DNA of 64,000 nucleotides from Phoronis australis (GCA_002633005.1 NMRA01000224.1:187759-251758); one strand, 5' to 3'; shown: positions 1 to 64,000, counted from the stretch's first letter. Translations and numbers: made by a program. Notes: generated from the letters alone by a model not told the origin.

Positions 1-1283
1 TCTGTTGACAGGATCTGGAGAATCAAATGAATATGGCCGAGAAGCTTCGCATCACCCTGTTGAAGGACTTCTTCGTGTAGTTACTACGACATGGTCACAT
101 GACACTTGCCATCACCCTATTGGACGACTTCCATGTAGCGTTTTCTGCGCATCTCGCGATACTCATAAGTTTCACCAAGAAGACTGCTATTGTTTGTAGG
201 TTACATCCACATTGTTGCCATGGTACTATACCACTGCTATTCGTCATGGCGTCCATGATAGAACTGCAGATGTTACCCTTGGTCGCAGTGTTCTTGGTAG
301 TACCATTATTATTCATTCTTCTTAGTCGCAGTATCCATGTTAGAGTCCCCATTATTCCCTGTGGTCACAGTGTTCACGGTAGAATCATCGCTATCAGTCT
401 TGGTCATGAACTTTACGTGATCTCGTGTAAACATGTAGCCATAAGTTTATTAGCTGACGTTCATTTGAGCTGACAATGTTAACGGTCGTTATTCGCTGGT
501 CATTACTCGCTGGTCATTACATGTGTTACAATATCAGGTGTTAGCAGGGTTGGCCCACTCGATTTTACATCTCACAACCATTTTCCTAATGAGGCCAGTA
601 CTGTGTTTCAACCAATGGTTGTCAGAGGAATTAAGTATTTGTGAATTTTACATTGTGATGAAGTTTTTTTATATTCATTCACGCTTCGTGAAAATTTCTC
701 ATTTGTGTATCTCGGGCCAAAAAAGCATAGTTGTGATTTTTAGTTTCTCACTTTTTCGATTAAGATTCTCCTAAAACGAGCGAGCATAAATTATGCTGGA
801 TTTTCTTACTCATAGCTTGTTAAGTCATGGCATTCCAAACCTTACATGCCTTTGTGCAGCTTGTCAAATGGAACTAAAGACCCTTGCTTAAATAATGCGG
901 GCGGGAGGTTTATTGGTCAGTGAACGCAATATCTTAAAATAAGCTTGGGTACAAAGCAGGACCAACTTAGCTTTTTTGGCCTAATTTGCAGACCTGTGTT
1001 AAGTATTGTGAGTATTGGGCGATTTAACTTCTGAAGGACCTTATAATGGAAGAATTTTAACATTGAGTTTCTTGGAAACGTTACACAATACATGTACTAT
1101 TAATACTCGGTGCCTTTTCTTCCCGATATGTTTAAAATGCTTGTCACATTGCACCTATATCTTAGTACCAACAGGACTTTTCATTTGAAAACAATTTTGG
1201 CTTATTAATTTCAGGAGTAATCTGTTCAGTTTAGTCAAACATTTACAAAACTATAAAAATGACCTTCATCAAGTATTTATTTT

Positions 1284-2347
1284 ATGAGCGAGTTATCCGA
1301 GTGTAGAATTTAATCTTGCACTTAGTAACAATCTGCCATAGAATGGGACAAATGACCATATCTTTTTAGTATAATGCATGTACAGCTGAGGAGTAGCATG
1401 ATGAATGTAAAAAATGCTGACCACTGGTTTTGATTTTATGCAAATTCAAGTCTTCCTATTACAACTCTTCTACCGTTGTTGGTCATTTTCCCCAAGTCAC
1501 ATTTAACTTGGATCTGTCAATCATTGCCGAGATGCGATTCTCCAAATTAATATTGTCTTCAGAGACAAAGTATGATGGTCCCAGGACCAGCTTGTTGGGG
1601 TCACTGCGGTCGAAGTAACTTTATCGAATGTTTTGCACTTGTGTCTGGAAATTCTTCAGTGCAATGCACAATAAAATCGAAAATCGTGTTTTGAAAAATC
1701 ATAGAAGTGTATTGTAACCTTTAACTGAATATGAACACACATATTCATAAGAAAACTTTGGCAGTCCAAGTTGACTTTAAATGCCACATCTCGTGTTCAT
1801 AATGAAACCGAGAAGNATGAGCGAGTTATCCGAGTGTAGAATTTAATCTTGCACTTAGTAACAATCTGCCATAGAATGGGACAAATGACCATATCTTTTT
1901 AGTATAATGCATTTACAGCTGAGGAGTAGCATGATGAATGTAAAAAATGCTGACCACTGGTTTTGATTTTATGCAAACTCAAGTCTTCCTATTACAACTC
2001 TTCTACCGTTGTTGGTCATTTTCCCAAGTCACATTTAACTTGGATCTGTCAATCATTGCCGAGATGCGATTCTCCAAATTAATATTGTCTTCAGAGACAA
2101 AGTATGATGGTCCCAGGACCAGCTTGTTGGGGTCACTGCGGTCGAAGTAACTTTATCGAATGTTTTGCACTTGTGTCTGGAAATTCTTCAGTGCAATGCA
2201 CAATAAAATCGAAAATCGTGTTTTGAAAAATCATAGAAGTGTATTGTAACCTTTAACTGAATATGAACACACATATTCATAAGAAAACTTTGGCAGTCCA
2301 AGTTGACTTTAAATGCCACATCTCGTGTTCATAATGAAACCGAGAAG
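1284..2347. repeat. ~531-bp direct duplication around a single-N gap (likely assembly or haplotype overlap)
   Basis: 1284-1815 and 1817-2347 differ by about two substitutions and one indel, and both abut N1816 exactly. Confidence 0.85.
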
Positions 2348-2835
2348 AACCAGAGCTAGTTCATTCCCAACACAGTCCCTCTTGTTATATACCTGACTAC
2401 AAACTCTACAACACCTACACAGGTTATTACAGGTCCACTAACTGTCATAGTCTGCACAATAGACCATCTCAATGACCCTTAATCTTGTTTCAAACCACCT
2501 ACAACAGGCCTTGCTTTCGTAACACTGACTGACAAATGGATATATTACGTAAACAAAACATAGACCTCTTACACAGAATAAGTGGTTATCTCTCTTCATC
2601 GCCCGTCATGGCACCATAACTACTTCAGAACCTAATAGTTGCATTGATGCGTGAGCTCATTCTTTGATGATTCACTTATCATTCAAATCTTGTTCATAAA
2701 TCGTTCAAATCTTGATTAATTGTAGTTCCCTGGTGAACTACAGTAACATAGACTCGTGAAATTAGTCGATTTTGACGACATCGTTTAATTCCGGGAGACA
2801 ACAGTAGTGACTGGAGCACCCCCTGATGACTAAAT

Positions 2836-2927
2836 AACATGGTATCTGTCCCTAAGATTACCTCAACATGGGATCTGTCCCTTGGATTGACCTCAACATG
2901 GGATCTGTCCCTTGGATTGACCTCAAC
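2836..2927. repeat. ~30-bp tandem repeat, about 3 copies
   Basis: Units of aacatgggatctgtcccttggattgacctc. Confidence 0.85.
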
Positions 2928-3677
2928 GAAACGTAACACATGGTATATCAGTCCAGGCTTACTTGGTGAGGGTTATACAACACGAGGTTCTAAAACTAGG
3001 GGAAAATGGGGCAAGGAGGAGTCGCAAGGGGGGGGGGAGATCTGTATACACTTGGCATCAACCAATACTAACATGTATTCAGTATACAAAAGTAAATATA
3101 TAGATATCTATGTTCTTGTTACTTCTCTACTATTCCACAATATTCTTAACATACTTAATACCTTTGATAGTGACACAGATAACTTGGTAAGAAGCTACAA
3201 CATGCCCAACAATTCCACCGTCATATACACTTAACAAACTAAGAACACCTAAATCAAATCATGATTAAACTTGCCCAATGTTCAACAAAGATTTGAAACT
3301 GCTCTATAAATGAGTACCTTGTGAGTATTATGAATCTACACTAATGGTTATGCTCTAGTCAATATATAATTGTGATATTTTTTAATACAATTAAAATTTG
3401 TTCATTACCATCTTTTTTTACTGGCAAGACAGTCTGAAACATGATCAAATTGTTTAAAATGGAAGCTCCAGAGTGAAGATTTGACCTCTGCCCTTTACAC
3501 TTTGACCTAGTACAACATGGCACCAAATACAGGAATCAGCAGAAATATGGCAGCAATAAATAAAATGATTTACAAGACAGCAACATTGATCAAACAAAGA
3601 TAAAGCCAGGTGATCACTATAAAAGACCCAGAAACACAAACAACGTTGAGTATTAGCAAAGAGTGTAGTGTTAAGTT

Positions 3678-4882
3678 TTAGGGGGGTACGTATGGGGGGG
3701 GACTCGGTTGATACGAAGGCTCTGTGCGTGGACGGGGAAGAGTAGAATCTTCACTATTCACGGGGGGGTCGGGAGGATGATACGCTGGCACCAGCGTCTC
3801 GTTTTCCATTTCTAACTCGTCCTCGGGAGGGTCGTCTTCTATAGGTTCTTTGTGGTCTGACGGTGGCGTCGACGGCGTGTTAGATCCCTCGCGGTGATAG
3901 GCAGGCGGTTCCTGCGCGGGTTGCTCATTGTCCATAATAAGTGGTCTGGCCGGAGACTCCGCTTTGTCGTCTAGTTCGTCCGCAAATATAATTGGGATCC
4001 CTTTGTTAACAAACGTGCGTTGTTCTTCCGTCTTCATTTTGCCTTGTCGTCGTTTCCGGTACAACACGCATGCGATAATGCCAGCCAGAAGAAGCAAAGC
4101 TACAATGATGACTGCTGGTAAAACTTTAACAACAAGGTCATCGTCATCACCTTTAGACTCCCCTCCTTTCCCAGGCTTAGCTGTGGTCGGCTCAGGCTCA
4201 GGTTCTGTTCTTGGTATCGGAACAGATGAAACAGGCTCGAATTCCCCTTGGCAAGAACCTTTGGGTTCCAGTGCCAAGGACGACAATTCAAATGGGTGCA
4301 TCATTTCCTTCGCTTCAGGTGTAAATGTGCCATTGGGATACATCAGCTTCTTCAAGAGACCTTCCACGCCTTCGGAGTTGCAGCTATCGCCACCTAGTGA
4401 TGTGTCGGTCCACGAGAGAATAACGGAGCCACGCTTGAGACCAGTGATCTGCAAGTTATTACCATTTTTGTTACCTAACAAATTGCCCAACTTCCTAAGA
4501 AAATCGAGCTGCATGTGGACGTCATTGACAAACGTATCGTAGTCAATATTTAAGGTCATGGTGAACTCATGACTGATGGCCTCTTGCTCACCAGGACGAG
4601 GAGCTAATACCATGATGTCCAGTGCTGTCCTCACTAACGCTTCGCTAGAATCCATTGCTGACACCTTCAGTTGATACAGACCGATATCTTTCTCCATCGG
4701 AAGACCAATTAACTCTTGCTTCTTCGCATTGTATTTTAGCCAAAAGTTCCTTGGTAGTGTTGTACCTTCCAGAGTTGTGACGAGAACGGCAAGTTTGCGA
4801 GTGTTGCCATCCTCGGCATCGATGAAAGTGTCTTTCGGAATTCTGAATCGGAACACGTTCCCGACAGTGGCAGGTATTTGAC
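3678..4882 (-). CDS. DAG1: Dystroglycan terminal exon B (distal): second cadherin-like domain, SEA domain, TM, cytoplasmic tail
   Basis: Acceptor tatttattttcgtag|GT, phase 1, giving RI-G-QIPATVGNVF. Contains FIDAEDGNTRKL, RGSVILSWTD, TM VLPAVIIVALLLLAGIIACVLY, RKRRQGK, KGIPIIFADELD and PPPYVPP*. Predicted precursor 841 aa. Confidence 0.93.
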
Positions 4883-5249
4883 CTACGAAAATAAATATAA
4901 CACATCACCACGTATTATCATTTTTAAAATCAATAATGGTCGGGAAAAAAACAAGGGCCTGACATGGGCTTGAAAGTTCCGACAACTGCAAGCTCTCAAC
5001 TCCAGTTCAAGTATTTCTCATACTTACTTTTGACGCAACGTAGTTTTAGCAGACACACAAATGATTCTAGGTCAAGATATAAAATTTTATTCGAGATGGG
5101 CCTCACTCTTACCAAATTTTCATGAAAACTTGGGTTTTCTCCTCAGACATGCTGGTAATAATTAGAAATGGTAGATGTGAACACAACGGTTGAGTGTGAC
5201 AGCTTGTGTGCAACAAATGTACAAACAAAATGTGTAACTAAATTATATA

Positions 5250-5255
5250 TTTATT
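5250..5255 (-). terminator. Candidate polyadenylation signal for terminal exon A
   Basis: AATAAA on the minus strand followed by a T/GT-rich tract (ttttgtttgtacatttgttg). Other AATAAA hexamers occur at 7263-7268, 5994-5999 and 5086-5091. Confidence 0.4.
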
Positions 5256-7780
5256 GTGAAATGTTTCTATGACATAAGACAGTAGGAATATATGAACTTA
5301 TATAGTAGAACACACAAGAGGTATCGCTTACCAGAAACAGCAGCGATACTTCAGCAAATAATACCGACCAGTTAAAAGGTCAAAAGTCACACCTCATTTT
5401 CCCAAGTATCAGAACATTCCACTAAAGTGGAATTGTTCTTCAGTTAGCTCAAGAAATTGTGACAAGAGAAAAACCAGTTACATTCCACTGAAAAGTCAAA
5501 TTTACCCCATGTTTGTACAAATCAAGTAATGTGGACAAAACATGGTAGAGTTGGTTAGCCATGGACTCATATGCTGTAAATGTAATTCTTATGAAAAATT
5601 TGTTTTTTCTACACTGTATAAATTTAAAGTCCATGCTCAGACACCATTAACAACATCAGAGAAACATTTAAAGGCAGGTTTTACAAGATTTAAAAAACTT
5701 AGTAGAACGAGTATTTAAATCACAGCAAAGACAAGACAACATGTCGACCCATAACTAATTCTAAAGCCTACCAGTCCATCAAAACAAACTACACACTTAG
5801 ACTACTATACTTACATGGCCATAACTTTTTCAACCATTGCTACGAAACAAGACATCGTGCAAAGAAAAACAATGGCTGTTACATTGATAGATACTGAACT
5901 ATCAAACATTGATAGATACTGAACTATCAAACATTGACAGTTTAAGTGAGCTTGGATAGCAGAAATATTGGTACGATAATTGTTACGAATATGTTTATTA
6001 CAATAAACAATTGGACATAACAGAAGAAATGTGCAATCTTTCGACCATATGCAGGAACAAATAATGGGTCCAGGATCTAACTTCTGAACTCAAACTAGAC
6101 TCGACCAATCACCCTGTACAATTGGAGTACAGATTTGCAAGTTTACTCGATGTGTGTCATGCAAATGTATGGTCAGCTTTGGAGTTGAGTTTCGAGAACA
6201 GATATTACATTCCATGCTCTGGGTTATGACCAAGGAGATGCGAACATCTATTAAAAAGGGGTTCATTTTTACCCTATACAGCAATGATGGAGAGGCTGCA
6301 CACTCCACAACAACACAAGATTGGCAAATAATTCAGAAACAACAAACATAATTCAGAGGCGTGCAGACTGATCTGTATTACAACGCCAGTTCAAGATTTA
6401 CATAATTCAGTCTACGATCAATGCAGTCATCTCAGCTACACACCAAAGAATGTATAAAAGCAGTTGAGATACAAACCCAAACATTTGAGTGCCATAAAAT
6501 TCAAAGGATATTTTCTAAATCATTGACCAAGCAGTGTACTATAGCTACATCTCTCACTGAAAGTGGACAATTACATCTGTATATGTCTATAAAACCATGA
6601 ATTTACAATTAAAATTAAAATTAAAATCTCATATAATAAAAGTAAAATAATTTAAATCAACTGTACACCACATGGATGATGAACCAAACATTTAGCTCTC
6701 AGCATCGCAACAAACCTAACACAACATAACCTCTACTTGCAATTTCCATGGCGTTTATCGTTTTCAGTATTACCACGACAATTTCTGAAACTGCTCATTT
6801 TCGGAATTGTTCCCATTAATATAGTTCCCATTTACTCACCTGGATGAGAGCATATTACTTGATGACAAATCCTAAATTAATTGCTGTGCTTTAATGTTCA
6901 TCGTTAGTAAGAAATCACCTCTTTTACAAAAAACATACTGGGTGCATTTTATGCAATTTAAGTTGCTTTCCCTGAAACAACATATAGTGCAGTTAACGTA
7001 AATTCCTAGAAACAAAGAGGTTGCTCTTTTTACCTAAACCACTAGGCAAAAACTAACACCTGACTTACAAAAGCGTTAACGAAGTAGCGACAACTCTCCT
7101 CCATTCAAGAAAAACATAGACTCTCATGCCCATAAAACCAAAACAAGCACGCGATTGAATATCAATAAAGCCGAAAATTTACTGTAACTTGCATAAAAAT
7201 TGACGCAATATTTTCTCAAGAGCAATTGACAAAATATACTGCGTAATATTCAATCCGTGGGCTTTATTTTAATCAAGTTTCCAAGTTTTCTCCACCACTA
7301 GGACGAAGCAAGTCATTTTTTTCTTTCAACTGCAATGTTCGTCCGATGCTGCTCTCTAGCATCACGTGAAGTAATTATGCTAAATGAAGACGCATATTGT
7401 GTAAACGGGTGCGTCGCATTTTACACAACCTTGAAAATTTGTAAGAAATAAAACTGAAAAATATACAACCATCGGTTTCATTTCTTGATTATCTTCCTTT
7501 CATTTCCATTCAAGAAGCACTGAGGTGTGTCTCTGTCAAATATACATTGTTCGTTATTCTGCACTGGAGAAATGATTTTAATCCTCTTTTGATGGACACC
7601 AAGAAATTGAAATTGGACCCCAAAAATTTCGGAAGGCAGAACCAGTGGACCCTGAGTTTGGAATTATGGGGCGAACACTGCAATGACTGTACAATTTGAG
7701 TCTTTAACACCACTAAGTTCAAGTAGTTAATATCATATGGCATAACTAACGGAGCACGTGAACACAATGTAGCTGCCGCA

Positions 7781-8952
7781 TTATGGTGGAACATAAGGCG
7801 GAGGACTAGGCTGATAGGAGGGTTCAGTGCGAGGACGAGACGACCGTGAGCTCTCATCACCCGACGGTGGTCGCGGTGGTTGGTAAAGCCGAGATGACGA
7901 GTCCTCCATTGGTTTGTCCTCCGCTGAGCTGTCAGTGTGGTAGGCGGGTGGTTTCTCAGTCTCCAAGATTAATGGCTTGGTAGCATTCTCCGGCTTCTCA
8001 TCCATCTCATCAGTGAAGATGACAGGAATACCTTTGTTGATAAACGTATTCTGATCTTCATCAGACATCTTGCCTTTTCGTTTCTTGCGGTATAAAATGA
8101 AGGCTATGAGTCCGGCCAGCAACAACATGGCAGCAATCACCACCGCCGGCACCACGGTCACAACCCACTTGTCCTTTTCGTCGCCAGATTTAGACTCCTC
8201 TTCATATCCGGCAGGAGTTGTCATAGCAACGGCAGGAGTTATCATAGCAACGGCAGGAGTTGTCATAGCAACGGCGGGAGCCCATGTCACTGGCTTGAAA
8301 CCCGTCCTATTCTTCATGCAAGCACCTTTGGGTTGCAACGAGACAGACATGATCTCATAGTCACCCATCTTGTCCAACATATTTGCTGTAAAGGTCTTGT
8401 TCACATACATCACCTTTCCAAGCAGATTGGCTATCGCTCGGACTGGACACTGGTCAGAGGTCAAAGAGGAGTTTGTCCAACTGATAATGACCGACCCTTC
8501 TTTTAAACTAGTAATGACCAGTTTACCTGGATCATCTTCGCCAAACACACTCGCCAGTTTCGTCAAGAATTCCAGCTGCATGTGGACGTCATTCATAAAC
8601 GTCTCATAGTCGATATTCAGCCTCATGGCAAACTCAAACGTAGCATCCTTAACTGCGTCACTCTTGCCGGCCTCCTGCACATTGATGTCAAATGGACTCC
8701 TCTCTAACTGTGCATCTTTATCGATTGCCGTCACAAAAAACTGGTACTTCTTCACGTGCCTCTCAAGTGGAAGACCAATAATCTCTTGTCGCTTCTTGTC
8801 GTAAGTCAGCCAGAAATTCTTGGGAAGGGATGTTCCAGCAATGGTGCTTACAGTTAAAAGTAAGTTACGAGTGTCCCCATCTTCCTGATCGTAGAAAAGG
8901 TCTTTCTTGAATTGATAGCGGAACACTTGGCCGACTGTCGCAGTCAACATAC
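7781..8952 (-). CDS. DAG1: Dystroglycan terminal exon A (proximal): second cadherin-like domain, SEA domain, TM, cytoplasmic tail
   Basis: Acceptor cattgtattccag|GT, phase 1, giving RI-G-MLTATVGQVF. Contains FYDQEDGDTRNL, EGSVIISWTN, TM VVPAVVIAAMLLLAGLIAFILY, RKKRKGK, KGIPVIFTDEMD and PPPYVPP*. Predicted precursor 830 aa. Confidence 0.93.
8209..8280. repeat. Coding 21-bp tandem repeat x3 encoding (PAVAMTT)3 in exon A
   Basis: Units of cggcaggagttgtcatagcaa at period 21. Confidence 0.9.
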
Positions 8953-9248
8953 CTGGAATACAATGTAGGTGCAGTGAAGACATTTCGCACATTCAGAAAA
9001 GAAATGCCAGACAAAGGGACTACGAAATAAATTAATTACAAAACAAAGGTACAACATCAAAGCAAGTACAACATGCAAATGACTGGTTTCATATTTTCCA
9101 AACAATCCAAGTAGCCGTGAGGTGTAGAGTTCTCCAAGCACTATCAGAGAAGTGTCAGTCAAGATATCTCAAAAAGTCAAAATCGAGCATTAAAACATTA
9201 GGGGAATGTCATGATCAAAAGCACAAAAATGCCTGGTAGTTCTCATTA

Positions 9249-9411
9249 GCAGTTATAGCAACTGCGGCTGTTGTCATAGCAACAAAGGCCTTGTCATAAC
9301 AACATGAGCCATTGCCATAGCAATTCGGGCCGTGGTCATAGCAACATGGGCCTTTCTTGTAGAAATTTGGGACATTGTCGTCATAGCAACTCGGGTCGTT
9401 GTCATAGCAAT
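9249..9411. repeat. Degenerate ~21-bp intronic repeat, about 7-8 units, sharing its core with the exon A repeat
   Basis: gttgtcatagcaac-like cores at 9270, 9290, 9311, 9332, 9377 and 9398. Confidence 0.8.
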
Positions 9412-10210
9412 TGCGACCGATCAAGGGTAGCAGCGGCACAAGAAAGCATGAGCATGCAATGCCTCGAGCAACTCACCTGGCGATAATACATGACGAGGTT
9501 GTCAAGTGGTAGCAGACGTCCAACATCCAGGCTATAGACCGTCAAGACTGAACACGGCTCTATGGGTAACACTGGGTTAGTTTGGTTGGGGTTCATGAGA
9601 TATCTTTAACAGACACCCTCTGTATGCCTTACACGCCAGACAAGACCATGTTCAGAAAATGCCTCACAGCGTAACTACCATAAGGTAATACGTAGCAAAT
9701 ACCTGGACATGCTCTAACAGCGTCCTGTTATAACAGCCCCAAACAGCGCCGCCTTAAAGTGGTAAAAACACACACATTGGCCATAGTACTTGTCCTGATG
9801 AGTCTCCTTGCTAATGTACTGTTGACGAAAATAGTTTAAGCTTTATTTGCCCAAAACATGCTTTCAGTTCACTACTAGTACCTTCTCACCTAAATTGGCG
9901 AAATTTTAAAGCAAACTTTTCTGGCAAATGTCAAATGATTTATTTTTGTTTCTGATATCTTTTTAAGTTTATTGCACAACATTGACAAATCCAAACAAGT
10001 TTTGATGAAACTCCTCAACTTTTTTGAGAACTACGTATAAAACATGGTATCATTGTAGGTTTTTGAGCAATTTTATAATAATTCATTTACTAAGATAATT
10101 TTTTTAAATGTTCCTGAAACAAGATATGACTGCCGACAATTGAGGTTGTTAAGCAGTGCAAAATGATTATCGTTTCAACAGAAAATTTGCTGTCTAAATA
10201 CATTACTCAT

Positions 10211-10378
10211 CAGGGGTGGATCCAGGATTTTGAGTTAGGGGAGACCAGGGCAGAGTATTAGCCAGGATTTTGCCCATCAGACATTCACACCCCACCCCCT
10301 GAACTGCCAAATGGAATCTGGGAGAAATTTAGAGGGGGCCATGGCCCCCTTGCCCCCCTCCCCTTAAATTCGCCACTG
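10211..10378. mobile_element. Short non-autonomous DNA transposon (MITE-like)
   Basis: Imperfect TIRs caggggtggatcc...aattcgccactg, flanked by the 5-bp direct repeat CTCAT (10206-10210, 10379-10383). A second copy lies at 60335-60608. Confidence 0.75.
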
Positions 10379-10722
10379 CTCATATACTGAATATTTTTAT
10401 GAAGTTAACATTAGCAAGAGGATTCATTAGTAGACATACCATTGGACGCTGGGCGAAAGCAAAAGAAGTGCCTTGAGTATGCTCCCAAACAAACAGGCAC
10501 AACTGATAGTACAATTATTACACTGGTACAGTGTACGTCTGCCACTGTGATGGCTGCTGGTGAGTGAACAAACACAAACACATCCTTTCGTTCATATATT
10601 AAAACCAAATGAGGACGGTCACCATTACTTTCAAATAAAGTGAAGAATTACAACTAATATACAGAATATTCTACTTAGATGTTACACTTAACACTACAGC
10701 TATTAAAACACTAAACAACATC

Positions 10723-11054
10723 TTAAAGTGGCAATAAACCCACATTCACTCCAAGAAGCTAAATTTTGACTTCGACTCCTCCCTGCTGTAAAATTGGTCT
10801 CAACTTGTTCCTTACTCACACGACAAGTAATTTTGGCCTTGCAAAAAACTGAAAGTTCGTTATTCCTTGAGACTAAGACATGCCGTGACAAGTAAAACTG
10901 TGGAGGGTGGTCTTGAGCAATAGTAAACTGACAAGCCCAGAAGTCGCACCTATTTTGACTTGAGAACATTTTCAGTGAAACCAACTTCACAATGTTAAGA
11001 AGTATGAATCAAAAATTGTTTTTGTGATTGAAAGTGGGTTTGCATTCGCTTTAA
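10723..11054. mobile_element. Degenerate TTAA-flanked MITE (Kolobok/piggyBac-like ends)
   Basis: TTAA|AG...CT|TTAA with ~25-bp imperfect TIRs (aaacccacattca versus aaacccactttca). Confidence 0.4.
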
Positions 11055-12667
11055 ACTAATACCAGGGTGTTATCTTAATGCTAGGAGATGAATTTAGATG
11101 ATCTCAACGGAAACACAAACATTGGTTAATATACAGGAATTGTCAAACCACACCCAAAATAACAACAAAGGAAGCAGTTGAACAAAAAATACTTTCTTTA
11201 TCAGTGGTTAGCGCCAAGACTGGGTAGACTAATATCAGTAGCGTATTAGATGAAATGAGTGTTTCACAGTATCATGTAACAAATAAATAATTCAAAAACT
11301 GGTAATTCTAAAATAAAATACGGGGGTTTAATAAGACGGCACCGATTTGAAATTGTGCTATCTCCGATATTATACATTCTGAAGGAGTATACGACAACGT
11401 TCGATTACATAACTGATAGTAAGGCTTGACAACTCATGTAACAAACGTTTTGTATCGGTCCTTTCCAGAGTTTACCGCCATTGGCTTTTATCCGTATGGT
11501 TCTCCCATTAAGGAGACTTTGTAATAAATGTGCTCCATTTCCATTGAGAGACATGCTATCTTCCAGTAAAATACGTGTTTTGTAGGAACCTTGCGTCACT
11601 CGTTATATTTTAAGAAACGAAGTCACACAAAACTTTAGTAGCATTCACAGGTCACAGAACAAATTAAAACAAAATATCTCTTATAATAAGCAACACACTC
11701 TCCAAAGTAGTTGTGAGCCAGTTAGTTACTCAACTAAGAGTGAATAACAAACGGAGAAACAACACACGTTACTGTGAAAATTCCAACATCGTGAACGATA
11801 AAAATTTTCATTTGTAAAAATTGGGTCAGTCCTTGCTTTTGAAACAAATGGAAAATTGCGAAATTAAGTTGAAAGTAATTTATATTGTGAAAGCAAGTTA
11901 ATAGGGAAAGCTTCAATTCTTTTGAATAAAAAATTTCGCCAGTATCAATTCCAGAATTTTAAAAGCGTGTGGAATAGACATGGATGGAAGCGCCAAGACC
12001 AGAATGCACTTCCAGATAAAAACGAAATTATTTCATAGGCAAATTTATGAGAACCATTTTACAGCAAGTTGACCTGCCACTGCATGTTTATGAACTGCCG
12101 ACAAGACAATATAGGTATTTGAATGGCACGAGAAAAAGAAATCCAAATATTATTAAGTAACGTCAGTAAGAAAGCGTAACTCACTCATAAACCAAACAAG
12201 ATAGGGCAGATAAAATTAAATCAATTATCAAACCAACATTCACAGGATGTTTTTTAAAATCTTTGCTATGTCAATAATACCTTTTGTAACTTTTTTAACA
12301 TGGAAAGTTTGAGTTTCAAAATGTTTGTGGCTAGACGCCCTCGCCAACTCGATTTATTCTAATTTGAAGTTTGAAATTTTGACTTGATCTAATTACAGTG
12401 GTACAAGACATTTTCATTTGCGTCATCAGTTCCAATTTCCTGTCGATTTGTAAAGGTGTTGTGCAGTTTTAACTAACTGTGAGAGTAAATTAAGAATGAA
12501 TACCTCTGAAGGGAAATCGTGTAAACTTTACAATTTGATGGCTTTGTAATTTAGTCATCCAACCGCACACCTCACCGAACACATGAATGTGTAGGGATGA
12601 ATACTCACACGCATACTAACACAAACGAGCACACAAATGCACACAAGCAAGAAGACGCGTGACCTAC

Positions 12668-12719
12668 CGATACGATTCTTGACTTTAGGGCCAGTGTTGT
12701 CGCCTGGCTCTGGTTTAGG
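12668..12719 (-). CDS. DAG1: Dystroglycan exon 5 (PKPEPGDNTGPKVKNRI plus 1 nt), last shared exon
   Basis: Not in the ORF track. Strong acceptor tttcccttttctttgttcttctag|CCT and donor G|GTAGGT, 52 nt, phase 0-1. N-x-x-P-x-V-K-N-x-I matches the start of the second cadherin-like domain (vertebrate NQRPELKNHI). Confidence 0.87.
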
Positions 12720-12993
12720 CTAGAAGAACAAAGAAAAGGGAAACTGAGGTCCAGAAAGAACTCTTTTCATCGTGACGAATACCGTATCCATCTTGGTGTG
12801 AACCCGGGGGGGGGGGGCAGAAAGAAGAATGGGTTGATGCATAGGTAGGTTTGTGTTTAATATTCTTGAATGCCGAGACACAAGGCATAGTATACAATGA
12901 CCTAGAATGACAATGAGAACTGTGCTTAGTCCAACACAATCTTGACATTAACGCATACAGTAGGAACCTGTTTCCTGTGGCAACCTGACACTC

Positions 12994-13229
12994 GCCTGCC
13001 CAGAACTAGCCTGCCTAGAACTAGCCTGCCCAGAACTAGCCTGCCCAGAACTAGCCTGCCCAGTGCTAGCCTGCCCAGGGCTAGCCTGCCCTGTGCTAGC
13101 CTGCCCAGTGCTAGCCTGCCCAGTGCTAGCCTGCCCAGTGCTAGCCTGCCCAGTGCTAGGCTGCTCTACCGTAGACTGCCCAGAGCTAGGCTGCTCCGTG
13201 CTAGCCTGCCCAGAGCTAGCCTGCCCAGC
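12994..13229. repeat. 15-bp minisatellite, about 15.5 copies, in the intron between exons 4 and 5
   Basis: Units of ctagcctgcccagtg. The minus strand reads (ASTGQ)n in one open frame. Confidence 0.92.
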
Positions 13230-13544
13230 ACAGGGCACGGGCAAGAGAAGGCACTCAAATGCAAGAGGGGTGGAGTTTCACCTTAACAGGTGAGCTTACA
13301 TGCGAAGAAAATAAAAAGTTCAGGGAAGGATAATTCTTGGTCAGATACGTCAGATTGTGTTTCATTGAAGCTCAGTGTCCAGTCAGTTGATCCAAAATAG
13401 AGGTGACATATTATGTCTGAAATACTGTATTATAGAAATTGTACATTATTCATAATTCATATAACCCATCGTTCGTTTCTGAAATTATCATGATAGATCT
13501 GATTGCCATACATGAACAGTTCAAAGAACTCTACACTATCATAC

Positions 13545-13745
13545 CGTAGTGGCTCTGGTGGGTTTGGTTGGTCGAGTGGGTCGTGTGGGTCGTGTGGGCA
13601 TCTTGGGCGTTCTCCGTGTGGTGGGTTCAGGTTCCGGCGTCATACGGGGGGTGGTGGGCATCACTTTGGGTGTTGGCTTCACCGTGACAACGACATCGGC
13701 TGTTCTCATGGGAGTCGGCTGTGCTGTTGGCATGACAACTGGAGC
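13545..13745 (-). CDS. DAG1: Dystroglycan mucin-region exon 4 (Pro/Thr/Arg-rich, 67 codons)
   Basis: Acceptor gttaattccag|GCT and donor ACG|GTATGA, 201 nt, phase 0-0. Translation APVVMPTAQPTP...TRPTRPTRPTKPTRATT is mucin-like. Confidence 0.85.
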
Positions 13746-14144
13746 CTGGAATTAACACAAAGTTTAAAACGTGAATGAGACTATTAATAATGTTTCATAA
13801 TGAGTAGTATTCAAATGGTACGTCAAAAGCCAAGAGCTTCAGTATCCCACTGAACTTATAAACAGTGGAATGTTTGCTTTGGATTGTTCCTCACTGCATG
13901 AACAACAGAGGGTGCTGGAGAGCTAGACACACCACACTGAGACTTCGCTAAGAATGTCATTGGGCGACTGGCTCATCACAGTGAAAATCTCATCTAGAAC
14001 TAACTCAGTTCACAGAGTCAAGTCACAGATACATTCATTTAACTTCATTTCATCGGCAGTGTAATTCACTAATGCCGCAAGTATAAACTGAATATATTAA
14101 AAAGCTATTAAACGTAATCAGACACTAAAGGTGTATATACATAT

Positions 14145-14146
<2 letters not shown>

Positions 14147-14183
<37 letters not shown>
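14147..14183. repeat. (TA)n(TG)n microsatellite
   Basis: Seen directly, about 30 nt downstream of the exon 3 donor. Confidence 0.9.
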
Positions 14184-14213
14184 ATTTAACAAACCCAATC
14201 TGAGACTGCTTAC

Positions 14214-14282
14214 CTTAGATGACATTTCAGGGGCGACTGTCGTCATTACTTGAACTCTTGTAGGCCGGATGGGCCCAATTGC
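14214..14282 (-). CDS. DAG1: Dystroglycan mucin-region exon 3 (AIGPIRPTRVQVMTTVAPEMSSK)
   Basis: Acceptor ttccttaccgcag|GCA and donor AAG|GTAAGC, 69 nt, phase 0-0. IGPIRPTRV resembles LGPIQPTRV in the vertebrate mucin domain. Confidence 0.82.
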
Positions 14283-15541
14283 CTGCGGTAAGGAAATATA
14301 TATTAATTGTAGATAGTCCTTCAACACAGAAAATAGCACTAGAGGGCACTGGTCCTACTTCAAAACAGACTAGCAAAGGTCACGTTAACGATTATTATCA
14401 TACCAACCAATCACTAAATCAAGTAAACACAGGGAGTGTTCCGTAAGGCTATTTTCTTGCAAGTTAAGTTTGCAAAACTTTAGGAAACAGGATCCTGTTG
14501 TAAGGCTTAGGTTTCGCAATTATACTTGTGACCTCAAGATAACAACTGAAATGAATGGTTAGCAAAGCTGGAACACTTGGAATTGTGGAGAAAAGTAATG
14601 TACTATAATTTCTGTTGTAAAAGACATGATAATTTCCTGTGAGTGCCTAGCTTTATAAAATGTCCCCCATGTAGTTCACTTAATTTCCTGTTAGTTTCTC
14701 ATCAAGCTGATGGCCCTGAGTATCAATAAACCAACTGTGTTCCAGCCAATAGTGTTGCCTCTCTACACGTCCACGATGACACCAACGAAAGACTAACTTA
14801 ATCAGCAAGTCATGCGAGACCCCAAGTAACACCGGTTAGTTCGCCTAACATTGTGTTAGCGTAGCCGTGTTTAATAAACTGCACTATACGGCAAATGCAA
14901 GTCTGATTTGTACAGTTGCTTTCAAAAAGACAGTATCTCTTTACATTATATTTCACCTGTTTTCTTTCTTGGTTTTTGCAACAACTTCTATAGCGAACCA
15001 AGTTGTACAAATCCAACAACTTATGAAAACCACTTATAATCTTGCAAATGGAGAAATTGTAAAATTGTAAAATCAATTGTTAGGATAACACAAAGCAGGT
15101 GGTACATATGATGCAGTCCAGGCTGTGAGCCAGACTTTCCACAGACACAGGATCAAGTCAACTAGTCATTGAAGACATGTCTACCTTCCAACCAAGGCCT
15201 TAAATCCTTCAATGTTGGGGCAAAGTATTGGCCCCATTGCCTCTGAAAATATTGAAAAATCACGCAAAATTCCCCACATGAGGCCCAAAAACTCCCCTCA
15301 ATTGATTGAAAAATTCCCCTCGAGGCTCCAATCACTTGTAACTTACACAGGTGACAATTTGAAAGAGCACAAAATGTTAATTTTGGCTACTTGAGGCAGA
15401 CCCTATGAGGGCTCGCAGCAGAGTGGAGGGTGTTATTGATGGTGATCAGGAGGTAGAATTTTCCCCTCACCCTAAAAATTCCCCTCTCAGAAGGCACAGG
15501 CACTCCTTTCCCTCGGATGAACGAGGGCTTTGCCAACTTAC

Positions 15542-16258
15542 CGATTTTGTTCTGTCCACATCCATAGTGGGCACTACGGCTTTGGTAGGTGGCACCTGAG
15601 GCCCGATGGGCGTGGCTGTGGCCTGGATCTGACGTTTCAGCCTCCTCGTGGGTTTCACCAATTTATTGCTGGTCACGTGCCATCCCAAAATATTGTGTCC
15701 GATGGCGGCCGACATGGCGCCGTTCTGAGCCTTGGACTCCACATCTTCTAGGATCTTTAGGTGATCTTTGTGCACTGACCCGCATCCGATAGTCCAGGAT
15801 ATAAATGCTCCAGGGTGTTTTGGTTTCATAGCATCCCCTCGTCCTGCCACAATAGCCGTCTTATCAAAAAGAGGCTTATTTCCCACAGGTAACATTGTTA
15901 AGAAGTCTTCCGTCAGTTTCAGATGTTTCACCATCTTACTTATAAGGTCAACTTTGCTTGATGGTAACAGCTTATTAAGATCAGTGTCTACCACAACTGT
16001 AACCATGGTGACAGCCTCATTAGGCTGACACGTGATTGGCTGCAGCGTGTTAGCACTAGGATTGTCTTGCTGGGATTGGCGGGTTCTCTCCACCACACTA
16101 ATACTGAAGACATCTTGTGCCCGCCCCCCTGTGCCATCTGCCCTGACCTGAATGTAGTACTCCCCCAGATCCTGATGACTAGGGACACCTGAGAGTGTGT
16201 GAGTTTTCCCATCATACATCAACCAAGATGGCAACTGGTCACCATTTCCCTCCGTAAC
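15542..16258 (-). CDS. DAG1: Dystroglycan coding exon 2 (rest of Ig-like domain, S6-like domain, furin site, start of mucin region), 239 codons
   Basis: Acceptor ttttgtttcag|GTT and donor TCG|GTAAGT, 717 nt, phase 0-0. Motifs LPSWL..D, GVPSHQDLGEYYIQV, SWTIGCG, IGHNILGWHV and RRLKRQIQATATP match alpha-dystroglycan. Confidence 0.95.
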
Positions 16259-17233
16259 CTGAAACAAAAATCGCGCTATTTAGTAGAGATTCTACATTCA
16301 GCAAACTGTTGCAAGGAGTTCATCATTTAATAATAAATGACATTTCTAACATTAACCTTTATTTATTTTCTAATGTCCATTAGTCATTGGTTTTATTTTT
16401 ATTATTATACTACATGCATCACTTATCAATAATTTTACAATTGCACACGTCAAACAAAAAGATACCAAGTTCAATTACAGGAAACGTTCAGAGCAAAAAC
16501 AACAGCTGACGAAATTAAGCTTAGAAACCAGTCTGAAGCTATGACAACCACATGAATTAACTAACCAGATATGCAGACCACAGGCATTTACCTTAACCAC
16601 ACAACCACTAGAGGGCAGTGGATACCCCATGGACAGACTTGCATCTGCCAATTGGTAGGACGATGGCCAATCACTGTGAACGTTATGAAATATAATTTCT
16701 TATAAATACAATTTCTTTTTTCAACATGGAGCCAACATTACCAGATTTCAAACAAACTTTTCCCACATTTCTTGAATAAGCTATCCCAGCAGCAAGTTAC
16801 GAGATAAATTACTTGTTCTCAATTTGGCAATAGTAAAAACTGATCAACAGAGCAGGCCAGACACAAATATGGAGAATAAATCAAGACAAAGACTGTCACA
16901 GCTGTCCACTGCCCAGTAAGTATTGCACTGCCCACTACACTTGAACTGAGGCAGTCAAAGGCTGAAGTAAAGAACCTAACATAGCACAAAAAGCAAGATC
17001 AAATTTGTGGTAACTGCCTAAAGCCCACACCTAAAGAGAGTCAATTTCCAGGCTTTGTAAGTAATCATCTTGGATACAGCTAAGGTCACATTCTAATCTG
17101 ACACTATCAGAGTTGAATGACTAGAATTACACACCAGCCAGACAGATAAGTGACCTCTTGAGGGCCTGGCTTTTGTGTTGAGCTGAAGAGCAAGCACCTA
17201 ACATCCATTGTCGTCCTGACATCATCTCCGACA

Positions 17234-17341
17234 ACAGATAGTAGTCACTTCATTCTGATCACTAGTTTTTAACAAAACTAGCCCCTACAGATAGTAGTCA
17301 CTTCATTCTGATCACTAGTTTTTAACAAAACTAGCCCCTAC
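17234..17341. repeat. 53-bp perfect tandem duplication
   Basis: acagatagtagtcacttcattctgatcactagtttttaacaaaactagcccct x2. Confidence 0.92.
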
Positions 17342-18810
17342 GGAAATGGAAAGCTGTCACTAGAAATTAAATGACCTTCAGTAAACCCTTACTGCTCCAC
17401 TGTCATCACCATTTTCAACTTCAGTGATTTTACAGCAAATTAAGTGAAGTTTAGCCATTTCAAAGTCAGGAAATCCAGATTGGATTGATTAACTGATAAG
17501 GAACTAAATTGGATAAGCTTTAAAATACCCAGCTGTGAACCATAGCAATAGCAAGGACAATAGACAGCTAGGACAAATACATTGGTTGGCTTTCTCTTAG
17601 TTGCCACAACAATGCTTTGTACCAATCTCAAAGAGGAGGTTCTGCAGGCTTGTGCACAAAAGTACCAAAAATGACTGATAATCCAATAAGTCGCATTTCA
17701 CCCTCTTGAGCTAGCTAAACAAGGCAATTCAAATAAGGGCTTTTACTTTTTTAAAATCAGTCTCGTAATATTCCTTACCGTGATAGGACTGCGTTTCCAA
17801 TATACCAAAATTAAGCCTTCCAAACCATCCCTTTTTAAGTAGGTTGGCTAACCAAAAAATTGCGGATTCGAAAATGGTGGGTTTACGCATTGCCTACGAC
17901 AAGATGTGGGGATTGAGGAAACAATTTAAAAACATTATCAGCTAAACATGGGCAAAATGCAGCTTCAAGTAATCTACCACAAGGGTGAGCCACTAAACTA
18001 AGTCTCCAAAAACAGTATTAAGTTGCTAGAGTTGACCATCAGTCAGACAGCATTGCACAGTTTTTTAACTTATCCACTGCAGGGGGTGCTCTCTAGACTT
18101 TTTTTGACTAATTGATAGTGTAGAGTGCTAAAGGCAGCCAGACTTGTCTAAATGAACATCAGACATTGGGAAGTGGATAAGGTGGGGTGATATTTATGTG
18201 TGACAATTTGGCAGAAACATAAGTACATTGGCAATGTAGCTGGAGTTCCAAAAAAACGTTTAACTGCCCAATATCACATGCAAGTTGCAAATTTTGAAAA
18301 TAATAGCCAGCGTGACACGTATCCTTCTAAAAAAGGAATGACAAAGTGCCAGTCATACGAACAAACAAAAAATGCCCACTAGCTAAAATTTAATTTATCC
18401 CAGACATTTGGGTTAACACTCAGGGCATTTAGACTGAAGAAATAAAAAATCAAGCGAGGGCGTTCAATTGAACACAACAGAACAGAGTTGCTTATGAGTG
18501 AAATTTCGTGAACTTGGGATGTCACAGAAAATGTAGCCGTTAACAAGAATGGATATGGTGTAAATTTCAAAAACTGTTGATAGATAACAAGTCTAATGGC
18601 ATGGCATCGCTTGATAAAAGTTGATCGTAAAATAATTTGCCAAACTTCCTTTCTCCACAACAATACCATGAACCCCAGTTCAAAACTGAGCACACACACG
18701 ACGTGCATGGTCGAGCCACCTAATAAACATATTCGTTTCTGTAAATGAATTCAATCAAAATTTAGAAGCAGAAGTAGTACAAGTCATGACAGAATTTCAG
18801 TTTAGATTAC

Positions 18811-19026
18811 AACATCTTGAGCAGTCGACATCTCGAGCAGTCAACATCTCGAGCAGTCCACATCTCGAGCAGTCGACATCTCGAGCAGTCGACATCTCGA
18901 GCAGTCCACATCTCGAGCAGTCCACATCTCGAGCAGTCCACATCTCGAGCAGTCCACATCTCGAGCAGTCCACATCTCGAGCAGTCCACATCTCGAGCAG
19001 TCCACATCTCGAGCAGTCGACATCTT
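18811..19026. repeat. 16-bp minisatellite, about 13 copies
   Basis: Units of acatctcgagcagtc(c/g). This explains the cluster of ORFs at 18786-19040. Confidence 0.95.
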
Positions 19027-22000
19027 GTGTAAACACCTAGAGCAGTCCTACAATTTGAGAACCAGTTTTCTCCATGGAATAACAGGCATCAAACTTGTTC
19101 TCAAACTGTGGGGACGGTATTACCATGGAGATCTACCAGAACAACAGAACATTCCTGTCCATTTTCTGGTTGGTTAAGCTGAGTTAAACACAAATCATGG
19201 GACAGACAGCTCGACTAACAGGGACCAACACACTCAACAGACGGACCACAGAAAAGCCTCACATATCAAAATAATCCTAGATCCATGGGAACTAGGCACA
19301 CTCCCTTCTGGAATGCACATCCTAATGCTAAGAAAAATAATTTCAGAAGCCAAACAAGCAATCTTGGGCCTTAAAACAACTGAGCTGTCACTGATGTCAA
19401 CAACATAATTGGAGTTGGTGTTTAGGCCAGACCACTGTCAAAAATGACGAAGAAATTCCACAAGGAACTTGTCAGCTTGATTAAGACTTGTTTTCTCTGA
19501 AAACCACTGTCTAGCTGTACTCCTGGGGTGGGCATGAGGCCTATGACCAAGATGAAAAACCAAATTTTCATCAAAACCTACAGTATGTGCTTCGTTTAAG
19601 TTTAAAGAAGTAAAAATAATCTAATAGTATGACTTACCCATAGTATTATGATAACCACTACAACCGTTATTACCAAGTACATGCACTGAGTAGTTACAAG
19701 CATATGAAGACCGATTCAGAAACATTAACACAACTTGTATTGGCATATTTGAGGAAACTTCACTTTCGAAAAAAAAATAATTGCCAAAACTGATTTATTT
19801 TATATTTTACTTTTCAAAGGCTTCTGAAATTGTTGACTGACAGAATAGAAAAATAATGAAAAACATTTATATCGTGCTACTACATCTTATATGAAAAAAA
19901 TGAAATTTCCAAAATTGGCGACGTTTTACCATATGTATTTCACAATAAAAGGCAGGAAATATGAAGTTGGAGAACTCCTCGTTCCGTAACATAAACCATC
20001 ATTCAGATAGTTAGCATCAACAGTGCCCCCTTTTAAGCATATCAAGATATTCAGTCCCAAAAAGAAAAGCACAAGGGTACTCGTCTATTTGAAATTACCA
20101 TAAAGAGTAAAAATACAGCTTAGGATGAGAATTTCATCCCTCCTAATTTTATCAGCCAACTTCACAGTGACCATTCAGCCTATTACATTTTAGGATAACA
20201 AGACTGAAACCTTTGCCAACAAACCTCTAAGGCTCGGAGCGTTTTAGAGTCAGTGACTTAATTGCAGGAATAACGGAACGAGAACAAAGAATAGTTTCTC
20301 CATTTCCATAATTCAAATCATTAGGGCAGAGAAAATGCATTTAATGGGCGATGGAATGAGATGTCGTAATTCCACAGTGAACTCTGCGCGACCTCAAGAT
20401 GAACTCTCAAGTGTTAAAACCACAGCAACACTGTGTCCACGATGATGACACCTTTATGATTTTCATTGAATAAACAAGTATTTTACGGACCAATCTGTTA
20501 CTCTGAATTCTGCTGAAGTACCAATGCAAACAGTCTGAGCTGAGCACGTCACCTCATTTAATGAACTTCACGTGTACAAAATCTTGCATTGTTGAACGCC
20601 AGAAGTGACATGTATCAGGAGAAGCAGACGACTGGCAAGTTTCCACTTTTCACACTCCACATTAAATAATACCGGAAATTCTTCAATTTATTTTAATTAA
20701 ATTACTACTTGCATGTAAATGCAACAACTTCCAGAGACCTGGAAACACATATTTTTGGGCTGTCGGTTGTGGGTACACACTATTATGAGCCAAGAGAGTT
20801 GTATTCTTACACTTGTAAAATGTTAGTCTCTTGATCAATTTTCTGCTAGGTGACACCATTCAGAAGCCCAGGAAACTATCTTTTATTACATAAAGTAACC
20901 TTTAGCGGAAACACACAGAGGAAGGAAGTGCAAAAAAATGCAAAAAAAAGGTGTTAAAAATGGGAACGCTCATGTTATACCAAAAACAAAGAGCTAAATA
21001 ATATAAAGGAGTAACTTTTTTCTTCTAGTCATGTCAGATGTTATTCAGCAAAAAAATCTTTAACAACGTTGAGATATTCAAAGTCTAACTCTGATGTTAT
21101 TAAAGAAGAAACTACCAATCGCTCAACTGCAAATGTAGGATGAGATCCCGGCATCAATTATTTCCCAATAATAAATTGCCGGCATCAGAAAAAGATCAAC
21201 TAAAGAGAGCAGGCAATAATAATAGACAGAGGAAAGTACAATAAGCCATCATTTATGAAAAAAAAACTCCACTGTAACATTAATAGAGTGCTGCACGAGG
21301 TCACTTGAGGATAGTGTGAAACAGGTCAGGAAGAAAAATGTGTGTTAATGAATGAGGTGCTCCATGATGTCCTTCCATCAATAGGAAACAGGTGAATAAA
21401 CCAGCACTGCAATGTTCGCATGTAAACTGGACGTTTATCAAAAAAGAAATTAACTGTCAATCCTTTCAACACATCACTGTAAGATTACAAACCCAAAGTC
21501 ACTGTACTTAGAAGTGAACGCATGCATGCGTGTGAAAAAAACTCGAGGCACTCGAATGCACTTGGTAGGACCTAATAACTTAAAAGAGTTCAAGATAGGA
21601 GGTCAATAGACTTCAGTCATCCAACGACGGTCTGATTGATGCCAACTAAGTGCCACGGCACAGCCTCATTATGGAGATACTGACTAGCCAACTACGCCAC
21701 CAGAATAAAAGATAGCTGGGTAGAAAGAATTGCCGGAGTGCTACTAGAGGCCTGATTGCTACTAGAGCCAATTATTCTTCCCACACATATCTCCAGTGAA
21801 GAACCAACACATACAGCACATGCCAAAAAAATCAAGATAAAATACCGCCTCCTAGTCATGACACCTAATTTTGTTAGCAGCAAAAGTGACTGGTAACAAC
21901 TACAAAGATGGCTAAGCTTTTAATTACAGAGCGGTTTAGCCACCTTACTAATTTTCCTTTTCATTCCTCTTTATTCTTGGTCATATGGCACGGTTTCTCT

Positions 22001-22596
22001 GACAATGAATTCGGGCTTCTGCCCATGGCTTCTGCCCAGCCAGTTATGACTGGAAATTTCGGTTCATTTTTGTCCGAATACTTTTGTCTTAAACTGTATA
22101 TGTGGTATGCTCCCAATATGGGTGAGCAAGTCTGCCCCTCAAATGAGGCGTGACCAACAAGTCAAGGGTGACCAAGCCAGGTTTGTTTAACAGTTAATGG
22201 CTCATCCCATCTGAGCATGCCCAGTGACAGGGTTCATCAACACTGCCATACTGGATCACTAGCGAGCACAACTCACGCACAGTATTTTCCGATTTCAATG
22301 ACTAGAACAGAAGATTCCAATACATTTACAGTCAGTTTCTCTCATTGACAATGACAATTCCAATTCCTGAGTTCATGGTAAATTAGAATCATCGCCAGCA
22401 ATTAATCGACTGATGTTTGGCGGTATTAAACACAAGTAAAGGACTAAGTTTCCATGGTATAGCAGCCATTATTCCATATTGAATCCTGTATTGAATTAAG
22501 TGACTAGTCCAAACAATTAATTAATCTTAAATGACAACCAGTTAACTTTTCACTTTTAACAGGTTAGTCAGAAGCCAACTGTCAGACGTTACTCAC

Positions 22597-22878
22597 CGTG
22601 AGTTGACGCACATCGCCTTTGAATGTGTCTGATGGGATTATGAACTTGAACACTTTACCAACAACTGCTTGTCTGTCCTTGAGAGCATTCTGCAGCACGA
22701 TCTGAGGTTTGATGGCGTCGCCCTTTGGTTGGTCAGCAGAACTAACAAGTTGTTCAATGTCACTGGTCACAGCACCAGCCGTGCACAAGCACAAACACAG
22801 TATTGCCATTAACACTAGCACAGTCTGTTTCTGCAACTCCGTCCTATTGAAGCCACACCTCTTGGTATCGGCAGCCAT
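22597..22878 (-). CDS. DAG1: Dystroglycan coding exon 1 (signal peptide and start of N-terminal Ig/cadherin-like domain), 94 codons
   Basis: ATG at 22878 with an upstream in-frame stop. Hydrophobic signal VLVLMAILCLCLCTAGA, then LKDRQAVVGKVFKFIIPSDTF resembling dystroglycan domain 1. Donor ACG|GTGAGT at 22597/22596, phase 0. Acceptor tcttgcag| places the exon start at 22949. Confidence 0.88.
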
Positions 22879-22949
22879 ATTTGATGAGTTTCTCTCTTGG
22901 TCACCAGGAATGATGGTCGGACATCAAAGTCAAAATGCCATTCACTGTT
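22879..22949 (-). promoter_or_regulatory. 5' UTR part of the first coding exon with two short uORFs
   Basis: ATG GCA TTT TGA (22941-22930) and ATG TCC GAC CAT CAT TCC TGG TGA (22924-22901) lie between the acceptor and the main ATG. Confidence 0.6.
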
Positions 22950-23713
22950 CTGCAAGAGCACAAAAGAATGACATTTTAGCAAAACCTTATCAGCAATTTC
23001 AAGAACTTAAAAATCAGAACTCTTAGAAAACCCTAAAAGACAAGTTTGGAGTGCAGTAGCCCTCAATAGACACAGTTGATAAATTCCATGCAAACCCACT
23101 GACCAATCAAGGCGGACTGACTAAAGAGTGAGAGCAAAAAGTAGTTGGTTAACATGAACCAGCTGTGCTGGAGAGAAGGAGCGATAAGGTCCCAAGACAG
23201 ATGAGTAATAACACTACCCAGCAATATATGCCAGCTTAACAAACAGACATCTAGCCAGGCAGGGGTGGGCCTGCTGCTGGTGCAAATTACCAGGTCAAAT
23301 GGGGAGAACCTTGATGTTTTAACTAAATGTTTATATATGCAGGTCAAATACTTATTAAGTAAATTGAACTGCCCTGCTCATCAAGGTCACTATCTACCGC
23401 ATTCAGGAGTGGTCAGAATTCAAATTGTGAAAAAGGATCAGAGACTCTTTGAAGCAGTTTAGGGTGAACAAACAGTCCATCCCCAATACTAAGATCCATG
23501 TCCTGCCACTAAGGAACTGTTGAAATGTTTAAGGAAATGCAGAAGTGTTGGAGCGATAAGTAATACTAGCATGCACACTTGAGTCCTGTCAACACACTCC
23601 CATTTGTATTCTACAATTTTATACAAAGTACTGTCAAGACTTCCTTTGGGTAAAATCTCATCAATTTAGAAAACAATATGGCAAACTGGTGACATTTAAT
23701 CTTCTCAAAGCTT

Positions 23714-24010
23714 CATGACACACTATTAAAATGACCCAAGGTCTGTATCATGACATACACACTATTAAAATGACCCAAGGTCTGTATCATGACATACACA
23801 CTATTAAAATGACCCAAGGTCTGTATCATGACATACACACTATTAAAATGACCCAAGGTCTGTATCATGACACACTATTAAAATGACCCAAGGTCTGTAT
23901 CATGACATACATACTATTAAAATGACCCAAGGTCTGTATCATGACATACTATTAAAATGACCCAAGGTCTGTATCATGACATACTATTAAAATGACCCAA
24001 GGTCTGTATC
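23714..24010. repeat. 33-39-bp minisatellite, about 8 copies
   Basis: catgac(atacac)actattaaaatgacccaaggtctgtat with length variation in the AC tract. Confidence 0.93.
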
Positions 24011-26231
24011 ACAGCTACCAACGAGCACTATTTCGAAAAATTGTGGGCTTTCACAACAATGTTGGAAGCCGTTGAAAAATGAAAAAAGTGCCATTTACGT
24101 CCAAAATTGGTGACATTTTATCATACGATTATCAATGTTCACGGGAACAGGTGTTCATAAAAATTCTCAACCTAAAGTCAAATATTACAAGTACACATTC
24201 GAAAAAAAACAGATAGTCCAGATAGTCCATTACTTCAATCACTTCATGTCTCACTTTAACTTCAGAAGATTTAACTGTTAGGCACTTGACTAAGTGGTTT
24301 AGAAACCCGATTCCAGTGTATTTGGAATGTCAATTTTTTCTCTTAGCAAAGTAGATTTTGAGGTTCCCAGAAAGCTGATACTCCCCTCAGAAAGTCTATC
24401 TTTGCATGTAAAAGTTTAACGCCCTCTGCATGTAAAAGTCTAACGCCCTTTGCATGTAATGCACATTACAGTAGACGTTAGTGCGCCTAGACGTTATCGT
24501 TTATTCGATTGGACTTGCACAGTAACTAGTCGCGATTTCAACAATGTTCGTGGTGTAACATACATCAAGATTTTCTGAAACAGAGTCTCGTCGGCAAAAA
24601 TACACATCTAGTCGCATTTTGGTGCAACGAAACTTTAAACTTTGACGCCAAGTTTATTTTGTATCTACCAATGTATGTCTGACTTGTGAAAATGGGCCAG
24701 CATTTCTACACCAGACGGACACTATTGGGCTTATGTAATTCTGTTTAATTTATACATTACATGTTACTGTCAAAACAGAATATTCCACCAGGGGTTATGT
24801 CAACAGTAGATCTCTGGCATAACATAAACTAAAGATATTGGAAAAGCCCTAAAGAGTCCTGTTTCTATTGCCAATTAGCTAGAACAACTGATAACTGGTG
24901 AAGGACTGGACAGTCTGTAATGACTTAATGATTTAGAAACACAGTTACTCTAAATGCTGTTTGTACTACATTACATCACTCATAGCACTGTAGTTAAATG
25001 TGATGGAACTCCAAAGAGAAAAACTCTACTTAGAATTAGAATTGTTATGAAACTCCAATGGTGGGTATCAAATTGAGGATTACCGCAATGCAAGATTGAA
25101 ATACCCATTTTTCCCACAAAAAATGACAATAATGGTAGGAACGGGAAAGTATTCTTATTCCCAATGATTTTGGAGACGTTTTTGTGTTTTTTCAATTTTG
25201 TAAAATAAGCTGCACTAAGATGTTTATTTCCGCAGAACATAAGTTCTCAGTTTAATTTCACCACAACAGTTACTGACCCAAAAACAACAACTGCACTGCG
25301 CTCGTCAGCCCCCAAACCAGCACCATCGAAAACCTTCCAATCGACCAAACGCTCAATGGCATCCTGCAATGTCTATCTCCCTCTGGTTAATAGTTCTCAT
25401 TAAATGCTCAACAAGTAAGCCTCCAATTAGCCACATACAGCCCACCCCATCCAACATGTCCTTACTCATCATGGCCAGCACAGCTGTCACTGCCAGCTGC
25501 TCTGGCTGGTCTCGTACACTGAACTCATAATGAGCTGTTTTTTTTAATAACTGAAGAATACTGCAGAGAAGAAAGGCACTTGAAACCAAGGGCAACCAGC
25601 CACCAAGGGAGGAGAAAGCGTTGAAACCAAAGCAACCACCCACTAGTAGGTTTCATCTCTACCATCAGTGGTAGACAAGCACACACACCCCACATCCCCC
25701 NCCCCCCCCCCCCCACCTGATCGCAAATCTGCTAAGAATCCCTATAAGCCCAGTCAATGCACATGTTGGTTACAATGGCCCAAAATATTTGGTAACACCT
25801 TCAGGTGTTAAGTAATCAGTTACTTTTCCAAGAAATCACCAATGAAAACCAACTGGGTACTGCAACAGTGAAATGTCAGAGAGTTAACACATGCAACAAC
25901 AGGAAGGGTACGAAATGAAAGATATACCACAGAGAATGTTTACATCAAAGGCATGCTCAAGATGAAATATTGTCAACAACACCAACATAGTGGACACAGA
26001 CAGTTTTCAATTGAGTCGGCAAATGAGAATAGCAGATGGACACTGGGAAGCAACTCTCACTGTAGGAGCTGCCATCAGGAGCAACAGACACAGAATGTAA
26101 TGCTGAACACTAGAGATGACTGGTAATAAAGGGAGCTAAGAAAGAATGTAGCACTTTCTTAAGCTTTGCAATAAGCAGGACTGAGCCAAACAATGAAGAT
26201 TTAGACATCACTTGGACAGACATCAAATGCA

Positions 26232-26233
<2 letters not shown>

Positions 26234-26314
<81 letters not shown>

Positions 26315-26345
26315 TGTGTGTGTGTGAGTGTGTGCGCGCGCGCGT
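26234..26345. repeat. (TG)n microsatellite ending in (CG)n
   Basis: Seen directly. Source of the HTHT/CVCV ORFs. Confidence 0.97.
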
Positions 26346-27396
26346 GTCTGTGTCTATGTCTGAGAGTGTCAGCAAACACTCGTCTGAGTACAGACACAAT
26401 TGCATCATGGGACATTTAAACTCTGCACACTTGCACTGTTCCTTTAGCTCATATACAATATACGTTGACCAACACATTCTCAGCGAGATCACACCTAAAT
26501 AATGCAAGATGTCCGAGTGTTTCACCTGTGTATGTTCAAAAATGGAGCAGCCAACCGGCGCCATCTAAGTACCAGGACTGCAACTAGGGCTTGACTAGAG
26601 TATTAAATCATAGATGTAGACAACAAGTAAACACCTACAAAGGTTTACTATGAAAGTTCCACAACAAATAGGAGTAAACATCACATTAACATGTAAACTT
26701 GTTCCCTATTCAGGTAAAATAATGCAAGACGCTCTGGCAGCCCTAACAGACAAGTGACTGAGGACAACTCTTAGGATAATCCTCCCAATCTACGGTAGGC
26801 AAACTAGAGAAACCATCCCATAGGAAAACGCTGCAGATATACGCTGCATCACACAATCATGTGTGGTTGTTTTCTATCAAGTCCCTGAACGCACTCCCAC
26901 TACACACAGTGGCTACCCCACAAGAATACCTACATGCCAGGTACAAGCCACACATGTTTCAGTCTGGCAGGAATGAAGGTTGAACCAAACAATCCAATGG
27001 GGAAAATGCTGTTCTTGTGGCCACAAATAGTTTACATTGACATTGAGGAATTCCCTTCAGAGCTGCCCGTTTATCACCCTACAAGAGGGCTTGAGGATAT
27101 TGCAGTGTCCTGGTGGACGGAAATTACTTCAACAAGCTTCTCATGAGTTGATGAGGACCAAATGTTAAGTGCGGAAAGAACAGACTGCTGCAGGTATTCG
27201 GTTAAATAAACATAAAAAAACCAGTCAAGGTCAATTATAAGTATCGGCAGAGGGGATATTTTTTAACATTTTCTGCGAGCAAAGAAGCACCCAACTGCGA
27301 CATTCCATAAACTGAAATTGTCAATAACGATCTCAACCGATTGTTTTGTCCACTGAAAATGTAATCAGTACAGTTCGGTAACACCCCTACATTGGC

Positions 27397-27787
27397 ACAA
27401 ACTTGGTTGAAGGCACAACTGTAATTTTTGTTTGAAAGCTTAACAGGAGATTGCATAGAGACTGCAAGTGAGTATGCATTAAGCTCTCTAAAAAAGTACA
27501 GTTGTGCCTTCAACCAAGTCTGTGACAGTGAAACGAAAACTTTCCACTCAATCTGACTTTTCACTAGTTAAGTAAAAATAATCTTTCTTCCTTTTGGTCT
27601 TGGTTTTTGTGATACTTAACTAGAACTCGAATGCGTGGAAAGTTTTCATTTCACTGTCACAAACTTAGTTGAAGGTAATTACTGAGCAAGTATATATAAA
27701 GGTATCTAAAAAATTACAGTCGCGCCTTCGACCAACTTTGTGACAGTGAAATGAAAACCTTCCACTCCATTTGAGTTCAAGTTAAGT
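27397..27787. repeat. Foldback repeat: ~75-bp unit in alternating orientations
   Basis: ccttcaaccaagtctgtgacagtgaaacgaaaactttccactc...gttaagt forward at ~27497 and ~27715, inverted at ~27614-27690 and partially at ~27397-27425. Confidence 0.75.
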
Positions 27788-28509
27788 ACCACATATGCGA
27801 TATATAAAGACCAAAAAAAAAGAAAAAAGCGGATTATTTTTCGGTGGAAAAATCTAATGTAATTTTTTTCACAGCCAGATTCCCCGAGAAATTGTGCCGT
27901 TCCATTGAATTGCCTATAACAGCCCTATTTTTGTTGTTGGGAGCTCAATATGCCCACTTGCCAATGTCAGCAGTCTACAGCAAGATGAGTAAAGCCTGTT
28001 GGTCCTTTGCAGGGGCATTAAGTAATTAACTGTGTATCTGACCACTTATCATTCCTCTCAGTGTGCACTTTGGATAGTGTTACACATGCATGGTAATTAG
28101 TACCACAGTGCAATATGGCTACCACTGTTTATTTGTTCAACATAACTCAGAGGTAACCACAACTGGTTGGAACATTTTGAGGGTGAATGGCTGACTTGAT
28201 TTGCTAATGAGCCAGAAGCAGTTGCATAACGAGATATCAAGTAGAAAGTGTCAGACATTTTGCAATGTGTAGGTACTCAAAACACCGACTATCAATTTTG
28301 ATTCAAAGCTCAAAAACAAAAAAACTCAGGAGTCCTAACGGCCACTGAAACCAGAGCAACCAAAAACATTGATATATGTCCAGTGATGCATCACAAATGG
28401 AATGCTGGTGTGTTTATTGGTATCATAAATAAAAATTACCACCAGATGGCACAGAATATGTCAAACCCTCTGAAAATGGGAAGGTTATGTTGTCTCCCTA
28501 ACGAAGGCC

Positions 28510-29165
28510 TAATAGCCGAATTTCATGAAAATCCGGTCACAGAGGCGACTGCAAAAAAGAAAATAAATTGCAAATAGCAGCCACTGTGATAGTCAGATCC
28601 ATTCAAACGAAGGTAACATCTGCTGCCACATCCACAGGATTACACTAGTCACCTTTCACTAAAGAACCCACAAGGGATTAAGGAGCTACAGTTGTAGATA
28701 CAAAAAATAAAAAAGGCTACTAGGGGGCACTGCATCAGTTGGACCCATTTGAAAAAGAACATTACTTATGCTGCTATCAGTAGAAAAACATCTGCCAATT
28801 TTCTTAATGCCCCTCTGGGTGTTTTTGTCTCCTTCATACAAACCTATTTACCAAATTAATTGAATTCTGACTAGGAACTCTGAAGATATAGAGATAAACA
28901 TCAATAACTATAATTGCCACAAGGGGGCACAGCGGCTGTCAGATATGTCCAAAAGTTGTTGTCATCCATTGTCACATTCATAGAAATACACTAGCCAGAT
29001 TTAACAAAGTTCCATCAACTCTGCAGATAAAGAGGCCCTATTTAAATACCAAATTAGCGCAAGTCGGATTTTATCCGGAAGTTGCCGTAATTTTTAGACA
29101 GTTCTATAAGAACACATCTGCCAACTTTCAAGAAGATACTTGAAGGGGTTTTAGAGATACAGCAG
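28510..29165. repeat. Degenerate copy of the repeat family at 41500-42535
   Basis: Shares aatttcatgaaaatc(c)gg, gc(c/t)act/caagggggcac and tgccaactttca motifs. Confidence 0.55.
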
Positions 29166-30872
29166 CAGGCGTGGGACACCAGACAACAGGCGACCAGATT
29201 GAGATGAAAGCAAAATCATTGTCACGTGTAAAATCTTACGAATAATGGGTGAAGATATTTGCCAAAATGGATATTAATATTCAATTTTGAAAAGTTTCTA
29301 ATATTGTTGTTAAAGCCTAAAACTTTAGTTTTCCACTCGTGGTGTCTTAAAAATTGGCAAGATTTTACTGTTGTACCAAGAAATCACTCAGAAATATCAG
29401 CAACAGGAATAAACACATCTGCAAACGAAATTATCCCCAACAAATGTCTGCAGTCTGGTTGGAGCAGGTAAAAAATGGCAGCAAAACAACTGCATTATCT
29501 GGCTTCTGTCATCGCCTCTAGAGAGCCAACGAATGAAAATCTATCAAAACAACAATGCTTCACAGGAATAAAACACTAAAATTTGTTGAAACAAAGCACA
29601 TATGCAAAAACCTCACCCTGGAGATAAGAAAAAAATGCCAATTCCAAAAATAACACCAGTGAGCCAAGATGGCCGAGTAATTATCATGCAGGAAGTACAT
29701 GAGTCATGTTAGTCTACATGAGACTCATTAATTTGTAAGTACAAATTCTGCCGATGGAACCCAGGAACAGCCTGCCTCCCTTTGTCTTCAATATAATCTA
29801 CGAGGATAAAATAATCCCCAGGAGTAGGTTGTATTCACTCACCAGCCAATCAAACAAAGCATTAATATTGATTAGACCGACATACAAATAATGACAAAGC
29901 CAAGGATGATCAGCCCAAGATCTATTAATATTTATTCAACCACCAACTTTCAAACAAAGTGTCACCTCCATAACTTCACATACCCCAGTCTAATGCTGCG
30001 TCAATTTATATCAAACCACCATAAACAAATTTAATATATTAAATTTTCATGGCTTGTCTAGAGGGTTAGGGTTACAAAGTTTTTTCAATTGCAGACGAAA
30101 ATGTTTTTGAAGGCATCACTGCTCCAGTACAAACTCTTTACCAAGTCTCGTAATCAGATGTACAGCACAAGCCATGCCAACAAAGCTACCCTTACTTAAT
30201 ATTCATCTTAGTTTGTTGAGATTTGATGAAATTACAAAATTCCTGTTGTGGCTTACAGTCAACAGTTCCTGTACCTCCCAACCAAATTATCAATAACGAC
30301 TTATCTATGTACTCTCCCGTTGCTCGCACAAGGCTATTCATTCTGAAAACTACAATAAAATAATTGAAAGTAAGAAAACAATTACAAAAAATGAATTTGA
30401 AGAAGGCTCATTTCACACTAGCAGAAGCCCCTGTTCAATAGCACTTGCGTTATGCAATAAATCAACATAAATGTTGACACCAACACAAAAATTTCAAATG
30501 AAAACAAAATCTGATGACTTCAACTAAGAAGATTTCCATGTTTTAATTCGGTGAAATCAAGGCTACATCAACAAACCAATCCCTTCATCCCACCACAAGA
30601 TCCTGCCAAAGTAAAACAATGAGGCACCCTAAAAACACACATTAATCAGCACTGCAGTTCTAATGTGGCAAAAACAAACAAATGTCTTCTGAAGATAAGG
30701 CTTGGTGATAGTGTGGTAACATAATACCAGGGCTAACCAAGAATGGAAATATCAGAAATAGCCGCCAGCAAAGTCTACACCATTGTTAGATGTCAGTAAA
30801 GCTGAGGATGAGCTTCAATGATCATGTTTCAACAGATCCTTGTCTGAGGATCTGCTCCAGTGCTTGGTTAAT

Positions 30873-30926
30873 GTGACACCCTGGCTACCTATAGTGACAC
30901 CCTGGCTACCTATAGTGACACCCTGG
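30873..30926. repeat. 21-bp tandem repeat, about 2.6 copies
   Basis: Units of gtgacaccctggctacctata. Confidence 0.85.
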
Positions 30927-33900
30927 CACACTCTTTCCATTAACAAGTCTGGGTATGTTTGGACAGATCTTGAAAACTCATCTCCTCCATGTCCATTTGC
31001 ACAGCCATGACATCAATCAGTTCCCTTGACATACATCTGGCAACAATGTTCAAGTTTTGAACTGGATGGATCATTTTCTTGAAACATTAGTATTGTTAAA
31101 CCTCCATTTTTTCCAGAATGTTTTAATCAACAAACGATTATAAACCTAAACAGTAATGTTAAGTAATGCTTAGACATCAATACTTATAGGAATACAAAAT
31201 ACAGGACAGCTACCTGTAATTTATTTGCAAAAAAACGAACCGCGTATTCCATTCACACCAATTGCAGGCGACCAAAAAAAATTATGAGCAGCAGACTCTC
31301 AGCCCAACTTGTGACCTGAACACACACATGAAAGATTTGGACAGCGTTGACACCTATGACCCTATAAGTGCTTCCACCCTGATCTTTATGAATATTTGCT
31401 TAACATTCTTGAGGAAAGGGTAAAAAACCACAAGAGAGCCGATGGATAATGAAGACCAGATCATATGGCAGACTCCACTCAAGACCAGGGCAGTGTTGCC
31501 CCCTGGTTGAACACAACAAGATTCCTGTGGTTCAATGTTAGATGGTTGACAGAGGGAAGAATCCAACAACTAAATACGCCTACTAACGAGCAATAACTAT
31601 TCACGAAATCAAAACATGGTCACCCCAACAAAATCCATCTCAGAACTTCCCTATCAGGCTGCCTGTTATCCAATAGGTTCTCAACTTACATACCATGAAA
31701 AGTATTCATAATATTTAGGAGTAAAAAAAGTTCAGAAAACCATATTGCAGGCAAGCTCTTCCAAATTAGACTGCTTCAATTCAAAATTTCACAGCCTCGG
31801 AGCTGATCTCTCAAGTTCACCCTAGCGTTGAAGCCTTTGCTGTCATGACAAGGAATTGTTCAAGTCTAGTAAGACAGGTTTACTTAACGTACCTATGTCT
31901 TTAACGCATATTGAAGCAGCGCTTGGAAAAAGAGTGCCACTTTAAGAAAAGCCCATTGTCTTAGCAGGACTAACAAACAATGTAGCGTCTCTCTATCAAG
32001 CCCATGTTTAAACTTGGCTCTTGCATATGAAGTTATCAATTTACCTGCAAATTCCCCAGGTATTAACCCAGATAGGGTTGTTTGTTTTAACACCATTCCT
32101 TGTTTCTGGATACCCATAATCCCCAGATTTCTGACTCTCACGTTTCCACGTACTAAGCGTTAACTCGACAAAATGTGGTATTCTGGAACAAGTCCAATTT
32201 TAACGCATTGAATTTTCCTTCCATTGACACAAGTAAATGCTAGAATGGACTTTGCAGGTATACAGCTGCAGTTGCTTGTATTTTACTGTCGAGGTCAGCT
32301 AATCATGCGGCCATATTTCCACTACACTGGTAATTAACGCAAGTGATCAATCATGATCTTGGTAGGATTCAACACTACAGTACAAAGTTTTGTCAAGGCG
32401 ACCACGACTACAGTGGCAAGAACAAGACAAGCATGCGTACGCTTCCACACTGGCACATCAGAAACAGCCCATTGTTTCTGTACCTTTCAAAATTCAAGTC
32501 TTACTCACTCGTTATCTTGAAGTCTATATGTTGTAACTCCAAACCAGTGCATCAATCGGAATTTTGTTCTCTTTCAAACAAAATTTCAGGGGTGCGGTTA
32601 AAACATTAGAATTTGAGTACTTCAAAACACAAGAACGAGACCACCTTACAAACTGATACAAAATTAATTTGAGATGAAACCCCAAGCATTCATAATCAGT
32701 GAAGCTAAGACCGCCAAAACCAGCCAGCAGAGACAGATATCAACAGAACAAAAAGTGTGTTTAAACTAAACAATCTGGCAGACATGTAGCAAATACCTAT
32801 TAACCACAGCCACTGGGGAAATAAGAATCCCCTCCAACACCAGTCACCTGGTAAGGCCAGATACCAATCAACCACAGCCACCAGGGGGAGTAAGAATAGT
32901 CAACCTCCATGGGCAGCTGCAACTGACACAAGTCACCTGGTAAGGCCAAATATCCACAATCATTCAATGAGGGAGTAAGTACTACAACTGCTACATACAC
33001 AAATAAGAGACCATAAGTAATACAATAATACAATATAACACCGATTAAAAAGCCACAGTCTAAGTCGACAGGTGAATGCACTCAATGACTGTTTTTTTTG
33101 GCCATGAATAATTGTTTAATATCTGCTATTATAACAGCATCGTGTGGCACAGAAATTCTAGAATGTGTTAAGTGAGTGCACGCCATTGTAAAGAATGTTC
33201 ACATAAGCTCAGGCAACAAACAGCTCAAATGACGAGTTTTCGCTACAGAACACTAACACAGATATACCAATACTGATTCGTTATCCACAAAAACATGGGA
33301 TATATGTATAGTTGGGATGTAAACATTACTTTCTTCTTCAGCCTCAGAACTGCAGAAATCCCAAGTCTGCTAACGTATCACCTCGACACACCATGTTTAG
33401 CGTTGATAACCGCGGGAGCAGCATGAATTATTAACTATTTTTTCAGATAATCAGAGAGATTAAACTAACAACACGAAATTAAGTCAATTCATGCGGGACG
33501 TACTTGAAACTAATCCAAAGTACAATGTACAACTGATCAAACCTGTCCAACATGTAGCCGAATGGAATGTGGACTCCTGAGGTGTAAGACTCAGCTACAA
33601 TGTTAAGGCTTATGCAATTAAACCTACCACAAAATCTCACCAAGTTAGGACACAATATGACTGACAGTCTGACAAGTGAAATTTTCTTTCGTTCTTCACG
33701 AAAGATGAATAAATTTGAAACCATTTTAAGAACAAAGTAATAGTTATAGTACCACTAGACAATGTTTCTGAGAAATTGTAGACATAAGACAACATTGTTA
33801 GAAGCTTTTGAATAATGAAGACAGGCCAAAATTGGCAATTATTCTCACCAATTGGTGAGAATTTATTGTACTTGGTCATTCCAAAGAAATAATCGTGCAC

Positions 33901-35148
33901 ATGAAGCCCTAGGAATGGTGTTAATTTCCTACAAATCTGTAAAGACTCTAGCACACATGGTATAACTGAAATTGTAATAAGTACATTTTCTGTTTCTAAA
34001 TCACCATGTGTGTGGTTTAAGCTTTGCTAACATTCAAACAGTTTGGAGTTTCAAAACATCCCATCGCGATACGTTGCTTCACCCTTAACTTCAGACCTTT
34101 TATTTTTCACAAAATGCTCTCAGTCATCACCATAGATACCGGTGACACCAAAATATTGAAACCACATTTTCGAATTTGACATTCCCAAATTTCTAACGCT
34201 GAAAACATGGCGATGGTATTTTCAAAAAAGAGTCACATCGATAATTTAGAAATAAATAATATGAGGAGAAAGTTCTCTCATGAGAAAAATACACTCTTAC
34301 AGAATCACTAACAGTGAAAACTTCGCTTTATCTGAAAACAATAAGTCGATAAAGTCCCAAATTCAGTCATTTTTACTCATCATTACAGGAAGCTATTCAC
34401 TCACTAGTCACTTAGTCCAAATACCTAGAATGTGGGAAACCCACCTCCAACCCATCACCTCCTTTTACCTGTGTGAGTTTTAGCTCACCTGAACAATACC
34501 AGCCACAGGTGATCAGCACACACCAGCTCATACCTGAGTGAAGCATTACATTACTCAAGCAGCCTGATTACACAAGTAAAGTGTATACAAAAAGACGGTC
34601 ATTCAATGTTGAGCCAATTGGAGCTAACTGACCCGTACATAACCAGTGCTGTAACACAAAATACATTGGTGGCAAAAATAACGACAGATGTGCAATTCTT
34701 TCTCAAATAAAACATAAATATATTCCAATACAAAAATGTAGTTTTGTATCTGGACATTCCATTTAGTTCACTACCTCGAACTTAGGAAAAAGTCAAGCAA
34801 ACTCCAACATAAATGCCAGACCGTACAGACCCGCAGAAGGAATAACTCACTCCCAAACACCTTTATGGCAAAACTTAATGAAACTGAAGTTTAACTTTTA
34901 AAACCATTAAACTTTTTTAATAGTTTCCTCATTGTTGGGTTGCTATTCAGGAAATGTGAAGTAAAACTTACATACCCACTCTCACACCTTCGTGACAATA
35001 AGGTTCATCAACTAATAACAGTGTTTAATATCATGAAATGATCAAACCTAATAACATTAAAATTGGCATTACCGATGTATGGTATCCGGAAAATTACTCC
35101 TTGAATTTGAAACCCATTGTGAAATTCAAACCAACTCCATTTTCCTTA

Positions 35149-35602
35149 AGGGCCTTTCATACTAACATCGACGTGTCGATGGTTTGGGGAGTTGCGGTCA
35201 GTATGAACGCTTAACTCCGGTCCTGGATCGCAGTTAACAGCTCCAGTTAACATTGCAGTTAAAAGGTGGATTTAAGACCACAGCGTCGACGCTGCGGTGC
35301 AGTATGAACGCTTAACTCCGGTCCAATCGAAGTTATCGCCAGGTGCCACTGTTATCATCAACAGTTACAAGGTAGTGTCGTCACTTATAGCTGCTTAAAT
35401 TTTCTCTAATAGCAACCAATCGATTTAAAAATAAGTTTAATGTCACAACGCTACCTTGCGATAACTTCGATGACGACAGCGGCACACAACCGCTTACTTT
35501 GATGTTCATTAACTACCGAATCCAGTAGGAACGGTCCAGTTAACTGCAATGTTTACGTCCACGCTCCGCTCAGACCGGAGTTAAGTCAATATGAAAGGGC
35601 CT
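35149..35602. mobile_element. PIF/Harbinger-type MITE
   Basis: TIRs AGGGCCTTTCATAC / ATATGAAAGGGCCT (12/14 match) and 3-bp TTA TSD (35146-35148, 35603-35605). Subterminal cttaactccggtc occurs twice on the left and inverted on the right. Confidence 0.82.
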
Positions 35603-38600
35603 TTAGAAACTTAAGTATACTTAACCCCAGAAATGATCACAAAACAGAAGTAGATAACTAATTAATCCACAAAGCAGAACAAAGTATGATGTAGTTTTGA
35701 GTGGTTACCAAACATCCCTTTAGCACTCAGAATACCAGAGTTCATTGGCCACTTAATCAGAGGAAAGAATGGTGATTAAATTTATCTAATGTTCTTATTA
35801 ACTATAGAGAAAACCAGCTTTCACATTCAAAATAATGGACAGGACCACCAATGAACATGGCATCTGGCTAATGTCAAAAACGCCTGGATCAGTGGCCTAT
35901 GGCATGTGCTCTAATAGGCTAACTGATGCCTAGGAGGGAGGCTCATGTCACAGCCACACACTCAGGCCATTCTGTTCAAACTGACATATTAGAAAACTGA
36001 CTAGAGTTCCCTGAACTGATCTTAATTGTTAACAATAAGTTCCTCTATAAGTGCTGCCAAGAATACTTAAGTATGGGCCAGAATACTTAAATATGGCTTA
36101 TAATACTTTTATGTGGACATGACATAAAAGCACTCTTGATAAGTCTGCACTAAGAATCTCAGTAATAAAAAACTACAAAACTCAGTTTGAAGCACAGTCC
36201 AGGCGATAAACATGCAGTAAAAATTGCATGTGTGACCACCTACAATGAGATTTTGACACCAAAGGGCAAAAACCGATTTATCTAATAGTCAGTGTGCACT
36301 CACTAAACACACGGTATCACAAAACTTAACACGGAGTTAAACGAAGATACAACCCATGTGCAACTACCTTACAAAAATCGCACACTTACGTAGAAAATTC
36401 AGTGGCGATTGCTGAAATTTAACAATAAAAAAGAATAAAGCAAATCCGAGAACTTTTCTTTCTAATTACCGTCTTCTGTCAAAAAACAATGACTTAGACC
36501 ACAAAGGTACTTCAGAAACACAATAACAGTATCAATAGCATGTCCAAATTTCTTTTGATATTAATGTTCAAGATAGGTGTCTAGATTTCCTCCAATACTA
36601 AAGTTCAAAGATAACGTCTCAGAAATGCTGTAAGGTAAAGTTTTCTAAATAGTAATTTCATTTACATTTTAAACAGCTTTTGAGTTTTCTTCTCATGAAA
36701 AGCATAAAAATTCTATTTTTGACAGCCCCTCAGGCAAAAGTGGAAGATTGCAAAAAACATTTCCCAACAAATTTGTGGACAACAGAAGGTAAACCATAGC
36801 AGCTGAAACTTTCATATGAATCCGATTAACTATTTGTGAGATATGTTGTTCTAAAGTCAGCCAAATTTGGACGTTTTTACATGGTCCCACGCAAACTGGA
36901 AGGAAAGGAGTGCACTATAGGTTCACCTAACAGGGAATGAAACAACTCAAAATTTAATCCCCAGTGTTAGGACAACATGACTGGCTGTATTACAGAGTGC
37001 AAAGTATACACAGTACCACCAAACGCGGCCAGAAAAATCAATACAATGACTAATAATGCGGTCTTATTACAAATTTTACAATTGAGCATAGAGTAATTGA
37101 TATGGTACTAGAACATAAAAACTGTTTTAACAACGATTAAAATGGTACTTATTGATTTTTTAAAACAGATATATTAACTCAAACTCGCTCATTTCTCCAT
37201 ACTTTTCTGCTCATACAAACAATTTTGAGAAATTGAAGAAACAACTAATAATACTCACACACAACTGCTGCCTGTCAAAGTCAGTGATCAAGTCAACACA
37301 CTAGCAATCCTCTCAATGACCAACATGGACTGAACCATTGATAGACAGAGGGGGTTCAGGAAGTGACTCATGTTTGGAAAGGCATGCCTCTCATCACCAT
37401 ATCTTAATGACAATTGGTCACCCATCATTAAACTTTCTTGATAGCTTAAATTAAAATGGCTACAAAACAAGAGAAGATCTTGCCACCACTTATTCACTTC
37501 GTGCTTTTTCCTAGTAGCTGAACCATAAAATATAAACCCTGTTTACCCAAACTTTAACTGTTATATAGATAATTTGAAGTAGCAGTATTCCTACAAGGTA
37601 TGTAAACAGTGTGGTTATGACCCTCCCTGGAATCTGGAATACTTGGAGTTTGACAGTACACAAGAATGAGGTGTAACTACTTGTTCATAAATAACTGATG
37701 GAAGGAATTGCTCAAAATTCAACAAACTTCCATGAACGAAGGGTTACTGACAATTTCTCCAAATAGTTATTTTAATCTTTTTAAAAGTTTACTGTATAAT
37801 GGCCAATTAGACCAGTTGACAGGTGTGACTGAAATTATCCACAAAGTTGTTTTTGTTGAGAATGTGACAAAAAGAAATTCCACTTTTTCATCAACTTGCA
37901 TACAAAGCTGAAAAAATTCAACAACACCACATCACCAAATCTCGCCAACTGGCGCTTGATTGCATTTTGTCCCGGTGGTTTCTTATCCGGCTGTGAGTAG
38001 CACGATTCAATAGAAAACGAACTTAACGAAACAAAAATTATTGGTTCGTGAACCACAGCAACACACAAACACGTCAATTCATTTCATATTTTTTTGAAAT
38101 AAGTAATTTTGTGCCTTAGCAAGACCCCATGAATGTAGCATTGATGTATTAAAAGTGGAAAACAGTACCACCATTAATCAATGTGAGTATACACGCATAC
38201 AGCTGCTGAGATTGCAAAAGCAATTGCTATTACAAAAATGCATGGTGTGCATCTCTCTAACAGTCAAGTTTGCTTCAACAAAGCGCGGGCTAGCGGTTAA
38301 CAAATCACTTGGCAGCAATCCACAACTGCAGAGAGTCAAGTCTAACACTGTAGCAGGAAAAGGCGATCAATAGAACAATGTGTGACACAGCGTTAAATGT
38401 ATTAACCAATAAAGCAGGAATAATTTTTAAAAGTGCGTGGATGTGAGGTCAAGTGCATTTGCCCAGGTTATCAGTAAATCATTGAGCCCTGATAACTGTT
38501 ATATACAGCTGACCTATGACTCAAGTAGAGTCCATTGTTTTACCTGCAGAAGATGCCCAGCAAGAAGCAAGGGGTGCAGCCCCCCTCTGTACAGGTGAAA

Positions 38601-39212
38601 CAACAGGTGATAATGAAAACCTCTGACGCACTTCACAAGAATGCTATCACACCAAGTTAAAACTTGTAGACATAAATTTCAGTTAAGATTATGCAGGACT
38701 CTAGAAAATTTCCACCAAACTTGCCTAAATTTGAATTAACATACCTCAGAAACGGTCGATCACATTTACACCAAACTGTCATATACTATGACCTATACAC
38801 TTTTTTCCTTCAGTTTTTAAAATGTTCCACTTTTGCATGAGGGACAATCAAAATAGGGCTTTCGTGACTTCAAGGACAAACTAAAAAATGCTTAAAACAA
38901 AAATAAAACAATTTAAAAACTACAGTATTTATGAGAGTTCATCTTGAACATTTACATGAGTTGAAATTTGGTCATGTTATTGACTACCGTTGTTTGTCTA
39001 TGAATGTACTGTCTTTATTTTTCTAAAAAGACCAGGCCATGCGACAAAGTTCATGACAGATTCATATAAAGTCAATCACAAAATTCTACAGGCTTTCTTC
39101 ATTCAAAACTTTTATACTTTTTGTGAGATGAAATCTATAGTTCTGATAAGTCATTTGGCTACAAACCATGAGACAAAAACTGCCTCGCTATAAGCCATAC
39201 ATAGCGCTGTCT

Positions 39213-39884
39213 TAAAACCCTACCACTGGTATGGAACACCTAAAAACCTACCACTGGTATGGAAAACCTAAAAACCTACCACTGGTATGGAAAACCTAAA
39301 AACCTACCACTGGTATGGAAAACCTAAAAACCTACCACTGGTATGGAAAACCTAAAAACCTACCACTGGTATGGAAAACCTAAAAACCTACCACTGGTAT
39401 GGAAAACCTAAAAACCTACCACTGGTATGGAAAACCTAAAAACCTACCACTGGTATGGAAAACCTAAAAACCTACCACTGGTATGGAAAACCTAAAAACC
39501 TACCACTGGTATGGAAAACCTAAAAACCTACCACTGGTATGGAAAACCTAAAAACCTACCACTGGTATGGAAAACCTAAAAACCTACCACTGGTATGGAA
39601 AACCTAAAAACCTACCACTGGTATGGAAAACCTAAAAACCTACCACTGGTATGGAAAACCTAAAAACCTACCACTGGTATGGAAAACCTAAAAACCTACC
39701 ACTGGTATGGAAAACCTAAAAACCTACCACTGGTATGGAAAACCTAAAAACCTACCACTGGTATGGAAAACCTAAAAACCTACCACTGGTATGGAAAACC
39801 TAAAAACCTACCACTGGTATGGAAAACCTAAAAACCTACCACTGGTATGGAAAACCTAAAAACCTACCACTGGTATGGAAAACC
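39213..39884. repeat. 28-bp minisatellite, about 24 near-identical copies
   Basis: taaaaacctaccactggtatggaaaacc with internal palindrome tacca-c-tggta and no spacers. Confidence 0.97.
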
Positions 39885-41499
39885 GCTGCTGTGGTTAGAA
39901 TTACAAAATTTCCATGACATTACACAGATTGTTTTGTGGCTGGATTCCCCAACACACACTCTAATTTCAACTGGTCTGAAGTGATTCCCAACCAACTGGT
40001 CTCAAGTGAGTAGTAACATTTCTGCAAAAGGATGACACTAAAATAGTAATTACCTCAAGGAGTATTCTGGGTAGTTGTAAAAAAAGCACTCAATAATACA
40101 AAATGTTGCAAGACACATCAGTTCAAGAAATGTTTCGTGAATAAAATACATACACCACGAAATCTCATTCGGAAGATAATTCATACTTTGAATAACCCTA
40201 ATTAAAAAGGAGAAAATTCTCAAATTGCAAGTGGCCTCCGTAACAGCAAAACATCAAGAGTGTGAAAACTAAGACTCGCGCTTCAAACGCTGTACCAACT
40301 GAAGAAAAATACCACCAGTTAACTCAGGGACCCAGTGTTAAATTTCTTTTCAAACTAACAGAAAGTGGAAGCAGATGGAACAGGGAAGGAAGTGGATCAC
40401 CAGATGGCAGTGGCGACAGTTAGCTGGCAGCAAGACAGACAGTCAGTTGGCAAGCATTATACAAGGCCAGAGAACCAACAATGTTGAGGGTTCACAAAGA
40501 CTTTGTGATCATTATTAGACAATCAGATTAACTGGATGGCTCTTATAAACTATGAGTTGTCAGCAGTTGACAAGATGGAATCAATACCAAATCTGCGCTC
40601 ATTTCCAGGAGCCAATTGACAACAAGCTAAAATGACAGGAAATAAAATAACCAGAGGATATAATGTTGGCCAGACAGCCCAAAAGAAATGCGATTTCTCA
40701 TCGAATCAGAAACACAGCTTGATATGTGTAAATTGGATAAACAGCCCACTAATGTTTCGCCGGGGTTCCTCCACAAGAGGGGGTTGGTTAAAAAAGCCAT
40801 AATATCATGACATCCTTTGAGTGAAATAACTGTATTCAAGCATTGTCGTGTTTCCTGGAAACATGATGACATACATAACATGCATTATGAGATTTTTTGG
40901 TATTTTGCGACCACAATTTAGGCTCACAGTGGACTTAGAAGCACCGAACTATCTCTTTGTTGCCAGACAGTCATTTAACAAGTATTGACCAAGTTCATTC
41001 TGGGTATTCCATTTGTATATTTTTCATCATTTTGTATTTTTTGTATTATCTCGGATGGGCATTTAGTTGGTTTGAATGCTTTCTTGGAAAAGAATCCCTT
41101 TTAAGGAGAACCCCCCGGAAAAGTTCAGTTTGAAGCAGACGAACTGAACACACTGGAACAGAACAGCTGACATTCCAAACATGGAGAATGGCATAAAAAG
41201 GTGGTCACATTCTTTGACATAACCCAAGGCTGAAGTGACATTGTTGAAGTGAAACAGGAATCAAGCACCCAAAAATATGAGCAGAGTACAAGAACTGCAG
41301 ATTACTGTAGTTTCCCCAAATTCAAACAAAAATGATTGCCAAAATTGTCATGTTCCATTTCTAAAATTCTCACAGCATTGTGAAAAATTCTCAGAATTCT
41401 ATGATCTATTTCCTGCACAATATGAACTGCACAAATAATGCAATAAGAACACAAATGCATCACAAATGGTGTGCTTTTAGAGTTGTTTATTTGTATCAT

Positions 41500-42535
41500 T
41501 GAAATGGCCACTAAAAGGCGCAAAATAAGTCAAATCCATCTGAAAAACAGAAAATGTCATCGTTTCTTTAAAAGAAAGCTATTTACCACATTTCATTAAA
41601 ATTCGTCGAGGAACTTCAGAGAAACAGAGTAAAACGAAAAAAATGAAATTGCCACTAGGGGCACGGTGTTCGTCGGATCTGTCTAAAAGTCATCGTCTTC
41701 TCTTGATAACTTCATATAAATACACGTGCTAAATTGAATAAAGATCCTGCAGAGGGCTTAGGTATGGGTGCAAAAAACAAAACAGCCACTAGGAGGTGCC
41801 ACAGCAGTTGAAGTCATCGGAAAATCATTGTCAATCGTCCCCTTTCATAGAAAGTACATTCATGCCAACTTTCACAATAATCCTTAGAGCGGTTTGGTTG
41901 ACAGAGGGAAGGATGCCAAAAACAACAAAAATGGCCACTAGGTGGCGCAAACTAAGTCGAATCGATTCGAAAACGAGAGGATAGCATCATCTCATTAATT
42001 GATGTCTATGTGCCAAAATTTATGGAAATCCGTGGAGGACTTTTGAAGATACAGAGGTAAACGTAAAAAACTAAAATTGCCACTAGGGGACACACCGGTA
42101 CATCGATCTGTCCAAAAGTAGTCGACATTTGTTGTCAACTTCATATAAATATATTTGCTAAATTTAAGAAAGATCCTGTAGAATGTTTAGGAGATACAGC
42201 CATGGACGCAAAAACAAACAAACTGCCACTAGGAGATGAAACAGTAGTCGAAGTCGTCCGAAAATCATCGTCAACTGTTTCCTTCATAGTAAAAACATAC
42301 ATGCCAATTTTCACAATCATCCTTTGAGTGGTTTGGTTGTTAGCGGGGTGGACGCCAAAAAAAGACTTGAAAATAGTAAAAATGGCCACTAGATGGCACA
42401 AAATGCCTCGAATCCATCTGAAAACGCGAGGATAGCATCACCTCATTAATAGATGCCTATGTGCCAAATTTCATGAAAATCGGATGAGAACCATTGAAGA
42501 CGCAGAGGCGAACGTAAAAACTACAATTGCCACTT
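41500..42535. repeat. ~145-bp monomer satellite with trimeric (~430-450 bp) higher-order structure
   Basis: gccact(ag) cores at 41507, 41651, 41785, 41934, 42079, 42225, 42385 and 42529. Every third monomer is most similar. Confidence 0.78.
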
Positions 42536-42930
42536 TAACTTTGCACTCCAAACAGTACAGTGTTTGTTTGCGTTGGTTTTGTGATCAGCTGCAACACCAG
42601 AATCTTGCAATGAATTATCTCCTTATCATGTTGAACATCAGTATAGCCTGGGTAAACCATGGTCATGTGACTTGGTAAACAACCACAACGTCCCCCCACA
42701 CACACATCACCCAGTCAAGTGAAGCATAGTTTGGAACGGATTTGCTGCCGAATAAATAAACATTCAACAGTTCACTAACCTTGTCCAAGATAACAGCATA
42801 AGTAAATGACACCATTTTTAAAGTTCCTTTGTCCAGACTACATCCCACAATGAAATTTGCAAAGCACAATAACTGCTTGGAACTCAGCACATTTCAAACC
42901 ATTCCAAGTGAAGCTACTTTCAAGCAACTT

Positions 42931-43040
42931 GAAAGCTTATTTGAAATAAACATTAATGACCTACATTGAAGCATCTACATTTACTATAAATGTAGATGCT
43001 TCAATGTAGCTTCATTAATGTTTATTTCAAATAAGCTTTC
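42931..43040. repeat. Near-perfect 110-bp palindrome/hairpin
   Basis: Arms of 53 and 54 nt (42931-42983, 42987-43040), 3-nt loop, one mismatch and one indel. Confidence 0.92.
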
Positions 43041-46000
43041 GGGTATTCTGTGTAGTGTTATATAAATCCATTTTACCTCGTTCCTTCCCAAGATTAAGTG
43101 ATTTTTCCTTGTTCTTGAGATCAGGGACTCATCTCGCATTTGAAAAGCGGGGGTCCAAATTCGTGATAATAAAAAGAACATTCATCCAAGGTGAGGCACA
43201 ACTCATTAGTTGGTCTGTGTAGGTTACCCAGTCGCAAAACATTCAAAAATGAAAATGCAAAACATCAGGATCGAGGCCACAACACTTAGAACTCCCTGAC
43301 ATTGTTTCATGAAATAAAATGGGAAATAAGGAGTAAATCGTGTTCAAAAGCACAAAAATATTGGATAAAATGTCAATTCTGCTACACATCGAAAAGTGGG
43401 ACATTTTGATGGAGAGGCAAGATGTGGCACGAAGCTTTAAAAAGCAAAACGATCCCGCCAGAAGCAAGACTGTTGGCTAGTATACGGCTGCGACATTAAG
43501 TTCACTTCTCAACACTGCAGAATGAAAAAGCACAAAATTTGGAAGCAGGATAACAAGAGAAGACTATGGCCGCCACAACCATCATGGTCACCATGACGAC
43601 GGCATTTATTTCTTCGGTCGTAACTGTGAAATGCAAAAAGAAAATAAGGGTGGAAAGTATAGTTAAGCCAGAATTTATGCAACCACGCATAAACACAATG
43701 TTGATATATGTATATATCACCGTGTACGTCAAAAAGTATGCCATTCTGATGCTGCGGCGGTATGTGAAAGTAGCTTCAAGAACCGGGATGATCCTGCAGT
43801 TGGCAACTTTGATTTAGGCAGTGAAAGCAATGAGAATATGCTGGTGCCTAAAACAAACACTAGGTGTCACTTTAGTCCCTTCATCGCAGGCACTTTCGAG
43901 ACTTTCGAGTTTATTCAAAAACGGAATACCATACCTCTCATTTCTAGACTTACCAAGAGCGCTGTGGAGCAGAATATTGTATTCAGACGAGAGTTTGCAG
44001 GAGAGGAAAGTTTAGAGAGTACACCCCTGTAAGTGAATTTCAGTCTGTTGCTGTCAATGTTCTTAAACAGGACTCAAAGGGAAATGTTCACTGTTTCTGT
44101 GTAACACATTGAATACACATCAACACTTCACCACTGTGCTTATATGAACAAGCAAAGCAGCTCATCAAAAGTCAATTTTTAAATAAACTTATTCTGTTCA
44201 ATAGCCAAACAAATGGACAGTTCAAGTTAAATTAAGCATAAGAAATTGTGGGTTGGAGGCATTAATCTAGTTCCATGACTCATTGCACATCTATGACTTT
44301 ATCAGCTTATGATTTATATCAAAATGACAAGACTTCGCAACAACCCAGCTACCCTGACTGTTCGCAGCAGCCAGCACTGGACAACACAAATATGAGTTTA
44401 GAACTCATTCATCATCAACCCGGTCTCATTCAGACATAAGATTGAAAACCTCCAGCAACTGATCTTTTGGAGATAATTTTTGTTAAAACTGGAAGGAACA
44501 TGTAGCCCCATGTTTCATAGGGCTCATGCATGACAATTTTTCAATGTTTTCCCATTCTAGGTAATATCCAGTATGACACACTTAACAACACAGGGAAGAA
44601 GCAGTGTTCTGCACATACACTTTCCAAAACATGGACTGCTTTGGCGAGCACGCAGAAAGCTGCTCCCGATACCAGCAACACGAATACAACTCTACACTAG
44701 TGCCCCCTTAAGGCAAAGCTTTGGTTAACAGCACTTGGTTAACCAACAGCCACGGGGCTTTTTGTACCAGTTTGGTTAACCAAAACAAAATCTGCTTTCC
44801 AGTTAATATCCGAAGGTGTTAAACAGAAAATGAACAATTCGACGACATAAAAATTCAAGATTAATTTGCATGTCATTTAAACTGTTTTAAAAGACAGTTT
44901 TGTATATGCAAGAATCGTGTGAAGGAAGTTAGTGTGATCACATTCTTCGCTTGTAATGCATGGTTATAGTTCAAAAAGTGCTGTGTGATCTTGCATTTTT
45001 GGAAGGTTTTGGCATCTAGAGGGCATCCACGTGGGCCAGCTGACATCTGCTTTTATAATCACTACACTGAAGTGATCACTCTCACCCCCTGTAGAGGGCA
45101 CCTGAGTAGACCAGCAGACCGAGGCCACGTCTGCTCTTCTCATTAGTGTACAAGATAGTACAAGCACAACTTTTTGAGCTTTTTGTTATCACTACAAATA
45201 TCTGCTAATAATTGGCTTGATTTATTCCCTGCAAATGTCTGTCTATTTTCCCAAACCAGTGACCCTAAGCCTGGCTAATAGGCGCAAAAAACCTCAAGCA
45301 TCTGAACTATTCCCACTGGGTCAGTTCAGCAGGATTTTTTAAGCAAGACTTCATGCCCAGAGACAGTGATACTCTGGTAGAAAGAGGACATACACAGGGA
45401 TTATTTCGCCACTTCAAGACCAGAGAAAATCATCTCCATACACGTTTTAATTACTAAGCCACATTGATTTTGCTGACAGCTTTATTTTTTACAAAAAAAA
45501 TAAGAGGATGTTATTCAGACAAACAAATGTTTAGCTTTTCTTTGGTAATGAGACATTTCCTTACAAAAAGTGATGATATGACTGTGTGATGTTGCAAGGT
45601 TCAGAAAACAGTTGTGTTTGCAATAACACAATAAAGCAGCATGTATGTTGTTACTAAAAATAATTGATCCCAAACCATTAATCCACTCCCATGCAGTCTA
45701 CAGCAATGCATTATGGGAACATCACATACCTTCAATGAGTGAAGTAAGGGCAAAATCATTCTTTTCACATATTTTTCGTTAAATTCAAATTCACAAGAAG
45801 TTTAGGATGAGCCATCACTAATGAGACTGCATATGATAAAACACCAATGTTTTGTATTTTCTACTAGAATTAAATTAGTAGAAGCAACGAATACCATTTT
45901 AATAAAACAGTCGCTGTTGGATACATAAAGAAAGTCCCCTGAAAGACCCAAGAGGGTTTTTGCTACACAGATACAGAATGATTCATAAAACAGCATTATT

Positions 46001-47882
46001 GATTTTACTCGAACAAAACATAGCTTCCACCATTGATTAACAGTTGGCTTAGTTTGGACAGAATCGCTTAAAAACGTTCATCAAAAGATTTCCACAGTGA
46101 GATGACACTTGAGCTAGAACAAACATTGTTCAGTTGGTGAGATGGGTCATTGAAGAGCTCTGGCTATTCACAAAGAATGGAGAAAACACGACACACTATC
46201 TGCTAGGAAAGGGAGCAGTGCTTAACGAAATATGTACAATGGCAAAATCTCACTAATTTCGAACAGAAATATATGCTAAAACTTTTTTTTTTCGTTTTCA
46301 AAGTCTCCTAACATTGTTGCCAACGCTCACAATTTCCCAAAGTATTGCGCGGTGCACAAATTAAAGATTGATTTATTTTATGCCACCTAACTTTTACAAA
46401 AATGTGGAAAAGAAAAATTTCAATAATCCACCGTATTGTGTCCCAAAATGGTGAGGTTTTACCGCATGTGGGGTGTTGTGTGAAAAACTGAGGTTGCGCT
46501 GAGGATGTCGAAGGAAAAATCCATAATACTGGGAGTAACCAACCAATCAACTAACAAAGTTGATGAATTGAATAAATAACGAGTAGCCGACTGAGTCGAG
46601 GAAAAGAGATTAAAATGTCCAAACACACGCCCTATGACACAGTTCACCAAGTTGTGCATTCTGGTCTGACAATGGCATTCGTGTGTATTATTACTTAATT
46701 TTGGTTTTTAAACTTGTTTCGCTTTGATCAGACCACTAACGATAACAGTTGCCTTCAGAGCACGTTGTTACCATGAAAAATACTTTCATGATTCGATTCA
46801 GTTACTTCAACTGCCAGGTGGTAACCTCTTCGTCACCATCAACCCTTCGCAGATGGAGGGAAAGGGCACATTTAACAAATTGGATAGTGGAAAGCCTGTC
46901 ATCGGAAACCGGATGAAACCAGTTGATGAAAACTGAGAACGTACGCCTACATTTACAGCCAACAGGTGGCGACGTTACACACATCTCAAAACATAAAACG
47001 TTAATTGTTTTGATATTTAATTATTTTAAGCTGATCAAACATGACATATGAGTGTTTCATACGCGACAGTCTAATAGCAATGCATCAGAATCCTACAAAA
47101 CTAACTCATTCTAGGAGACAAAGACACAAAACAAATTACCTTTAAATTCGCTCTTCCAGGATTCAGTTCTGAAAAAATGGTAACGATTATTAAAAGTATG
47201 AAGTGTTCTCAATTTAACATATTAAATTAAAACCTTCCATCAAAACTAGCTTCTAGACTTGAGAGGCAATGGCAACGCTTCTGTGGTATATATTTTCAAA
47301 ACATTTTATAATGCTAGAAGCCAAATCAGACAAATAGAGATGACAGCCTGTACAGTGCCTGCTGTTGTAATGTTTGCTACACAAGAAAACTCAGAGCTAA
47401 AGTTTTCTCAGAATCCAATCTCTCTCGCACTTCATGATCGAAAACATTGAAGGGATTTGGCACAGTTGGCCTAATAATCTTAGTCTAACTGAACAATGAA
47501 CGTAAATTAATGATGACATATTTGACATCTCATGAAATAAAAATCATACCTTTGATATTTCTTCTTAAATCATTCAAAACCTGAAAATAAAGCATGATCT
47601 TTGAAAACAATCTGACCAATTTTCTATATCATATTGTAAAAATCACAAAATTTCAGTCGTAACAAACCATAGTTCTTGAGTTTGATGAATGGTGTCGCCA
47701 CTATACTGAAGAACAAGAACAAATCACCATAAATCTGTACTTGGTGATTTCAATTCTGATACAACAAACAATCAGAGATTGATCAATATTAGACCATCCA
47801 GAAGATGATTGTTTCTTACAAAAGCAGGCCACCATCATGGACTCTACTCAGTGAGATGGATTACATACAGCATTGGGGGTAA

Positions 47883-48027
47883 CATGGGTGGCGCAGCACT
47901 GAAAAAAGTGGGGCTATAGCCCCCCCCCCAAGCCCCCATGGTGCAACGCCCACAGACCATGGGCGGCGCACGCACTGACAAAAGTGGGGGACTATAGCCC
48001 CCAGATCCTTATGGTGCACCGCCCATG
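47883..48027. mobile_element. Two tandem ~70-bp mini-MITE copies
   Basis: Each has catgggcggcgca ... tgcaccgcccatg-type TIRs around aaaagtgggg-ctatagcccc. Confidence 0.6.
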
Positions 48028-48323
48028 GATAAGGTTTCATTGATATGACATTAAAAATTGATTTTTGCTCACTCTAACATCTTGATGAAAATCAAACATT
48101 AAGTTTTATTTCACGTTTAACACATTTTATTAATCTAGCAACAACAACCTAACATTTGGTGAAAATTCGAGAATTTCTAGCGTTAGAAAGAGTTTGCAAA
48201 ATAGAAAAATAATTAGAATAATTTTCTGTGAATAACTGAACAAGTTAGCGTCTAGTCAAAAGGAACTTATTTATTACAACTGCACTTCAATAATCTTAAT
48301 TTTCAAGCCACATTGGGATCCAT

Positions 48324-48725
48324 TGCCCTGTTGCATGAAACAGTTCCAAATAGGGACTTAACTGAGTTCCCTAAATCTACTGCGGATTTGTGGGCTTGTG
48401 AAAACACCGATTGTCCTTTCTTATGTTGTTTTAGTCTCATTTTTGGCTTTGATACACACCCAGAGTAAACTCTAGATTGAATTCTCAATATCATTGAACA
48501 TAAACAGTAGGAATTTTTTCATGCAACGTCCCTAATTAAAGGACAAGGTCCCAATTATTTTGATTGAATTAAGGGCTCAACTTTTAGTTAGATTATAAAA
48601 AATGTCATTAGTCAAACAGGACCTCATAATAAAGATAAAAATATAACATCCAATGAAACAAATATGCAAAAGATTTAGGGAACGTAGGTGAGTCCCATTT
48701 TGGGACTGTTTCATGCAACCGGGCA
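48324..48725. mobile_element. Harbinger-like MITE
   Basis: ~35-bp TIRs tgccc(t/g)gttgcatgaaacagt(t/c)ccaaa..gggact and 3-bp TSD CAT (48321-48323, 48726-48728). Confidence 0.8.
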
Positions 48726-48843
48726 CATGATCCCAGTCAACTCAGACTCGGACTCAGACTTGAAATATAACCAACCGCAGATTTTACATGAAGCACAACT
48801 GTCTAACTTTCCAGTCTAGTTGAGTACAGAGATTAGACATCAG

Positions 48844-49362
48844 AAGCGTGTTCAACAGCGCTAGCGTGTACTCGCGAACACAAGGAACAGCTCCTGAACA
48901 GCTGTGAGCGCTCACTGTGCGATCCATTATGGCGACTCTGAAGCAGATTGTGTTGAACGTCTTAGCCGATGAGCTTAACACCAACAGTCCTTCCTATGGC
49001 GTACTGAGCGATGACTATGATTAATCTTTGCCAATATTAATATTGGCAGCCCAAGAAAACTATGAAAGCTTTGGAACGACAAGAATCGAAAATTACATCG
49101 AGGAAACTGTTCCTCGCTACAGTGACCCGCAATTTAAATCGCACTTTCGGATGAGTCAGTCAACTTTTGAGGTTAGTTTTCGTGTTGCAGAACCATAATG
49201 GGTTCCTATGTTGCAGACGTGAAGCCTTCGCAGGACGCCACCTTGGAAACCTAAGCGAACATGCTCTCGAGGTTGTTTGCGAGCGCTCGCGAACGCGAAC
49301 ACAGCTGTTCAGGACGAGGGCGCTCAAATCGCTCGTGGGCGCTCACTTTATTGAACACGCTT
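48844..49362 (+). mobile_element. Internally deleted PIF/Harbinger transposon with N-terminal transposase remnant
   Basis: Perfect TIRs aagcgtgttcaa/ttgaacacgctt and CAG TSD. The frame 48929-49171 (one stop at 49022) ends RIENYIEETVPRYSDPQFKSHFRMSQSTFE, the FxxHFRMSxxTF motif of HARBI1-like transposases. Confidence 0.85.
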
Positions 49363-50921
49363 CAGGGCCAATGTGGTCAGCAGTCTGCATAACAGCACAC
49401 CTGTGACACTAGCTATGGTCAGTTAGTGGCTGCATATCAGGTCCAACACAATACCCTATCCATTCAAACACAGAGCCTTAGGTCATGAGATCAAGATAAG
49501 GAGGGATAGCTGTGATCTATGGGAAGTCACTTATACAAAACTATCAACAGGTCAACACAGATTCATAATGGCATGCACCTCAAGACTCCAGAACCAAGCT
49601 GCGGCCCATCACCTGCCACTCACAGAAAAGGTCAACAATTTCAGTGTACGGCAAAAATCTTTAGTTCGGGAAACAAAACAGCGGACAGGTGAAATGTCAT
49701 TTTGTCAAATTTCTCAAACAAATTCAGGAAAATCTACTTTGCTTTTTAGCCTGGTTTGTTTGACATAAGTTGTAGAGCTCTGTTACCAAACAACTTGTGC
49801 AACAACAAGGCAAGACTGTGAAAAATAGAAATATGGCAGTTTTAGAAATTATTTTTGTCCCAAATTGAAGAGACTTCACTGTACTCAGTTTTCAAACTCC
49901 AGTTTTTACTTGGTATTTCACATCACTACCGGGAGCACTAGAAATATGCTAAATACCATCATAGATTACAGACAACAGACTCACAACTCCGACATTTTCT
50001 TGCATAGTATCCTAGAGGAGGCACCACTCTCCTAAATTACCAATTTCAGTTTCCGGGAAATTCTTGCATCTATTTTACCGTCCAGTACAACGAAAAAAAA
50101 ATATGTCGGCATTAAAACGCTGTTCAAAGTCTTCCAATAGTACAACTGTTGGTATCGTCCGTACTTTTGGCAACCCAACCACACGACAGCCAACCGTGAT
50201 TAGCAGAAGACGGAAGTAAAACTTGCTAATTTTGCCAGGTGTCGCTATTGAATAGTGACGTCATGGCTTATGTGTAAGATCACAGATTTTGTCTATTGAT
50301 ATTATACGGAGTTGGCGGTCCATGGTACTATTAGTCTGTGATACCATGACAAATTTTGACAGCATGACTCTTGCTAGATGTGAATAGACGGGTAATGATG
50401 GTTACGTGCATGAAAAAGACTACAGTTATGCAATAATGCATTAGCTAGGACCAGTATCTATTTTACTCCCAGTGCATTAGTCATTTCAGAAATGGAAAAA
50501 CGTCTCTTTAAGGAATTATTAAGTCTGAAATTGGTGAATCTTCGTGACAAAGCTGTAAAGACTTGTGCCGTTTTTAACTATGGTAAATAGCTCAAACAAC
50601 CCTAGGTTGTATCAGACAGTCACCAGAGACAGGAATCAGTCTAGCTTGAGGCCCAGGACATTAGCTTCAACTAAATCATATGCAATTGAAAGAGGGACCA
50701 CATAGCAATCAGTTGACTCTATACCTTCATAATCTACCAATTGGCCCATGTCAACAGACCCCTTTACAATGCACATACACTTGCAGTGGACCATATAGAT
50801 CTAGTTTTACCATTAAGTTTTACTTGACTGGGTCTCCACATTATAACACCTCAGGCCATCAACTAAGACTCAAATCTCAAGGTAATAACCTGCTTACCTT
50901 GCAAAGAGTCTAGAATCCCTA

Positions 50922-51123
50922 AATACACATTTATCCATACAATACACATTTATCCATACAATACACATTTATCCATACAATACACATTTATCCATACAAT
51001 ACACATTTATCCATATAATACACATTTATCCATACAATACACATTTATCCATACAATACACATTTATCCATACAATACACATTTATCCATACAATACACA
51101 TTTACACATACATAATACACATT
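50922..51123. repeat. 19-bp minisatellite, about 10 copies
   Basis: Units of aatacacatttatccatac. Confidence 0.95.
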
Positions 51124-51362
51124 TTTGACACCTTCACCTTTTGTTACATTTGAAGTTGTTGCTTAAAAAAAATAATTTGAATTATCAGCAGGTGTACAAA
51201 GACGGTACTGACCTTATGAGTTCAGTCCCAGGTAAATCGTTAGTTCAACCACCTGGTAATCAGTTTCATTAATAATAACCACCTGTATGAACGACAACCT
51301 TGAACCCGCATATAGTCATATTCATACACTCAACTGGCAATAGTCAGATATAGCATGCTCAT

Positions 51363-51418
51363 ATTTTGAGAACCAGTTTGATGTCCATTATTCAGTGGAG
51401 AAAACTGGTTCTCAAAAT
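51363..51418. repeat. 56-bp hairpin element with a second, inverted copy at 19054-19105
   Basis: 17-bp perfect inverted repeats attttgagaaccagttt/aaactggttctcaaaat. The loop sequence is also shared with the 19054 copy. Confidence 0.75.
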
Positions 51419-53320
51419 CCAAATCCATGTTTTATCGGCATTACCCACTAAAGTTTAAACCTGTTACATCACATTTGGCATAACTCAACTTATATGTGAA
51501 AATTAATCTAAAGCCCTTATCACATCTTAGAGTTTATTTCTATAGTGAACTTGCAAAACATTGCCTAACCACTGTTTGCAAAGAATCTCATCCACAACTA
51601 ATGTAAACTGTGGAACAAAATAAACTACCAACATTATCCAATGTACTAGCCAAGTGAATCACTGTTCACCTAACACTAATAACCCACCAGACACCTGCAG
51701 CCAGGTTTACAGAATGGAGATAGTGCCAACATGTTGGCCAAGCTGTCTAATCACATCATTGGCAACAATTTTGCTTGTGTATGCCGGTAAGATCGCGAGC
51801 TTACAGTAACGGGAAAACACTCACCTCTCGCTTGCGTCACTGGGTGATCTCGCCAAACACTAAGAAACTAGTTTTGCACGAAGGCACCCCATCCCAGCAT
51901 GTTACCTACCACCTCCTGCCCTAGGCTCCCTGCAGTGGTTTATAGGTGTTCAACTCATGAATGAAGGTTTATAGCCTTGGTGATCTTATCAGGGTACTAA
52001 TAGCAGTGCAGCTTAGCACCTGGCGAACAAAGGCTCACCTCACGAGAAATCAACACACACAACACTTCGTCAAGTTTGTCAGGCTCAACTTAACAAACAA
52101 ACAAGAGATAAAGTTGGCTAATTCACAAATATTTCACAAACCTTCAAGTGGGAGCCAACCTGGACTACACATGTGTGTCCTGAGATTCAATTAAATGCCT
52201 TAAGATGATCCCATAAACTACAGTGACATACTTGACCTGATGTGATTTGACCTGCGGGCAAACAGGACGCATCTCTCACCTGCGCGTGTTGTAAGGTGTA
52301 AATCTTCGTCCAGGTATCAACAAATGTCCAATCCAAGTCAGTCTTACTAATACCTGAGAAAGTATCAAGTTATGGCATAAAGAATGTTTGCTTGCAAAAC
52401 TTACAAACCTCAGTGGGGGCAATATGCACACAGGGACCTGTAGGCTAATGTAAACTGCGCGACAATGGAGTTTTTTAGGAGGGCAAGCAATAAATAGGAG
52501 ATGGTTATTTTATTAGGGTCTGTTACCACAAGGGGACTTTGTTGGCAATATTTACACCTCATTGAGCCCATAGGGAAGCCACTTCTACCCTAGGCCATGG
52601 TGAACAAATATAGTCACTAACCATACAAACTACAGAGTAACATGAAACAAGTCATTAATTTGAAACTGGGATTCCAGTGTGAAATGTGCCTAACAAATGC
52701 AGGGATGCAGCCTGTATTTGGCAAACTATTTATTACACATTCCGGCAGTCAATTTATTTGTCTAGTTAATGGGTTTAAGCAGGGTGCTGAAAAAGAGCAA
52801 TCCAGGCTCTAACACACAAGTGTCAAAGAATGGGATCCATTTCAATGTGTTGTGCATGAATCAATTTTCATTAATATAAACTCAACAATGGCCAATTGAA
52901 AAAAGTCGAAAACAGTCTGACAACTTGTGAGGAAATGAAAATAAAACCCAACAAAGAACACGTGCCAACAATTCATTGCTTTGACCAAATAGTAACAATC
53001 TGTATAAACGCTATTGTAGAAAAGAATTTCAGTTTGCCAATCAAATGACTTGATGCCCAAATCAGAACATGAACCTCATATTAACAACACAAACCAATTC
53101 TACAGAGCTGCAATACAAAAACCACCTATTTTCCACAAAAAAATTCCCACATATGATAGTGGCCCTTATTTATTAAGCAGGGGATATTCCACGAGGGGAG
53201 TACTCCTAGGATTACACTCAGTGCTTACAATTGTCAAAATCTCAATCCGTAATTTAAAGGAGAAATTGACGCAGTTTTGCTGTCAATGTTGAATTCTCAA
53301 CGGAACAGCTTTAGGATAGA

Positions 53321-53552
53321 AACATTACCACACCTATCCGATCCTGAATGGTAGGCAAAAAAGCCAGCAACCAAAGTCACAGCCATTGCGTACATCTGGG
53401 GCACAAATACGCCACCTTTTAAATTGGCAATTTTAGGGCTAGCCAACCCCAAAAAACTCTGAAGTGTTTTCTTGAGTCGCTGATGGTTTTGATATTCTTG
53501 GTAAAAAAGGAAATCAATGTCGTGTCACTGTAAGGAATATTATGAGACTGAT
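53321..53552. repeat. Dispersed repeat fragment related to ~63137-63297
   Basis: Shared blocks aacattaccac.c..atccgatc.tgaat, aaactctgaa..gttttcttga.tcg..gatggtt..gat.ttcttggt and ttatgagac. Confidence 0.6.
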
Positions 53553-56500
53553 TTTGGGCCATAAGTGGCCTAATTCTTTTCCACTCCTTGACAACTAAAT
53601 AGTGAGGAAATGTAATTTTTTAAGTTTAGAAATTTGACAAAATAAAACTCCATTTGTCCATGACACTGAGTGCTGAATAGGTGTTCTGCATTTCAACAGT
53701 GCTGAATACGTTTTTGGGACAACAGCACAATTTTATGATTGAAACTTCATAACACGTGCACACAGCATTGTTAAAACCCATCCCCTCCCACAAGCCACCA
53801 CCCAATTAATAACTAGAAAACAACCAGTTGTTATTTCTCACGCTGGGTTTGGGAAGATAAAATATGCTTTGAAGTTCTTACAGTTAGTAAACATCAGAGT
53901 AATCATTTTGAAATTGTGCATTCCTTAGTTTTCTGCTGATAGCATCCTCGCAGCTGTACCCTAAGGTCTGGCGTGTTCCATGCAAGAATTTGGGCTCACC
54001 ACATTGACAATCAATTTCAACTCTGAAAATTTGAACTCCGCCAAGTGACAAAGCCAATACGTAACCTGTCAATTGAACAACAGGAGTTTCCTACTACCCC
54101 TGTTTACCTACTTATAGTTGTGTTTACACCACTTGTGACTATTTACAAATAGAATTATTTTATTTCAAAACAAAAAATGACTCACTTCCGCCCATCACTG
54201 TCACTGTACTGTCCAGATTATTTACAGAACGGTTTCAGCCCCCCACGCAGATCTTTTATACATCTACCATGACTCAGGCCATCATGAAACTAGCAGAAGC
54301 CTTTTTGTTCACTGTGGTTAAGAATAGAGCAACACAAGCTGATCCCTTTTGATCAAACTCCAGACAGGTAACCAGCCTATCCCCACCAGGTATTTCTTAA
54401 ATACACAAGGGGTACTTGAGTACAATGTGACACAGACATGGTATGTGTTCAATAATCACAGCTAATGCCCCCAGTCACAGGTAGCAGTCAAACTCTTGTA
54501 CAATTACGCTCTAGTCAATTCCAAGCATCTCCCCTAGCCATACTGGAGTATGACAAGTCAGGGTGGCCAGAGTCAGTCTTAACACCGACACCTAAACTTT
54601 AATAGCTCACAACAAATTTCTCCACTGTGGCCATGAAAATTCAAAGAAAAAGTCAAGGTTGTTACTTTTTTGACAAGCAGACTCAAACTTAGTGGCCACA
54701 AGTATAGAAAATAAAGATATGTCTACATCTATGCCTGTCCCCTCAAAAACTGGTCAACTTTCTCTTACTCTGCAGTCATAACAAAATGTCATATTCTACA
54801 CCACCGCTTTAAAGAAGTACTCTAAGGTACGCAAGTACTCTAAGGTATGCAAGGCTTATGTATTGGTAAAAAGGGTAAAAAGGAATCCAAACTTGCGACA
54901 GGTGAGCCAGAGGTCTTCAAGATGACTGGTGACAAACAAAAGCACATCCTGATTGCCAGACTCCAGCTCAGGTCAACTGACAATAGCCTGCCAAATACAC
55001 TAAACCTCTCCCCATTCTCAGTGTTCACTACTCGAGTTCACTCTAAAGTGGAACAAAATTGTTTAAATGTCAAAAGAACAGATTGCATGTGAACTGTCTT
55101 ATTAAATGCTAACAGCGGGACAACAGGTCTGTGTGTTACTGGACTGACTAATACATCCAATTCGTTCTAAAGTCAGAGATTTACTGATTAAAAATTAACA
55201 AATTCATTGCATATTGTTAGCACAATTTTCAAAAACGAAAATCAAAACCAATGAGACCCAGTCCAATGTCAAACATTCATCAAAACAGTATCTACAAAAG
55301 ATGGCCTCACTATGACATGAAAGTGACATAATAGCATTTCAGAAAAAAAGTCAAATGGCTAAAACAGACCTACGCCCTGTCAACCTTAATTTATTTGCTT
55401 GTGGGGGCAATGCTAAGCTTCGTCTGCAACCCATAGAAAAACAGTACTATGAATTTAAAATAACTCTACCAGAACCAATCCTACCCCACGTTCAAGTGCC
55501 ATTAAAGGGTTCCTTCAAACCAGAACCCACAATCAAAGCGCAGAAACCAAAATTTCCAATCTTTCGAAATTTTAAGTCCCCACAACAAAATATTACGCCA
55601 ATACCTAAGGAACTTATCTGTGAAGCTCTTCTGTCAGAAAAAAGAACAAAATTCCCGTAGGTTACACAAAATAATAACTTTGGGTTGACAGAAGTTTTAA
55701 CACAATTCCGACATGTGTGTACTGGAGTCTTTCTACGTAGCAATCAGATTCTTAGGCCAATGCTGAAGTGAACTAGCACTTTTGGAAGTTTAAGACCCGA
55801 TCACCTGGCACATACATTTTGATTGGTCTTGTGGTTTTAATGCGATACACTAGTGAACTGTATTGGTGCTATTAGCAGCGTTTATGCGTGAAATTTCATT
55901 TCAGCTATTTCTTAGCTATTTTTACACTTATTGTTAAACGACAATTTGTGACTATTTACATGATGATTTTCTCCGCTATTTCTCCAGTATTTTACAACGC
56001 GCCAAGTAAGGGGATTTCGCTGCTCTCGTTATCTCCATGGCCACAAAATTGTTTAGTGCTCCAAGGCAAATGGCATGACACATGTCCTGAAGTGCCATGA
56101 GTTTGTACCCCAAGTGCAGCTGTCACATTTTACTCAAGTAAAATACACTATTTTTATCCTGTAACGAATGGCGATTAAAAATGCTATGTCTCATTGAACT
56201 GTGAATATACAAATGAAGTACCAGTTTACAGACCACCCCCGGGTCTTCTGGTGTGCAGGAAACCATCCGAGAACCAGTTAACATTACAATCTTGTGAAAG
56301 TCTTGTTTTGCTAGACTATTTTTATGTAAATGAGTATGGTAATATGTCATCATTACCTTAATGAAACAAGGCACAGTTGTTATTATTTGTTCATTTCACT
56401 ACCAAATAACAATTGCATAATATTTGGAATTACTAGGGTCATCTATATGCTCACACAAGTTCTTAACTGTATCAGTTGTGCTGTTTTCTTAACACTGCAA

Positions 56501-56727
56501 TTTATTTACAAATTGTTTCAGAAAATCTTTTCCTGATTATAATTGTGCACACAGTTCTCCAGGAAGTCACAAGGTGGCACTTGCTACAAATTTAAATATT
56601 CACGGTTTTAATGAGACATAGCATCTTTAAAGTTTGGATTTTACTTGGTATGTCATGACGATTAAAATAACGATCAAAATGTTGATTAAAACATCCATGC
56701 AAACAGGTCTAGTGAAACAACCAGCTT

Positions 56728-58224
56728 GTGATATCTTGTAGGCATGTTAGGACGCTATCTTGGAAACTTAAAACCCGACCGCCAGGCGTTGTGAAGGGCC
56801 AAAGTTGGAAAAGCGCACACTATATAGCACACTATATAGCGTTAGGCAGAAAAAGGACAAACAGTGACTTCACTTTACTAACCCCTTCAATCCTGCTGCA
56901 GGTTCTAGATGACCACCCATCTCAAGCAAGCACAACTGAAGACAGCGTGTGCCAAGATGCACATACTCAATACAGGCTTCAGCAATACCATCAAAATATA
57001 TTCGACATCCAAAAAAGTCACCTGGCAACCAGTGACATTGACAAGTACCGGGACAGTGACATTTATAAAGAATCGTTATTGGTATTCAATCCTTTGGGAG
57101 AAAATGGACTAACCACAGGAAGTGTGATAACACAACAGATGATGAACGACATGAATGATGACGAGATAAATATCTCTGCGGTCAACGGTATTCGAAATCA
57201 CAGAATTACGTCAAAGAACGAACCAGAAACATGCAGACTTAGAGAACAGGAACAACCAGCGCCACCTGAAAACATCACTAGCAACTGCGAAAGTACAGAC
57301 AGTGAGGACTTCAAAAAGAAAATGAGCACTGAACTTCATGAACAGAATACAGAAAGAGAAACTTCAAGAAACAAATCGTTCCAAGAACTTCATTTAGTTG
57401 AGTTAGAAGCCAAAACAAGTTGTGATGAAGCAATAGTGCAGGAAAATGTAACGGAAGTCACACACATGAAATCAGCTACAGAGGAGGAAGTCTTATTAAT
57501 GACAACCAATGACACGGGCGCAGTGTTGGCTAATGACAGTGAAGCTGGAGGCAAGCTGGACAACTACACGCAGCCTGAGCAGACAGGTAGCGACCCCTGT
57601 TGGACAATGGATGAAGTGAGCCAAGAGAATACAAACAACTCCAGGCGATCAGCAGAGTCAAAGATGAAACAAATCACAAATACTGACGTACAACAAAAAT
57701 TTACCAAACGAGTTAATACCAACAGGAACTGTACAACGTATAGTGAAAATCCGATAAAATGGCAAACTTCTATGAAGCCTACAAAGAAGCGAACTATTAC
57801 CAAAAGAGTTGACAAGAAAGACTGGCAGACTACAACGAATGAAGAAACTTTGACATGTGAAGAATCCCAAGTCAATGAAAGTCACAGGCCCACTGCAAAA
57901 ACAAATAGTTCCCAGAATGTCGACCTCAACAAATTGCCCAATGCAATGCGAAACAAGACCATGTTAAATAATGATGTGGAAAATCGAGGCAAGAAACTCT
58001 ATGAACTAAGACAGAGTCACACCTGGCGACTGCCCAAGATTGCTGCGCGTACAGCCAGATGTCAGCAAGAATGGCACCGAGGTGAGACGGGGTCAGAGCA
58101 CAGCAGTCGGCTGGCCGTTCGCTTGCAATGGGAAATGGAAAAACTCTCAGTCTTGGCAAAAACAGCTACTGCAGTCTACCCAGACATAAATGAATATGAT
58201 AATGGACGTGACTCATCTAATTAA
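56728..58224 (+). CDS. Unidentified long ORF (498 codons; probable exon from 56902), rich in T/E/N/S/K/Q and likely disordered
   Basis: 1.5 kb without a stop in AT-rich DNA and not a tandem repeat. TACTAAC (56876-56882), a pyrimidine tract and CAG| at 56901 form an in-frame acceptor. No domain recognised. Confidence 0.45.
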   Translation: MISCRHVRTLSWKLKTRPPGVVKGQSWKSAHYIAHYIALGRKRTNSDFTLLTPSILLQVLDDHPSQASTTEDSVCQDAHTQYRLQQYHQNIFDIQKSHLATSDIDKYRDSDIYKESLLVFNPLGENGLTTGSVITQQMMNDMNDDEINISAVNGIRNHRITSKNEPETCRLREQEQPAPPENITSNCESTDSEDFKKKMSTELHEQNTERETSRNKSFQELHLVELEAKTSCDEAIVQENVTEVTHMKSATEEEVLLMTTNDTGAVLANDSEAGGKLDNYTQPEQTGSDPCWTMDEVSQENTNNSRRSAESKMKQITNTDVQQKFTKRVNTNRNCTTYSENPIKWQTSMKPTKKRTITKRVDKKDWQTTTNEETLTCEESQVNESHRPTAKTNSSQNVDLNKLPNAMRNKTMLNNDVENRGKKLYELRQSHTWRLPKIAARTARCQQEWHRGETGSEHSSRLAVRLQWEMEKLSVLAKTATAVYPDINEYDNGRDSSN

Positions 58225-60334
58225 CACGGCGTTTCAGACTGTTCACTGAAAACAGTGTGCAGTTACACAAATTGGATCAACCTAAATGAGGACTACTGAC
58301 TATAAATTAGCACTGATTTACTTGATTGAGTCAGACGTCAACAGGATATAACATTGAAGAAACAAACGTGTTGGGTTTCTTATCGAACACACAGTACTGC
58401 ACTAGTCATCCCTTGGTGAGAATCCCTCTTCCATTTCAGGTATACAAATGTTGACATTCTTACAAGTTTCTTTGTCTAGCTAGTTCACTTAAGGCAGTTA
58501 ACTAAGTAATTAATACACTGCAATGGTTATCACAAGAGTATCAATGGTTATCACACAAGTATCAACCAAATCACTAGCAGACAATTACAATGATAACATT
58601 CAGTTTGGCTTTAACTTGGACCTTAAGTCATGTAAGGGTTCGGTCTTGTTGCAGCCACTCAAATTTTGAGACCAAAAATCTGAAAACTAAGACATCACTT
58701 GAGCTGAGCTACGCAATGAAAGTGATTGTGTTGTACTCAATCATAATGCTCTATACAACACTGACAAGTTTATTCTCACGCAAAATAGTCTCGAATAGGT
58801 GTCCCCACCCTTCAATAGGTGTCCCCACCCGTAAAAAAAGTTCATCATCTTTATCAAAGCCTAACACGCAACACCGCCTGAGATTCACTTAAATCATCAC
58901 TTCCTTAGTCGAGAATGCATTAGAAACCAGCTTGCCTATATAAAGCTGGGAGGAAGTACTTATCGGATCCTGCTCAATGCTTGTGCAGTCAAGTTTATAT
59001 ACCAGTATGCAGTCAGCTGGCAGATACTCAAAATACGGTCAGCAGCCATTTTTTTATAAACAACAAAGCAAAACCGGCTACTTCAGAACCTCAAAACTCT
59101 ATTTGCGGACAGCATTTAAAGTCATATCATGAAACTTGTACCGAAATGAAGATCACCCGCCAACTTCACAGAAGCCAGAAATTTGTAACCACAGCATTCA
59201 TCTATAGCACCTACTCTGTTTGTTAAAACTGGCAGTTTTAAGTAAACTAGCTATTAACGTCATCTATTAGCAGCATGAACACAGCGTTTAATTTGATTAC
59301 ATTTCATTCATGTTTTAAACAGAGGAATCCAAAGTCGTGTATTTGAATGGACCGCACTTCTACAACTGCTTGGCCACCAGTTGTGACTCCGTTGTGGGGA
59401 CACTCAGTTGATTGGACACAAGGTGCATTTGAGGCAACTTGCACTAATTTAAGTGTTCATCTGGATATAGCATTAGACTACCTTATCAATGAATATCAAA
59501 GCCCAGTTGTCTATGACAGGACGAGTGGGAGATATGAAAAGGAATGAAAAAAGTTTTTAAGGCAGTCGGTCAAGACGATCAGTGAAATACGGAAAATCTA
59601 TTGTTGATTTTAAACATGCAGCAAAAGATCCATCCTTTTTAGCAAATAATTTTGGTGCCCGAAGACAGAGTTTGTAGAACAACCATTGCCTTGCCACGCC
59701 ATCACTAGTGCACAACTCAGAACACTGGTAAGCTTTGTTTTTGTGGAAAGCTAAAACAGCAAGAGTGAAATCAACACCTAAACTTTTCATTGACAAATTC
59801 ACAACTGCTTGGCTGAGGGCTCCTGAAAAATTAGGTCGTCAACCCCTTTAAGAGAATAAGAAAAACGAAACCCTATTATTTTAGAGTGTGTTAAAAACAA
59901 TGAAGTGTTTGTTGGGTACTGGTCTACTTTCCCCTCAAAACGCATCATTGAGAGGAATTCTAAACCTTACAAAATGATAAACGTATTCGTTACACTAAAA
60001 TTATATCTAATGATGCAAATTCACTCTGGAAAGCAGTGTCGCTTTTCGCCTAATTACATCTAGCCTCTATTTGCCTGTTTCAATTGTTGACTTGCCTGTT
60101 TCAACCTTGGAATCTTACTCAATTCATTAACATTGAACAAACTACAATCACCCCAACAAATCTACATCAAAAAATGAATTTTAGTAGCGATAATCCTGTA
60201 GAAAATTACTCAATCCTTAGCCTTCCATGGGGAATTTAGTCCAAAAAAGCAAATAATTTTATAGCTTTGAAACGACAAAGAGGGATGATGCCGTTCTGTT
60301 ATTTTGCCGTCAGATTTATGGAGAGCAATAAAAT

Positions 60335-60608
60335 CGGGCGGATCCAGGAATTTGAGTTAGGGAGTGCCAGGGCAGAGTGTTAGCCAGGATTTTGAGTTAG
60401 GGAGGGCCAGGGCAGAGTATTAGCCAGGATTTTGAGTTAGGGAGGGCCAGGGCAGAGTATTAGCCAGGATTTTGAGTTAGGGAGGGCCAGGGCAGAGTAT
60501 TAGCCAGGATTTTGCCCGTCAGACATTCGCACCCCCAACTGCCAAATGGAATCTGGGAGAATTTTAGGGGGGCCATGGCCCCTTGGCCCCCCTCTAAATC
60601 CGCCACTG
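60335..60608. mobile_element. Second copy of the 10211 MITE with its internal 40-bp unit expanded to 4 copies
   Basis: ccaggattttgagttagggagggccagggcagagtattag x4, then the same 3' part ending aaatccgccactg. Confidence 0.8.
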
Positions 60609-62708
60609 CAAATAGAGCTTTACCGATTCACCAAATTCTTTCATATTTCACCAATTCTTAAATTCCAAATAAAATACTAGGACTGTTTTCTCAGGTGTTC
60701 CTGCCAGTCAACTGCATTTCTGTGCAAATATGACTTTGGCAAAGTTTCCAGTCTCCCAGAAAATATCGCTGTACTAAAACAATGGGAAACACACAAGGTA
60801 GATGTTCATTTCAATGTGGAAGTTGTGAAAACTTGCTCATGGTTGGGCATGCTACATTCTGATGCGAGTTTAGAGATGAAAGGACCACAAACATTGTTGT
60901 GGACAGGAAAACTAAGCTACATTTAAATTATTCATTCTTTACAAAACTGAAATCAATTTGTATTTCGACATTCAGTCATAAACTGCAATAGTAGATATGT
61001 CCAGTCTAATAATGGCATAACACTTGAAGTCAACAGAAAAAAATGACCAACAGAAATGTCCAACCACCTGTGAAAAGGCTAGAGGTTGGTGTAAACAACA
61101 AATAGACTAATACACAATGTTATACATCACCACCTCCATCAAAGCAATGCTATTTAAATGCCCAGGTTAAAGGAGTACTTGGGTAGTCAGGTGTGCTACA
61201 TTAAGACATATATTCCATTGCGAAACGAGAACAAATTGAGCTGAAGTCAACTGAAAAAGCGAGCTTTGCTTATTTGCTATCTTTTAGTTTTACCCACATG
61301 GCACATTGAATCCCTGTTTTGACATGTTACTTGTCATACACTGCTCGCTGGCTGGGCTTAATTTCAAAAGGAGTTGGATTGTGAAAAATCCCTTGTCTAA
61401 GCAGCTCATCCTTTATGTTCTACCTAAGTATGTACCCCAACTCTCTCCTGTGACAACATCAAAGATCTTGCCCCTAGCCAAGGCGAGGGGGTAAAACTGA
61501 GTGCAAATCAGACGCCTCAAAGCCTGGAACTCCGGCCCAGAAAACAAGAAACTTCTCAGGCCAATGCCCAAAGATGATAAAAGGCACAAAAGAATCTATT
61601 GCATCAATACTCAATTTCATAAGTCACCGATTCGGTGAGGATGATTAGCTCCTTCAATGAACTTCTTGTCATAGAAGCAGCCAAGGCGACGCTTCGAGCG
61701 CTGGTCTGAAAAGTAATCATAATCGTCTCGTCGATGGAGTCGCGGACGAACACATGGTCATTCTCGTAGTCATTTTAAGAATTCTTCAACACAAGTCTAA
61801 TCGTATTTGGTATGAACAGGGACCAAATATCACAATTTTACTCGTAGTGACCGTAAAATGTTGTTCTTGGGAACAACAGAAGCAAAAACCACCACCTTCT
61901 TACCTGGCTTTCTTCTGCACTCAAAGCTTCCTCAAATCACGTGACCTAGTTTACCTGTGACTGGTCACGCTCACAGTGGTTTAATCAGAAACTACATATC
62001 GGGGATTTACCGGGCAGCAGGTTTCGGTGGGGGAGCAGCTCGTGGCATAGGCAATTACACCTCCCTGAATGCCCCAGGCATATAGGCAAACGAGGACCAG
62101 CGTGTTTGTCTATTCATTGTAGCGCAGTCATTTGCAATAGAAAAACCTAACCTTCAGCATAGGTGATTTTACACAACATGTACGGCTAGAAAGTAGCATG
62201 CCGATCGATGTAAAACCCAAAACCATTATTCCTAATAAAAGGCCCATATTAGTCGGTATAGCTTCAACAAAAAGGTCATTCCGTTCGGCCACGGTCATTC
62301 TGTAAGGTGTTGAGCCTTAAAGTAGCTTATTTACTGAATTGTTGAATAAAAAATCATTTGGGTTTTAATCGTTTTAGAGAATACAACAAACATAAATCAA
62401 TGGAACATAGTAATACTCTCGTTCAGAAGAAATCTGTTGCAAAAATGGATCTCTTTATTAATCTAAACCCTTCGAACTCTTTTGCAAACCTCTATCAGTT
62501 GCAATCTCTATTCCTTTTTTCCTACTAATGCGAAAGTCAAGAAAAACGCAAATTAAGCATTGGCTTTAAAAATCCCAGTCTTATTTGTATGGGTTCCAAT
62601 ACTGTGCATGCAAGTCTGGTCACAGTTAAAAACTCATGCGGAATGACTGGTCGGATTTATACTAATCTCTTACATGTAATACTCTATGCACGAGAAGCTG
62701 TCACCAAG

Positions 62709-62845
62709 GAGTGTAGTACACTCTGAAACAGCGTCACCTATACTGCAACATTCGTTTAGCACTGTGATAGAGTGTAGTACACTCTGAAACAGCGTCACCT
62801 ATACTGCAACATTCGTTTAGCACTGTGATAGAGTGTAGTACACTC
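62709..62845. repeat. 61-bp tandem repeat (about 2.25 copies) with a 15-bp palindrome per unit
   Basis: gagtgtagtacactc at 62709, 62770 and 62831, separated by identical 46-bp segments. Confidence 0.9.
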
Positions 62846-64000
62846 CTTGCTGTCAACCATTGTTTGTAGATTTTCCTCGTTTGCATGAGAAGCTATCAAA
62901 AACAGAATGTATGTTACGAAAATATCAAAAGCTGTGCACAAGATGATTTTTCAGAAAGTATTTAACACCGTTTTTGAAGTTTTATATGATATGAAATTTT
63001 CGGCATGTTATTGATTTTTTTCTATGAATATTTTAACAGATCTAAAGATTACAATTTTCCATATATTTGGCTAAATGCACACTGGCTTGCCAGCAAGGTT
63101 TCGCTGTGATAAAGCTGTCAATCACTTGAGGTTTAAAACATTACCACGCCCATCCGATCTTGAATTGTTGCCAAATCCGTCGAGACAGACTAATCCCGAT
63201 AAACTCTGAAAAGTTTTCTTGAATCGTCGATGGTTCAGATGTTCTTGGTGATAACATTAATGAAGTCCTGTAATGGGAAAAATGTTATGAGACCGAATCA
63301 CGACCGAATTACGATTAAATTTTGACAAGTTCTGGACAATCTGCGATTTTGGGTGACGCTTTTGACAATTAAATGCTCTGAATGTTCTTCGTAACAAGGA
63401 AAAATAAATCCTGAACAAAAAATGTCGAGCCCAGTTTTGTTTTGGTAAGTAGCCTCCTGGGAATGATCGTTTGATTTTTGTTCTCCTTTACTTCGCAAGC
63501 CAAAACTCGCGGTCAAATCGGCCTCGCCACCTGGTGACTGTTCCGGCTCTGTCACCAGATTACTAAAAACGACATAACCTCGAACAAATCAACGCACATT
63601 TATGGTCATTCGCTTGTAAAAAGCGAACATTTGATATCACCACGCTGTTTTTAACGTTTAGAACAAGTTAAACATCCGTGATGACATATTTTATGTTGCA
63701 TTTCCTGTTCGTACCATCCTGTTGCGGCGCAATTAATAAAAGTCACCTAGGCTTACTTTTGGGGTACCCTAATTGAACAAAGTTTATCCTTTTCTGAGAA
63801 ATTTATTCACGTTGGTTTCATCTAGTCGAATATCCGGAAGAAATGTTTTATATTTGATGTTAAGACAACCTTGAAGGGCTGGAAAAGTATTATTCTTATG
63901 AGTTTTAAAGATACACTTACTATAATCGCGATTGTTCATTAATTTAAAGGAAATGCCATTAAGAATGTCCTCATTCCCTTGCCCACAACTCTTGGTACGA

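Follow-up and report, generated by a model that had tools for sequence, protein, structure and literature searches.

Dystroglycan anchors the cell to the extracellular matrix and lies behind some human muscular dystrophies. According to a review, it has not diversified in the way that the other members of the dystrophin complex have (PMC10293626). In the chordates, molluscs, and annelids surveyed, the dystroglycan coding sequence carries a single intron and ends in one large 3′ exon, and that 35-species survey states that in no case does the repeated dystroglycan module (IG2-SEA) form a separate exon (PMC5216574). Two diverged β-dystroglycans per animal are found in teleosts and lamprey, where dag1a and dag1b are whole-gene duplicates with separate promoters and N termini (PMC5216574). 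The tandem IG2_MAT_NU dystroglycans of arthropods, hemichordates, Trichoplax, and Nematostella duplicate the module inside one protein, and Drosophila Dg is alternatively spliced in a cell-type-regulated manner (PMC3245913) by skipping an exon of the mucin region. Outside dystroglycan, duplicated 3′ coding exons chosen together with alternative polyadenylation are known from human NECTIN2, GNAO1, and MASP1 and from Drosophila PGRP-LC and pipe, the latter two having clusters of 3′ cassettes (PMC6191721). Among human substitutions of tandemly duplicated exons, 77 of 236 are C-terminal, the homologous regions range from 8 to just over 250 residues, and the adhesion receptor NECTIN2 swaps a homologous transmembrane (TM) region and tail (PMC8373072).

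Here, we analyzed a stretch of 64,000 nucleotides from the phoronid Phoronis australis (GCA_002633005.1, NMRA01000224.1:187759-251758), referred to below as the window. Its minus strand carries a dystroglycan gene with five common coding exons followed by two homologous last exons, A and B (Table 1). The first-pass annotation of this DNA had proposed that exon 5 ends in phase 1 and that two downstream acceptors continue its frame, and both proposals hold: exon 5 closes with a GT donor, AG acceptors stand directly before 8952 and 4882, and the 1321 nt of common coding exons give spliced frames that stay open to one terminal stop each, at 830 aa with A and 841 aa with B. An open frame of 389 codons would arise by chance, at the intronic stop frequency, with a probability of about 1.6e-10. 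A tblastn search of the common N-terminal part against the whole window found no further copy, in agreement with the annotation's failure to see a second set of 5′ exons; the extra matches at E <1 were only cross-matches between IG1 and IG2. The lower edge of the window lies 3.7 kb beyond the B stop, and a 546-nt duplicate around an N at 1816 marks an assembly flaw nearby.

Table 1. Features of the P. australis dystroglycan gene, in positions of the window
Feature	Position	Strand	Content and basis
Exon 1, common coding	22597..22878	-	Putative: ATG, hydrophobic signal-peptide-like stretch, first half of IG1; open frame, GT donor
Exon 2, common coding	15542..16258	-	Remainder of IG1, S6 domain, furin-like RRLKRQ, following Thr pair; Pfam a_DG1_N2, translation
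Exon 3, common coding, mucin-like	14214..14282	-	69 nt, phase 0-0; predicted from AG/GT ends and open frame
Exon 4, common coding, mucin-like	13545..13745	-	201 nt, phase 0-0; predicted from AG/GT ends and open frame
Exon 5, common coding	12668..12719	-	52 nt, phase-1 donor joined to A or B; junction reads
Alternative last exon A, coding part	7781..8952	-	IG2, SEA, stalk, TM, 103-aa tail; minor isoform; Pfam DAG1, junction reads
Alternative last exon B, coding part	3678..4882	-	IG2, SEA, stalk, TM, 127-aa tail; major isoform; Pfam DAG1, junction reads, one contig
3′ UTR of A	5230..7780	-	About 2.5 kb, lower end approximate; stranded depth
Likely poly(A) signal of A	5250..5255	-	AATAAA, then U/GU-rich stretch; sits where coverage ends
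Start of B 3′ UTR	3000..3677	-	Continues below 3000; read depth
Predicted Gly-Ser α/β cleavage site of A	8492..8497	-	Exon residues 152-153; motif, aligns with start of β chain 9c3c_B
Predicted Gly-Ser α/β cleavage site of B	4425..4430	-	Exon residues 151-152; motif, α/β chain alignment
21-nt in-frame minisatellite, juxtamembrane stalk of A	8209..8280	-	3.4 copies, Thr-rich repeat; TRF
Last 17 codons and stop of A	7781..7834	-	Predicted dystrophin-binding end; protein identical to B

The joining of exon 5 to both last exons is supported by RNA, from three stranded RNA-seq runs of one study (X2, X3, and X4) and a contig set (X1). Between 18 and 19% of each run was read and placed on 3000-12950, with a second placement on 7700-9200. 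Junction 12668>4882, from exon 5 to B, appears in 44 reads of X2 (36 clean and 8 that differ by a single letter at the joint), 25 of X3, and 15 of X4, as well as in one X1 contig of 2256 nt, which has 910 nt on B and a remaining 1346 nt that fit the 1321-nt common coding sequence. Junction 12668>8952, from exon 5 to A, is absent from X2 and present in 2 reads of X3 and 11 of X4, the latter from 9 start places; it accounts for 13 of 97 junction reads overall, from two of the three runs of one study, and for 11 of 26 in X4. In the second placement, 16 reads of X4 leave A at 8953 with exon-5 letters, 30 of 30 agreeing (agreement 1.0), and their loose ends, with a median of 64 nt, exceed the 52 nt of exon 5, so these reads run on into further upstream sequence. 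One exon-5 donor is spliced in frame to either last exon, as the first-pass annotation had supposed, and B predominates in each of the three raw-read runs. Every listed joint of B leads to exon 5, which speaks against transcription from upstream exons of its own.

From A through its UTR to about 5320, stranded depth lies at 2-16 (4-16 in bins 5324-7647); it drops to 0.13-0.46 in the bin 4992-5323 between the A UTR and B, and reaches 24-66 in B and 36-58 in its UTR down to the edge of the mapped stretch at 3000. In X2, where no A junction was seen, reads pass unspliced from A into the upstream intron, at a depth of about 6 over 8975-9076, so unspliced RNA contributes to the A signal. A and B each end in a stop of their own, and the AATAAA of A at 5255 together with the coverage gap suggests that the 3′ ends may be separate. 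These features bear on whether both modules mostly occur within a single protein, running from exon 5 through part of A to B as a tandem IG2-SEA, an arrangement common among the best protein matches and in the literature (PMC4582122). No A-to-B joint occurs among the 12 joints listed (X1-X4, 3000-12950), no joint starting inside A is listed in the second placement (7700-9200), and A keeps its own TM region, tail, stop, and long UTR, so that two modules before a single TM region are not what we find; we consider a joined protein scarcely credible. In the tandem IG2_MAT_NU proteins the same module is duplicated, whereas here the copy is one exon that includes TM region and tail, and the copies are alternatives.

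A different objection is that A and B end two paralogous genes whose 5′ exons have been collapsed or are missing, or that they are alleles stacked by misassembly. The nearby assembly flaw and the whole-gene duplicates of teleosts and lamprey lend this some plausibility, but reads from A carry the exon-5 letters at an agreement of 1.0, whereas paralogues so old would have diverged 5′ exons. At 47% identity, A and B differ by far more than alleles would, and in X3 each has two alleles of its own, seen at 7889 for A (4 of 6 reads) and at 4743 for B (45 of 88). The DNA between A and B is itself covered by stranded reads as A UTR, and reads agree with both exons at 99% or better. Misassembly is not indicated, and a pair of genes or stacked alleles appears very improbable.

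To place these exons within the known architecture of dystroglycan, we compared their translations with protein families and solved structures. Pfam DAG1 matches both A (1.7e-50) and B (7.8e-59), and exon 2 matches a_DG1_N2 (E 9.4e-28) and Ig (2.8e-06). In translation, exon 2 contains the furin site RRLKRQ followed by two Thr, corresponding to a published motif definition (PMC4582122), and exons 2-5 then continue rich in Pro and Thr. Residues 2-151 of the last exons align to the α-dystroglycan chains 8uf4_A and 9c3c_A and residues 152 onward to the β chains 9c3c_B and 8uf4_B. The Cys pair equivalent to human Cys669/Cys713 lies at 168/211 in A and 167/210 in B, with C168 and C211 of A invariant across 46 aligned sequences, and PPPY occurs near the end of both. 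Each exon is thereby predicted to encode IG2, a complete SEA domain that includes the Gly-Ser site, and also the Cys pair, a stalk, a TM region, and a tail; the earlier reading had noted a cadherin-like domain, the SEA G/S site, the Cys pair, and a TM region in each intact frame. Modeling of A with AlphaFold from a 46-row alignment gave a mean pLDDT of 78.5, and within residues 1-210 the majority of 10-residue blocks reach at least 90. The model consists of Ig, SEA, and a TM helix (258-293); its best Foldseek match is dystroglycan (8yt8_O, E 1.2e-25). By every sequence feature testable, the gene is a dystroglycan, matching the solved chains 8yt8_O, 9c3c_A/B, and 8uf4_A/B and sharing with vertebrate and lophotrochozoan DAG1 the domain order, the motifs, and a first coding intron inside IG1. 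Unlike the DAG1 genes surveyed, it has four more introns, including one that immediately precedes IG2, and a choice of two 3′ exons.

These alignments refine what is exchanged. The first-pass annotation had the same α chain kept and the whole membrane anchor and signaling subunit swapped. IG1, S6, the furin site, and the mucin region are indeed common, and in the human protein, matriglycan is attached to the mucin region, within this common α part (PMC4582122). Because residues 2-151 align to solved α chains, however, about 150 residues at the α C terminus, comprising IG2 and half of SEA, would be swapped as well. The β part would be exchanged, but the last 17 residues are identical between A and B, and the 15-residue dystrophin-binding site (PMC4582122) falls within them, so the predicted dystrophin-binding end is common to both forms and not swapped.

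To determine how the two exons are related, we built trees from sequences hand-picked among 309 proteins to cover named lineages and the closest matches. A and B form a clade with an SH-aLRT of 99 in a 45-row tree and support of 100/99 in a 32-row tree, in which the clade adjoins molluscs at a weak 83/71; the branch lengths are similar (A 0.63, B 0.67). Protein searches found no relative above 45% identity. Third positions at four-fold sites are alike at 28 of 90 between A and B, indicating saturated silent sites, and the estimates of dN and dS are 0.43 and 3.2 by NG86 and 0.44 and 1.7 by LWL85, for a dN/dS of about 0.14-0.25. The exons are, on this evidence, each other's closest relatives and old tandem copies. 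Their identical 17-residue end is encoded with changes at 14 of 17 third codon positions, and exact nucleotide matches between the two exons reach no more than 20 nt, which argues for selection on both copies and not for recent gene conversion. Such purifying selection also supports, indirectly, that both isoforms are translated. Variants listed in A are 3 silent and 2 replacement, too few for a polymorphism-based selection test, and those listed in B include at least 7 silent and at least 4 replacement; no stop or frameshift is among the listed variants of either exon, and no indel is listed in A in the four runs.

The selection data bear most directly on the possibility that A is a relic of duplication, spliced at a low level without a useful protein, with B as the only working end. 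Such a relic would fit the small share of A junctions overall, their absence from X2, and the unspliced reads that cross the A acceptor in that run, as it would the minisatellite that A has taken up and its lack of tail segments common to B and relatives. It is difficult to square with 389 codons that remain open despite saturated silent sites, with the low dN/dS, or with a 17-residue end preserved in protein while its third positions changed. The Cys pair, the G/S site, and the fold have been kept, the insertion is a multiple of 3, the two branches are of like length, and A supplies 11 of 26 junction reads in X4. We regard a nonfunctional A as quite unlikely.

Together, these data are best explained by one gene with a duplicated last exon, in which the same donor is joined to either copy to yield two functional isoforms, a reading to which we assign a probability of roughly 85%. 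The gene likely encodes two receptor precursors, predicted to share the N-terminal domain and mucin region and to differ in IG2-SEA, stalk, TM region, and tail. In evolutionary terms, an intron gained just before IG2 would have made the membrane-proximal half a self-contained exon. Once the lineage had split from all sampled relatives, this exon may have undergone duplication along with its acceptor, its stop, and its 3′ end, both copies being kept. At the RNA level, the proximal acceptor of A, with cleavage at the poly(A) signal at 5255, would compete with skipping to B. Judging by their motifs, both precursors would self-cleave at Gly-Ser and bind dystrophin by the identical end, and the two forms would differ in the α/β interface, the stalk, and the mid-tail.

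This architecture differs from each of the described ways of varying dystroglycan. Where the Drosophila gene skips an exon of the mucin region, the P. australis gene keeps that region and exchanges the membrane-proximal half for a homologue, and where teleosts and lamprey have two genes, here one 5′ half is common. The mechanism belongs to the known class of duplicated alternative last exons represented by NECTIN2 and PGRP-LC, but compared with the human catalogue the swap covers 389-400 residues in one exon, on both sides of a self-cleaving subunit interface. We looked for the same arrangement among 152 dystroglycans with both halves (of 309 proteins), screening 11,476 pairs for a common N terminus with a different C terminus, within the limits set by clustering at 50% or 90% identity and by best-hit cut-offs. 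One candidate pair, P0002 and P0019 (0.62 versus 0.11 common 7-mers), was rejected and read as separate genes, since each of the two appears to be one long open frame that includes both halves. Metagenome contigs gave 221 pattern matches, none confirmed, and no locus. A literature search, its scope mostly outside subscription papers, turned up no report of alternative last exons in dystroglycan, and the first-pass annotation likewise knew of no description of this architecture.

The P. australis gene is an RNA-supported counter-example both to a module that is never its own exon and to a dystroglycan that has not diversified, and it represents a third route to varying the protein beside whole-gene duplication and in-protein repeats. 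The swap is unusually large for alternative last exons and is found in one invertebrate. If the choice between A and B is, beyond this, a tissue- or stage-regulated switch, one animal would make from one gene two functionally different dystroglycan complexes with the same glycosylated matrix-binding head and dystrophin anchor but different self-cleaving modules. No other dystroglycan would then be known to exchange its α/β module through splicing, and the gene would provide a natural chimera with which to study what is tuned by the membrane-proximal half. With the head and the dystrophin-binding end constant, the pair points to the SEA module, the stalk, and the mid-tail as the tunable parts, the region in which shedding of human dystroglycan is controlled according to a preprint (bioRxiv 10.1101/2022.04.04.487063).

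We also asked whether the choice between A and B varies among runs. By Fisher tests on reads, which are not independent molecules, the A share differs between X4 and X2 (p 3.6e-6) and between X4 and X3 (0.004), with p 0.14 for X3 versus X2. Because X4 is without alleles seen in X2 and X3 (at 4743 and 7889), effects of genotype on the A/B ratio are confounded with those of the sample, and we hold the chances that the choice is regulated by tissue or stage to be about even.

Alignment of A with B gives 196 identical columns of 415, distributed as 47 of 95 in IG2, 31 of 56 in the α half of SEA, 26 of 62 in the β half, 14 of 35 in the stalk, 18 of 27 in the TM region, and 60 of 99 in the tail. The tail of A is 24 residues shorter than that of B, and because B keeps tail segments common to relatives, A looks like the more altered copy. 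Four N-glycan sequons are present in A, two of them in or beside the β ectodomain, where B has one. The sequon at Asn214 of A lies three residues past the second Cys, at a position beside that of the human metalloprotease site H715-L716, which follows C713 (bioRxiv 10.1101/2022.04.04.487063). This placement, with the Thr-rich repeat of the stalk, suggests that A may be shed less. That a regulated switch goes along with a real functional difference, such as an A form protected from shedding by its glycan site and Thr-rich stalk, is a tentative proposal to which we give somewhat less than even odds.

The 3′ UTRs of A and B are unrelated by blastn. The two ends might make equivalent protein and persist for different 3′ UTRs, through effects on stability, localization, or microRNA control; the domain set and the dystrophin-binding end are the same in both, and the title of a paper cited in PMC6191721 reports that an alternative 3′ UTR serves to control Drosophila Dg. 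Against this, roughly half of the residues are different, and the differences cluster in the stalk and the β ectodomain. Retention for the UTRs is possible but the less probable explanation, and it is compatible with two functional isoforms from one gene, from which it differs only in the reason for keeping both copies.

The intron sequences offered little to account for the predominance of B. The two acceptors have 13 pyrimidines of 20 each, with 7 T in A and 12 in B, and acceptor strength gives no clear account of the bias. In PGRP-LC and pipe, the 3′ clusters are under the control of competing RNA pairing, with conserved docking and selector sequences in the introns. Here the inverted matches in the introns are imperfect and 16-30 nt long, and among the 25 longest of 39 pairs none made a convincing RNA pairing. 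A unit related to the minisatellite of the A stalk also occurs in an intron, at 9255-9410.

At the junction between exon 5 and exon B, one of the two alternative last exons of the dystroglycan gene, the first base of exon B (window 4882) carries a differing letter in 8 of the 44 junction reads from RNA run X2. These variant letters are of two kinds, seen in five and three reads, and none occurs at this base in the junction reads of X3 or X4, runs from the same study.

The stalk of exon A, the juxtamembrane segment of its protein, is lengthened by a minisatellite to which a more decayed array in the upstream intron is related. One contig of the RNA set X1 jumps from 8238 to 8281, making the minisatellite two units shorter (42 nt, in frame), which reflects either a length allele or a collapse of the contig. 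The dispersed repeat in intron 5 attracts many RNA reads on both strands. Downstream of exon B, a 546-nt stretch is present twice (window 1284-2361), its copies 98.5% identical and flanking a single N at 1816; this duplicate is likely an artefact of an assembly join.

Repeats and open frame in the window
Feature	Window positions	Strand	Remarks
21-nt minisatellite, exon A	8209-8280		lengthens stalk
Related array, more decayed	9255-9410		intron, 1 kb upstream
Dispersed repeat, intron 5	10210-10380; 10785-10820		more copies at 60336-60609
Open frame, 502 codons	56716-58224	+	low complexity; strand opposite dystroglycan gene

Among proteins found in searches with the dystroglycan sequence, P0002, a dystroglycan, has an additional IG2-like domain (residues 423-520), lacking a second SEA, that precedes the main module (549-937). 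Its N terminus is close to that of P0019, whereas the C-terminal halves are more different. P0181-P0184 and similar matches are giant proteins of 4,900-6,600 residues, in which 16-35 repeats each match either the IG2 portion of the last exon or its IG2-SEA portion.

The 502-codon open frame has no Pfam match. Across window 23000-62000, strand skews keep the sign that they have inside the dystroglycan gene, a compositional pattern that would be consistent with a long intron in the 5' non-coding part of the gene.
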